Below, in pieces: positions 1-64,000 of a stretch of 64,000 bases of DNA; within the stretch, counting starts at the first letter, position 1, and the number at the start of each line of letters is the position of its first letter. The notes beneath the pieces were generated by a model. That model was not told where the DNA came from, did no database searches, and saw only the letters and a program-made list of their open reading frames with translations. Position numbers and translations under genes: made by a program. Source of the stretch: Candidatus Methanomethylicia archaeon. GTDB lineage: Archaea > Thermoproteota > Methanomethylicia > Culexarchaeales > Culexarchaeaceae. The stretch spans positions 352,001 through 416,000 of the forward strand of contig JAVYVS010000001.1 in NCBI GenBank assembly GCA_038727515.1. The letters run 5' to 3'.

Positions 1-326
1 GAAAGTGGTGTGTAAATTTCATTATACAAATAATCTGCAAAAGACGGTGCTAGATAATATGATAGAAATAACATTAACATTGCAATGAAGAAAATTATGC
101 TTACAAAATATCCCTTACGCCTTTGCATGATAATCTTACCATGATACATACATAATGCTATGAGACCTGTACCCAGAGCAAAGGTAGACATTATTAGAAC
201 CCAATTGGAAAGCTCAGTATTTGCTTCAGCTAGGAATGGTATCTTCAAGTAGTATTGTAGTAGAGAAATGAAAAATGTTACTGCAAATATGATTAATGGG
301 ATTTCTCTACGTCTAACCCAACTCAA
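1..326 (-). CDS. Multi-pass membrane protein, subunit B of DUF6754-type operon copy 1 (3' end beyond window edge; absent from ORF track)
   Basis: Hand translation from TTG at 326 (AGGGGGTG RBS upstream): MSWVRRREIPLIIFAVTFFISLLQYYLKIP...NWVLIMSTFALGTGLIALCMYHGKIIMQRRKGY...DYLYNEIYTPL, open to base 1. Aligns with 21879..22595 (KRSIPII; AMAIGIGAINVFRIHYRNVSRRRG; NYLY). Confidence 0.85.
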   Translation of the reverse strand, partial: MSWVRRREIPLIIFAVTFFISLLQYYLKIPFLAEANTELSNWVLIMSTFALGTGLIALCMYHGKIIMQRRKGYFVSIIFFIAMLMLFLSYYLAPSFADYLYNEIYTPL

Positions 327-339
327 CGATTACACCCCC

Positions 340-1098
340 TTATATCCTAAAAATCTTTGAAAGATCAAATCCCAATCCACCAAGTATGAAAGCTAAAATT
401 GAAAGTACAATAACTATGGCTCTAACTATATCTGAAGCTATGACACTACCAAGTTGTGGAAGATCTTTTGAAACATATGCACCAGCAACAAGAAGTTCTT
501 CAGCAATTAAACCATAATCACACAATGAAACAACATATGGTACTTGATACAGCCTTCCGGTTCCACCAACCTGTATTGCACCAGCTCTCGCACCAGCTTC
601 AGCCAAAATGATAGTCTCCCAATATAAAGCACCTAAAAGGAAGTTTGCAGCAGGCTTCTCACGCTCATAAATACCCATAACAGTAGCCATCAAAGCCGTT
701 TGAGTGGGAATATACAAAATCTGCTCAGGTTTATAATTCTCTCTAAAAGCAGCTTTAAACATATCTTCAGCTATGGGAACTATAGCTGGAACTGCCGCTA
801 GATACGTTAATGAAGCTTTATATTCCGCAGCCTTTCTAGCAACATAATTCAATAATGACAAACCAGCCAGTGTTTGAGGCATAACATCACCACTCAAACC
901 ACCAACACCAGTAGAATAGAATATTGGCCTACCAGTTTCCACAGCTCTACCAATAGCCTCATCAATTGCATCAAGACCTGGAATACGCCTAATCTTTGGA
1001 GGCTTACCACGCTTAACAGTATACCTCATAAAGAAGATGTATAAAGCAAAAGAGGTAATCAATAGAGCAAAACTAAAATATAGTCCCTCTTTAATCAT
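340..1098 (-). CDS. DUF6754-like membrane-anchored protein (subunit A, copy 1)
   Basis: N-terminal TM, IRRIPGLDAIDEAIGRAVETGRP, PAANFLLG, LAEAG..GAIQ.GGT, CDY.LI.EEL..AGAY, C-terminal TM. Clear paralog of 22606..23409. Confidence 0.8.
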   Translation of the reverse strand: MIKEGLYFSFALLITSFALYIFFMRYTVKRGKPPKIRRIPGLDAIDEAIGRAVETGRPIFYSTGVGGLSGDVMPQTLAGLSLLNYVARKAAEYKASLTYLAAVPAIVPIAEDMFKAAFRENYKPEQILYIPTQTALMATVMGIYEREKPAANFLLGALYWETIILAEAGARAGAIQVGGTGRLYQVPYVVSLCDYGLIAEELLVAGAYVSKDLPQLGSVIASDIVRAIVIVLSILAFILGGLGFDLSKIFRI

Positions 1099-1232
1099 AT
1101 TATCAACCCTTTAGAAAACCTCATAACAATTTCTAGATAAAATAGTATTTAAAAATTATGATACAATTTTTGTTGCTATAAATGAAAAATGTTTTAAATA
1201 TAATCATAGATATTGGTATATAGTGTTAAATC

Positions 1233-2915
1233 ATGACAAAATTTAAAATAGCAATAGTTAATGGTAGGATAGTCGATGGTACGGGAAATCCATGGTATAA
1301 GGCAAATATAGGTATAGATGATGGGAAAATAACTTTGATAACCAAATCAAAGATAAGTGGAGAATTATTGATAGATGCCAATAATTGTATAGTTTCCCCC
1401 GGATTCATAGACATACATTCACATTCAGATATGGGATTTAGAAATCTGATATATAATAAAGCTATGAATAGGGTTATGCAAGGAATAACTACAGAAGCTG
1501 TTGGAAATTGTGGATTTTCAGCATATGGATGGACGAGGGAGTATGCGGAAAAATATCAAGAGAGATTAAAGAAGTTTGGAGTTGAGTATGTAATTGATTG
1601 GACTAGATTAAGTGAATGGAAGAAGAAGGTGGAGGAGAGGGGATATGCAATAAACATTGCACCATTCGTTGGTTTTGGAACAATAAGAACAAGTGTACTT
1701 GGGGAAGAAGGTGAAGGAGGAGAAAGATCTGAAGTAAGTTGTGAAGAATTAAATAGTATGAAGAAGCTGCTTAGAGAAGCTATGGATGATGGAGCTTTCG
1801 GATTAACTGCAGGTTTAGAATATAGTGTACAGAGAAATGCTTACACTGAGGAATTAATAGAAATGTGTAAAGTGGTTGCAGAATACAATGGTTTATTCAT
1901 GGCTCACATAAGATCGGAAGAAGAAATGCTAATAGAAGCTGTAAAGGAATTCATAAGGATATGTGAAGAATCAGGGATCTCTGGATCCATATCACATCAT
2001 AAAGCATGCCACCCCAATAGTTGGGGGAAACCATTCGAAACTGTAAGATTAATAAGAGAAGCTAGAAGGAGGGGTGTAGACGTCATATGTGATCAATATC
2101 CATGGCTTAAAGTTGCAATAAGAAACGTAGGGGAATTCTTCAGAATTGAAGGAGAAGAAGAATTATCATTGGATGAAAGGGAAAAGATAATTGAATATAT
2201 GAAGGATGAAGAAAAATGGAAAAAGGTTAAGGAGGAAGCTATAAAGAAGGATGAAATGGAGAAAGAGTATATAGAAAAGAAGAAGAAGGAATTCGTTAAA
2301 AGAGGTATGCCATTTAGAATGCCTTGGAGCCCAATCACATACTTTGTAGTAGCATACTCAAAAACACACCCAGAATTCGTAAACAAAAACTTCACAGAAA
2401 TAGCGAAAATAATGGGTTTAGAAGATCCATGGGAAGCCATGAGAAAACTATACATAATGGATAATGGAGAAACCACAGCAGCTGAAGGATACATGAGGGA
2501 AGAAGACGTAATAGAAATAATGAAACAACCATTCACAACAATATCAACAGATGGATCAGCCGAAGATGAACCAAAATCATTACACCCGAGAAGCTATGGA
2601 ACATATCCACAATTCCTAGGATACTATGTTAGAGAGAAAAAGATTGTAGAATTAGAGGAAGCCATTAGAAAAATAACATCATTACCAGCAAGATTTCTAA
2701 ACCTAAAGGATAGAGGATTAATAAGAGAAGGCTACTGGGCAGACATAGTAATATTCGATGAAAACGAAATAGAAAACTTAGCAACATATGAAAAACCATG
2801 CACATATCCAAAAGGAATAAAATACGTCATTGTAAATGGAGAAATAGTAATGGAAAACGGTAAACACACAGGAAAACTACCAGGAAAAGTATTAAAATAT
2901 AACACCAAAACATAA
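1233..2915 (+). CDS. N-acyl-D-amino-acid deacylase (D-aminoacylase) family amidohydrolase
   Basis: IVDGTGNP, PGFIDIHSHSD, QGITTE..GNCG, AHIRSE, SHHK, TDG, HPRSYGTYP, G..ADIVIFD. Confidence 0.9.
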   Translation: MTKFKIAIVNGRIVDGTGNPWYKANIGIDDGKITLITKSKISGELLIDANNCIVSPGFIDIHSHSDMGFRNLIYNKAMNRVMQGITTEAVGNCGFSAYGWTREYAEKYQERLKKFGVEYVIDWTRLSEWKKKVEERGYAINIAPFVGFGTIRTSVLGEEGEGGERSEVSCEELNSMKKLLREAMDDGAFGLTAGLEYSVQRNAYTEELIEMCKVVAEYNGLFMAHIRSEEEMLIEAVKEFIRICEESGISGSISHHKACHPNSWGKPFETVRLIREARRRGVDVICDQYPWLKVAIRNVGEFFRIEGEEELSLDEREKIIEYMKDEEKWKKVKEEAIKKDEMEKEYIEKKKKEFVKRGMPFRMPWSPITYFVVAYSKTHPEFVNKNFTEIAKIMGLEDPWEAMRKLYIMDNGETTAAEGYMREEDVIEIMKQPFTTISTDGSAEDEPKSLHPRSYGTYPQFLGYYVREKKIVELEEAIRKITSLPARFLNLKDRGLIREGYWADIVIFDENEIENLATYEKPCTYPKGIKYVIVNGEIVMENGKHTGKLPGKVLKYNTKT

Positions 2916-3219
2916 AACCACTAAAAATAAAATATGTAAATTTGTAGAAAATTTATGGATTAATTGTGATTTGTAAAATGGAAGAACCAGCTTTTTGAGC
3001 TAATCCGTGAAAATTGATGTGGAGATTATGATTATCCAGAATTTAAAGAAATCAAACAGTTTTATAAATAATTTTTCGCAGAATAATTTCACACTTTACA
3101 ATATAATGAACATTTTCAACCATTTTAACGTAAATATTCATAGTGTTTACTGCGTTTTACATACACCAAAACTAAATCGTGATAGATAATTATTTTATAC
3201 CAAAACAACAAAATGTAAT

Positions 3220-4659
3220 GTGGCGATATATGTGGAAAAAGAAAAGGAGTATGCATTAAATTGGATAGAGAGTAATAGGGATAGGATAATATTGTTAAGT
3301 GATACTGTGTGGGAATATGCGGAATTAGGTTTGAAAGAATTTAAGTCTTCTAAGCTTCTTGCTGATGAACTTGAGAAGCATGGGTTTAAGGTTGAAATGG
3401 ATATTGCAGGTATGCCCACAGCCTTTGTAGCTACATGGGGATCTGGTCAACCTGTTATTGGCGTTATGGGTGAATATGATGCTTTGCCTAATCTTTCACA
3501 GAAGAAGGTTTCATGGAAAGAACCAATAGTTGAAGGGGGACCGGGACATGGATGTGGACATAATATTCATGGTGTTAGTGGGCTTGCAGCTGCAATAGCT
3601 GTTAGGTATGCCATGGAAAGATTTGGTATTAAAGGGACTATTAGGTTTTACGGTTGCCCAGCTGAAGAGAACTTTAGTGGAAAAGTGTTTATGGTTAGAG
3701 ATGGTTATTTTAACAATGTAGATGCTGTTATAAGTCATCATCCAAGTACAATGAATGGAGCAACTCTAATGAGCAGTTTAGCGAACAATTCAGTGAAATT
3801 CCACTTTTATGGTAAATCTTCACATGCTGGAAGTAATCCAGAAGCTGGTAGGAGTGCTTTGGATGCTGTTGAGCTTATGAATGTTGGTGTTAATTATATG
3901 AGGGAGCATGTTATACAGGATGCTAGAATCCACTATATTATTGAGAGAGGTGGAGGCCAACCAAACATTGTCCCTGACTATGCTAGAAGCTGGTATCTAA
4001 TAAGAGCTCCGGAAAGAGAACAAGTTGATCAAATTTATAATTGGATTTTGGATATAGCTAAAGGAGCAGCATTAATGACACAAACACAATACAAAGTAGA
4101 ATTCATAAAGGGGGTATACAATAAAATACCAAATAAAGTGATAGCTGAATTAATAGTTAAGAACATGAGGGAAATAGGTTTACCAAAGTATAGTGAGGAA
4201 GATTTAAAGTTTGCACAGGAAATAGCTAAAACAATACCATTAGAGGCAAAGATAAACCAATTGAGAAATTCGAAAAGACCTGGGTGGGAGAAGCTTATTG
4301 ATAAATTGATTGATGATGAGATTCCAGACCCTTGGGGTGAAGGTGAAGTAAGCCATGGCTCTACAGATGTATCAGACGTAAGTTGGCAAGCACCCACTGT
4401 AGAGTTTAGTACTGCAGCATGGGTTTTGGGGACTCCTGGGCATTCATGGCAGAATGTTGCTCAAAGTGCAGTTGGTTTAGGACATAAATCATTAATATTT
4501 GCAGCAAAAACCATGGCAGCAACAATAATAGACTTAATGATGAAAAATGAAATCTTAGAAAAAGCGAAAAAGGAGCATAAAGATAGACTTAAAGGAAGAA
4601 TATACAAATCTCCACTACCGCCAGATCATAAACCACCATTAGATGCATGGGAGAAATAA
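3220..4659 (+). CDS. M20 amidohydrolase, AbgB-like (p-aminobenzoyl-glutamate hydrolase subunit B family)
   Basis: GEYDALP, GHGCGHN, GCPAEE, HHP, GRSALDAVELMN, GSTDVSDVSW, PGHSWQ. Confidence 0.9.
   Translation: MAIYVEKEKEYALNWIESNRDRIILLSDTVWEYAELGLKEFKSSKLLADELEKHGFKVEMDIAGMPTAFVATWGSGQPVIGVMGEYDALPNLSQKKVSWKEPIVEGGPGHGCGHNIHGVSGLAAAIAVRYAMERFGIKGTIRFYGCPAEENFSGKVFMVRDGYFNNVDAVISHHPSTMNGATLMSSLANNSVKFHFYGKSSHAGSNPEAGRSALDAVELMNVGVNYMREHVIQDARIHYIIERGGGQPNIVPDYARSWYLIRAPEREQVDQIYNWILDIAKGAALMTQTQYKVEFIKGVYNKIPNKVIAELIVKNMREIGLPKYSEEDLKFAQEIAKTIPLEAKINQLRNSKRPGWEKLIDKLIDDEIPDPWGEGEVSHGSTDVSDVSWQAPTVEFSTAAWVLGTPGHSWQNVAQSAVGLGHKSLIFAAKTMAATIIDLMMKNEILEKAKKEHKDRLKGRIYKSPLPPDHKPPLDAWEK
3335..3446 (+). 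repeat. Near-identical tract shared by the AbgB paralogs (other copy 28431-28542)
   Basis: 111/112 nt identical by direct comparison; single A/G difference at 3401/28497. Confidence 0.9.
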
Positions 4660-4819
4660 TAGAAACTCAACCATAACAATTAAAATTATAAATTTTTATA
4701 AACTCACTAAATCATCATCTTTACTATTCCAAAATTTTATAGTCATCCACTTTACATATAATCAACGATCCAATCAAAATAAATTGTTAAAATTATGTTA
4801 ATAATTGGAGTTTACTAGC

Positions 4820-6055
4820 TTATGGTAGTCTATTTACTTCAATTTTACCTTCTTTCATGACTAATTTTATGTTTTCGATATTTCTTAAGATTCTTATATC
4901 TTCAAGTGGATTACCCTTTACTACAATTATATCTGCTAATTTTCCGGTTTCTATTGTTCCAATTTTATTTAATAAACCACATGCTTCAGCTGAAATTTTT
5001 GTGGCTGAAACTATTGCATCCATAGGTTTAAATCCGATTTTATCAACTAATAATTCTAGTTCCATAGCATTTGTTCCAAGTTTCCATAATTCTGGTCCAC
5101 CGAAATCTGTTCCTACAGCTATTTTAACTCCAGCTTCATAAGCCATTTTCACACTCTTTATGTGGCTTTCAAAAGCTTCTGCTGCCTTCATTAAACCCCA
5201 CTCCACAATTCCAACTTCTTTTCCACGTGTAACTATTTGGTGAACAATGGATAGTGTTGGTACTAATATAACATCTCTTTCCTTCATCATTCTGATAGCT
5301 TCTTCATCAAGGTATATTCCATGATCAATTGTTTTTACACCAGCAGATATAGCAATTTTTATTCCTTGAGTTCCCTGAGCATGAGCAGTCACAAAAGTTC
5401 CAACTTTTTGCGCTTCATCAACAATTGCTTTAATTTCTTCATATGAGAATTGAGTGTGTTCTGGTCTATCACGCATGGACATAACGCCTCCAGTGGCACA
5501 GATCTTAATGAAATCTGCACCTTCTCTTAAAGCGTATCTAGCAGCTCTACGGCAATCGTCTACACCATCACATATCGTTGGAATCTTTTCTTTAACCCAA
5601 TTTATCGGTAGGAAGTGTACATCCCCATGACCAAAAGTTTGACTTAGAACATAACCTGAAGCAATCACCCTAGGACCTCTAATACTACCCTCATTAATAG
5701 CAAATTTTAGGTATAATCCATTAGTTCCACCACAATCTTTAACTGTTGTAAAACCAGCATCCAGTAGAGCTGAAGCATCACTTACACATCTCAAAAGTTT
5801 AACTTGATCTGGAATTGTAAAATTCTCCTCTAACTTATGGGTTCTAGTACCCATGAAATGCATATGTGCATCTATAAGTCCAGGCATAATTGTTAAACCA
5901 TTTAAATCAATAATTTTAGCATCACTGGGAATTTTAACTTCACCACTAACACCAACAGCCTTAATTATACCACCATCAATAACCACAATAGCTTTATCTA
6001 ATGGAGGGCTACCAGTACCATCAATTAAAAATCCATTCACTAAAGCCAAAATCAT
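4820..6055 (-). CDS. Metal-dependent amidohydrolase (Xaa-Pro dipeptidase/prolidase-like subgroup)
   Basis: PGLIDAHMH, GADFIKICATGGV, AHAQG, IDHG, GTD, GKLADIIVV. Confidence 0.88.
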   Translation of the reverse strand: MILALVNGFLIDGTGSPPLDKAIVVIDGGIIKAVGVSGEVKIPSDAKIIDLNGLTIMPGLIDAHMHFMGTRTHKLEENFTIPDQVKLLRCVSDASALLDAGFTTVKDCGGTNGLYLKFAINEGSIRGPRVIASGYVLSQTFGHGDVHFLPINWVKEKIPTICDGVDDCRRAARYALREGADFIKICATGGVMSMRDRPEHTQFSYEEIKAIVDEAQKVGTFVTAHAQGTQGIKIAISAGVKTIDHGIYLDEEAIRMMKERDVILVPTLSIVHQIVTRGKEVGIVEWGLMKAAEAFESHIKSVKMAYEAGVKIAVGTDFGGPELWKLGTNAMELELLVDKIGFKPMDAIVSATKISAEACGLLNKIGTIETGKLADIIVVKGNPLEDIRILRNIENIKLVMKEGKIEVNRLP

Positions 6056-6152
6056 AGATAAATCACCATATGAACATTATGTTTATAAGTGGTAAATAAA
6101 GACAATGAAACACAAAAGTTAACATCATTTTAAAATAATATTTGAAATGAGT

Positions 6153-7694
6153 TTATTCTAATCCTATGGGTAAACCATCTCCACGGATATCTGTATATCC
6201 AATTTTCAATTTATCACGAACTTCAACTATTGATGCAACACCAATTCTAGATGGGTAATCAATTATTCTATATTTAAACCCTTTAAGTTCACCACTAATA
6301 TATCCCTTTTCACATTCAACATTAATTCCTCCGGGTTCCCATCTAAATCTTGGAGTTTCAAGAGCTAATTGTGGATGTAAACCATAATCTAAGATGCAAT
6401 TTATTATTTGAGCATGTAATAGTGGTCTTAAATGTCCTCCTGAAAGGCCCATGGCCATCCATCTAGATCCATAATTGATTAAAGTTGCTGATAATGTATG
6501 TAAAGGTTTCTTCATAGGTTCAAGTTTATTGACGTGGTTATCAGTTAATGTAAAGGATGATCCACGGGAGTTTAATGTGATATTGTATGTGGGTTCAGTA
6601 ATATATGAACCAAAATTATGGAATATGCTTTGAATACATGAAACTATATAATCTTTATCATCAGCTATAGCGAAATAAGTAGTATCGCTTTGAGAAGGAA
6701 GGGTATAACCCCTATCATTAATGTCTTGCTTCCTTAGATTTTCTAGAAATTCCTCAGATAACAATTTATCTACACTAACAGACATAAATCTAGGGTCACT
6801 TACATAATGATCTCTAACTTTATAGGCTTTTACAGATGCCTCAAGAATACATTGAACCCTATCCATGGATAACAATGGAATACTGCTAAACATTACATTT
6901 TCAATAAGCTTAAGGATGTGTAATGTAGTTATACCTTGAGAATTTGGAGGCATCTCATATATACTCCAACCTTTATAATCAATCTTTATTGGTTGTTGAA
7001 ATTCACTATGATAATACTTTAAATCATCTAACTCCATTACACCACCAAGAGATTTAATATAATCAACAATTTTTACTGCAATATCCCCTTCATAGAAGTT
7101 TCTCGCATCTTCAGCAATCAATCTTAAAGCTTGAGCCAAACCTTTAAAAGATAGTATATCACCTTCATTTGGAAAACCAGCATCTAAACAATAAGTAGTT
7201 CTAGAACCAATATCCTTAATTAATTCTCCACCAAAATTACGTAAAGCTCTACAAAAACTCCTATGTGCAGGAAACCCTTCTTCTGCAAGTTTAATTGATG
7301 GCGCTAATAAATCACTCCACTCCATTGATCCAAAAGCTCTCCATAAACCATATAATCCATCAACCATTCCAGGTATAGTTATAGAATATACACTATGAAT
7401 TGGCATTGAAGTAAACCCTAAATTACGCATATAATCCACAGTTAAATTCTTAGGGGAATATCCACTACCATTGATAACATGAACATTACCATTTGGATCA
7501 CGTATGATAGCAAAGAAATCCCCTCCTAAACCAGATAAATGTGGTAAAACAACTCCAAGGGTAAAACCCACTGCTACAGTAGCATCAATAGCATTACCAC
7601 CAGATCTAAGAATATTTGCACCAATACTTGAAGCCAATGGACTTTCAGAAGCTACAACACCATGAACAGAATAAAATGGTGCACATAAATACAT
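6153..7694 (-). CDS. Gamma-glutamyltransferase family Ntn-hydrolase
   Basis: GGNAIDA, SGLGGD, PPNSQG, DTTYF (Thr nucleophile), KKPLHTL. Confidence 0.9.
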   Translation of the reverse strand: MYLCAPFYSVHGVVASESPLASSIGANILRSGGNAIDATVAVGFTLGVVLPHLSGLGGDFFAIIRDPNGNVHVINGSGYSPKNLTVDYMRNLGFTSMPIHSVYSITIPGMVDGLYGLWRAFGSMEWSDLLAPSIKLAEEGFPAHRSFCRALRNFGGELIKDIGSRTTYCLDAGFPNEGDILSFKGLAQALRLIAEDARNFYEGDIAVKIVDYIKSLGGVMELDDLKYYHSEFQQPIKIDYKGWSIYEMPPNSQGITTLHILKLIENVMFSSIPLLSMDRVQCILEASVKAYKVRDHYVSDPRFMSVSVDKLLSEEFLENLRKQDINDRGYTLPSQSDTTYFAIADDKDYIVSCIQSIFHNFGSYITEPTYNITLNSRGSSFTLTDNHVNKLEPMKKPLHTLSATLINYGSRWMAMGLSGGHLRPLLHAQIINCILDYGLHPQLALETPRFRWEPGGINVECEKGYISGELKGFKYRIIDYPSRIGVASIVEVRDKLKIGYTDIRGDGLPIGLE

Positions 7695-7819
7695 GGAAGA
7701 ATATATGTAAAATTTATGTTTTAAACATTACCATGAAATATCTAAATCACCAAAATAAAAGTATCAATCACCATTTAAATGGGAAATCATATATCTACTG
7801 AAAACAAATTGAATATAAT

Positions 7820-8323
7820 ATGAAAATTGCAATAGTCTATTACAGTAAAACTGGTACCACGAGAAGTATTGTAAATAGGATATGGAAAGAATTGGAAAAA
7901 GAAAATGTGAATGTTAGAGTATTTGAATTAAAACATGAAAATGAATATGCAAATACACTACTACATTTAAATCCAAGACTAATATATGAAACACTATCAG
8001 ATAAAACTATTAAGATAGTGGGAGATGAAGAATTCCATGAAGATGAATTCAACCTTATAATAATAGGTTCACCAATATGGTATGGTAGGGAAACACCAAT
8101 CATACGAAGATTCATAAAGAAATATGCAAATAAAATAAAGACACCAATAATACTCTTAACAACATCAAAACTGGACATAGACTACTCAAAAAACTTAAAG
8201 ATGAAGCTTGAAGCTATGGGGTATAACGTTATATCAAATATATCCATAACAACTAAAAATGTGAATTCTTCAATAAGTAAACTTATTGAAGAATTGAAAA
8301 ACATTTTAAGTAAAATTAGTTAA
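7820..8323 (+). CDS. Flavodoxin-like protein
   Basis: IVYYSKTGTT FMN loop; IIGSPIWYG. Confidence 0.85.
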   Translation: MKIAIVYYSKTGTTRSIVNRIWKELEKENVNVRVFELKHENEYANTLLHLNPRLIYETLSDKTIKIVGDEEFHEDEFNLIIIGSPIWYGRETPIIRRFIKKYANKIKTPIILLTTSKLDIDYSKNLKMKLEAMGYNVISNISITTKNVNSSISKLIEELKNILSKIS

Positions 8324-8342
8324 TTAAGGTACAGTGAGATAA

Positions 8343-9074
8343 ATGTACTGGATATTAGAGGAATTAACTTGGGAAGAAGCTAAAGAAGCCATAAAAACAG
8401 CTGATTACATAATCCTACCAACTGGAAGTTTAGAGCAGCATGGATTACACCTACCATTAAATGTTGATAATATAAGAGCAGATAACTTAACGAATGAAAT
8501 ACTAAAGAGAGCAGATAAATACAATTTAAAACTAATAAAACTTCCAACATTAACATATGGATGTTCAGAGCATCACATGTATTTCCCTGGAACAGTAACA
8601 CTTGAATTAGATACTTACATTAAAGTTGTTAGAGATATTGCATATAGCATGTATAGACATGGAGCCAAAAGATTTCTAATACTTAATTATCATGGTGGAA
8701 ATATTCAACCATTAAATATTGCGATACAAATCATAAGAAAAGAAACTGGTATGAAAACGTATTTAATACATTGGACTCAGTACGCTAGAGATCTAATTGA
8801 TAAATGGGCTAAACCAGGATGGGGACATGCATGTGAACATGAGACAAGTATGATAATGTACTATAGACCAGAATTGGTTAGGAAAAATAAGATTGTAAAG
8901 CCAAAGATAAAAATGACTACACCAATAAGTGAATTCAGATATTTCCATGAAATAACAGATACTGGAGGTATAGGTGATCCAACAATAGCAAAACCAGAAT
9001 ATGCTGAAATGATAATTGGAGAAGTAAGTGAAAGAATACTAAAAATATTAAGTGAAACATTAAAAACTGAATAA
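8343..9074 (+). CDS. Creatininase family amidohydrolase
   Basis: LPTGSLEQHGLHLPL..D, SEHH..FPGT, NYHGGN, GHACEHETS. Confidence 0.9.
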   Translation: MYWILEELTWEEAKEAIKTADYIILPTGSLEQHGLHLPLNVDNIRADNLTNEILKRADKYNLKLIKLPTLTYGCSEHHMYFPGTVTLELDTYIKVVRDIAYSMYRHGAKRFLILNYHGGNIQPLNIAIQIIRKETGMKTYLIHWTQYARDLIDKWAKPGWGHACEHETSMIMYYRPELVRKNKIVKPKIKMTTPISEFRYFHEITDTGGIGDPTIAKPEYAEMIIGEVSERILKILSETLKTE

Positions 9075-9079
9075 AATTT

Positions 9080-10264
9080 TCATTTACCTTTTTGTAGATA
9101 TTTCCCGAAATTAATGAATAATACTAACGCGATGAAATATAGTACAATAGCAACTATAAAGATTATTGATAAACCAAGAGAAGTAATCAATATGGATAAT
9201 ATTACTGGCATAATAATACCAATTAAACTCATTGGCACAAACTCTAAACTATAGGCTGTACCTCTATATTCAGGTTTAACTATACATGCAACAATCGAAC
9301 TTGTAATAGGCATAGTCATACTACTAAAGAAGCCATAGGTAAGATACATTAAAACTATTATGTAAATTGATGGGGAAAATATTATTCCAAAAATGGAGAG
9401 GATTAACATAGATATAATAAATGTAAATGAATTTCTAAGACCAAATTTATCTCCAATAAAACCTCCAACTAAATTACTGATTAACCCTAGAAGTGGACTT
9501 AAACCAAAAATAATACTTGAAATTGCAGGATCCAGCCCTCTCTCATAGGTAAAATAGCTAGTGATGTATGTAGAAATAGATGTGCCGGCGGCATCTCTAA
9601 AAAGCATAATAATTAAGAAGAAGATGAAGACAGAATTTAAAACTTCTTTAAAAGATGATTTAACACTCACCTTAGAATTATCAGATTTACTTTTAATGCC
9701 TTCACTAATACCAAAATCAATTTTAACAATAATAGAAACAATGATAGATATTAGTATTGGGATAATCCAAACTAAATATGCATATTTCCAGCCAAATCGA
9801 TTTAACACTAAGCCAAGGGTTAATGGGCCTATAGCTACACCTAAAGTTCCACTTGCACCATGAAATCCCATACCTCTACTCCTAAAATTTGATGGTAGAA
9901 TATTTGCAGCAGCACTTAAAGCAGGTGGATGATAAAGTGTTGAAGCTATAGAAGTTAATGAAAAACCAAGGACGATGAACTCTATAGAATTTGTAGATAA
10001 AATTATGACTCCAGCTAGAAACTCAAGGAATAAACTTATGGAAATTACCTTTGTAGCACCAAAACGATCAGCAATTAAACCACTTGGAATAGATAAGAGT
10101 AGGGAGGAAAGCCTTGGAATGGCTACAATTAAACTAACAATTAAAAAGGGTAATTCATATTCACTTTTTATTATGGGTATTAAAGCTAGAGGAAGTTCCG
10201 TATAAACATGAAGTAGAGTATGTGAAAAACATAGGAAGACCAGCTTAAATTTGAAATCCCCCAA
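9080..10264 (-). CDS. MFS transporter
   Basis: About 12 hydrophobic segments; GLIADRFG and GFIGDKFG motif A; YHP; RGTAYS. Confidence 0.9.
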   Translation of the reverse strand: MGDFKFKLVFLCFSHTLLHVYTELPLALIPIIKSEYELPFLIVSLIVAIPRLSSLLLSIPSGLIADRFGATKVISISLFLEFLAGVIILSTNSIEFIVLGFSLTSIASTLYHPPALSAAANILPSNFRSRGMGFHGASGTLGVAIGPLTLGLVLNRFGWKYAYLVWIIPILISIIVSIIVKIDFGISEGIKSKSDNSKVSVKSSFKEVLNSVFIFFLIIMLFRDAAGTSISTYITSYFTYERGLDPAISSIIFGLSPLLGLISNLVGGFIGDKFGLRNSFTFIISMLILSIFGIIFSPSIYIIVLMYLTYGFFSSMTMPITSSIVACIVKPEYRGTAYSLEFVPMSLIGIIMPVILSILITSLGLSIIFIVAIVLYFIALVLFINFGKYLQKGK

Positions 10265-10340
10265 TAAGCATCACCATTATAATCACATCTAAAATAGACT
10301 TTATCAATTATGTTGTAAACAAAATAAATTTATCGCAAAA

Positions 10341-10736
10341 TTAGCATTTAGAACTCTCTACAACTTCAAAGTGTACATGCCTACCATCTTTATCAAAAAC
10401 AGCAATGCAATCAACACCATTATAAGGGTATGCAATGATAACCATGATTACACCATACATACCACTATAATCCTCCACGGAGGGTTCTAAAATTCCAGAG
10501 GGATGGGAGTGTAAACTCCCAATTATAGTTAAATCGATTGGTATCATAGAAGGATTAAAACTAACAAAACCTTTACCAAGAGTAGTTAATGGAGGAAATA
10601 AGAATTCATATATTAGAAAGCCATCCCTAAATCTCTTACCCCTCAACAATAGGAATATCTCCCTTGGATGCATATCCCTAGCATATGAAAGGAGAGAGTA
10701 GAGTACATTTTCACAAAAATATATTTTCAAAGGCAT
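10341..10736 (-). CDS. JAMM/MPN+ (Mov34) metalloprotease
   Basis: HPREI...GSLHSHPSG...PSVED JAMM motif. Start moved to ATG 10736 because the longer ORF overlaps the divergent gene. Confidence 0.88.
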   Translation of the reverse strand: MPLKIYFCENVLYSLLSYARDMHPREIFLLLRGKRFRDGFLIYEFLFPPLTTLGKGFVSFNPSMIPIDLTIIGSLHSHPSGILEPSVEDYSGMYGVIMVIIAYPYNGVDCIAVFDKDGRHVHFEVVESSKC

Positions 10737-10834
10737 CACCAACAATGAGAAAAAACCGTAAATATATAGACTCAACCAAATATAAACCTTAAATAATTTA
10801 GGTGGAGGTATAAATAAATTATTTTGGTGAATAT

Positions 10835-13054
10835 ATGAAAAACTTGAAAGAAAAGACATTAACACTTCTACTAACCTTAATAATGATTTTAACATTAACA
10901 AAAGCAAGCTTTATTGAACTAAACGTGAAAGCAGAAACACTCACATATTACGCTGAAAAAATTAAATTCCCCCTTCACAGCCTTCCAGAACCAGTTTTAA
11001 ATGGTGGAATTTTCAATGTAACGATTAAAATGGATTCCAATGTTAAATGGATTAAAGCAGAAGTATATAATGAAACACATAGATTAAATGCAAATCTATT
11101 AAAGGCAAACTACATATCTGAAAAAGGTATTTGGCAATTAAGTTTCAAATTAACAAATGAGTATAGTGAAGGTGTATATAATTTAGATTTAATCTATGAG
11201 GGAGGAATATTATCTCAACCTAGATGTCTATGGATACTTCCAGAGTGGCCTGAGAAACTAGACATACTTGCATGTGGAGATGTTAAACCTGAAGGATTAC
11301 CATACTTTTGGGAGATGATGTATGAAGCCAACCTAATAAACCCAGATTTAATAATATTCTTAGGAGACTTAGTAAATGTACCAACAGTAACACTACAATG
11401 GATAAAATTCCTAGAACCATATATGATGTTCAAAGACCCAATGTATGTTACCGCTGGAAACCATGAGTATGAAGATATTGGAAGTGCAAAACTCTATGAA
11501 AATATAATTGGACCATTAAATTACAGTATAACCATAGGAAAATTCCTACTCGTGAGTTTAGACACCGATAAAGATGGATGGGTGAGAATGGAGAGATTAA
11601 AATGGCTTGAAAACATTTTAAAAGAAAACAAAGAGAAAACGAAAATAATATTCTTCCACTTCCCATTATTTACAGAAAAACTAAAGGAGTGGGGAATAGG
11701 ATATTTAAATATAACCTCATGGACAGATATAGACTACTATATAGAAAAAGGATATTTGTTCGGAGACCCATCAGACTATCTTTCATGGAAAGGTCATCCA
11801 AACGAAGCAAAAGAACTATTTAGATTAATAATAGAATACGATGTCAGACTAATACTATCAGAACACATACATTCAGATTTAAATGTAATAGTATTTAATA
11901 ACTCAACTGGAAAGAAACATTACTTCATAACTCCAGCAGCATTGGCATACGACATACCAAATTACGATATAAGAGGTTTCAAACTTATAAGGATATATAG
12001 CAATGGAACAATAGATGAAAATACACTATACAATCCTGGAACAGGATTATTTAAATATCCAAACTCAATACCCATAGACTCTGGAACAACAACATCCTAT
12101 AAACCTAAAACACCATATAAACTCGGCTACCTAGAATACTATTATACACCATCAAATAACGGTTCATCACATGTAGTATCAATAGTAATATCTAATGAAT
12201 TAAATATAACAATAACAAATCCAAGGATAATATTCCAAGTACCAGCAGATATACCAATAACAAAATATAAATGGCATCCCTACCAGCCACAATTCAAATA
12301 TGTGGAAAAAGATGGGAAATACTATATAATACTAACAAATATAACTATTCCAGCAAAAAGTAGAATGTACTTTACAATTGAAAGCATAGAAGATAAAGAT
12401 ACACCACAAATAAAATTTGTAAATATACCGCAAAATATAGACAAGAATAAATGGGTTAAAATAACTATTGAAGCATTTGATAGTGGATGGGGAGTAAAAG
12501 AAGTAGAGGTAGAATATAAAACAAGCGAGGGAAACTGGCAGAAAACAAACATAATTGACTTAGTAAAAGCCGAAAATGGGAGAATAACATATGATGTATG
12601 GATACCACCCATACCAATAGATACAATAATGACACTAAAAGCCACAGTTATAGATCTCTCTGGAAAAACTGCGGAGACAACTACAAATGTAATTGTTGGA
12701 CAACCAAAACCGAAATACACATTAAAAATACTATCATCACCAATAGAAGGATTAACGGTAACTATCAATGGAACAACTGTAACAACACCTTACACAGCAA
12801 CATTAGAAGAAGCAAAATACATAATAACAATACCACAAGAATTAACCATTGCAGGAAAACAATATAAATTTGAGAAATGGAGTGATGGAAATACTCAAAC
12901 CACTAGAACAATAGTATTAAATCAAAATCAAACATTAACCATATACTACACATCAATAGAACCAACACAAATACCGTCAATAACCTACATAGCAATACCA
13001 TTAGTCATCATAATAATAGCACTAGTAATTATCGTAAAGATTAGGAAAACATAG
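10835..13054 (+). CDS. Secreted, C-terminally anchored calcineurin-like metallophosphoesterase with Ig-like/beta-sandwich domains
   Basis: Signal peptide; GDVK, GDLV, GNHE, HFP, EHIH; Thr-rich beta domains (YKFEKWSDG); C-terminal TM then KIRK. Confidence 0.82.
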   Translation: MKNLKEKTLTLLLTLIMILTLTKASFIELNVKAETLTYYAEKIKFPLHSLPEPVLNGGIFNVTIKMDSNVKWIKAEVYNETHRLNANLLKANYISEKGIWQLSFKLTNEYSEGVYNLDLIYEGGILSQPRCLWILPEWPEKLDILACGDVKPEGLPYFWEMMYEANLINPDLIIFLGDLVNVPTVTLQWIKFLEPYMMFKDPMYVTAGNHEYEDIGSAKLYENIIGPLNYSITIGKFLLVSLDTDKDGWVRMERLKWLENILKENKEKTKIIFFHFPLFTEKLKEWGIGYLNITSWTDIDYYIEKGYLFGDPSDYLSWKGHPNEAKELFRLIIEYDVRLILSEHIHSDLNVIVFNNSTGKKHYFITPAALAYDIPNYDIRGFKLIRIYSNGTIDENTLYNPGTGLFKYPNSIPIDSGTTTSYKPKTPYKLGYLEYYYTPSNNGSSHVVSIVISNELNITITNPRIIFQVPADIPITKYKWHPYQPQFKYVEKDGKYYIILTNITIPAKSRMYFTIESIEDKDTPQIKFVNIPQNIDKNKWVKITIEAFDSGWGVKEVEVEYKTSEGNWQKTNIIDLVKAENGRITYDVWIPPIPIDTIMTLKATVIDLSGKTAETTTNVIVGQPKPKYTLKILSSPIEGLTVTINGTTVTTPYTATLEEAKYIITIPQELTIAGKQYKFEKWSDGNTQTTRTIVLNQNQTLTIYYTSIEPTQIPSITYIAIPLVIIIIALVIIVKIRKT

Positions 13055-13155
13055 ACCATAAAATTGAATTCAATATTTTAAAACATACTCCTTTTTATGT
13101 TTTTATGGGAGTATTGTAGTTAAAAATAATTGGCAGGTTTCATAAAATATTTACT

Positions 13156-13965
13156 GTGAATAAAATAAAAATAATTGTTGCACCAAATTTAAAGCTACCA
13201 AATCTTGAAGTATCAAGTCGAATAATTGAAGATTCAGAATATAACACACTATTAGTGAATATTTATGAGGAAATTGAACCTCAAGTAAAAGCTTTATCAG
13301 ATGGAAAAATAACTTTCAAAGATTTTATAGATAGAATCTCAAAGATTAAATTCATGATTCACCCCATAGGAAGCTGGTTATACCCAATAGAACCAATAAT
13401 AAGAAGTTTAGAGGGAATTAAAAGAAAAAGGAGAATTGAAGTATATTGTTATAAAAATTTAGAATATGAGAAACGCCTCCACGAAATAACAACGGAAATA
13501 TCCATATTAATAGCTAAAAGTAAAATTTTTGGAAAAATAAATGTTAAAGAATGGAAGAAGAAATTGATGGATAGAATAATTTTGAAGGATGAAGCTTTGA
13601 GGGTTGAAGCAAATAGAATTCATATAAAAGCTGATGGGATAAGCCTATGCATATCAAATCTTTCAGGATATAAACTTGGTGAAATACTTTCTAAGATGGG
13701 TGATGAAGTAGAGGTAGAAGAAGTTATGGATGAATATTATCCAACACCATTAGAAGAATTGGAAATGAAGATTAGGGATGGCAGAGTAGGTGATAAGGAG
13801 GTGGAGGAAGGTGTAAAGAAACATTTAGAATACATAGAGAAATATGTTTTAACTAGTGAAAATATAGATCAAGCGTATTATCGATGGTTGTATGATAATT
13901 ATCCACAGATTAGAGGTAAAATAGATTTAAATGAATTAAACCTCTTAAATAAATTCAAAAAGTAA
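13156..13965 (+). CDS. Hypothetical protein
   Basis: 269-aa ORF with genome-typical composition that fills the gap; no motif recognised. Confidence 0.7.
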   Translation: MNKIKIIVAPNLKLPNLEVSSRIIEDSEYNTLLVNIYEEIEPQVKALSDGKITFKDFIDRISKIKFMIHPIGSWLYPIEPIIRSLEGIKRKRRIEVYCYKNLEYEKRLHEITTEISILIAKSKIFGKINVKEWKKKLMDRIILKDEALRVEANRIHIKADGISLCISNLSGYKLGEILSKMGDEVEVEEVMDEYYPTPLEELEMKIRDGRVGDKEVEEGVKKHLEYIEKYVLTSENIDQAYYRWLYDNYPQIRGKIDLNELNLLNKFKK

Positions 13966-13966
13966 A

Positions 13967-15016
13967 TTAACCATAATATCTACCCACTATAGGTATCTTT
14001 TCACCACATTTTGGACAAGTATTATCTGGACCTAGATTATATTCAATAATTGAAAATACATATCTCTTAATTAACAATGTGGAACATTTTGGGCAATAAG
14101 TATTTTCCTTATCATGACCTGGAACATTACCAATATAAACATAGTTTAAACCTTCATCATAACCAATTCTCCATGCTTTCTCTAAAATTTCCACTGGAGT
14201 TCTAGAGGGATATAAACCATATTCCAATGCCTTATATGCAGGATAATATTGTGTAACATGCCAAGGAGTATCTTCTCCAAGTTCACGTTTAATTCTACCC
14301 GCAATACCCCTAAGGCAATCTTCATCATCATTAACTCCAGGTATAATTAATGTGGTTATTTCCACGTGAACACCACGCTTCTTAAATTCAATACAATTCC
14401 TCCAAACTTTCTCAACATCAGCACCACAATACTTTAATACAGCTTCATAATCACCCTTAATATCAACATTAACCGCATCCAATCCACTATCACAAAGAAG
14501 TTTTAAAGCTTCAAGACTCATATAACCATTAGTTACAAAGGTATTATAATATCCACGATTCTTAGCAAGTTTAAAAACATCAATTGAATATTCAAGGAAT
14601 AATGTTGGTTCATTAAAGGACATGCTTGTCCCAATACAATCATACCTATCAATCATATCAACAAATCTCTCAGGTGAAATATAATTACTCCACCTTAAAT
14701 CTGGAGGAAATTTACTTATCATATAATTTTGACACCATGGACATGTGAAATTACAAGACCAACTACCCATAGTTAAAGCATAACTGCCAGGGTAGAAATG
14801 AAATAATGGCTTTTTCTCAATGGGATTTGCACTAATTGAAGATACATCACCATATATTAAGGTATAGAATTTACCATTCAAATTCAATCTAGTTTTACAA
14901 AAACCTTTAGAATTATTTTCAACTATACAAAATCTTTCACAGGTTTTACATTTAACATCTCCATTAAGTTTATCATATAATAGTGCTTCTCTAAAACATG
15001 GATTTCCCCTAAACAT
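13967..15016 (-). CDS. amrS: AmmeMemoRadiSam system radical SAM enzyme
   Basis: N-terminal CKTCERFC; NPIEKKPLFHFYPG; CNFTCPWCQN; YVYIGNVPG; CPKC...CPKC. Confidence 0.9.
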   Translation of the reverse strand: MFRGNPCFREALLYDKLNGDVKCKTCERFCIVENNSKGFCKTRLNLNGKFYTLIYGDVSSISANPIEKKPLFHFYPGSYALTMGSWSCNFTCPWCQNYMISKFPPDLRWSNYISPERFVDMIDRYDCIGTSMSFNEPTLFLEYSIDVFKLAKNRGYYNTFVTNGYMSLEALKLLCDSGLDAVNVDIKGDYEAVLKYCGADVEKVWRNCIEFKKRGVHVEITTLIIPGVNDDEDCLRGIAGRIKRELGEDTPWHVTQYYPAYKALEYGLYPSRTPVEILEKAWRIGYDEGLNYVYIGNVPGHDKENTYCPKCSTLLIKRYVFSIIEYNLGPDNTCPKCGEKIPIVGRYYG

Positions 15017-15025
15017 GATGGATCA

Positions 15026-16822
15026 CTAGAGAATCTTACGTAAATTTTCGATTAATATTTCTTCATTATTTGGAGTTTTAATAAATAAAGCAACATTCTT
15101 CCTTCTAGTTGCTTTATGTGATATAAAGAGCCATTCACCAGTATCCAATTGTGCGGTTTTATCAAGGATTTCAGGGCTAATCCCCGAAGCATCAGCAATA
15201 ACATGTCTATCATAACTTCTAGGAAGAGTTCCAGCATAATAACTATGTAATTGCTGTATAGCATTAACATTTAATCTAGCAACCCTCTGAGTACTAATCC
15301 AACCGTGAATCCTATACTTCCTACCCTGCCTTAAAAGTCTTTCAACATCAACATTAGATTGAAAAGTTAAATCCTCCTTTCTAACTTCATCTGGAATGAA
15401 TTCTTGTGCTTCATCTAAAACAATCAAAACCCTAGGACCACCAAAACTCTTCTTCCTCAAGGAGAAGAGAGCACCAATAAACTTAGATGTAAAATCTCTA
15501 GCTTGCATTGGATCTGGAACATATGCTACCATAAGCTTACAATTACCCTCCATAACCAATTTAGCAATATCCCAAGGGGAATATCCATAACCAAAATCTT
15601 CTCCACCAACATTAATGAGTTTATCTCTAAAGATCTCTAAAATACCATTAAACTTAGTTCTAGATCTACTGGCATCTAATCTAGCTAGAACATCATCAAT
15701 CATTCTAATAATACTATTTTTAACCTCTCTATACTCATCTTTAACAGCAATCTCATGAAAACTAATATCTTGAGGGAGTTTACTAGTTAATGTAATTAAC
15801 TTGGAATACATTTCTGAAGCTAGAAGCTTTGTAAGTTGATTTTGATCATTCCTCAAATCATCTATTAACTCAACCATATAACTAAGCTTATCACTTTTAC
15901 GTTCACCCAAATCTATTTTACAAATCCTATTACTACCAATTAAATTTAGAATCTGGTATTCTAAAGACTCCCTTATACCACTATTCCCAAACAATTTATC
16001 TTCTAAACTTTCAGGAATTACTTGTGATGCAAGAAATGATTCTACAGCATCATCGCTTCCAATAAAATCTTCAGTGGAAAATATCATGCCATTCTTAATG
16101 ATCTCATCAAGAAGATTAATACTATATTCCCCAGCAACATCAATTATAAATATTGAAGTATTCCTAAGATTATTTAAAACCTTCCTGATAATTAGAGAAG
16201 TTAAATTAGATTTACCACAACCAGTAAATCCAAAAACACCACCATGAAACTTTATTAAATTCAATAAATCAATCTTCAATGTATGTTGAAAACCAATAAG
16301 TTCACCAAGTTCAACGCCACCTTCAACATTAACGAGTCTATCGATAGCCCATGAAGATAATAGATGAGCTCTAGCACCTACAAGAGGCATAATATTGGGA
16401 TCATATTTAAACTCTACATCCCCATCACGAATACACATAACATAACCAGTATATACACTACCAATATCAATCCAAGTATCTTCAGAATCCCCCCACATAG
16501 AGTAAATCTTCAATAGAAAATCATCCCTTAAAGCTTTAGGCATACTAACATCCATTGAAAGCTCTTGTATATGTAAAGGTCTAACACTAAAAGTCTCATA
16601 TATAAGGTAATCAACTCTATCCTCAGTAGGTCTTTCCACAGCAATAAAAGAAGGTTTAGAAAGTCTATCAAGAACCGCTAAATTAAAGGATGCTTCAAAA
16701 ATCCCAATAATACTCTTTAAAACAATCTTACCCTCTTCATAAGAGGTCTTTATAGAGGTTTCCCTAAGTCTAGCATTAAATGCACCATTAAGATCATTAA
16801 ACCAAGGATTATCCAAACTCAT
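15026..16822 (-). CDS. HerA/FtsK-family ATPase (DUF87-like)
   Basis: Walker A GFTGCGKS, IIDVAGEY, Walker B IVLDEAQ, RQGRK, STQR. Probable start ATG 16822 (MSLDNPW). Confidence 0.88.
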   Translation of the reverse strand: MSLDNPWFNDLNGAFNARLRETSIKTSYEEGKIVLKSIIGIFEASFNLAVLDRLSKPSFIAVERPTEDRVDYLIYETFSVRPLHIQELSMDVSMPKALRDDFLLKIYSMWGDSEDTWIDIGSVYTGYVMCIRDGDVEFKYDPNIMPLVGARAHLLSSWAIDRLVNVEGGVELGELIGFQHTLKIDLLNLIKFHGGVFGFTGCGKSNLTSLIIRKVLNNLRNTSIFIIDVAGEYSINLLDEIIKNGMIFSTEDFIGSDDAVESFLASQVIPESLEDKLFGNSGIRESLEYQILNLIGSNRICKIDLGERKSDKLSYMVELIDDLRNDQNQLTKLLASEMYSKLITLTSKLPQDISFHEIAVKDEYREVKNSIIRMIDDVLARLDASRSRTKFNGILEIFRDKLINVGGEDFGYGYSPWDIAKLVMEGNCKLMVAYVPDPMQARDFTSKFIGALFSLRKKSFGGPRVLIVLDEAQEFIPDEVRKEDLTFQSNVDVERLLRQGRKYRIHGWISTQRVARLNVNAIQQLHSYYAGTLPRSYDRHVIADASGISPEILDKTAQLDTGEWLFISHKATRRKNVALFIKTPNNEEILIENLRKIL

Positions 16823-16885
16823 TAAATAAACCCAAATAATAATCAATACACAATGAAAAATATTTTTTATGTTTAAAATCATAAA

Positions 16886-17185
16886 TTAATATCTAATTCG
16901 AAAATCTTTAAACTCCCCCTTATAATCTTCCCAAATAACTTCCACACGATCTACACGGGCAAGTGGAGGACCTTCATGAGCCCATTCAATAACTCTTTTA
17001 ACAGCATCTTCAGGACCCTCAAGAACGGCTTCAACTCTACCATCAGAAGTATTCCTAACCCAACCACAAACTCCAAAACGAGAAGCTACAAAACGCATAT
17101 TAGATCTAAAAAATACACCTTGAACTCTACCAGAAATAAATATGTGAGCTCTAACCATCTTAACAGAAGACAGAAGTACCACCAA
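16886..17185 (-). CDS. acyP: Acylphosphatase
   Basis: [27 protein letters not shown]. The true start is probably the internal Met (MVRAH). Confidence 0.93.
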
Positions 17186-17280
17186 AACAAAATGTGAAAT
17201 TTAATGAAATAAACTTAACCACTAGTAACTAAAAACGAAATCCTATATATTATTAAAGCTAAGATATTGTTGGTGGAAAA

Positions 17281-19098
17281 TTGAATCTAAGTGAAGAAAC
17301 AAAGCAGTTAAGGAATTCCCTAAATCATTTAGTGAGAATATTTGAAAATAGAATAAGGGATATCAGTAGAATATCGTATTATGGAGAATTCATAAGGGAA
17401 TATAGAAGTGAAGGAATATATGAAAAGTTTAAGGAATTCTTTGGAGAAGGAGAATTTAAAATTCTGGGGATAGATGGCTCACTCACACAAGAAAGAAGAA
17501 TTGAAATGTTAATATTCTATGTTTGCGCAGTTGGATTTTATGGTAAACTTACCATTAAAAATTCAGAGGTAAAAATAGATGTTAGTAGAGCAGCTGAAGA
17601 AGCAACAGTAAATCTATCAACAAGCATACCATTATGGCTTGAAGATATATCAAATATAGATCCAAACTTTGAATACATCTTAAACGATTTTGAATTAATA
17701 AAAACAATAGATAGCATACCATACGCGCTAATGACAATGAGTGAACTAAAATTGGCATATGACCAATTAAATTCAGAAGAAGTCAAAGTAGTAGTATTAG
17801 ATAGAATGCTATCTGGAACTTATGGTCCAGCTGCAAGAGACTTTAGAAATTTAGTAAAGAGAAATAAATCGGTGATATGTAAAATAGAAACCCCATATGG
17901 CAATCCAACAATGCTAGACATAAATTTAGCTGGATACATAGGTCCAGGAGGAATTTACATACCATGTAGAGATCCATACCTACCATATTTTGCAATAAAA
18001 AGATTAATTGAAAAAATGCAAAAGGGGGAAGAGAAATTTAAAAAGAGAGATCTACCAAGGATTTTAGATTTAAATGAAAGTTTAACTAAAGAAGCTCTAA
18101 AAGACATATTGAAACTAAATGTTAAGTATAATGGTATCCTATTAAATGATGAAGGAGAATATATAACGTTAAATAAAGATGTAATGAATTATTGGAATAG
18201 AGTATGGTATGCTACAGAAAAACTATTAAACAAGATATATAACTCTAGAGAGAAGCATCCTCTAACAATAGATGAAGAGGAATGGATGACGACACTAGAC
18301 TTAAACACAATAAACCTATACATACTATACTCTATAATAGATAAAGCAGTAAAAGATGGAAAACTATTAATTGGAATAGTTAAGGATACCAATTCAACAG
18401 ATCTCATGAGATCGATGATACCATACATATTAACCAATAAAAATGAGTTAATGCTACCACCAAGATTTAGAAGTGATAAAGCGCTTCTCTCACTTATAAG
18501 CGCTATAAATTATAGAAGTATAAAAGTTCCATGGAGAACAATAGAATATGATTCATTCATGGCAACCATAATACAAGAGGAATTAGATGAAGCATTAGAA
18601 GCAGCATTTAAAGCTGCAAGAGAAATTATTGGAAGAGAGCAATTCACGTTAAAGGGATACTTCCAATTAAGATCATTAAGAGAAGATCCATCGATAAGAA
18701 GCAATATATTTGCATATGATAGACCAATATACCCAAAATATGATTACAAAATGATTAAAAAAGTGGAATGCATACAATTTGGAGAGAAGATATCTGCTGA
18801 ACCAATAATAGAATTGAAAAATGATGAAAACATTATTGGAGATATAATACTACATATATTATACAATTCTGATAATCCAAATGTACTTGAAGAAATGGGC
18901 CATAACCATCTACTATTTCTAGCAGATAAAATGGCTAAGATTATGAGTAGAAATGCTTCAAAAATAATATCTGGATTAACAAGTCTAGATCTTATGACGA
19001 CAACAAAGAAGTATAAGGCATATTTCATAGCTAGAAGATTTAGAGATATGAGGAGTGAAATAGAACATTTAAGAGAAATGAAAGCAAAACAAATCTAA
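17281..19098 (+). CDS. NurA-family nuclease with a large insertion
   Basis: ILGIDGS, VVVLDRML, GIVKD, GHNHLLFLADK.AK; divergent from HerA-like gene. Confidence 0.8.
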   Translation: MNLSEETKQLRNSLNHLVRIFENRIRDISRISYYGEFIREYRSEGIYEKFKEFFGEGEFKILGIDGSLTQERRIEMLIFYVCAVGFYGKLTIKNSEVKIDVSRAAEEATVNLSTSIPLWLEDISNIDPNFEYILNDFELIKTIDSIPYALMTMSELKLAYDQLNSEEVKVVVLDRMLSGTYGPAARDFRNLVKRNKSVICKIETPYGNPTMLDINLAGYIGPGGIYIPCRDPYLPYFAIKRLIEKMQKGEEKFKKRDLPRILDLNESLTKEALKDILKLNVKYNGILLNDEGEYITLNKDVMNYWNRVWYATEKLLNKIYNSREKHPLTIDEEEWMTTLDLNTINLYILYSIIDKAVKDGKLLIGIVKDTNSTDLMRSMIPYILTNKNELMLPPRFRSDKALLSLISAINYRSIKVPWRTIEYDSFMATIIQEELDEALEAAFKAAREIIGREQFTLKGYFQLRSLREDPSIRSNIFAYDRPIYPKYDYKMIKKVECIQFGEKISAEPIIELKNDENIIGDIILHILYNSDNPNVLEEMGHNHLLFLADKMAKIMSRNASKIISGLTSLDLMTTTKKYKAYFIARRFRDMRSEIEHLREMKAKQI

Positions 19099-19105
19099 GA
19101 AGAAA

Positions 19106-20176
19106 ATGCTATACATACTACATACCACAGGACAATGTAATTTAAACTGTAAATATTGTGGTGGAAGTTTTCCACAAAGATTAGTTCCATGGAGAATAGA
19201 ATATGAAATTGAAGATTTACAAAGATTTATGGAGGGAGACCCAAATCCAATAATAGCATTCTATGGCGGAGAACCACTATTAAACAGTAAATTTATAATG
19301 GAAGTAATGGATGAAATACCAAATGCAAAATATGTTATACAAACAAATGCCACATTAATAGAGAATTTAAAATACGAATACTGGTTGAAATTTGATGCAA
19401 TACTACTTTCCATAGATGGAAGAAGAGAAATTACAGATTATTATAGGGGTAAGGGAGTATATGATAAAGTTATTGAAGCAGGGAGGAAACTTAGAGAAAT
19501 AGGTTATAAAAAGGATTTAATAGCTAGGATGACAGTCACAGAGAAATCGAAAATATATGTAGAAGTAAAACACCTAATATCAACAGGTATTTTTGACCAT
19601 ATACATTGGCAATTAAATGTTATTTGGAGTAGAAAATGGAGGAATTTCAGAGATTGGAGTAAAAACTATGTATATGGAGTGAAAATGTTAATTAAAGAAT
19701 GGTTGAAAAATGCTGAGGAAGGAAGAATAATAGGCATAGCACCAATACTTGGAATATTAAAAACAGCATTACAAGATTTAAAGATTGAAAGTCCACCCTG
19801 CGGTTCAGGTAGAACTTCAATAAGCATATCCAGTAATGGTAAAATATATGCATGCCCAATAGCAGTAGATGCAAAATGGGCTGAAATTGGAGACTTATGG
19901 AACAATAATTGGAAAAATGTAAAAAGGATATCCATAGGTGAACCATGCATAAAATGTGAATACTACAATTATTGTGGTGGAAGATGCCTATATGCATACA
20001 TGGAGAAATTATGGGGTGAAAGGGGATTCAAAGAAATATGCAATATAACAAAGAAAACAATAAAAGAAGTTTTAAAGGTAAAAGAAAAAGTTTTTAAAAA
20101 TATAAGATATGGAGAGATAAATCTATACGATATAATTTACCCAAAATTTAATAATACAATTGAGATAATACCATAA
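19106..20176 (+). CDS. Radical SAM/SPASM protein (resembles TIGR04084/AF0577 family)
   Basis: CNLNCKYC, FYGGEPL, IHWQL; SPASM CGSG..CP..CIKC....CGGRC; FNNTIEIIP. Confidence 0.85.
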   Translation: MLYILHTTGQCNLNCKYCGGSFPQRLVPWRIEYEIEDLQRFMEGDPNPIIAFYGGEPLLNSKFIMEVMDEIPNAKYVIQTNATLIENLKYEYWLKFDAILLSIDGRREITDYYRGKGVYDKVIEAGRKLREIGYKKDLIARMTVTEKSKIYVEVKHLISTGIFDHIHWQLNVIWSRKWRNFRDWSKNYVYGVKMLIKEWLKNAEEGRIIGIAPILGILKTALQDLKIESPPCGSGRTSISISSNGKIYACPIAVDAKWAEIGDLWNNNWKNVKRISIGEPCIKCEYYNYCGGRCLYAYMEKLWGERGFKEICNITKKTIKEVLKVKEKVFKNIRYGEINLYDIIYPKFNNTIEIIP

Positions 20177-20208
20177 TTTTATATCAAAAATTTAAAAAAA
20201 GAATAAAT

Positions 20209-20985
20209 TTAATTAGATGCTGGAATTGTTGCTGGTTTCATAGCAGCCTTTTTCTTCTTATAATCAGTGTATATAATGTATAATAAGCCTAAGCAACATA
20301 TTGCAGTCATTATTGGAGCGTAAACACCAGATTCAGGGGTACCTATACCACTAGCCTTCCATGGGAAATATCTACTACCAAGCAATAATTGGAACCTTTG
20401 TATAAGTAGAGATTCTCTACCCATAACTGTATTAGCGAAGGACGCACCTAAAGCGGCTAAAATTACATATCTACCAGCTTTATTTAAATTCTTTAATGGA
20501 CCTTTAAGCTCAGTGGTAAATATGAAGAAGAATATTGCTAGTACAGCACCAAAGAATAATACAAATCTATTAAACGTGGTGAAAGGATCGGCAGCAAACA
20601 ATGATGTACCTATAGCAGCATTTATTTGACCAACGAAATCTGATCTAATAGTACCCCTTAAACCAGTTCCAAGACCATAACCAATACCAATAGCTATAGG
20701 TATCCTGTATAACCAGAAATACTTTCTTGAGAAGAAGAAGTAATAGCATAATCCTATAAGAGCCCATGGAAATACGAAATCCCATCTACCACGATAAACA
20801 ACTGGGTTATATAGGTAATTCTGGAAGAACCATAAGTCGTATGAAACACCATAACCAACACTTATACCAACGTATAAGTGCTCTACAAATCTAAATAGTG
20901 GGTTTTCCCTATATAAGTATGATAGACAACCAAAGCTTACGAATACAGCAGTCCATACGAAAATTAGTTCTTGTAATGTCACCAT
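20209..20985 (-). CDS. Multi-pass membrane protein, subunit D of DUF6754-type operon
   Basis: About 7 TM; SYLYRENPLFRFVEHLYVG; GRYVIL.ALGASFANTVMGR. ATG 20985 follows GGAGGTGGGTGA. Confidence 0.85.
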   Translation of the reverse strand: MVTLQELIFVWTAVFVSFGCLSYLYRENPLFRFVEHLYVGISVGYGVSYDLWFFQNYLYNPVVYRGRWDFVFPWALIGLCYYFFFSRKYFWLYRIPIAIGIGYGLGTGLRGTIRSDFVGQINAAIGTSLFAADPFTTFNRFVLFFGAVLAIFFFIFTTELKGPLKNLNKAGRYVILAALGASFANTVMGRESLLIQRFQLLLGSRYFPWKASGIGTPESGVYAPIMTAICCLGLLYIIYTDYKKKKAAMKPATIPASN

Positions 20986-20989
20986 ACTT

Positions 20990-29791: not shown

Positions 29792-30883
29792 ATGTATAGT
29801 TTAAGTGAAGAAAGTATACAGTTTCTAAAGGAAATTTTGGAAGAATTTGGACCATCAGGATTTGAAGATAGAGTTTTAAAAAGGATAAGGAATAGGATGG
29901 AGAAATATTCAGATCAAGTAATAAAGGATAATTTGAATTCATTGATCTTTGTAAAAAGAGGATCAAGTGAAAGACCAAAAGTTATAGTGGCAGGACATGT
30001 AGATGAAGTGGGATTTGTAGTAACCTCTATAACAAAAGATGGATATTTAACATTTACAAATCTCGGTGGATGGTTTGATCAAGTATTATTAGCACAAAAA
30101 GTTATAATAATGACAAATAAAGGACCAGTTCTAGGAGTAATAACTTCAAAGCCTCCACATCTATTAACGCCAGAAGAAAGACAAAAAGTCGTTACAATGA
30201 GACAAATGTACATAGATGTAGGAGCAACATCAGAAGAAGAAGTAAGGAATATGGGTATAAGAATTGGAGATCCAATAGCACCATATCCAACCTTCCAAAT
30301 ATCAAATACTGGAAAAACAATATTTGCAAAAGCTTTTGATGATAGAATTGGAGCTTTCATAGCCATGGAAGCGTTAAAATACATAAAGGAAAACAATATT
30401 GAACATCCAAACACATACTATGCAGCAGCAACAGTACAGGAAGAAGTTGGTTTAAGAGGAGCTGAAACAGTTAGATGGGTTGCAGATCATGATGTAGCAA
30501 TAGTAACAGAAGTAGATATTGCAGGAGATGTACCTGGAATATCAGCTGGAGAAGCACAATCAAAACTTGGTAAAGGACCAACAATAGTAACCCTAGATAA
30601 TACAATGATACCAAATCAGAAATTAAAGGAGTTTGTAATAAAAGTTGCAGAAGAAGAAAAGATACCATATCAATTAACGGTGGTTAGAGGAGGAACTGAT
30701 GCTGGAAGATTACACATGTATAGAGAAGGTAGACCTAGCATAGTTCTTGGAGTACCTACAAGACATATACATAGCCATGTTGGAATAATACATAGAGATG
30801 ATTTAGAAAATGCAGTAAAACTAGTAATTGCATTAATCAAAAGATTAGATGAGAAAACAGTCAAAAGCTTTAGCGAACTATAA
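29792..30883 (+). CDS. M42 family (TET-type) aminopeptidase
   Basis: GPSGFE, AGHVDEVG, KAFDDRIG, QEEVGLRGA, GGTDAG, RHIHS. Confidence 0.93.
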   Translation: MYSLSEESIQFLKEILEEFGPSGFEDRVLKRIRNRMEKYSDQVIKDNLNSLIFVKRGSSERPKVIVAGHVDEVGFVVTSITKDGYLTFTNLGGWFDQVLLAQKVIIMTNKGPVLGVITSKPPHLLTPEERQKVVTMRQMYIDVGATSEEEVRNMGIRIGDPIAPYPTFQISNTGKTIFAKAFDDRIGAFIAMEALKYIKENNIEHPNTYYAAATVQEEVGLRGAETVRWVADHDVAIVTEVDIAGDVPGISAGEAQSKLGKGPTIVTLDNTMIPNQKLKEFVIKVAEEEKIPYQLTVVRGGTDAGRLHMYREGRPSIVLGVPTRHIHSHVGIIHRDDLENAVKLVIALIKRLDEKTVKSFSEL

Positions 30884-30906
30884 ATTAAATTTAAACATCA
30901 ACTTTT

Positions 30907-31566
30907 TTAAAAATAACCTTTAACTTCAAACTCTAATAATTTAACTACCCATAATAGATTACTTAATCTTTTAAATGCAATATTCTTTGCAAATTCAGTA
31001 TTCATTGACTCAGGTATATGGATGAGTTTAGAGAAAACATGATCTAAAGTATAATTAGAATCATCAATACTTCTAAACCTAGGTGTAAATTCAGGTTCAA
31101 AATATAATATTCTATCACTAAATTCACCATAAATAATCATTCTAGCAAATCCTATAATACCAAGAGCATCCAATCTATCAGCATCTTGAAGAACCATGGA
31201 AATCAAATTATTAGATTTAACCTTAGAACTCCAACTATGCTCTCGTATAGCATTACATATAATCTCAATATCATTAAGATTCAATCCACAATCCAAAAGA
31301 AAATATCTAGCATATTCAGCAGATTTATATGCATGATCCTCTTTAACACCATACAATGGTATCGAAATATCATGAAGTAAACATGCTAATGTTAAAAGAA
31401 ATTTATCATAATCTGAAACTCCAATATTTTCAGCAATGGTTAAAGCATTATTTAAAACACGTTTAACATGGAGAAAATCATGTGAAGAAGGATAATTCCC
31501 TCTACAACTATTATAGATATCTAAAACCTTACTTTCAACAACTCTAACAATATCATTAAAATCCAT
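30907..31566 (-). CDS. HD-domain phosphohydrolase
   Basis: HDFLHVKRV, LLHD, H, QDADRLDALG. Confidence 0.9.
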   Translation of the reverse strand: MDFNDIVRVVESKVLDIYNSCRGNYPSSHDFLHVKRVLNNALTIAENIGVSDYDKFLLTLACLLHDISIPLYGVKEDHAYKSAEYARYFLLDCGLNLNDIEIICNAIREHSWSSKVKSNNLISMVLQDADRLDALGIIGFARMIIYGEFSDRILYFEPEFTPRFRSIDDSNYTLDHVFSKLIHIPESMNTEFAKNIAFKRLSNLLWVVKLLEFEVKGYF

Positions 31567-31616
31567 TTAAACCACACTTATAATAACTATAAATCAACAT
31601 ATAATTAATTTCCATC

Positions 31617-32771
31617 CTATGGGAATAAACCAATCATAAAAGCTAAACCAAACCTTAATAATCGTAATGGGTTATTGACAACATCAATAAAATGTTCATC
31701 ATAATCCAGATGGGAAAGAAGAGAATTATCAAATTTAAGTCTACAACCACCTTTAATCAAACTCTTAAAAGCAAAATTATTGAATTTCAAAAGAATTCTA
31801 ACCAATCTAAATGAAAATTTAAATTTATTAGATAAACTCCAAAATAAATTGGAGTATAGAGAGTTAAAGGAATTGAAATTAAGGGAACCCTTAAGATATG
31901 AGTTAATTAAAGTGGAAAGAACTCTAGAAAATAGGCATATTGGGTATAATCCACCTCCAGTAAGAGGTTTATTCATTTGAATAGCATCACCAATAGCTAA
32001 AATTCTACCAAGACCATAAGATCCTATGGGACCTCTAATAACAATCCCACTGAAAAAACGTTTTATACTTGCATTTGAAATTAAACCTTCATCCATAACA
32101 TGCTTCAAGAGCAATCGCATTAACGTAATCACATCAACAGAATTTCTAACAGTTAAACCAATAATACACTTATCATCACCAATAGGTATAAACCAAGAAA
32201 AGTAATCACTTAAACCATCAATATAAACATGTATATAATTACTATGAACTCTACAATGGACATAAGCTTGAAAACCAAGAAAATCATCACTATAATTTAT
32301 CAAACCCAAACGCCTAGAGAAAAATCTCTTAGAACCTTCAGCTAAAATTATCAAATTAGATTTAAATCTGCGATCATCATCAACCTTTAATAAACCATTA
32401 ACATCAATAAAAGAAACAAAACTATCAAGATGGATTGAATGACCCTTACTCAAACACCTATCATAAAAATATTGCTCAATGCCAACACGATCAACCTTTA
32501 AAGCTAAAGGTTTACCCAACCAATACAACTTATAACCATTAAAACAAATAACAAAACCATCATATTCAGCTTCAATAAATTTCTTTGAAACACCAAGCAT
32601 ATTAAAGGTTTTAGGACTAATGATACCAGCACAATGCATAGGTAAACCAATATTTGAATGCTCTTCAAAAATATGTACATCACCATCAATCATACTAGAT
32701 AGATATAAACCTGAAAAACCGCCACCAACAACACAAACATCAACACTCCTCATAAATTCCAACCAATACAA
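31617..32771 (-). CDS. FAD-dependent oxidoreductase, geranylgeranyl reductase family
   Basis: VVGGGFSG, EEH..IG.PMHCAG, WFIP, IGDA...KPLTGGG. Confidence 0.8.
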   Translation of the reverse strand: MYWLEFMRSVDVCVVGGGFSGLYLSSMIDGDVHIFEEHSNIGLPMHCAGIISPKTFNMLGVSKKFIEAEYDGFVICFNGYKLYWLGKPLALKVDRVGIEQYFYDRCLSKGHSIHLDSFVSFIDVNGLLKVDDDRRFKSNLIILAEGSKRFFSRRLGLINYSDDFLGFQAYVHCRVHSNYIHVYIDGLSDYFSWFIPIGDDKCIIGLTVRNSVDVITLMRLLLKHVMDEGLISNASIKRFFSGIVIRGPIGSYGLGRILAIGDAIQMNKPLTGGGLYPICLFSRVLSTLINSYLKGSLNFNSFNSLYSNLFWSLSNKFKFSFRLVRILLKFNNFAFKSLIKGGCRLKFDNSLLSHLDYDEHFIDVVNNPLRLLRFGLAFMIGLFP

Positions 32772-32858
32772 AATAATTTATAGAAACAATCAACTTAATG
32801 ATTTCCATAACCCAAAAATTAAATAACTTAAATTAAGAAGTTTATTCCATAGATGTAA

Positions 32859-33635
32859 ATGAATAATGAAGAATTATTTCGCAAAATAACCGAATTACTA
32901 AGTGAAAGGAAAACTGTAGCTCTATGTACAGTAATAGAGAAAATTGGTTCTGGACCTAGAGATATTGGCGCGAAAATGATAGTATATGATGATGGTAAAA
33001 CCATGGGTAGTATAGGGGGAGGGCATATTGAGAGAATAATAGTTAAAGAAGCTTTAAAAGCCATTAAAGAAAATAAGAGTAGAGAAATAACACTTTCACT
33101 AGGTTCAGGTGAAGGTATAGAAACTGGATTGATATGTGGTGGAAGTATTAGAATTTTCATAGACATAATAAATCCGAAACCAAGATTAATAATAATTGGA
33201 TCTGGAAATATAGCAAAACCATTAGCTGAAATTGCAAATATAGTTGGATTTGATGTAATAATCGTAGATGATAATATGGAAACCGCAACAAAAGATAGAT
33301 TTCCAATGGTAAGTAAAATAATAGTGAATCAATTAACAAAGGGAATAGAAGAATTAGATATAAAAAGTGAAGATTTCATAGCAATAGTTCATGGAGATGT
33401 GGAAAAGGAATATGAAGTATTAAAAAAGATCTTGAAAACAAAAGTGAGGTATCTTGGTTTACTTGGAAGTAAAAGGAAAAGCTCTGAAATAAAAAGGAGG
33501 TTAATTGAGGAGGGATATAATAAGGAAGATGTTGAAAAAATACATTCACCAATAGGTTTAGATATAGGTGCAGAAACACCCGAAGAAATAGCTGTAAGCA
33601 TAACTGCAGAATTAATAGCAGTATTAAGGGGGTAA
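32859..33635 (+). CDS. XdhC/CoxI family molybdoenzyme maturation factor
   Basis: GSGPRDIGAKM, GSIGGG, CGG, YLGLLGSKRK, PIGLDIGAETPEEIAVSI. Confidence 0.93.
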   Translation: MNNEELFRKITELLSERKTVALCTVIEKIGSGPRDIGAKMIVYDDGKTMGSIGGGHIERIIVKEALKAIKENKSREITLSLGSGEGIETGLICGGSIRIFIDIINPKPRLIIIGSGNIAKPLAEIANIVGFDVIIVDDNMETATKDRFPMVSKIIVNQLTKGIEELDIKSEDFIAIVHGDVEKEYEVLKKILKTKVRYLGLLGSKRKSSEIKRRLIEEGYNKEDVEKIHSPIGLDIGAETPEEIAVSITAELIAVLRG

Positions 33636-33638
33636 AAT

Positions 33639-34232
33639 ATGATTGCAGCAATAATACTTGCAGCTGGACACTCAAAAAGATTTGGCAGAAATAAACTACT
33701 AGAACCAATAAATGGAAAGCCAATGATAAAATGGACTATAGAAACAGCATTAAAAAGCAATGTAGGAAAAGTGGTAATTGTATTAGGATTTGAAGCAGAA
33801 AGAATCTATGAAGTAATAAAGGATCTACCATGTGAAAAAATTGTAAATCCAAAGTATGAATTAGGAATGAGTACATCAGTGAAATGTGGAGTTGAAAAAG
33901 TTATGGATAAAAATGAAGCAGTATTAATAATTCCAGGAGACTGCCCCTTCATAGATGAAAATACAATAAAAAACATTATAGATAGATATAGAGAAACTAA
34001 AGCACCAATAATTATAGCCACATATCAAGGTAGAAGAGGGCATCCAATATTGATAAGTAAAGAACTATATCAAGAAGTTATGAATATAAGCGAAGAGAAA
34101 ATGGGATTAAAAGAGGTAGTGAGAAAACATGAGGGAGAAATAGTTCATGTTGAAACAGATAATATGGGGGTAATAATAGATATAGATACACCAGAAGATT
34201 TAGAAAAAGCAATAGAGAAGCTTTTAAAATAA
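33639..34232 (+). CDS. Molybdenum cofactor cytidylyltransferase (MocA-like)
   Basis: ILAAG.SKRFG.NKLL, GMSTS, GDCP, GHP, DIDTPED; follows xdhC. Confidence 0.88.
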   Translation: MIAAIILAAGHSKRFGRNKLLEPINGKPMIKWTIETALKSNVGKVVIVLGFEAERIYEVIKDLPCEKIVNPKYELGMSTSVKCGVEKVMDKNEAVLIIPGDCPFIDENTIKNIIDRYRETKAPIIIATYQGRRGHPILISKELYQEVMNISEEKMGLKEVVRKHEGEIVHVETDNMGVIIDIDTPEDLEKAIEKLLK

Positions 34233-34259
34233 AGCTATTAAATTAATTAAGACTATGAT

Positions 34260-35498
34260 ATGGTTAAAGGATTTAGATATATACCTCCAGAAAAAGCATT
34301 AGAAGAAGTTTTAAAACATATCCAAAGTATAAATGAAGTTGAAGAAATTCCAATACTTAATTCTGTGGGTAGAATATTAGCAGAAGATATAATAGTAAAA
34401 GAGGATATACCGCCAAGAGATACATCTCACTTTGATGGATATGCAGCAAATTATGAAGATACATTAAATGCATCATATGAAAACCCAGTAAGATTAAAGA
34501 TTAAGGGGGATATAGCACCAAATGAAGTACATAACTATGAAATTTCAAAGGGTGAAGTATATAGGATAAGTACAGGAGGCTACCTACCGAAAGGTGCTAA
34601 TACGATAATACCAGTGGAAGCAGTAAGAGTATTAGATAAAGAGACAATACAAATAACACGTAAATCAAAACCAATGGAGCATGTAATAAAATGTGGAGAA
34701 GACTATAAAAGCGGTGAAATAGCGCTGAAGATAGGTAGAATCATAAGACCTGTAGACATAGATTTAATGGCTTATATTAAGATTAAAAGGGTAAAGGTAT
34801 ATAGAAAACCAGTGATAGCAGTATTAGCCGTTGGAGATGAATTAATAATTGAAGAAACTTCACCACACACATACATGATAATGAAATTAATTGAAGAATT
34901 TGGTGCAACACCAATAGATATGGGGATAGCTAAAGATGATAACATGGATATAATGTATAAAATTGGAAAATCACTAAAGATATGTGACTTATTAATAACA
35001 ATTGGAGGATGTTCAGTGGGTGAAATGGATTTAGTTCCAGATGCAGTAATGTCAATGCCAAAATCAAAGATTATTGTTAGGGGAATAATGAGAGTTCCAG
35101 GTAGACAAACGAGTTTTGCAATTGTAGATGGAAAACCAATACTAATGCTTCCAGGATTAATACAATCTACAATCATAGGATTCTATACGCTTGGACTTCC
35201 ACTAATTTTAAAACTAAGCAATAATAATGCTAAACCCATGAAATTAAAGGTTAAATCATTTAGGGAAATAATAATTGAAAATATGCTTCCATTTGAGAGA
35301 GCAGTATTTGGTAGAATAATTGAATTAAAGGAAATACCAATAGTTGAAATATTAACTGGAAAATCATTATTGAGGAGAATGATGATAGATTCACATGGAT
35401 TTATAGTTATTCCCCCATTTAAAAATGCCATAAATAAAGGGGAGAATTTAGAACTTAATCTATTTAAGCCAAATTTATATGATAATTATGGGGATTGA
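34260..35498 (+). CDS. moeA: Molybdopterin molybdotransferase
   Basis: GRILAEDI, PP...SHFDGYA, ISTG..LP.GA, GDEL, GGCSVG..D, LPG. Confidence 0.88.
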   Translation: MVKGFRYIPPEKALEEVLKHIQSINEVEEIPILNSVGRILAEDIIVKEDIPPRDTSHFDGYAANYEDTLNASYENPVRLKIKGDIAPNEVHNYEISKGEVYRISTGGYLPKGANTIIPVEAVRVLDKETIQITRKSKPMEHVIKCGEDYKSGEIALKIGRIIRPVDIDLMAYIKIKRVKVYRKPVIAVLAVGDELIIEETSPHTYMIMKLIEEFGATPIDMGIAKDDNMDIMYKIGKSLKICDLLITIGGCSVGEMDLVPDAVMSMPKSKIIVRGIMRVPGRQTSFAIVDGKPILMLPGLIQSTIIGFYTLGLPLILKLSNNNAKPMKLKVKSFREIIIENMLPFERAVFGRIIELKEIPIVEILTGKSLLRRMMIDSHGFIVIPPFKNAINKGENLELNLFKPNLYDNYGD

Positions 35499-35805
35499 AA
35501 TTAAAGAGATATCACTGGAACAATTAATTTCAAAATTCAATATAAATTTAAATGAAATCATAGCAGAACTGGAAAAATTGAATGTAGATGTGAAGGATAC
35601 AAGGATATTTCTAGAGGATTATGTACCAATACGTTTACAAGAAATATTCTCCTATATAAACGGTAAATATAATTTGGATGTTATTGAAACAATGGTTTTA
35701 GAAGGTAATTTAGTAATAATATGTGTAAAAAGGAGAGTAAATGGAAGTAAAACAATACTTGGTTTAACAGCTACTCACAATAACCACACCAATCAAGGAT
35801 CATAG
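35488..35805 (+). CDS. Small hypothetical protein (weak TusA/DUF2249-like pattern)
   Basis: Overlaps the moeA stop; DYVPIRL...VIICVKRR; no CPxP. Confidence 0.5.
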   Translation: MGIEIKEISLEQLISKFNINLNEIIAELEKLNVDVKDTRIFLEDYVPIRLQEIFSYINGKYNLDVIETMVLEGNLVIICVKRRVNGSKTILGLTATHNNHTNQGS

Positions 35806-37060
35806 TAGCCATAACCTTGACAGCATTAATAACATTCTTTAAATCAACCCATTCGTTATATGCATGCATTTGCGTTATAGTTCCAGGACCAAAGCATACA
35901 GTTGGAATACCCATCTTCATTAAGATCCTCATATCAGTAGCACCTTCATGTCCTTTAACAATAGGCTCAGAATTCAATGATTTCCTATATGCATTCATAA
36001 GGGTTGAAACCAATGGATGACTCAATTGTATTTCTACACCCTCACCAGCATAACCCTCTTGTGAAATTTCAGGGGGATTATGTTTAAGCCAAGGATCAGT
36101 TTCACAATACTTTAATATGAAATTCCTTAATTCACTTATTGCATCACTTATAGTTTCACCTGGAAGTAAACCCATTCTCCCACGCATTTCAGCTTCATCA
36201 GGTATAACGCTGGGATAACTACCAGCATTAAACATCCCAATAAATAATGCCAATGCACCTCTAGGATCTGGATATAATGGATGCTTCTTCTCTAAAACCC
36301 TAATATCATAAAATCTTTTAATAGTTTCATAAATTTTATATGCTTGTTCAATAACATTTACACCCTCCCAAATCCTAGACATAGATGCTGTTTTTCCCCT
36401 AACTTTAATCTTAAACCACATACTACCAGAAACTGCAGGTTGGATTTCCATATCACTAGCTTCAGCATTTATAGCTCCATCAGCAACATAACCTCTTAGA
36501 AGAGCTGCAAGAGTACCATTGCTACTGTACTCTTCATCTATAACGTAATGTAAATATATGTCTCCAAGAGGTTTAACCCCAACATCCAGGAGTAGTTTAA
36601 CAGCCATAGTATAAGCAGCAACACCACTCTTCATATCTGAAGCTCCTCTACCATAAAGTCTTCCATCCACAATTTCCCCTTTAAAAGGATCATAGCTCCA
36701 TGAAGACCTTGAACCTGCTGGGATAACATCAATATGACCATTGAAAGCTAGAGATCTTCCTCCACCTTCACCCTTAACTATCCCAACGAGCATAGGTCTA
36801 TCCTTATAACTTAATTTAATTTTCTCAGCCAGAGGATTCTTGAGAAGTTCTTTTTCATCTATAAACCACATATCATACTTTAAACCCCAATCTCTAAGTT
36901 TAGAAGCTATAAACTCTTGTATACCACTCTCTTCACCAGTAACACTTGGAATACTAATTAAATCCCTTAAGAAATTTATTATTTCATCCCTACAATTATC
37001 AATATTATTTAAAACTTTCTCTAAAATCGTCTTCTTACCCAAAGATATCACCAAAACCAC
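35771..37060 (-). CDS. ArgE/DapE family M20 deacylase
   Basis: NGHIDVIP, GRGASDMK, DEE, ATDM, GPG...MHAYNE. Likely start TTG 37042. Confidence 0.9.
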   Translation of the reverse strand: MVLVISLGKKTILEKVLNNIDNCRDEIINFLRDLISIPSVTGEESGIQEFIASKLRDWGLKYDMWFIDEKELLKNPLAEKIKLSYKDRPMLVGIVKGEGGGRSLAFNGHIDVIPAGSRSSWSYDPFKGEIVDGRLYGRGASDMKSGVAAYTMAVKLLLDVGVKPLGDIYLHYVIDEEYSSNGTLAALLRGYVADGAINAEASDMEIQPAVSGSMWFKIKVRGKTASMSRIWEGVNVIEQAYKIYETIKRFYDIRVLEKKHPLYPDPRGALALFIGMFNAGSYPSVIPDEAEMRGRMGLLPGETISDAISELRNFILKYCETDPWLKHNPPEISQEGYAGEGVEIQLSHPLVSTLMNAYRKSLNSEPIVKGHEGATDMRILMKMGIPTVCFGPGTITQMHAYNEWVDLKNVINAVKVMATMILDWCGYCE

Positions 37061-37135
37061 TTATATATGAAGATGAAAATAATATTTTGCATCAACAATA
37101 TATGCAACGAAATAAACAAGTATTTTGATGTATAA

Positions 37136-38167
37136 ATGAGAGCAGCCATATTAAATTCCCCAAGGAACTTAACAATATCAGAAGTTCAAACACCATTAAA
37201 TCCTAGAATGGATGAAGTAATAATAAAGGTTAAATATGCAGCAATATGTGGAACAGATCTCCATTTATACAGAGGAGAGACACCAGCCAAATATCCAGTT
37301 ATACTTGGACATGAATATGCAGGAGAGGTATTAATGGTGGGATCAGGCATAAGAACATTTAAACCTGGAGATAGAGTTATAGGTTCATATATGGTATCAT
37401 GTGGAAAATGTAGATTTTGCATTATTGGAAAACCACATTTATGTGAAAGAAGATTAATGTTTGGAATAAATATTGATGGTTCTTTCGCTGAATATATGAG
37501 GATTCCATTAGCGGAAAGAGTACTAGTGAAAATTCCAGATGAAATAAACTTAGAAGATGCAGTATTAATTCCAGATACATTTTTAACAGCATTAAACGCT
37601 GTAGAAATAGGTTTGAAAGCTGGAGAAACCATATTGATAACTGGACTTGGAAGTATAGGATTATCAGCAGTAATAGCAGCAAAAATTATGGGGGCTGGAA
37701 AAATAATTGGAACCGTGAGAAGAGAAAAACCTGCAAAAATAGCAGAAGAATTAGGAGTAAATTATATCATTAATCCTGAAGATGAAAATATACTAAATAA
37801 GATAATGAAATTAACAGATAATTATGGTGTAGATATATCAATAGAAACTAGTGGAAGTCCCAAGAATATTAGGTTAGCATTTGAATCTCTAAAACCAGGT
37901 GGAAAATTAATTCAAGTAGCAATACCAATAGAACCAGTAACTCTAGACTTAAAATATATGATTGGAATGGAAAAAAGTATTATAGGAGCATTAAATCCTG
38001 GAACAATAATACACATAGAAAAAGCATTAAACCTAATTAAAGATAGAATAAGTGACCTTAGGAAAATAGTTACACATAAATATGATTTAGAAGAATTAAA
38101 TAAGGCTATGGAAATCCTTGAAAAGAGAATTGAAGATCCAGTAAAAGTGATGATAAGGATAGATTGA
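37136..38167 (+). CDS. Zinc-dependent medium-chain alcohol dehydrogenase
   Basis: CGTDLH, GHE, CGKCRFC..G..HLC, GLGSIG. Confidence 0.92.
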   Translation: MRAAILNSPRNLTISEVQTPLNPRMDEVIIKVKYAAICGTDLHLYRGETPAKYPVILGHEYAGEVLMVGSGIRTFKPGDRVIGSYMVSCGKCRFCIIGKPHLCERRLMFGINIDGSFAEYMRIPLAERVLVKIPDEINLEDAVLIPDTFLTALNAVEIGLKAGETILITGLGSIGLSAVIAAKIMGAGKIIGTVRREKPAKIAEELGVNYIINPEDENILNKIMKLTDNYGVDISIETSGSPKNIRLAFESLKPGGKLIQVAIPIEPVTLDLKYMIGMEKSIIGALNPGTIIHIEKALNLIKDRISDLRKIVTHKYDLEELNKAMEILEKRIEDPVKVMIRID

Positions 38168-38217
38168 AATTAAACTGTTATATGTATCTATAAACAATAT
38201 TAACTGGAGGATGTAAA

Positions 38218-39540
38218 ATGCCAAAGGTATCAATAGTAAGAGTGAAAGAACCAATAAATGAAGATAATGTTTATGAAGCTGTAGAAAAGGCAGTAAACAT
38301 GATTGGAGGAATAAGTAAATTTGTAAAAAGTGGAGAAAGAGTTTTAATAAAACCAAATTTAGTGAGTCCAAGACCTCCACCAGTAACCACTGACCCAAAA
38401 GTTGTGAGAGCAATAGCATTAATGGTAAAAGATTCTGGAGGAAAACCAATAATAGGAGAATCATGTTCAGCCATGACCCATTGGTGGAGGGAGGGTATGA
38501 ATACAAGGCAAGTAATGGAGGTATTAGGATATATGAAGATGGCAAAAGAAATTGGAGTGGAAATTAAGCCATTTGATGAATATGGAGTATTTAAATCAGT
38601 TAAAATGAAGGTCCCAAATGGATTAATACTAAAGGAAATTGAAGTTGCAGAATTAATACAAGAAGTTGACAAGATAATAGGAGTACCGGTATTAAAGACT
38701 AGCATGGAAGGTGGAGGTATAACTGGATGTATAAAGTTAATGCATGGAGTAGTGAATACATTCAATGATAGATTGAAATGGCATAGAACAGATTTATGGT
38801 ATAAATTAATTGATGAAATAAAACCATACAGAGACAAATATGTTCTAGGCGTAATAGATGCAATTAAATGTATGGAGGGTGATGGTCCAATACATGGAAG
38901 TCCAGTAGATTTAAACTTGATAATAGCAGGTGAAGACCCGGTTGCAACCGATGCTATTGCAGCAAAAGTAATTGGATATGAATATCCAAATCTAGAAGTT
39001 GGACCTATAGCAATAGCTCATACACAAGGATTGGGTATTGGAGATCCAACTCAAATAGAAGTTTTAGGTGAACCAATAGAAAAGGTTAAGAGGAGATTTA
39101 AATTTGCAACATGTGAAATAATTGAACCACACTTTCCAAATACAATAGTTATAGATGGAGCTACATGTAGAACATGTAAAGCATGGATAAAATTCACATT
39201 GTATATGCTAAAGGATACTGGATTCTTTAATGATATTAAAGCAATGGGGAAGAAATTATACATATATACAGGCTTAAATACTCCAATACCACAAGAATTA
39301 GATGAATTAAAGAAGATTTGTGGAGAAGGATTAATAATAGTATTTGGTGAATGTGCAGTGTCAACAACAGCAAGAGAAATCTATTGGATTTTAACTCAAG
39401 GTGAAATTAAAGATAAAGTGGTTATGGTATATGGATGTCCTCCCTTTGCAGTATCCCATTATGCATCTGAAATAAGGATGAAAATGGGTTTGGAAGTCGG
39501 AGAAAGAGAAAGGGAAGCATTTAAATATGTTCCAACATAG
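38218..39540 (+). CDS. DUF362 Fe-S protein with C-terminal Cys cluster
   Basis: VLIKPN, TTDP, P.LKT, GCIK, EGDGP..G, DPVATD; C-terminal CRTC, GEC, GCPP. Confidence 0.85.
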   Translation: MPKVSIVRVKEPINEDNVYEAVEKAVNMIGGISKFVKSGERVLIKPNLVSPRPPPVTTDPKVVRAIALMVKDSGGKPIIGESCSAMTHWWREGMNTRQVMEVLGYMKMAKEIGVEIKPFDEYGVFKSVKMKVPNGLILKEIEVAELIQEVDKIIGVPVLKTSMEGGGITGCIKLMHGVVNTFNDRLKWHRTDLWYKLIDEIKPYRDKYVLGVIDAIKCMEGDGPIHGSPVDLNLIIAGEDPVATDAIAAKVIGYEYPNLEVGPIAIAHTQGLGIGDPTQIEVLGEPIEKVKRRFKFATCEIIEPHFPNTIVIDGATCRTCKAWIKFTLYMLKDTGFFNDIKAMGKKLYIYTGLNTPIPQELDELKKICGEGLIIVFGECAVSTTAREIYWILTQGEIKDKVVMVYGCPPFAVSHYASEIRMKMGLEVGEREREAFKYVPT

Positions 39541-39542
39541 GT

Positions 39543-41879
39543 ATGGTGCATAACATGAGTGAAGCAATAAAACTAATAGAGAAGTGGCTTAAAGCTGAAG
39601 AATTCATAATTGTAGGGAAATCCATAGATAGAGTAGATGCAATAGATAAAGCAACTGGAAAAGCAAAATTCATGGAAGATTACACATTACCGGGAATGCT
39701 ATATGCAAAATTAGTTTTAAGTAGTGAATCACATGCAAAAATAATAGAAGTAAATTCTCAAAATGCATTGAAAGATTCAAGGGTTGTAAGAGTTATAACT
39801 GCAAGAGATATACCGGGTGAAAATCAAGTTGGATATGCACTACCAGATCAACCATTATTAGCAGAGGGGAAAGTTAGATATCATGGAGAACCTATAGCAA
39901 TTGTAGTTGCAGAAGATCCAGAAGCAGCTATAATTGGAGCTTCAGAAGTAAAAGTCAAGTATAGCCGATTGCCAGTATTATTAGATCCTTTAGAAGCAAT
40001 GAAGAGAACAGATGTATTAATACATGAAAATATTGGAAGCAATATAGCATTTAAAACAAAAGTTAGAAGAGGAGATGTTAAGAGGGGATTTGAAGAATCA
40101 GAGGTAATAGTAGAAAATGAATATAGAACTCAACATCAAGAACACTTATATCTAGAAACTGAAGGTGCTTTAGCAATACCGGAGAAAAGTGGGGAATACA
40201 CAATATTATCATGTGCACAATATCCACATTTAGCACAAGCAATAACAGCTAGAGTTCTAGGGATACCGACAAGTAAGATAAAGATAATACAACCATATAT
40301 TGGTGGAGGATTTGGTGGAAAAGATGATACAGGACCTCTTGTAGCAGCTCAAGCAGCATTAGCAGCCTATTTAACTGGAAGACCAACACTATTAATATAT
40401 TCTAGAGAAGAATCTTTTAGAGTACATTGCAAACGTGAACAAAGTATAATAAGATATAAATCTGGAGCAACAATAAATGGAAAATTAACAGCTATAGAAG
40501 TTGAAATAATAATGGATGCAGGTGCATACTCTAACAGAGGACCCTTCATACTCTGGAGAGCAACTATGCATGCTTCAGGACCATACTACATTGAAAATGC
40601 AAAGATAGATGGATATTGTGTATATACAAACAAGGTTTATCAAGGATCCTTTAGAGGATTTGGAAATCCAGATATACAATTTGCAGCAGAATCTCAAATA
40701 GATGAAATAGCCAATAAAATAGGTATTGATCCATTAGAACTTAGACTTAAAAACCTTCTAAAACCAGGGATGCCGACAATAACGGGACAATTACTAGATG
40801 AATCTGTTGGAATAAGTGAAGCATTAAAAATTCTCTCTGAAAGAGCTGAATGGAAAATTAAAAGATCAATGTATAAAGCTGATAAGGGAAGATATAAGAG
40901 GGGTATAGGAGTAGCATGTGGATGGCATGGAATAAGTACAAGTAGAGGAGTTCCAGATTGGTCTAATGCTATAATAAAAGTAAACAAGGATGGAGGAGTA
41001 GAAGTATATACTGGAATAACGGAAATAGGACAAGGAACTCCAACAACATCACACATACAAATAGTAAGTGAAATATTAGGGGTACCACCAGAACAAATAA
41101 CCATACATTTTGGAACAACAGATGCCCCAGATACAGGTGCAACACATGCCTCTAGAGGGACAAGTATAGGTGCAATAGGAGTTTTGGTTGCAGCTGCAAG
41201 AATAAGGGAGAGACTTACAAATTTAGCATCAGAAATACTTCAATGTAAACCAGAAGAATTAAAATTTGAGAATGGAAGAGTATACTCAAGGGAAAAACCA
41301 GAAAAGGAGATTGATTGGAAAAGGTTAGTATTAAAAGCATATGAAAGTGGAATAGAATTATCATCAACAGGATACTTCTATCTACCAAAGGGTACCTTTG
41401 ACCATGAAGTTGGACAAGGATATGCATATCCAGCATATAGCTACATTGTAAATATAGCTGAAGTTGAAGTAGATATGGAAACGGGAATGATAAAAGTATT
41501 AAGGGTATGGCCTGCAATAGCTAGTGGAAGAATAATAAATCCAAAGGCTGTAGAGGGACAGATAGAGGGAGCAATAGCTCAAGGAATAGGATTAGCATTA
41601 ATGGAGAAATTGGAATTTGATGATAAAGGAGTTATAATAAATGCCAATCTAACAGATTATGTAGTTCCAACAGCATTGGATATGCCTAAAATAGAAAAAC
41701 CAGTATTCATTGAAGATTTATTTAAATATGGACCCTTTGGAGCTAAAGGTGTTGGAGAAATGGCGTTAATACCAACACCAGCAGCAATAGCTAATGCAGT
41801 TGCACATGCTATAGGTAAAAGGATATATGAACTACCATTGACTCCAGAAAGAGTATACTTTACCATAAGGAGGAATTAA
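39543..41879 (+). CDS. Xanthine dehydrogenase/aldehyde oxidoreductase family Mo-binding large subunit
   Basis: GGGFGGK, FRGFG, GQG, ASR, GQIEG...QG.G, GAKGVGE. Lacks the AYxCSFR motif of CO dehydrogenase. Confidence 0.93.
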   Translation: MVHNMSEAIKLIEKWLKAEEFIIVGKSIDRVDAIDKATGKAKFMEDYTLPGMLYAKLVLSSESHAKIIEVNSQNALKDSRVVRVITARDIPGENQVGYALPDQPLLAEGKVRYHGEPIAIVVAEDPEAAIIGASEVKVKYSRLPVLLDPLEAMKRTDVLIHENIGSNIAFKTKVRRGDVKRGFEESEVIVENEYRTQHQEHLYLETEGALAIPEKSGEYTILSCAQYPHLAQAITARVLGIPTSKIKIIQPYIGGGFGGKDDTGPLVAAQAALAAYLTGRPTLLIYSREESFRVHCKREQSIIRYKSGATINGKLTAIEVEIIMDAGAYSNRGPFILWRATMHASGPYYIENAKIDGYCVYTNKVYQGSFRGFGNPDIQFAAESQIDEIANKIGIDPLELRLKNLLKPGMPTITGQLLDESVGISEALKILSERAEWKIKRSMYKADKGRYKRGIGVACGWHGISTSRGVPDWSNAIIKVNKDGGVEVYTGITEIGQGTPTTSHIQIVSEILGVPPEQITIHFGTTDAPDTGATHASRGTSIGAIGVLVAAARIRERLTNLASEILQCKPEELKFENGRVYSREKPEKEIDWKRLVLKAYESGIELSSTGYFYLPKGTFDHEVGQGYAYPAYSYIVNIAEVEVDMETGMIKVLRVWPAIASGRIINPKAVEGQIEGAIAQGIGLALMEKLEFDDKGVIINANLTDYVVPTALDMPKIEKPVFIEDLFKYGPFGAKGVGEMALIPTPAAIANAVAHAIGKRIYELPLTPERVYFTIRRN

Positions 41880-41880
41880 A

Positions 41881-42165
41881 ATGCCAAAGATAACATTGAA
41901 GATAATGTTTGGACCCTTAAGAAGTATGATAGGTTTAGATGAATATACTGTAGAGGTAGAGAGCTTTAAAGAATTATTGGATAAAATATCTGAGAAATAT
42001 GGTGAACAAATATATGAATTATTCTTCGCAAAAAATGGCAAAGATTACCCCTTCAACCATATAATAATCGATGGGAAAATATATAGAGCTTCAGAAATTA
42101 TGAACATAAAATTCCATGAGGATAAAATCATATACATATGGCCCGCATTAAATGGAGGTGTATAA
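41881..42165 (+). CDS. MoaD/SAMP ubiquitin-like protein ending GG-V
   Basis: Beta-grasp pattern (LKIMFGPLR...IIYIWPALNGGV-stop). Confidence 0.8.
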   Translation: MPKITLKIMFGPLRSMIGLDEYTVEVESFKELLDKISEKYGEQIYELFFAKNGKDYPFNHIIIDGKIYRASEIMNIKFHEDKIIYIWPALNGGV

Positions 42166-42166
42166 A

Positions 42167-43045
42167 TTGGCATTATTCTACTTAGTACCAGAATTAAAAT
42201 ATCATAAACCAAAAACTCTACAGGAAGCATTGGAATTAATGAATGAATTAGAAAATGCAAAACCAATTGCAGGAGGAACAGACTTAATAATAGACTTAAA
42301 AACTGGAAGAATCAAATTGAAAAATTTAGTAGATATATCTGAAATAAGAGAACTGAAGAAAATTGAATTATTAGAAGATGAAATAGTTATAGGAGCATCA
42401 ACAACACTCCAAGAATTAATTGAAAATAAAAGTTTGAAAAATATGGTTCCAGCATTGATTGAAGCTATTGAAAATATGGGGTCTTGGCAAATAAGAAATG
42501 TAGCTACTATTGGAGGGAATATATGTAATGCATCACCAGCAGCAGATACAGCACCACCATTAATGATATTAAATTCAAAATTAAAGGTTAAGAGTATTGA
42601 TGGTGAAAGGATAATACCAATAGAAAAATTCTTTCATGGACCTAGACAAACAGATTTGAAAAGTAATGAGATATTAACAGAAATAATAATACCGAAAAGA
42701 TCATGTGAAATGGGAATGAAATTCTTAAAGTTAGGTAGGAGGAGGGCACATACACTCTCAATAGTTGCAGTAGCTGTAGCAGTAAAAATGGAAGATGAAA
42801 TAATTAGAGATATTAGGATATCATTAAATTCAGTGGCACCAACACCAATAAGAGCATATAAAACTGAAAGAGAATTAATTAATTCAAACATCAATGAAAT
42901 AGAGGATAAGACAAAGATTTTAAATGAAGAAATAAAGCCAATAAGTGATATTAGAGCATCAGCAGAATATCGTAGGGAAATGTCGATAAGATTAACGATA
43001 GACGCAATAAAATTAGCATTCGAAAATTGGAGGATGAGAAAATGA
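42167..43045 (+). CDS. Xanthine dehydrogenase family FAD-binding subunit
   Basis: AGGTDL, QIRNVATIGGN, ASPAAD, PISDIRASAEYR. TTG 42167 follows GGAGGTG. Confidence 0.93.
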   Translation: MALFYLVPELKYHKPKTLQEALELMNELENAKPIAGGTDLIIDLKTGRIKLKNLVDISEIRELKKIELLEDEIVIGASTTLQELIENKSLKNMVPALIEAIENMGSWQIRNVATIGGNICNASPAADTAPPLMILNSKLKVKSIDGERIIPIEKFFHGPRQTDLKSNEILTEIIIPKRSCEMGMKFLKLGRRRAHTLSIVAVAVAVKMEDEIIRDIRISLNSVAPTPIRAYKTERELINSNINEIEDKTKILNEEIKPISDIRASAEYRREMSIRLTIDAIKLAFENWRMRK

Positions 43046-43521
43046 AAATATCATTTAAATTAAATGGTGAAGAAAGGATACTAGATATACCAGAAAACAT
43101 AATGTTACTAGATATGCTTAGAAGATACGCTAATACAACAAGTGTTAAAAGAGGATGTGAAAGAGGGGAATGTGGAGTATGCACAGTTTTAATAGATGGA
43201 AAACCAGTATGTTCATGTATTACACCAGCATTAAAAGTAGAGGGGAAAGAAGTAATAACAATTGAATATTTATCAAAGAATGGAAAGCTACATCCAATAC
43301 AAGAAGCATTTATAAAATCTGGAGCTATACAATGTGGATTTTGTACAACAGCATTCATATTAACAACATATGCTCTACTACAGAGAAATAGAAATCCAGA
43401 TGAAGAAGAGATTAAAAAGGCATTTGATGGTATAATATGTAGATGTACAGGATATGTAAAGATAATTGAAGCAGTTAAAATGGCTGCAGAAATTCTTAAA
43501 GGAAACAATAACTGTTATTAA
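43042..43521 (+). CDS. Xanthine dehydrogenase family 2Fe-2S subunit
   Basis: GCERGECGVC...C, QCGFC, CRCTGY; ATGA overlap with upstream gene. Confidence 0.94.
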   Translation: MKISFKLNGEERILDIPENIMLLDMLRRYANTTSVKRGCERGECGVCTVLIDGKPVCSCITPALKVEGKEVITIEYLSKNGKLHPIQEAFIKSGAIQCGFCTTAFILTTYALLQRNRNPDEEEIKKAFDGIICRCTGYVKIIEAVKMAAEILKGNNNCY

Positions 43522-43556
43522 CCTTTAAACTGTAATATTATTCGAGGAAGAACAAA

Positions 43557-44882
43557 ATGGAAAAAGAGATAGATACTCAAAAAATTATTGAAACCCAAAA
43601 GAAAACTATGTTTCCATGTATGCCAAGATATAGACAACCAATAGTACTTGTAGAGGGAAGGGGGGCAATAGTAAAAGATCTAGAAGGTAGAGAATATGTG
43701 GATTTATTCGCTGGATATGCAGCTGTAAACATTGGGCATTGCCATCCAAAAGTTGTTGAAGCAATATTATATTGGGCTCAGAGGTTGCATCACACATCAT
43801 ACGATTACCATAACATACCATCAGCAGAATTAGCAGAAAAACTTGTAAAAATACTGCCAATAAAAGGTGAGAAAAAGGTATTTTTCTGCACAAGTGGAGC
43901 TGAAGCAGTGGAAGGATCAGTAAAACTAATGAGGAAATACATGTTAAAGAAAGTTAATAAAACTGGATTTGAAGTTATAACCCTTAGATATAGCTTCCAT
44001 GGTAGAACACATTTAACAACAACTTTAACTGGACAAAGCAAATATAAGAAGGGTATGGCAGCAGTAGTCTCTATACCAGGGATAAAGATAGCTCCAGCAC
44101 CATACTGTTATAGATGCCCATTTAAAAAGAGTTATCCAGAATGCGATTTACTATGCGCTAAATACATTGAAGATGTAATTAAATATGAAACATCAACAGA
44201 TATAGGTGCATTCATAGCAGAACCAATACTTGGAGAAGGAGGAATAATAGTTCCACCAAAAGAATATTTTAAAGAAGTAGTGAAAATAGTAAGAGACTAT
44301 GGAGGATTATTTATAGTAGATGAAGTACAAACGGGGTTTGCAAGAACTGGGAAAATATTTGGAATAGAAAACTTCGATGTTGAACCAGATATAGTGGCAA
44401 TGGCAAAGGGATTAACAAGTGGACTACCATTAGGAGCAATAGGTGCAAAAGCAGAAATAGCAGATGCCTTTGAACCAGGAGACCACTCATCCACATGGGG
44501 TCCAAATGTAGTATCATGTGCAGCAGCCAATGCAGTAATAGATGTAATAATAAATGAAAAAACCCATGAAAAAGTAAATGAAATAGGGAAAGTATTAATG
44601 GATGGACTAAAAGAACTATATAATAAACATAAGTTAATTGGGGAAGTTAGAGGTTTAGGATTAATGGTGGGAGTAGAGTTAGTTAAAGACAGAAATACAA
44701 AAACTCCAGCTGTTGAAGAAGCAATAAAAATTAGAGACTACATGAGGGAAATGGGATTCTTAATAGGTGCAGGAGGAGCTTATGGATCTACACTAAGAAT
44801 AGAGCCACCCCTAATGATAACAAACCAACAAATAGAATTAGCATTGAGAGCATTGGATCAAGCATTAAGCAAAGTACAATAA
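43557..44882 (+). CDS. Class III (omega) PLP aminotransferase
   Basis: SGAEAVE, FHGRT, EPI.GEGG, DEVQTGFARTG, AKG, STWGPN. Confidence 0.93.
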   Translation: MEKEIDTQKIIETQKKTMFPCMPRYRQPIVLVEGRGAIVKDLEGREYVDLFAGYAAVNIGHCHPKVVEAILYWAQRLHHTSYDYHNIPSAELAEKLVKILPIKGEKKVFFCTSGAEAVEGSVKLMRKYMLKKVNKTGFEVITLRYSFHGRTHLTTTLTGQSKYKKGMAAVVSIPGIKIAPAPYCYRCPFKKSYPECDLLCAKYIEDVIKYETSTDIGAFIAEPILGEGGIIVPPKEYFKEVVKIVRDYGGLFIVDEVQTGFARTGKIFGIENFDVEPDIVAMAKGLTSGLPLGAIGAKAEIADAFEPGDHSSTWGPNVVSCAAANAVIDVIINEKTHEKVNEIGKVLMDGLKELYNKHKLIGEVRGLGLMVGVELVKDRNTKTPAVEEAIKIRDYMREMGFLIGAGGAYGSTLRIEPPLMITNQQIELALRALDQALSKVQ

Positions 44883-44952
44883 AATATGAAAATACATAAA
44901 ATAAATTATTATTTATTACGTAACAAAGTTTAAGGGATGTTACTTCAATAGT

Positions 44953-45005
44953 AAATTGGTCTATATTAGACCAGTTTCATTTATAAATTGGTCTAATATA
45001 GACTT
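44953..45005. promoter_or_regulatory. Tandem palindromic operator pair flanking a TTTATAAA box
   Basis: TGGTCTA-tat-TAGACCA (44957-44973) and TGGTCTA-ata-TAGACtt (44989-45005), 32 bp apart; TTTATAAA at 44980-44987. Confidence 0.7.
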
Positions 45006-45018
45006 ATATGGTGATTAT

Positions 45019-46269
45019 TTGAGAATTGAAGATTTCAAGTATGTTATTACTGAATGGCTTCAACAAGGGATTCCTGAAGTTAAAAGTAGAGAGATAACTC
45101 TACCATTAGACTCAAATCTCATAATTGCTATTACTGGTGGTAGAAGAACTGGTAAAACTTACCTTCTATTCTCAACAATTAGGAAGATTATTGAGAGTGG
45201 TAAATCCAATTTAGATGAAATTCTATATGTTGATTTTGAACATGTTAAATTGAAAGGTGTAAATGTATCTGATTTAGATGATATGATTTTAGCATTTTAT
45301 GAACTTACTGGTAAAAAGCCTAAATATATATTCCTTGATGAAATACAAACTGTAAAAAATTATGGAGGTTGGTTTAGAAAAAGATTGAATGCTAGAATAT
45401 ACATTTCTGGATCTTCATCTTCTTTAACGCCTAGGAAAATAGCTGAAGAATTAAGGGGTAGATGTATTAATTATGAGATTTACCCCTTATCCTTTAGAGA
45501 ATATCTATCATTCCTAGGATATGATCCAAAACCTGAAATATTATTATATAGTGAAGAGAGAGGGAAGATACTAGCCATACTAAGAGAATACCTCTATAAT
45601 GGAGCATATCCAGCTGTAGCTCTTGAAAGTGATAAGAAACGTATAATAAAAGCATATTTCGAATCCATACTAGTTAGAGATCTTGGAGGAACACCTCTAG
45701 CTGAAGCATTCTCATTATACCTAATATCAAATTACGCACAATTAATAACTATAAATAAGGTATATAATTATCTACGCTCACTTGGATTCTCAATAGGTAA
45801 AGAGAAAATTATAGAATTATTTAATAAAGCAAGAGAAACCTATTTTGCATTCACTACTGAAATATTTCAGAAAAGTGAGAGGAAGAGGAAAATAAACCCA
45901 AAAAAACTGTATATAATAGATGTAGGATACCCCACATCATTGGGATATGAATTTTCAATCTCGAGAGCAATGGAAAACACAGTATACCTAGAACTATTAA
46001 GGAGGGGAAATAGAGAAATATATTACTGGAAGGAGTATGGGAAAAGTAGTGGAGCAGAAGTAGACTTCGTAATAAGTAGAAATTTCGAAGTGGAAGAATT
46101 AATACAAGTAACATATGCAGAGGATACACTAAAGGAAAGAGAATTAAAATCATTGAAAAAAGCACAAAGAGAATTAAAACCAAAGAAAGCAACGATAATA
46201 ACATGGAATTACAAAGGGAAGATAGATGATATAGAAGTCACACCCTTATGGTATTGGCTACTAACCTAA
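45019..46269 (+). CDS. COG1373-type AAA_14 ATPase with DUF4143 (PD-(D/E)xK-like) C-terminus
   Basis: GGRRTGKT, IFLDEIQ, SGSSS, LRGR, GAYP, KLY..D.G, EN.V, YYW...EVDF...QV. TTG 45019 follows GGTGA. Confidence 0.9.
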   Translation: MRIEDFKYVITEWLQQGIPEVKSREITLPLDSNLIIAITGGRRTGKTYLLFSTIRKIIESGKSNLDEILYVDFEHVKLKGVNVSDLDDMILAFYELTGKKPKYIFLDEIQTVKNYGGWFRKRLNARIYISGSSSSLTPRKIAEELRGRCINYEIYPLSFREYLSFLGYDPKPEILLYSEERGKILAILREYLYNGAYPAVALESDKKRIIKAYFESILVRDLGGTPLAEAFSLYLISNYAQLITINKVYNYLRSLGFSIGKEKIIELFNKARETYFAFTTEIFQKSERKRKINPKKLYIIDVGYPTSLGYEFSISRAMENTVYLELLRRGNREIYYWKEYGKSSGAEVDFVISRNFEVEELIQVTYAEDTLKERELKSLKKAQRELKPKKATIITWNYKGKIDDIEVTPLWYWLLT

Positions 46270-46320
46270 AAATTTACAACATAAACATAGAAAATAAAAA
46301 TAAAATTCAAATATTCATAA

Positions 46321-47124
46321 TCATATCATAAAGCTTGGTATTCCATTTGGCTTATACGCTATTTTCGGTTTTAAGTTTCTCATTCTTAATATTTCAATTA
46401 CATGTGGATACAAGATTATGTATTCTTCATCAATTTCTTCTGAAAGTTTTGGATGTATCATTGATAAACGTTCTTTAAATTTTACATAATTTTCATCACT
46501 ACTAAAACTTAGCATTACAGCTGGATAAACTTGTTCACCTGGATTAAACCCTACATTTATTAGGTTCTCCAATGCTTTAAACTGTAATCTATAGTATTCT
46601 GGTTTGGCTAAAGTTAATGTTTGAAATTCTTCTTCACATGTACCTTTAAATGAAACTCTAACTATAAGATTACTAAAATGAGAAAGTTCTTCAGCATAAC
46701 TTTTATCAAAACCAATCAATATACCATTAGTCTCCAATATAAATCTATACTTAGTGTTTTCAAAATACTTAAGTAATTCAATTAAGTGACGTCTAGATAT
46801 AGTAGGTTCACCACCACTTAACCTAACAAGTCTATAACCACGTCTATTAGCTATCTCCATAAGTTTTTGATACACGTCCCTAGGGGTACAAAAGAATCCT
46901 TTAACCATATTGTGACTTGCATCTCTCCAACTCCAACAAAATCCACATCTCAAATTACATCCAACAACATCACCAGTAGCTATACCACCATACCATCTTC
47001 CACCTCTAAACCTATAGTACTTCCTTAATTCAAAACCATCAACATCAACTTTAACTACAAATCTTTTAACAATTTCAGTTAATTCAATAGGATCATAACC
47101 AGGTTTAACATTCAAATCCATCAT
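46321..47124 (-). CDS. Radical SAM protein (archaeal COG5014-like)
   Basis: RKYYRFR..RWYGGIATGD.VGCNLRCGFCW, RLSGGEP, ETNG, VRVSFKG. Confidence 0.87.
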   Translation of the reverse strand: MMDLNVKPGYDPIELTEIVKRFVVKVDVDGFELRKYYRFRGGRWYGGIATGDVVGCNLRCGFCWSWRDASHNMVKGFFCTPRDVYQKLMEIANRRGYRLVRLSGGEPTISRRHLIELLKYFENTKYRFILETNGILIGFDKSYAEELSHFSNLIVRVSFKGTCEEEFQTLTLAKPEYYRLQFKALENLINVGFNPGEQVYPAVMLSFSSDENYVKFKERLSMIHPKLSEEIDEEYIILYPHVIEILRMRNLKPKIAYKPNGIPSFMI

Positions 47125-48044
47125 CTCTTAATTATACCAGCTGGATCTACACCTCTACTTAAATATAAACTTCCATATAGATATGTTGCCGTTTGAAGCC
47201 AACCAGCCATAACCCCAAATCTCTTCATTAAAAATGCCATTAAACATTTATCATCAATTGGACATAAATTCACATTTAACAAACAATCATATTTCAAGCA
47301 TAAGCTCTTCTTAGGTGTTGTAAATTCATCAATTAAATTCAAAGACTTAATAATTAAGATTAAATGTCTATCAACTGGTGCAATTGAAGTTAAACCAAAA
47401 CAGAAAATTCCAAATGCATGAACACTCTTAGAACCAACATAAGGAATATTTAAAAGCTTACGTTTCAAATCAGAATATACATCAATTGAAAATAAAGTGT
47501 TTAATCCAAAGATAAAATCATCAAAAATCAAATGTAATTTATCTTTAACTTCAGAAAGCTGTTTAAGTTGATAACTTCCACCATAATTCATGGGATTAAT
47601 AAATCTTAAACTATATTCATCAATAGCTTTACTCAACATATTACGAAGCCAACGAACAGTATTATTATGATAATCAGTATTCCGTGATAGAAAAATTGAA
47701 TAGAAAATTGCTCTAACATCCCATGGATCAATAGCTATACCAAGCCCAGGAAAAACCTCAATAAATCTATAGACAATTGAATATTCACATCTACCAAGAT
47801 TCTTCACATATTCAAATGGATTAAACCATGCACCACTTAAAATTAAAGCCTCCTTTAAACCACAACCACTAAACAAAATCCTTTTACCATCAACTTTAAA
47901 CTTCAATCCACGATTAAAACCATACAACTTACCATATAAACCAGGTTTAAATTCAATAAATAATGGTAATGAAAAACTAGCTTTAAGTGAAATTTCTAAA
48001 TTAAATCCATCCCAAACTTCAAGAGTTGAGAAATCCATATTCAA
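47121..48044 (-). CDS. HhH-GPD superfamily DNA glycosylase-like protein
   Basis: FLSRNT, HhH LNIPYVGSKS, PVDRH, Cys cluster C...C......CP....C, GWLQT. Confidence 0.75.
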   Translation of the reverse strand: MNMDFSTLEVWDGFNLEISLKASFSLPLFIEFKPGLYGKLYGFNRGLKFKVDGKRILFSGCGLKEALILSGAWFNPFEYVKNLGRCEYSIVYRFIEVFPGLGIAIDPWDVRAIFYSIFLSRNTDYHNNTVRWLRNMLSKAIDEYSLRFINPMNYGGSYQLKQLSEVKDKLHLIFDDFIFGLNTLFSIDVYSDLKRKLLNIPYVGSKSVHAFGIFCFGLTSIAPVDRHLILIIKSLNLIDEFTTPKKSLCLKYDCLLNVNLCPIDDKCLMAFLMKRFGVMAGWLQTATYLYGSLYLSRGVDPAGIIKR

Positions 48045-48703
48045 CCCTTAATTTTACTCAAAATTTCTGGAAGTTTAACTATACTATTAATAATGTGATC
48101 AGCACCAAACTTTAAAAGTCTCCATTCAGGTTCATGACCAGTTAAAACACCAATAGCAGTAATACCAATCTTCTTAGCAGAATACATATCAACCCAATAA
48201 TCACCAACAAAAATAACATCACTAGGCTCTAATTTAAAATCAGATAATATTCTACGCAGTAAGCCACTTCTATCAAATAAAACATCTTCTTCAGATGGAT
48301 CTTGATCACATAAACTATAAACGCCATCAATAAAATCAGTAAGAGAGAAATACGTTAGCTCCCTAATGATATCCATCCTAGAACATTCCCTACCAGTACA
48401 AACAATTATCTTAACCCCTAAACCCTTAAGCCAATTTAAAACTTCATATACGCCATCAATAGGTTTATCTAATTCATGAATAAAACTGCAATAACTCTTC
48501 CTAAAAAGATTCCAGAAAACATTTTTATCGCAATTAGTAGGTATAAGTGTATCCAAAGTATCATTAGAATAATTTCTAATGAAGAGATCCCAAGAAACTG
48601 GTGAACCTCCAAAGTAAGTTAAAGTAAGATTAAAAACCTCATGAAACCTATGAATAGTATCAATTAAAGTCTGATCTAAATCAAAAATCACAAGTTTAAC
48701 CAT
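48041..48703 (-). CDS. HAD-superfamily hydrolase (phosphoglycolate phosphatase-like)
   Basis: IFDLDQTL, CTGR, FVGD...D, GVLTG. Confidence 0.88.
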   Translation of the reverse strand: MVKLVIFDLDQTLIDTIHRFHEVFNLTLTYFGGSPVSWDLFIRNYSNDTLDTLIPTNCDKNVFWNLFRKSYCSFIHELDKPIDGVYEVLNWLKGLGVKIIVCTGRECSRMDIIRELTYFSLTDFIDGVYSLCDQDPSEEDVLFDRSGLLRRILSDFKLEPSDVIFVGDYWVDMYSAKKIGITAIGVLTGHEPEWRLLKFGADHIINSIVKLPEILSKIKG

Positions 48704-48829
48704 AAAATCAATAAAAATTATACTAGATAGAAATTTAATGATTACCACTATCGATCATCATAAATAAGCCTTAACTTTCATGGGTGATTTAAGCTTCTCA
48801 ATCATGCTAAAATTTATACGTTAAACAAA

Positions 48830-50000
48830 ATGATTAAGAGGAATGATTGTATGGAAAGAGTTCGTGAAGGCAAAAGTAGAAGAATCCTCATGCTTTATGG
48901 ATTTACATCAAGTTTCATAGGAAATACATATTCCCCATTTCTATCTATATTCATATTTGAAATAGCTGGTGGAAGCTTTCTTAGAACTGGCTTAGGAAGT
49001 CAACTTCCATCAATTGTATCAATAATTATGGGTTATACCTGGGCTTTCATATCAGATACTACACGTAAAAGAAGGATATTCATTCAAATGGCTTTGTTAA
49101 ACCAACATTTTTACAACATTATGTTTAAGTTATGTATGGAGCATTGAGCAACTTATAGCAATACAATTAATTGGATCATTAACTGGTAGTGCTGGTGGAT
49201 CAGTATTTTCAGCATTACTTGCAGAAGTATTAAAGGAGCATAGAGGGGAAAGCCTTGGGAAATACAATGCATTTGTAGTTGTTGGAGGATTTCTTGGAAA
49301 TATAATTTCGGGTATACTATATAATACTATTGGCTTTAGAAATATGCTTAGACTCATAGCAGCATTAAACTTTATACCATTAACTTTAATATCGATTATA
49401 CCTAAAGATCCACATGAAAATTGGAATTTAAAAGAATCAAATTGGAGGAATTTTATTCCTAGAATTCCAAGGGAATTCTGGGGTATATATCCAGTAAGAT
49501 TAATTTTAACATTACCTGGAGCTTTAAGTGGAGGTATTTTAGGAATATATTATTTGAAGTATCTTGGTGGCAGCCCTGAAAGTTGGTCTATTGTAGTTGC
49601 TCTCACAACATTACTTGGATTAACAACAATTCCATATGGAAAACTTGCAGATAAACTACCCATTAAAAAAATGTTTATATTTGCAGGTTTAGGATGGACA
49701 ATACTATATCTTGGATACTATATTTCACCAACACCAATAATATTTGCAATATTCTTCATAATACCAATATGGCCAGCATTTTGGATTACATATAACAAAT
49801 GTTTAATGGAATTAAGTGATAAAACTGAAAGAGCAAAATTCTATGCTTTTGAGGGAACATTAAGCACGATATACGGTAATATTATAGGAATAATCTCGGG
49901 ATATCTAGCAGATATCTTCGGACCGAGAGAAATGTTTCTAATATCTTCAGCATCAGCAATCATAGCAACAATATACATAAATTTAAAATTGAAAATTTAG
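48830..50000 (+). pseudogene. MFS transporter split by a one-base frameshift (pseudogene or sequencing error)
   Basis: The first ORF (ISD...KRR motif) leaves frame at TTAAACC near 49099-49101. Removing one A gives LLTNIFTTLCLSYVW...HRGESLGKYNAF, continuous into ORF 49344..50000 (GKLADK). Confidence 0.85.
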
Positions 50001-50100
50001 CTTAAAACAATTCAACTTTTCCCCTAAAATATTAATCACAAAATCATTTAGAAGTATATTCTCAGTAACTTTAATAATAATTTAATGGATATTTATTGAT

Positions 50101-51480
50101 ATGAAGAAGGTTGATTTAATTTTAAAAGGTAAAATTTTCCTTCCATCAGGTTTAATTGAAGCAAATATTGGAATTGAAGAAGGTAAGATAGTTGCAATAT
50201 CAAAATTGGATGATTTAATTCATGGAGATAAAAAGATTAAATTAAATGATGAAGAAGTGGTTATTCCAGGTGTAATAGATGCCCACACTCATATTAGGGG
50301 GATGGGTAGATCTGATTGGGAAGATTTTTATACTGGTTCAATGGCTGCAGCAGCTGGAGGAGTAACAACAATATTTGAAATGCCAATAACATTACCCTCC
50401 ACTTCCACTGCAACAGCATTAGAGGAAAAGATAAAGCAGGCATCTAAACAATCAATAGTTAATTTTGCATTTCATGGCGCTGGAGGATTTGAATCAATAC
50501 CTGAAATACCAAAAATGGCAAGTATTGGAGCTATTTCCTTTAAAATATTTATGCATCCACCTCCCCCTGGGAGAGAAGATGAATTCAAAGGATTATACGT
50601 TGAAGATGATTCTCAACTCTTTGAAAGTCTTGCAACAATAAAGGAAACAGGTAAAGTAGCATATATACATGCTGAAAATCATGTATTATCAGAATACTTT
50701 AAGAGAAAGCAAATTGAAAGTGGTGGAAGAGATTTAATAGCCTATATGAAGTCTAAGCCAAGTATAACTGAAAGTGAAGCTATAAATCGAGTATCACTTT
50801 TAACATCATATATAAATGCAAAAATACACATAGCACATGTATCTTCAAAAGAGAGCATAGAAATTTTAGATTTCCTAAAGAAGAAAGGAATAAAAATTAC
50901 AGCTGAAACAGCACCACACTACCTCCATTTCACAATTGACCAAATAGAACATTTAGGACCTTATGCTAAGGTTAATCCTCCAATACGATTTAAAGAGGAT
51001 AGATTAGCATTATGGAATGCAATTTCAACTGGTGTTATTGATATTGTAGCTTCTGATCATGCTGCATATCCAAAAGATGTTAAAGAAGTTGGAGAAGCAG
51101 ATATATGGAAAGCATATATGGGAGTCCCAGGAATTGAATGTTTAGTACCAATAGTCTTAGATGGTGTAAATAAAGATTTAATAACATTTGAAAGAGCTAT
51201 TGAAGTTTTAAGTACAAATGTAGCTAAAATATTTGGTTTATATCCGAATAAGGGTGTAATCGCCGTAGGTAGCGATGCAGATCTAACTATAATAAAATTA
51301 AAGGAAGAAAGGATATTAAGGGCGTCAGAATTCTATACGAAGGCAAGGGAAATAGCACTTTTATACGATAATGTTAAGGTTATAGGCATACCTACAATGA
51401 CCATTGTTAATGGAGAAATAGTTATGGAAAATGGAGAAGTAATTGGGAAATCAGGTATTGGAAGATTCATAAAAGTATAA
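50101..51480 (+). CDS. Cyclic amidohydrolase (allantoinase/dihydropyrimidinase/dihydroorotase family)
   Basis: PGVIDAHTH, AAAGGVTT, FKIFM, HAEN, HIAHVS, ETAPHYL, KVNPPIR, SDHA. Confidence 0.9.
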   Translation: MKKVDLILKGKIFLPSGLIEANIGIEEGKIVAISKLDDLIHGDKKIKLNDEEVVIPGVIDAHTHIRGMGRSDWEDFYTGSMAAAAGGVTTIFEMPITLPSTSTATALEEKIKQASKQSIVNFAFHGAGGFESIPEIPKMASIGAISFKIFMHPPPPGREDEFKGLYVEDDSQLFESLATIKETGKVAYIHAENHVLSEYFKRKQIESGGRDLIAYMKSKPSITESEAINRVSLLTSYINAKIHIAHVSSKESIEILDFLKKKGIKITAETAPHYLHFTIDQIEHLGPYAKVNPPIRFKEDRLALWNAISTGVIDIVASDHAAYPKDVKEVGEADIWKAYMGVPGIECLVPIVLDGVNKDLITFERAIEVLSTNVAKIFGLYPNKGVIAVGSDADLTIIKLKEERILRASEFYTKAREIALLYDNVKVIGIPTMTIVNGEIVMENGEVIGKSGIGRFIKV

Positions 51481-51495
51481 ATTGACCTTAATGAG

Positions 51496-52728
51496 GTGAT
51501 TTATTTGATTGAAATAGATTCAAAATGGATTGAAGATAAACTTAGAATTCTTAAGAATTTTACGGATGAAGGACCTGGAATAACTAGAATCACATATACT
51601 AAACCATGGCTTAAAGCTCATGAATATATTAAAAAGTTAATGATTGAAGAAGAATTGGAAGTTAAAGTTGATGGTGTTGGAAATATAATTGGATCTTTTA
51701 AACCTAAAGGAAAGTTAAGTAAAAGAGTTTCAACAGGTTCACATATAGATTCAGTAAGAAATGGAGGAAATTACGATGGAATTGTAGGAGTATTATCAGC
51801 AATAGAAATTATTAGGGTTATTAAAAGATTGAAAATAGAAATTGATAAACAAATAGATGTAATAGTTTTTGCAGCGGAAGAAGGGGAGAGATTCAATATT
51901 GGATGTTTAGGGAGTAAAGCAATAACTGGAAAACTAACAGAAGAACAATTGAATTCAATAAGAGATCGTGAAGGAAAAACATTATTACAAGCAATTCAAG
52001 AATGTGGATTTTCAGGGAAAATTGATGAATGTAGAATAGCAAAGGGATATTACAATAATTTTATAGAGTTACATATTGAACAGGGGCCGATACTTGAATC
52101 TAAAGGGAAAGATATTGGAGTAGTAACGGGTATAAGTACACCTTCAAGAATAAAAGTAACATTTAAGGGTATGGCGGGACATTCTGGAACTGTTCCAATG
52201 GATCATAGACGTGATGCATTAATACCATTAGCAGAAACTATATTGGAAGTTAGGAGAATAATAGAACCAGTAAAAGATTTAGCTGTAGGAACTGTTGGAT
52301 TCATACAAGTAAAACCTAACGTAGCAACAATAATACCAGAAGAAGCAACAGCTATAATTGAATTTAGAAGTCTAAATAAAGAGGTTAAAGATCAATTAAT
52401 TGAAACAATCTTAACGAGAATTGGAGAAATAAGCACAAAAAATAAAGTTGATTATGATGCAAAAGTTATAGTCGATGAAAAACCGGTTTACATTCCAACA
52501 TATATTATAGAACTAATAGAAAAAGTTGCTAATAATCTTGGGTATAAAACCTTGAGAATACCCAGTGGTGCAAGTCATGATGCAGCACATATGATGGAAA
52601 TATGTGATGTGGGAATGATATTTATACCATGTAAAGGAGGATATAGCCATATGCCAAAAGAAGAAACATCAATTGAAAATATTGTAAAAGGAGTAAAAAC
52701 ACTTGTACATACAATACTATCAATATAG
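51496..52728 (+). CDS. Zn-dependent N-carbamoyl-amino-acid/allantoate amidohydrolase (M20)
   Basis: GSHIDSV..GG.YDG, EEG.RF, ELHIEQGP, GHSGT.PM..R.DA, SGASHDA, SH...E. Confidence 0.92.
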   Translation: MIYLIEIDSKWIEDKLRILKNFTDEGPGITRITYTKPWLKAHEYIKKLMIEEELEVKVDGVGNIIGSFKPKGKLSKRVSTGSHIDSVRNGGNYDGIVGVLSAIEIIRVIKRLKIEIDKQIDVIVFAAEEGERFNIGCLGSKAITGKLTEEQLNSIRDREGKTLLQAIQECGFSGKIDECRIAKGYYNNFIELHIEQGPILESKGKDIGVVTGISTPSRIKVTFKGMAGHSGTVPMDHRRDALIPLAETILEVRRIIEPVKDLAVGTVGFIQVKPNVATIIPEEATAIIEFRSLNKEVKDQLIETILTRIGEISTKNKVDYDAKVIVDEKPVYIPTYIIELIEKVANNLGYKTLRIPSGASHDAAHMMEICDVGMIFIPCKGGYSHMPKEETSIENIVKGVKTLVHTILSI

Positions 52729-52792
52729 CTTAATAAATATATAATAATGTATAATATATCCACATTTTTACTCTATAAACCCTAATTAACCT

Positions 52793-52954
52793 TTAAATCT
52801 TAAGTGGTAATTCTTCAAACCCCTCACATTCAATTTTGTTTAGATCATCTATAAAATCATTAAAGAATGAGCAATAATAGTATATTGCATCTTCATCCAA
52901 TATAATTTCCAAATTTTTACATAACCTACATAAAGTATTGGAATTTTTGTCCAT
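52793..52954 (-). CDS. Small Cys-rich protein (putative metal-binding)
   Basis: MDKNSNTLCRLCKNL...YYYCSFF...ECEGFE: four Cys in a CxxC..C..C arrangement. Confidence 0.5.
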   Translation of the reverse strand: MDKNSNTLCRLCKNLEIILDEDAIYYYCSFFNDFIDDLNKIECEGFEELPLKI

Positions 52955-53075
52955 TGAGATTAAATACCAGATTAAAGACCACATATGAAATCAACATATA
53001 CAGTAAGTGGAGACTTATAAATGTATCATGATTGTAAATAATGAGACTTAACCTATGAAATTGAATAATTTAGAT

Positions 53076-55997
53076 TTATTTTTCAATGTATATTGCTGGT
53101 CTAGTAGGTATTGCAGAATCTTTCTTTGGTGATACTCCTTCTTCTTCATTTTCAACAATAACTTTTACGCCAAGTTCTTTTGAAAGGAATGATTCAGATT
53201 CCTTTAAAATACTATATTCCATGTCAACTGGAATTAATAAATCGAGAATCTCTGGATTTTTAGCTATAATTTGAGATAATTGTGAGCATATTTTTGCATC
53301 TAATCGCATTTTCTTAATGGTATTTCTAATGGCATCACCCAATTTAATTCCACTCTTCACATTATTTTTAACTTCAAAGGCAAAATCATACTTCCATTTT
53401 GAAGCCACAGTTATCCTAATGGTTTTAGCTTGCTTTAGTAATCTAATAAGTTCTCTACAATCTTCTAAAACTCTTATAACTATTTCTTCAGCTAATTCTA
53501 TTTCAGGTTTAATTTTTGATTCATCACATTCAGGCCATGGATGTATAGATGCATAACCACTCTTCCCAATAGCTTCCCAAATTTCATCTGCAATATGTGG
53601 AATGAAAGGTGCAAGAATTAGAGTTTGAGTTTCAATGAACTTTTTAAGTAGATCTCTATTTGGAGTTTCCGCTCTCCTTAAATACCATCTAAATTTATTC
53701 TGTAAGTTATAGTAGCCTTCCAATAGAGCAGATTTATACATAGTTTTATCCATTAACTCCGTAACCCTCTTAATAATCTTATTAAGAACACTTTCAAACC
53801 ATTCATCAATTTTAAGTTTATCCAATCTGCCACTACCATAATTTTTACATGCAAAATTCATCCATCCAAGAATTTCATTTACAGCTAAATCAGCAATGGA
53901 AGGTTCGAAATTTGGATCTTCAAGTGTTGAATCAGCTCCAGCCATAATTTCAGCCCATCTAATGGCGCTAGCACTCCAACTTTTAATAGCATCCCTTAAT
54001 AGAATGAAATTTCCTTTACTCTTACTCATCTTTTCACCTGCAACCATGATCCAACCATTAATACTTATACCCCTAGGCCAATACTCCCTTGGAAATATTG
54101 CTATGTGATGCATTAAGAAGAAAACTAAATGATTATATAATAGATCTTTACCACTAATCCTTAAATCCACTGGATACCAATATGAAAATTCACGTTTAAT
54201 AGCTTCAATTAAATCCACTGGTATACCAGTAGACTTTGACACACTTAGGGCATCACCAATACCGAGAAGTACGTAATCAAAGAATTCAGGTTTAAGTTGT
54301 TCAGGTTTAATACCATAAATTTCAGGATGCTGTAAATATTTTGCTAGGGTATAATATGCCATATATATTGTTGAATCACTTAGACTTTCAATAACCCAAT
54401 CTTGATCCCATGGTAATCTAGTTCCAAGTTCACCTTTATGTGTAAAAGCCCAATCTCTAAGATTAATTATAGTCTTCTTTAATTCTTCACGAATCTCTTC
54501 TGGATATAAATTCATATGATTAAGCCATTCAATTGTAAAATCTTTCCATTCAGGATTACTATACAATAAGAACCATTGATCTTCCACTATCTTAACATGC
54601 GTCCTAGTACCACAACGACAATATACTCTTACAGGAAGAGTATAAACCTTAATAGCGTAACCTTTAGATTCAAGCCAATTTATTATTTCATCTTTAACTT
54701 CACATACAATTCTACCAGCCCAAACACCAGTATTATCCAATAGTATACCCTTATAATACTCCTTTGAATAAATTTCACTAGTAGCAGCCTCAAGACCACT
54801 TTTATCATTTTGATTTTTAACACCTCTAGCTAAAACAGCATCTCTAGCTGGAAATTCACTATAACCTTCAAGTTTAATTAGAGGTATAGGTTTAATTTCA
54901 GAAACAAGTTTAGGGTCTATATTATACTTTGAAATGAGATCAAGATCCCCCTTAAGATCTTCTAAAGCTATATAATCATAGGGTGCATGTGCTGGAACAC
55001 TCATAACAATACCAGAACCAAGTTCTGGATCAACAAACCATGCTGGTAAAATTGGAACCCAAACTTCAGTTACTGGATTATAAGCATTCCTTCCAATAAG
55101 CTCTAAACCATTAATAAAACCTTTAACAACGACTTTATGATGTTGATCCATTAATTCTTCAGCCATATATCTACTTAATATCCAAATTTCACCATCAACT
55201 TCAGCAATAACATAAGTAGCCTCAGGATGAACCCAAATATTAGTTACACCATAGATAGTTTCAGGTCTAAAGGTTAATGTAGGTATAATTCTACCATCAT
55301 CAAGCTTAAACTTAATTATAACAGCATCTACAAAACTAATTCCCACATATTCATCAGGTCTATCATGATCACCAACAACCTTAAACTCCTTGGGACACCA
55401 AACCACTGGATGAGTCCCTTTACCAATAAATCCCTTCTCCTTCAACTTCAAATACTGCCATTCAATAAACCTACTATAATATGGATTTAGATATGTAGTG
55501 AAGAATTCTCTTCTCCAATCAATACTTAAACCATAACTTATCAAATCTCTTTTCCACTTCTCAGCAAAATATTTAACCCAATATTCAGGATTAGAGAATT
55601 TTTGAATATCAGCTTCAGGAACACCCATAGACAATAAATCAGAAATAATCTTCTTATCACCCTCTCTAACCCTAAGAGCTGCTGAAACTATTGGACCACC
55701 AGTAGCATGCCAACCTTGAGCGAAAAGAACATTAAATCCCCTCATCCTCTTATATCTAGCAGTTACATCAACCCTAAGAATTGTAAATGCACTACCAATA
55801 TGGGTAAGCCCATTAACATATGGATATGGAAATGTAACAAAGAATTTAGGCTTAAGAGGGTTAGGTTCAGCTTCAAAAAGTTTATCTCTAAACCATCTTT
55901 CAATCCACTTCTCTTCTAAAGCTATAAGTTTATCAACAGAAGCTTTATCAACCTTAGGCTTCAGACGATTTTCACCTACAATTCCAACCAAAAACAC
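53076..55997 (-). CDS. leuS: Leucine--tRNA ligase (archaeal type)
   Basis: FPYPYVNGLTHIGS, DWRR.F.T, TFRPET, GSGIVMSVPAHAPYD, ESLSDSTIY, GKDL..NHL, KMSKS. Start uncertain; GTG 55997 lies below a GAAAAACTTTATAT promoter. Confidence 0.95.
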   Translation of the reverse strand: MFLVGIVGENRLKPKVDKASVDKLIALEEKWIERWFRDKLFEAEPNPLKPKFFVTFPYPYVNGLTHIGSAFTILRVDVTARYKRMRGFNVLFAQGWHATGGPIVSAALRVREGDKKIISDLLSMGVPEADIQKFSNPEYWVKYFAEKWKRDLISYGLSIDWRREFFTTYLNPYYSRFIEWQYLKLKEKGFIGKGTHPVVWCPKEFKVVGDHDRPDEYVGISFVDAVIIKFKLDDGRIIPTLTFRPETIYGVTNIWVHPEATYVIAEVDGEIWILSRYMAEELMDQHHKVVVKGFINGLELIGRNAYNPVTEVWVPILPAWFVDPELGSGIVMSVPAHAPYDYIALEDLKGDLDLISKYNIDPKLVSEIKPIPLIKLEGYSEFPARDAVLARGVKNQNDKSGLEAATSEIYSKEYYKGILLDNTGVWAGRIVCEVKDEIINWLESKGYAIKVYTLPVRVYCRCGTRTHVKIVEDQWFLLYSNPEWKDFTIEWLNHMNLYPEEIREELKKTIINLRDWAFTHKGELGTRLPWDQDWVIESLSDSTIYMAYYTLAKYLQHPEIYGIKPEQLKPEFFDYVLLGIGDALSVSKSTGIPVDLIEAIKREFSYWYPVDLRISGKDLLYNHLVFFLMHHIAIFPREYWPRGISINGWIMVAGEKMSKSKGNFILLRDAIKSWSASAIRWAEIMAGADSTLEDPNFEPSIADLAVNEILGWMNFACKNYGSGRLDKLKIDEWFESVLNKIIKRVTELMDKTMYKSALLEGYYNLQNKFRWYLRRAETPNRDLLKKFIETQTLILAPFIPHIADEIWEAIGKSGYASIHPWPECDESKIKPEIELAEEIVIRVLEDCRELIRLLKQAKTIRITVASKWKYDFAFEVKNNVKSGIKLGDAIRNTIKKMRLDAKICSQLSQIIAKNPEILDLLIPVDMEYSILKESESFLSKELGVKVIVENEEEGVSPKKDSAIPTRPAIYIEK

Positions 55998-56049
55998 CGA
56001 ACCAAAGATATACGGCATAAAACATATAAAGTTTTTCATATGATTAACA

Positions 56050-57273
56050 TCAACCTTCCACAGCAAAATTTTCAGAAATCACATAGAGCATTGGAATAAC
56101 TATAAAAACTTCTATAATTACTGGAATTATCAAAACAGTACTTGTAAAACCAAAATCCCATAATAAACCTACAATTATAGATGCATACAATCTAGAAAGA
56201 GAAGATATTGAACCATCTAAACCATAAAGTTTACCTCTACTCTCAGTACCAACAACCTCCCAAAACATCGTTATGAAGGGAGTAAAAGCTGCACCTCCAA
56301 TACCACCAATACCAATGCCCAAAATACTTGCTAAAATCAAATATTCAAAGGATGGAGAATAAATTAAAATGATAACACCTAAACAATAAAATAATGTAAA
56401 AAGATAATACGCCTTCTTCCTACCAAATCTATCAGCCAATTTACCCACTGGGACTTGTGAAACTAAAGATGTAAATATAGCTATAGTAGTTAAAATCCCA
56501 AGTTTAAAAGCATCAACACCCTTAAATTCCACAAGCCACAATGGAAGAAATAAAACTGAGGAATATTGAAATCCATCTCTAAGCAATCTTACTACTATCC
56601 ATAGAATTAAATCCCGCTTACCTCTAATAAAATCCCTATATCCATAAACGATGCTATTAAGATTTAAAGTGAAATTTCTAATCTCTGAGCTTTTACTTAA
56701 ATAAATTTCTTCAAAGAATATGTAGATAACAATAAATATGGAAATGAAGATTATAATTGAAATATAATAGAGGGGGCGAATACCATAAACATTAATTCCA
56801 CCAAAATAGTTAACAATAAATGCAGCTAATAAAGGTGCGGAAACCTGTAATAAACCCCAAAAAATCCGTGAAAAACCCATGATAGTCACTCTTTCTTCAG
56901 GTTTAGTAAAAGAAACAAAAATCATATCAGCAATAGGTATCTGCCTAACCACTTGAGTATACATTAAAAATGCAGGTATAAGCATAATCCAATTATTAGC
57001 AAAAATGAAAAATAACATGGCAAAAATATCAAAAAACAAACCACAAAGAATTATCTTCTTCAAAGAATAAAACTCCATAATAAAACCCATAAAAATTGAA
57101 AATAAACTTGCTAAAAATGCTCCCAAAAAATTAATAAAACCAATATCAAAACCACTAGCACCTAGAAGGGAGAGGAAAAGAACATTATATTGAGATAACA
57201 TCTGTATTGAAAAATAATAAATCCCCTCTACTAAAATAGTCATTTTAACCCTTTTATCCAACCGCTTAAACAT
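56050..57273 (-). CDS. MFS transporter
   Basis: About 12 TM; GKLADRFGRK; RGKLYG. Confidence 0.9.
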   Translation of the reverse strand: MFKRLDKRVKMTILVEGIYYFSIQMLSQYNVLFLSLLGASGFDIGFINFLGAFLASLFSIFMGFIMEFYSLKKIILCGLFFDIFAMLFFIFANNWIMLIPAFLMYTQVVRQIPIADMIFVSFTKPEERVTIMGFSRIFWGLLQVSAPLLAAFIVNYFGGINVYGIRPLYYISIIIFISIFIVIYIFFEEIYLSKSSEIRNFTLNLNSIVYGYRDFIRGKRDLILWIVVRLLRDGFQYSSVLFLPLWLVEFKGVDAFKLGILTTIAIFTSLVSQVPVGKLADRFGRKKAYYLFTLFYCLGVIILIYSPSFEYLILASILGIGIGGIGGAAFTPFITMFWEVVGTESRGKLYGLDGSISSLSRLYASIIVGLLWDFGFTSTVLIIPVIIEVFIVIPMLYVISENFAVEG

Positions 57274-57495
57274 ATGAAAACCACTACTAAAACAAGTGAA
57301 TATTAAAGTCGATAAAAAATTAATGGAAACAAAAAATTAAATTTAGAAAATCTGAATACACTTCAACAAATGTGGAAATTCCTTCAAAAATATACTAAAT
57401 ATCACTATTGAAACACGAAAATTTACATAAGATAGATCTAACAATCTCTAGATAACATTTATATATGTTTTATTGGAAAGTGTTGAAGGGTTTCC

Positions 57496-58950
57496 ATGGA
57501 TTATAAGGGAGTAGATGTATTCTTCAACCCCAAGGGAGTTGCAATAATAGGAGCTGCGAGAGAATCCTATAAACCTGGACACGTAATATTGAGAAACTTC
57601 CTTGAAAACATGATAAACAATGTATTTAAAGGAGAATTATATGCAGTAAATCCAAATGCTGATAAAATTCTAGGATTAAAATGCTATAAATCAGTAAAGA
57701 ATATTGAGGGAATAGTAGATTTATCAGTTATTGCAATCCCAGCAAAACTTGTACCTCAAGCCATTGAAGAATGTGGTGAAGCAAACGTTAAAGGGACAAT
57801 AATAATTAGTAGTGGATTTAAAGAAGTAGGTAATTACGAACTTGAAGAAGAAGTAAAGAGAATAGCTAGGAGATATGGTATTAGGATTATAGGTCCCAAT
57901 TGTGTTGGAGTATATGATGCATATACAGGGGTTGATACAATATTCCTCCAACAAACCAAAACTGTGGGGGGAACACCAATCTTAGCAACTCCAAGACCTA
58001 AACCTGGACCCATATCAATAATAACACAAAGTGGAGCTATGGGAGCTGCAATGCTTGATTATATGAGTGGAGTTGAAATGGGAATTAGTAAATTCATAAG
58101 TTATGGTAATAAAGCAGATGTTGATGAAGTAGATTTAATAGAGTATCTTAGAAATGATGAAAATACAAGAGTAATAATTCTATATGTTGAATCTATTGAT
58201 AGAGGAAGGGAATTCATAAAAGTTGCCCGTGAAACATCACTTAAAAAACCAATTGTGGTGTTAAAGGCTGGTAGAAGTGAAGGGGGTATGAGGGCAGCGG
58301 CTTCACATACAGGTGCTTTAGCCGGTTCATACAAGATATATGAAGCTGCATTTGAACAATCAGGAGTTATATTAACTAAAACTTTAGAGGAACTTATGGA
58401 TTGTGCAAAAGCATTAGCCTATCAACCACCAGCACCAGAAGGAAATATAGTTATAGTTACTAATGGTGGAGGAGCTGGAATAATGACTGTAGATACACTT
58501 GAAAGTTTAGGTATAAAGGTCAATATACCACCAAAAGAGTTAATAGAGGAATTTGAAATTATGAGGAGTAAGGGAGTTATACCCCCCTTTGCATCAATCA
58601 AAAACCCAATAGACCTCACTGGAATATCCACAACCGAAATGTATATTGAAACACTTAAAAAACTTGTAAATAGTGATTGGGTTAATTGCATCTTAATGAT
58701 TGCTCTACATCACATACCAACACTTGAAGGGGATTTCCAAGATAAACTAATAGAAATATGTAAAGAAGCAAAGAAGCCAATAGTAGTATGCGATATTGGA
58801 GAAGCAGAAATGGGTAAACGTGTAAGGATAAGATTTGAAAAAGCAGGAATACCAGCATATTCAACTCCTGAGAGAGCTGCCATAGCCGCATGGAGCCTCA
58901 TAGAATATGGTAAACTAATAAGGAAAATAAAATCTCAAAACTCACTCTAA
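57496..58950 (+). CDS. ADP-forming acetate/acyl-CoA ligase alpha subunit
   Basis: IIGA, GPNCVG, QSGA, GNKAD, AAASHTGALAG (phospho-His), TNGGG.G, NPIDLTG. Confidence 0.92.
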   Translation: MDYKGVDVFFNPKGVAIIGAARESYKPGHVILRNFLENMINNVFKGELYAVNPNADKILGLKCYKSVKNIEGIVDLSVIAIPAKLVPQAIEECGEANVKGTIIISSGFKEVGNYELEEEVKRIARRYGIRIIGPNCVGVYDAYTGVDTIFLQQTKTVGGTPILATPRPKPGPISIITQSGAMGAAMLDYMSGVEMGISKFISYGNKADVDEVDLIEYLRNDENTRVIILYVESIDRGREFIKVARETSLKKPIVVLKAGRSEGGMRAAASHTGALAGSYKIYEAAFEQSGVILTKTLEELMDCAKALAYQPPAPEGNIVIVTNGGGAGIMTVDTLESLGIKVNIPPKELIEEFEIMRSKGVIPPFASIKNPIDLTGISTTEMYIETLKKLVNSDWVNCILMIALHHIPTLEGDFQDKLIEICKEAKKPIVVCDIGEAEMGKRVRIRFEKAGIPAYSTPERAAIAAWSLIEYGKLIRKIKSQNSL

Positions 58951-58965
58951 ATAAATTACTCAAAT

Positions 58966-60711
58966 TTATTTGAATTCAACTATTGGATTTACGAATTCCA
59001 TTCTTCCAGTATCAGTATTATGCCAAATCAACCCTTTATCTGTAATTTTCAATTCAGGAATAACTGGTAATGCTATAAAAGATAATGTCATAAAAGGCTC
59101 TTTAAGTTTACAACCAATATCCATAACTATCTTATTCAATTCTAAAAGTTTATTTGAAACAGAATAAACATCTTCATCACTCATTAAACCAGCTATTGGA
59201 AGAGGTAAACAACCTAATAAAGAATTGTCTTTTACAATAGCTATTCCACCACCTAATTCAATAATTTTCCTTACAGCATAAGCCATATCACTAGAATTAA
59301 CGCCTACAACAATAATATTATGGCTATCATGAGATATACTCGACGCTAAAGATCCACGTTTTAAACCAAATCCTCTAACAAAACCTAAACCAATATTCCC
59401 AGTAGCTTTATGACGTTCAATAACTGCAACCTGTAAAACATCATTTTCAACATCAACATTCACAACACCATTGAAAATTGGTAATTCAATAAAACTCTGT
59501 TTAGTATACAATGATCCATCTTCAACATCAATAACACGAACAATGGCTCTCCCATAATCTAAATTCACTTTAAATTTAAAATCATCCCCACAAGGAATTC
59601 TTTTAACATTAATTGATTTATAGGCTTTAATAGGATAAAACCATCTATCAATTTGTGTAATCAATTTACCATTACTTGCAACCACTCTACCATTAGCAAT
59701 AGTCATTTTAACATCAACTTTATCTAAATCTCCTAAAACAATGAGATTAGCCTTTAAACCGGGGGCTACAGCTCCAATCTCATGATCTAAACGATAATAT
59801 GTAGCTGGATTTAAAGTTGCCATTCTAATAGCATCAATGGGATCAAAACCAATTTCAATAGCCATTCTAACAAGTCCATTAATATGATGCTTTAAAACAT
59901 CAATAGGATTTATATCATCAGTTACAAACATAATTCTATGCGTATCAACATCAACCTTAAATAGAAAACTTAAAATTTCACTTAAATTCTTTGATATAGA
60001 ACCCTCTCTAACCATAATCCACATTCCAAACCTAAGTTTTTCAAAAGCCTCAATACCACTTATACACTCATGATCTGAACTAATACCCACAGAAATATAC
60101 CTCTGAAGAGCATCTCCAGTTAATGATGGAGCATGACCATCAACCCGTTTACCTAAGGAATGAGCTAAAAATATCTTCTTCAACAAAATCTCATTTCCAT
60201 TTAAAACTCCAGGAAAATCCATAACTTCACCTAAACCAACAACATTAGGAAGTTTAAGGAGATCTTCAATATCCTCCACATTCAATTCAGCTCCAGAAGT
60301 ATCTAAACCTGGAGCTGCAGGAACACAACTTGGAACTGTAAAATAAACATCTAAAGGAATCCTTTTAGATTCTTCAATAAGCATTTTAATACCATCAACA
60401 CCAAGTACATTAGCAATTTCATGTGGATCAATAATAATAGTAGTTGTTCCATGAGGTAAAACAGCTTTAGCAAATTCACTCAATGTAATCATACTACTTT
60501 CAACATGTAAATGTGCATCAATAAAACCAGGACATATATAATTACCATCAATATTAACCTTAATAGTAGAATTACCAATCAAACCATCAACTTTACCTAC
60601 ACCAATAATCCTATTGGATTTTATAGCTATAGAACCACTATAAATATCCCCAGAATAAACATCAACAATATTTGCATTTAAAATAACTAAATCAGCCTTT
60701 AAACTTACCAT
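58966..60711 (-). CDS. ade: Adenine deaminase
   Basis: PGFIDAHLHVESS, DPHEIANV, VPSCVP, GEVM, DGHAP, DHE, REGS, TDD, HDSHN, ALPVIPELKITD. Confidence 0.94.
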   Translation of the reverse strand: MVSLKADLVILNANIVDVYSGDIYSGSIAIKSNRIIGVGKVDGLIGNSTIKVNIDGNYICPGFIDAHLHVESSMITLSEFAKAVLPHGTTTIIIDPHEIANVLGVDGIKMLIEESKRIPLDVYFTVPSCVPAAPGLDTSGAELNVEDIEDLLKLPNVVGLGEVMDFPGVLNGNEILLKKIFLAHSLGKRVDGHAPSLTGDALQRYISVGISSDHECISGIEAFEKLRFGMWIMVREGSISKNLSEILSFLFKVDVDTHRIMFVTDDINPIDVLKHHINGLVRMAIEIGFDPIDAIRMATLNPATYYRLDHEIGAVAPGLKANLIVLGDLDKVDVKMTIANGRVVASNGKLITQIDRWFYPIKAYKSINVKRIPCGDDFKFKVNLDYGRAIVRVIDVEDGSLYTKQSFIELPIFNGVVNVDVENDVLQVAVIERHKATGNIGLGFVRGFGLKRGSLASSISHDSHNIIVVGVNSSDMAYAVRKIIELGGGIAIVKDNSLLGCLPLPIAGLMSDEDVYSVSNKLLELNKIVMDIGCKLKEPFMTLSFIALPVIPELKITDKGLIWHNTDTGRMEFVNPIVEFK

Positions 60712-60878
60712 CAAAAATATATAAGCAATTAACAATATAAAATTTAAAATTAAAATTACCTAACCATAATCTTTTATAAAGGAAAAAATCAACCATTGAA
60801 AATTCAATCAACTATAATATGCATCAACCATTAAGAAAACGCTCAAAACAATTATAATTAAACATAATACAGTATTAT

Positions 60879-61862
60879 ATGATGAAGTTAAAAATAATAA
60901 TTATCACAATAACAATTTTAATAACACTTATAATACCACATACATATGCAGATAGAGGTATAATCTTCATCAAACCCAATGTCTCAGTATATGAAACTGG
61001 ACAAAAAGCCATTATAGCATGGAATGGATTTGAAGAAATATTGATACTATCAACAGATGTAATAGGGGAAGAAGAAGGTATGGCAGCAGAGATATTACCA
61101 TTACCATCAAAACCAATAATTCAAAAAGCCGATTTCAAATCCTTTGAAGAACTACAGAAGATAATTATGAATAGAGCTTTTGAAATTTCAAGGAGTTATG
61201 GTAAAGGATTAGGTGATTTAAAGAGTTTAGAAATAGTATTTCACGAGAAAATAGGTTTACATGATATCACCCTTATTAAAGCATTAAGTGCAAAGGAATT
61301 AACATATTGGATAGAGGAATATCTAAGAAAAGTTAACATTACACAAAAACTACAATTAGAATCACTTGAATACTTAATTCAAGACTATATTGACAGAGGA
61401 TTTCAATACTACTCCATAGACTTAGTAACAGTATCAAAAATTGAGAAAAGCATAAACCCAATACTCTATAGGTTTAATACAAGCTTCCTATACTATCCAC
61501 TAAAAATTTCAAGTATAATTTCAGGTCAAACACAAATAACAATATTCATAATAACAAAGGAGAAAACAATAGTGGAACACCCCCACCTTCAAAAAGCATA
61601 CTACATTGGATTTGGAATAAAATATCCAATAGAATTCCAAATTTCAAAAATGGAATTAGAGAAAATAGATTCAAGAATAGGTGAATTATTCAATGATTAT
61701 GCTTGGCTAAAGGTATTAGAATACAGAGGATATCTAAACATGTTAAAATATGATCTAATAATAACAGTAAAACAACCAGAAATACCAATATATAACATAG
61801 CAATAATAATCACCACATTAGCAATTACATTAATTGCAATGAAGATAAAAAGAGTGGAATAA
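60879..61862 (+). CDS. DUF2330-like exported, membrane-anchored protein
   Basis: Signal peptide (..YA-DRG), QKAIIAW.G.EE.LILS, PLPS.P, YYPLKIS, C-terminal TM. Confidence 0.7.
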   Translation: MMKLKIIIITITILITLIIPHTYADRGIIFIKPNVSVYETGQKAIIAWNGFEEILILSTDVIGEEEGMAAEILPLPSKPIIQKADFKSFEELQKIIMNRAFEISRSYGKGLGDLKSLEIVFHEKIGLHDITLIKALSAKELTYWIEEYLRKVNITQKLQLESLEYLIQDYIDRGFQYYSIDLVTVSKIEKSINPILYRFNTSFLYYPLKISSIISGQTQITIFIITKEKTIVEHPHLQKAYYIGFGIKYPIEFQISKMELEKIDSRIGELFNDYAWLKVLEYRGYLNMLKYDLIITVKQPEIPIYNIAIIITTLAITLIAMKIKRVE

Positions 61863-61969
61863 ACATCTCTAAATTAGTTATTTCAAATGGAGATTCAATA
61901 GACATATTTGAAAATATGTTAACCAAAATATTCAACATAATTATAAAATATGTGTCAGAAATTACGGAT

Positions 61970-62300
61970 TTAATCTTACGTATGAAACCATGGTGAATTG
62001 AAAAAGAAGATTGAAGAAGTAAATGGGATTAAAAACATACATCTCCCTTTAAAGATTTAGAAAAATATCTCTACACAAGCAGATTTGCTAAAGATCTTAT
62101 GTATTCTTTGATGAAATCCAATATATTCAAATTCTTTGGAGAAATAGCCTAGGGAAATAGATATAATTCATAGGGGAATACCAATAGAAATAAATTTTTG
62201 GAGGAAAAATAAATAGGAAAAACTTAGAAACATAATAAGATCCTAAAGGAAATTCAAAGTAATAAGGCAATAGTAATAACAAGGGATATAGAGATAGAGT
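61970..62300 (+). pseudogene. Decayed relic of a COG1373 AAA_14/DUF4143 gene
   Basis: Ordered fragments: MKPW-stop (NPWW-like), YVFFDEIQY (Walker B, about 62098-62124), WRN..REIDII..GIPIEI, KAIVITRD. Interrupted by stops, frameshifts and large deletions. Confidence 0.65.
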
Positions 62301-62396
62301 TCAAATCAATTATTAAATAAATTCCTATACAATAAATATTCAAGTCTTATGTAAGATTTTATTATTAAGACTTTAGAAAAGATTGCTAAAATGATA

Positions 62397-62648
62397 TTAT
62401 GACTTTGATTTTAGCTTTTTAGCCAACTCCTTAATCTTTCTCCTATTAACCATACATGAATATGCAACATATATTTCAATGAAAACAAAAATTACGCCAA
62501 GAACTATATGTATGTGGAAAGCTAAAATCATAAACCAAAAAAGTATACAAAATAAAAATAGATATGAAATACATTTAAATTTTAAATTTTCCAGTTTTCG
62601 TCTTTCCTCCAATGTATTATCATTATTCAATGTAATCAACTGTAACAA
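62397..62648 (-). CDS. Small two-TM hypothetical membrane protein
   Basis: Two hydrophobic segments followed by a basic tail; start uncertain. Confidence 0.45.
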   Translation of the reverse strand: MLQLITLNNDNTLEERRKLENLKFKCISYLFLFCILFWFMILAFHIHIVLGVIFVFIEIYVAYSCMVNRRKIKELAKKLKSKS

Positions 62649-62726
62649 TTATATTGCCTTCTTCAATTCTAAAAATTTTCTATTAATTACCTAAATTTTA
62701 AATTTAAAATTCTAATAGATGATTAT

Positions 62727-63500
62727 ATGAATCGAAAAATTTGGATTCAAGAAATGACTTGGAAAGAGGTTGAAGAAGCTTTATCTGAAGGTAGAGATGT
62801 AATTATCATACCCATTGGTAGCATTGAGCAACATGGTTACCACTTACCATTAGGATCCGATACATATGTTGCCATAGCTTTAGCTGAAGATGCTGCATTA
62901 AAAACTGGAGCTTTAATAACTCCTCCAATATGGTTTGGTTGGAGTCCACATCACATGGCTTTACCTGGAACAATAAATATAAGACCTGAAGTACTAATTG
63001 AATTCCTACACGATATTTTAACTTCATTAATAAAACATGGATTTAGAAAATTTGTAATTATAAATGGTCATAGGATAGTTAATATTCCATGGATACAAAT
63101 AACAGCAGAAAAAGTTCAAAGAGAATATAATGTTAAAATATCTATCTTCGATCCAGCTTACATGAGTAAGGAAATTGCAGATAAACTTGGTTTTGGACCT
63201 ATTGGTCATGCAGAAGAAATAGAGACATCCCATATATTATTTAAATTTCCAGATTTAACAAGTATGGAAAAAGCTAAAGATTATATTCCAATGGAAAGAA
63301 AACTCTACCATATAGATCCGCGATCAAACAAGGATACGCTCTGCTACATTCCAAGTAGGAAGGAGGATATTGAAAGGATAAGGGATATTTCTGGTGGAGC
63401 TATTGGTAACCCAACAAAGGCCTCTCAAGAAAAGGGCAAAGTCTACCATGAACACCTACTCTTAAGACTAATAGAAGTCATAGAAACATTAAAAAGTTAG
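62727..63500 (+). CDS. Creatininase family amidohydrolase (second paralog)
   Basis: PIGSIEQHG.HLPLG.D, SPHH...PGT, NGH, GHAEEIETS. Confidence 0.9.
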   Translation: MNRKIWIQEMTWKEVEEALSEGRDVIIIPIGSIEQHGYHLPLGSDTYVAIALAEDAALKTGALITPPIWFGWSPHHMALPGTINIRPEVLIEFLHDILTSLIKHGFRKFVIINGHRIVNIPWIQITAEKVQREYNVKISIFDPAYMSKEIADKLGFGPIGHAEEIETSHILFKFPDLTSMEKAKDYIPMERKLYHIDPRSNKDTLCYIPSRKEDIERIRDISGGAIGNPTKASQEKGKVYHEHLLLRLIEVIETLKS

Positions 63501-63608
63501 GATGATCTTTCATATGAAATATAAATTAAATTTATAATTTCTTTACTGCAATAGCTAATATTTCATTTGATATTATGTGGTATTCATTTTTCTCCTCAAT
63601 GAAAACCT

Positions 63609-63746
63609 GTGGCGGCGGAAGGAACTTTTAGCTGATAAACCTATGAGGTGGAGAGAGTTAAAGATGGCTCTAGAATTTAGTGAAAAAGAGGTTTAGGTTT
63701 GGGAAAGGAAGGTTATTATTTGATTTAAAGTTCCTTCAGCCGCCAC
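63609..63746. mobile_element. MITE-like / internally deleted IS remnant (138 bp)
   Basis: 20-bp terminal inverted repeats GTGGCGGCGGAAGGAACTTT (63609-63628) and AAAGTTCCTTCAGCCGCCAC (63727-63746), 1 mismatch; GC-rich against background; no TSD seen. Confidence 0.75.
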
Positions 63747-63784
63747 GCTGTAGCTTCCATCTTAAATGGATATGTCGTATAGTA

Positions 63785-63973
63785 TTATGTGTGTCTTGTG
63801 CGGTCATAGCAGTATTCCGTTTCAAAGTTTGTTAGAAAAGTTTTGACACAGTCCTTGCAACGCACTTCTTTGAACATGCTGTCTTTTACTGGCTGGACAG
63901 CTTTTAAGGATTCTGCTGCTTCTTGGGCGCAGGGGTAGGGGCGTTTTACTCCGAAATAGTTTCGGTTTGTCAT
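63785..63973 (-). CDS. Small zinc-ribbon-like ORF, possibly degenerate; frame stays open to the window edge
   Basis: VRCKDC.K...YCYDR (R where a fourth Cys would sit); GC visibly higher than background. Confidence 0.4.
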   Translation of the reverse strand: MTNRNYFGVKRPYPCAQEAAESLKAVQPVKDSMFKEVRCKDCVKTFLTNFETEYCYDRTRHT

Positions 63974-64000
63974 GGCTATAGAGACCCGCTTAAAAAGCCG

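Follow-up and report, generated by a model that had tools for sequence, protein, structure and literature searches.

The locus

The left end of the 64,000-nt window (the whole stretch of DNA that was analysed) holds the first part of a membrane cassette, here called op8, whose genes run off the edge and are oriented head-to-head with a D-aminoacylase gene. A run of further hydrolase genes lies beyond the aminoacylase, and a paralogous cassette, op1, is found deeper in the window (Table 1).

Table 1. Features of the op8 locus and of the paralogous cassette in the same window
Feature	Positions	Strand	Basis
Subunit B of op8 (polytopic membrane protein), first 108 of its 204 aa in the window, TTG start at 326	1..326	-	ORF and homology
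13-nt A-B spacer with GGGGGTG, Shine-Dalgarno-like (ribosome-binding-like)	327..339	-	Read from sequence
Subunit A of op8 (DUF6754)	340..1098	-	PF20539, E 1.2e-61
Divergent intergenic region, 134 bp, containing two TATA-like boxes	1099..1232	.	Sequence reading
Cytoplasmic D-aminoacylase-family amidohydrolase, 560 aa	1233..2915	+	PDB 9g5m, 1m7j, 3gip, E 1e-63 to 2e-61
M20D-family amidohydrolase, 479 aa	3220..4659	+	TIGR01891, 265.6 bits
Amidohydro_1 enzyme, nearest to Caulobacter-type Xaa-Pro dipeptidase	4820..6055	-	PF01979, 7.3e-56
Gamma-glutamyltransferase (GGT) homologue	6153..7694	-	PF01019, 1.8e-111
Rest of island: flavodoxin-like protein, creatininase-family protein, MFS carrier	7820..10264	.	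Syntenic in G003
Paralogous cassette op1: A 22606-23409, B 21879-22595, C 20990-21976, D 20209-21018	20209..23409	-	

Subunit A, described in the earlier note as a paralog of a second A copy in the window, is just that: it matches the DUF6754 model with 208.6 bits against a cut-off of 27, over model positions 15-249 of 257, and is 41% identical to the op1 protein. The residue differences cited between the two (YWETII for YAESLE, TQTAL for EQFAF) do fall in the same alignment columns. The protein has a TM helix, a soluble domain of ~200 aa and a second TM helix, the hydrophobic segments being residues 6-24 and 224-242, and the five K/R residues straight after the first of these suggest that the soluble domain is cytoplasmic. 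A PDB profile search with subunit A found no match.

The ORF that was missing from the ORF list, starting at the TTG and running off the edge, had been taken for subunit B, and rightly so. The complete protein (L009 9712-10326, minus strand) shares 27-34% identity with B of the seven remaining cassettes, and its orthologues are 87-88% identical in Culexarchaeum and 51-57% in Bathyarchaeia, where they are also 204 aa long but start with ATG. The GGGGGTG stretch sits between the stop codon of A (340-342) and this TTG. Past the edge, intact C (L009 8898-9785) and D (L009 8230-8901) genes follow (genome C1:350230-351785), giving four adjacent same-strand genes in the order A-B-C-D, each homologous to its counterpart in the other cassettes. 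The orthologues suggest that the true start of C is an ATG 4 nt past the B stop, which would yield 269 aa.

Eight cassettes and a single candidate ATPase pair

The description of op8 as the second of two paralogous copies understates the family. The 1.59-Mb Culexarchaeia genome encodes eight diverged A-B-C-D cassettes with a shared gene order and all four subunits homologous, op1 and op8 being 27-42% identical subunit by subunit. There is one gene for a MutL/GlmL-like (PF13941) actin-fold ATPase (C1:553956-555737, 200 kb away from op8) and one for its RnfC_N-like partner protein (C1:552761-553903), and this DUF6754/MutL-like system takes up about 1.5% of the genome. MutL-like and DUF6754 genes co-occur in the same 10 relatives and are found in 0 of the 29 other genomes of the class. 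At one related locus (L104) the genes for MutL, the partner, A-B-C-D and the start of an aminoacylase all lie on one strand as a seven-gene operon, the MutL being 62% and the partner 51% identical to the single copies of the present genome. No ABC ATPase (PF00005) was found among the genes scanned beside the eight cassettes, i.e. 3-4 genes per side for six of them, more around op8 and 2-4 around op1. A literature search found no papers for DUF6754, PF20539 or PF13941, and the Culexarchaeia paper mentions neither the DUF6754/MutL-like system nor aminoacylases.

No solved fold was matched by the predicted structures of B and D. The AF2 model of B is all-helical (pLDDT 82.5) and that of D reaches pLDDT 91.8; Foldseek searches with the two models gave no match at E <= 0.001 (best VIA Z 5.0-5.1), and the Foldseek and VIA matches were set aside as helical-hairpin noise. 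Pfam has no match for B, C or D, and an ESM Atlas search with C, which has a putative outward-facing domain, returned unnamed clusters only. It is therefore conceivable, if unlikely, that the four proteins form a membrane-bound enzyme or docking platform and not a transporter, as there is no detectable transporter fold and no op8 subunit matches any transporter family. Such a platform might, for example, hold the MutL-like ASKHA protein, a relative of the hydantoinase/oxoprolinase-type ATP-dependent amide hydrolases, or the aminoacylase at the membrane, where an N-acyl compound associated with the membrane or linked to a lipid would be processed. The sizeable soluble domains of both A and C would suit this arrangement, as would the weak matches of the MutL-like protein to Hydantoinase_A and Hydant_A_N, and the genes for a PxpBC-like carboxyltransferase, a biotin carrier, an OadA/PycB-like enzyme and DUF917 (S-Me-THD-like) proteins that adjoin other cassettes. 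However, a genome with eight diverged copies and a single ATPase pair shows the pattern of substrate modules that can be interchanged, the enzymes partnered with cassettes belong to several unrelated families of soluble, catabolic hydrolases, and in the relative G011 an MFS transporter stands in the cassette's place, head-to-head with the aminoacylase orthologue. These three observations speak against such a platform.

The aminoacylase and its hydrolase neighbours

The gene opposite the cassette had been called a D-aminoacylase, and its family membership is borne out by full-length likeness (E ~1e-62) to the D-aminoacylase of Alcaligenes faecalis DA1 (1m7j, E 1.7e-62) and the N-acyl-D-glutamate deacylase Bb3285 (3gip, E 2.1e-61), aligned in two stretches, residues 2-292 and 372-547. 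The metal-binding and catalytic residues common to these enzymes (HxH, Cys, His, His and Asp, here H62/H64, C93, H225, H255 and D440) are intact and conserved across the clade to which the enzyme belongs, and the N-terminus has no visible signal peptide. With all metal ligands kept and no signal peptide, the enzyme is likely to be competent and cytoplasmic, and would need an imported substrate. It differs from 1m7j and 3gip in being archaeal, in being encoded with a membrane unit and in a charged insert of 74-78 residues peculiar to the cassette-linked aminoacylases, which form one monophyletic clade (support 1.0) that excludes five paralogs encoded by the same genome. As a carbohydrate de-N-acetylase (9kb3) appears in the same PDB match list, the specificity of the enzyme cannot be read from homology, and what is predicted is a substrate class only. 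The '1 TAG' flags raised for some aminoacylase orthologues probably mark ordinary stop codons that the search did not halt at; the flagged ORFs are intact, at 559 aa.

The genes that follow had been labelled AbgB-like, prolidase-like and GGT. The first is of the M20D family, but AbgB is a distant relation, the PDB matches being strongest to HmrA (4.6e-53) and Xaa-Arg dipeptidase (2.4e-37) and much weaker to the Abg utilisation protein 3io1 (9.5e-14). The prolidase label stands in so far as the nearest model is that of the Caulobacter-type Xaa-Pro dipeptidase (NF051886), although the score of 336.9 bits is under its 500-bit cut-off. The GGT assignment was sound, even if the TIGR00066 score (333 bits) is slightly short of cut-off. 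The whole 17-kb island is syntenic within Culexarchaeaceae (the M20D gene in G003, G004 and G001), and, of 35 M20 or amidohydrolase genes in the genome, 9 lie in the window. The proposed link between the cassette and the M20, prolidase-like and GGT genes does not extend beyond this synteny in close relatives, as none of the three was found at the Bathyarchaeia loci.

The divergent intergenic region and expression

The spacer between cassette and aminoacylase is of the length given in the earlier note and has the boxes reported on both strands, TTTAAATA at 1146-1153 (minus) and 1193-1200 (plus), a motif that occurs across the window about as often as chance predicts (24 found, 20 +/- 5 expected). 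The aminoacylase-proximal box is conserved in G003, in G005, in two metagenome relatives and in G004, from which the cassette is deleted. The region otherwise shows one weak inverted repeat only, and Rfam found no match in window positions 1-12000. A sigma-70 promoter scan was set aside because the host is an archaeon.

Metatranscriptome contigs cover A to D at 95-99% identity and a word depth of 20-39, compared with a depth of 0-3 for the aminoacylase in the same RNA library. A single RNA library contained the locus and supplied these figures, the raw-read metatranscriptomes X2-X4 having no locus reads, and the coverage is uneven relative to the flanking genes, which fits RNA and not contaminating DNA. 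Co-expression of cassette and enzyme, which the earlier note proposed to look for, was not seen as equal depth in this library.

Conserved pairing of one cassette type with one aminoacylase clade

Related loci were compared by a related-loci search, ORF calling and BLAST. Homologues of DUF6754 number in the hundreds at E <= 1e-30. The A subunits of the op8 type form an orthogroup in which identity declines from 93% to 51% before dropping to <=48% for paralogs, and in which the motif LYWET (containing YWET) is invariant. The cassettes of L018-L022, which gave the best remaining A matches in relatives, were rejected as op8 orthologues, being orthologous to op2. In 13 of the 14 informative loci, from Culexarchaeia and Bathyarchaeia, a D-aminoacylase of the one clade lies less than 2 kb from the op8-type cassette; the sole exception has an IS110 transposase directly 3' of D. 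Three arrangements occur. The genes are head-to-head, 135-146 bp apart, in seven Culexarchaeia-type loci (a count that includes this genome's own contig, L087, and that of G003, L090); five Bathyarchaeia loci have A-B-C-D followed on the same strand by the aminoacylase after a gap of ~20-110 nt; and in one lineage the aminoacylase is followed by one reversed gene and then A-B-C-D. Related genomes are not independent samples, and the independent events are best counted as roughly three gene arrangements in two classes.

The functional meaning of this adjacency could be disputed, since the island is inherited as a syntenic block in Culexarchaeaceae and the window is rich in hydrolases generally, so that the two genes might be neighbours by descent or by chance. 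We regard this as very improbable, because in two classes the pair stays together, its proteins 50-63% identical, even as all other neighbours and the relative orientation change, and because an aminoacylase-family neighbour is found beside only 5 of the 53 non-redundant cassettes of other types. The comparison of these sequences strongly supports an evolutionary tie between the op8 cassette type and a single clade of cytoplasmic D-aminoacylases. The tie is not absolute: G004 has lost the cassette and kept the aminoacylase with the entire hydrolase island, and G007, like G011, has the aminoacylase orthologue without a cassette, which indicates that the aminoacylase and hydrolases do not strictly depend on the module.

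Across 62 non-redundant cassettes, with machine parts and unknowns left out, the D-aminoacylase family is a recurrent neighbour at 11 loci (median distance 83 bp), DUF885, an uncharacterised family that we take to be peptidase-like, at 7, Amidohydro_1 at 5 and the M81/MlrC peptidase family at 4. Around the eight cassettes of the present genome, neither M20 (P 0.86) nor amidohydrolase (P 0.53) neighbours show any enrichment, and the idea that all eight sit by amidohydrolases was dropped on this negative within-genome test. In this genome, a nearby M20 or amidohydrolase gene is a trait of op8 and not of the cassettes at large. Neither of the findings named beforehand as fatal to the original reading, a lack of C and D genes past the edge and a lack of any amidohydrolase association in other genomes, was made.

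In two loci (L092 and L103) genes for a DapF-like epimerase and a class-III aminotransferase flank the aminoacylase/cassette pair. This invites a biosynthetic reading, in which the aminoacylase would deacylate an acylated diaminopimelate-type intermediate in concert with a class-III aminotransferase resembling DapC/ArgD and with the DapF-like epimerase, and the membrane unit would have only a loose relation to them. The genome does have DHDPS-family genes and one LysA-family gene, and its only DapF-like gene abuts the cassette op2. Against this, DapB is doubtful (weak matches in wrong-sized ORFs), the enzyme's nearest solved relatives deacylate D-centres, and the island in this genome and in close relatives is catabolic, with peptidases, GGT and creatininases. 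As biosynthesis would also leave the tight operon coupling to the membrane unit unexplained, we consider it highly improbable.

A putative uptake module

Our favoured interpretation of the conserved pairing, which on the sequence evidence we hold to be probable, is that op8 serves as a substrate-specific module that takes up N-acyl-D-amino acids or peptides with a D-residue. The A-B-C-D membrane unit would bring in the substrate of the aminoacylase, N-acyl-D-amino acids or small peptides with D-residues, which the enzyme would then cleave inside the cell; in some lineages the adjoining DapF-like epimerase and class-III aminotransferase could process the product further. Uptake would be energised by the MutL-like ATPase pair. 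That the unit transports, in which direction, what class of substrate it handles and that the MutL-like ATPase drives it are all matters that we infer, as is the earlier proposal that the paralogous systems have different substrates.

The enzyme linkage is silent on direction, and the cassette could also be pictured as an exporter or homeostasis device, removing for instance the D-amino acid or acyl product of the aminoacylase. This we think improbable, as a membrane system in one operon with the first cytoplasmic hydrolase is typical of uptake, and the epimerase and aminotransferase genes at L092 and L103 point to further metabolism of the product, not to its expulsion.

The logic of such an uptake module has a precedent in abgABT of E. 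coli, in which the importer AbgT is encoded with the M20 amidohydrolases AbgA and AbgB. In both cases a membrane system is encoded beside a cytoplasmic amide hydrolase that needs an imported substrate. However, op8 has no sequence or fold relation to AbgT, comprises four membrane proteins and not one, and is partnered by a D-aminoacylase of the amidohydrolase superfamily where abgABT has an M20 pair. The proposed division of labour is also reminiscent of group II ECF transporters and ABC importers, in which one energising module serves many substrate-specific components, as eight modules are here matched by one candidate ATPase pair. Yet there is no ABC ATPase and no homology to T or S components, each module has four proteins, and the candidate energiser, whose coupling is putative, has the actin/ASKHA fold, unlike those of ECF and ABC systems.

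The op8 cassette otherwise conforms to the DUF6754 (PF20539) system, having the same A-B-C-D genes and, in the genome, one MutL-like gene with its partner, and it adds to that system a specific and conserved enzyme partner. More tentatively, and again from sequence, the DUF6754 cassettes and the MutL-like pair may together be a new modular class of ATP-linked importer, of which the op8 type would serve N-acyl-D-amino acids or D-residue peptides such as those from bacterial cell-wall or capsule debris.

What is new is the op8-type orthogroup and its conserved link to an aminoacylase clade, which survives three gene arrangements. Uncultured archaea and bacteria widely carry the DUF6754/MutL-like system, and the pairing is the first testable clue to what this membrane unit may take up. 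If the importer reading is true, the system as a whole would gain its first substrate assignment and a new transporter architecture would be defined, and neighbour-guided prediction of substrates would become feasible for the other cassette types. Culexarchaeia and Bathyarchaeia could then feed on D-amino-acid compounds, which would explain part of the use of D-amino-acid-rich necromass by sediment and hot-spring archaea.

Results and discussion

The window corresponds to C1:352001-416000 of an archaeal genome of 1.59 Mb and 33% G+C, and op8 is the cassette at its left edge. The close relatives of this genome, archaeon YNP-LCB-024-027 and Candidatus Culexarchaeum nevadense, are both of the class Culexarchaeia, which has been described as a group of generalists that ferment peptides anaerobically in geothermal habitats (PMC9723716). 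The earlier note, made from the window alone, had recognised paralogs of subunits A and B here in the same gene order as in the in-window cassette op1, and this holds: op8 matches op1 subunit by subunit, its B is the counterpart of op1 B, and the C and D genes for which the note suggested looking lie past the window edge. The longest C reading frame starts at a TTG and overlaps B by 74 nt, but true C is probably 269 aa, because its orthologues begin at an ATG 4 nt past the B stop. The motif pairs reported to differ between op8 A and its in-window paralog do occupy the same alignment columns, and LYWET, containing YWET of op8, is invariant across the op8-type A orthogroup. The divergent spacer to the neighbouring D-aminoacylase gene is, as described, 134 bp long with TTTAAATA on each strand; the aminoacylase-side box is kept in relatives, and a motif count found no over-representation of TTTAAATA in the A+T-rich window.

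Features of the op8 cassette, related cassettes and their neighbours
Feature	Location	Strand	Description
op8 subunit A	window 340-1098	(-)	PF20539 (DUF6754), 208.6 bits
op8 subunit B	TTG start at window 326, off window edge	(-)	polytopic membrane protein, 204 aa in genome
op8 subunit C	after B (L009)		longest ORF 295 aa
op8 C/B overlap	L009:9707-9785; genome C1:351707-351785
op8 subunit D	after C (L009)		polytopic protein, 223 aa
D-aminoacylase	window 1233-2915	(+)	560 aa; insert at residues 293-371
op1	window 20209-23409		paralogous cassette
op3	L012:5149-13057; genome C2:282149-290057 (with flanking genes)		paralogous cassette
op5 A	genome C1:633999-634730 (L005, L014)		in-frame TAA
DapF-like gene	L010:7652-8515; genome C1:200652-201515		adjoins op2
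DapF-like epimerases	L092:1759-2619; L103:6749-7609		adjoin aminoacylase
G004 junction	L023:8018-8220		compared with G003 L016:9805-12862
IS110-family transposase	L099:9170-10375		directly after D
PGA_cap genes	L030:8460-9572; L097:4460-5572; L101:4158-5282		CapA-like, PF09587
G011 MFS genes	L026:3172-4347, 7047-8216		flank aminoacylase orthologue
Amide-hydrolase genes	window ~1.4, 3.5, 4.8, 28.6, 30.3, 35.8, 50.3, 51.7, 59.7 kb

Where the note counted two copies, the genome holds eight: PF20539 matches at eight sites, all with A-B-C-D order. All four subunits are homologous across the cassettes at 25-48% identity, except in one recent pair (~70-80%), and no Pfam family matched B, C or D. In op5, B, C and D are intact, and the interruption of A could mark a pseudogene or stem from a sequencing error. 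A MutL/GlmL-like ASKHA protein (PF13941, 619 aa) and its partner protein are encoded once, 200 kb from op8. Among 40 relatives searched, DUF6754 and the MutL-like gene fall in the same clade, both being present in ten genomes and absent from 29 others of the class; one relative, 57% complete, lacks the ATPase. Because these genomes are kin, the co-occurrence counts as roughly one evolutionary event.

Pairing of op8-type cassettes with the aminoacylase

In a database search with op8 A, matches of 51-92% identity stood apart as an orthogroup, with a drop from there to paralogs, and an alignment of this orthogroup was used to scan genome and metagenome contigs for further loci. Seven Culexarchaeia-type loci (A 76-100% identical; the window's own contig, L087, and that of relative G003, L090, included) have the cassette head-to-head with the aminoacylase across 135-146 bp, and in five Bathyarchaeia loci (A 57-63%) A-B-C-D is followed by the aminoacylase on the same strand. 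In one lineage the aminoacylase comes first and is separated from A-B-C-D by a reversed PGA_cap gene. The pair is thus kept in 13 of 14 informative op8-type loci, some being duplicates of one lineage; the single exception has a transposase directly after D. L104 shows a complete operon, in which the genes for MutL and its partner, the A-B-C-D cassette and the beginning of the aminoacylase gene share a strand. All cassette-linked aminoacylases form one clade (support 1.0), which also contains orthologues from G004, G007 and G011 and excludes this genome's five paralogs. The interpretation in the note is partly supported: the association with D-aminoacylases that it suggested testing is borne out for op8-type cassettes, whereas the tie to the AbgB-like, prolidase-like and GGT genes is local, no other gene of the surrounding hydrolase island being present at the Bathyarchaeia loci. 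PGA_cap genes diverge from A in three Bathyarchaeia loci, which with the window GGT hints, speculatively, at gamma-glutamyl or poly-gamma-glutamate-type substrates.

Relatives G003 and G005 retain the entire island, and in both the cassette and the aminoacylase face each other head-to-head. A third relative, G004, belongs to the same genus and shares the island but lacks the cassette. At the G004 junction ~85 nt of the D 3' end are joined to the 60 nt of spacer nearest the aminoacylase; this is a precise ~2.9-kb deletion of the four genes that spared the promoter region of the aminoacylase, and no op8 orthologue was found elsewhere in this 95% complete genome. The island can therefore persist without the cassette, which means that other carriers or cassettes take over or that the link is a conditional one. 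G011 has no op8-type cassette; there an MFS transporter gene lies head-to-head with the aminoacylase orthologue at a distance of 97 bp, and a second MFS gene lies on the orthologue's other flank; no membrane system adjoins the G007 orthologue.

The aminoacylase matches PDB 1m7j, 3gip and 9g5m at E ~1e-62, with all metal ligands conserved and no signal peptide seen. Its 78-residue charged insert is Lys/Glu-rich. An insert of 74-78 residues marks the cassette-linked clade, whereas the corresponding stretch in paralogs is 27-65 residues long. Around the pair lie two Amidohydro_2 and two creatininase-family genes, an M28 peptidase, flavin reductase, M20D amidohydrolase, Xaa-Pro-dipeptidase-like amidohydrolase, GGT, flavodoxin-like protein and MFS carrier. 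Amide hydrolases are unusually frequent in the window: of 35 M20 or Amidohydro_1/3 genes in the genome, 9 lie here.

Neighbours of other cassettes

The hydrolase link is not general among this genome's cassettes. Against 17 M20 matches and about 18 Amidohydro_1/3 genes genome-wide, only op8 has any within 5 kb; it has three, for which the chance at a single random site is ~0.01, and the eight cassettes taken together show no enrichment (P 0.86 within 5 kb and 0.53 within 10 kb). The others have mixed neighbours: biotin carrier with OadA/PycB-like carboxyltransferase, acyl-CoA dehydrogenase, S49 peptidase, M14 carboxypeptidase, DUF885, DapF-like epimerase and radical-SAM enzyme. The carboxyltransferase pair lies directly upstream of op3 on the same strand. 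Also upstream is a PxpB/C-like fusion, and on the downstream side of the cassette there is a DUF917 (S-Me-THD-like) gene; another type of cassette may have its own enzyme partners here.

Within 4 kb of 62 non-redundant complete cassettes, a sample biased by picking loci with op8-type patterns, the D-aminoacylase family recurs most (11 loci, median distance 83 bp), followed by an unknown 131-aa protein (10), the MutL-like ATPase (8), DUF885 (7), an unknown 135-aa protein (6), Amidohydro_1, a second cassette and an RnfC_N-like partner (5 each) and M81/MlrC peptidase (4). At least one D-aminoacylase, DUF885, Amidohydro_1 or M81/MlrC neighbour accompanies 14 of 53 cassettes of non-op8 types. At two distant op8-type loci (L092, L103) the aminoacylase is accompanied by a DapF-like epimerase and by a class-III aminotransferase that is orthologous between them. 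This would suit a pathway in which a product with a D-centre is metabolised further, and it also allows a biosynthetic role for the pairing; DapB matches in this genome are doubtful and neither settle nor exclude the latter. The genome's only DapF-like gene, orthologous to those at L092 and L103, adjoins op2, likewise in G003 and G005 (L020, L021).

Structure, expression and proposed function

Charge distribution (positive-inside rule) weakly suggests a cytoplasmic soluble domain for A and an outside one for C. B and D were modelled with AF2 as helical bundles (pLDDT 82.5 and 91.8, respectively) that gave no significant PDB match by Foldseek or exhaustive VIA search, and a profile search found no solved relative of A; homology is therefore silent on function. 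One metatranscriptome carries the op8 locus at 95-99% identity in contigs spanning the A-B, B-C and C-D junctions. Its word depth is 20-39 for the cassette, 0-3 for the aminoacylase and 12-25 for the M20D gene, and this unevenness argues for RNA over carried-over DNA. Co-expression, for which the note suggested looking, is not evident for the pair in this one library, whose assembled contigs cannot reveal strand, single transcripts or reliable levels.

Comparative genomics makes a functional tie of the op8-type cassette to the D-aminoacylase well supported. None of the described transporter or enzyme families tested here takes in the system. We infer transport and substrate: the cassette would be an uptake module, as suggested by many diverged cassettes with one candidate energiser, occurrence in operons with catabolic hydrolases of the cytoplasm, an MFS carrier at the equivalent position in G011, and an intact, predicted cytoplasmic partner enzyme.
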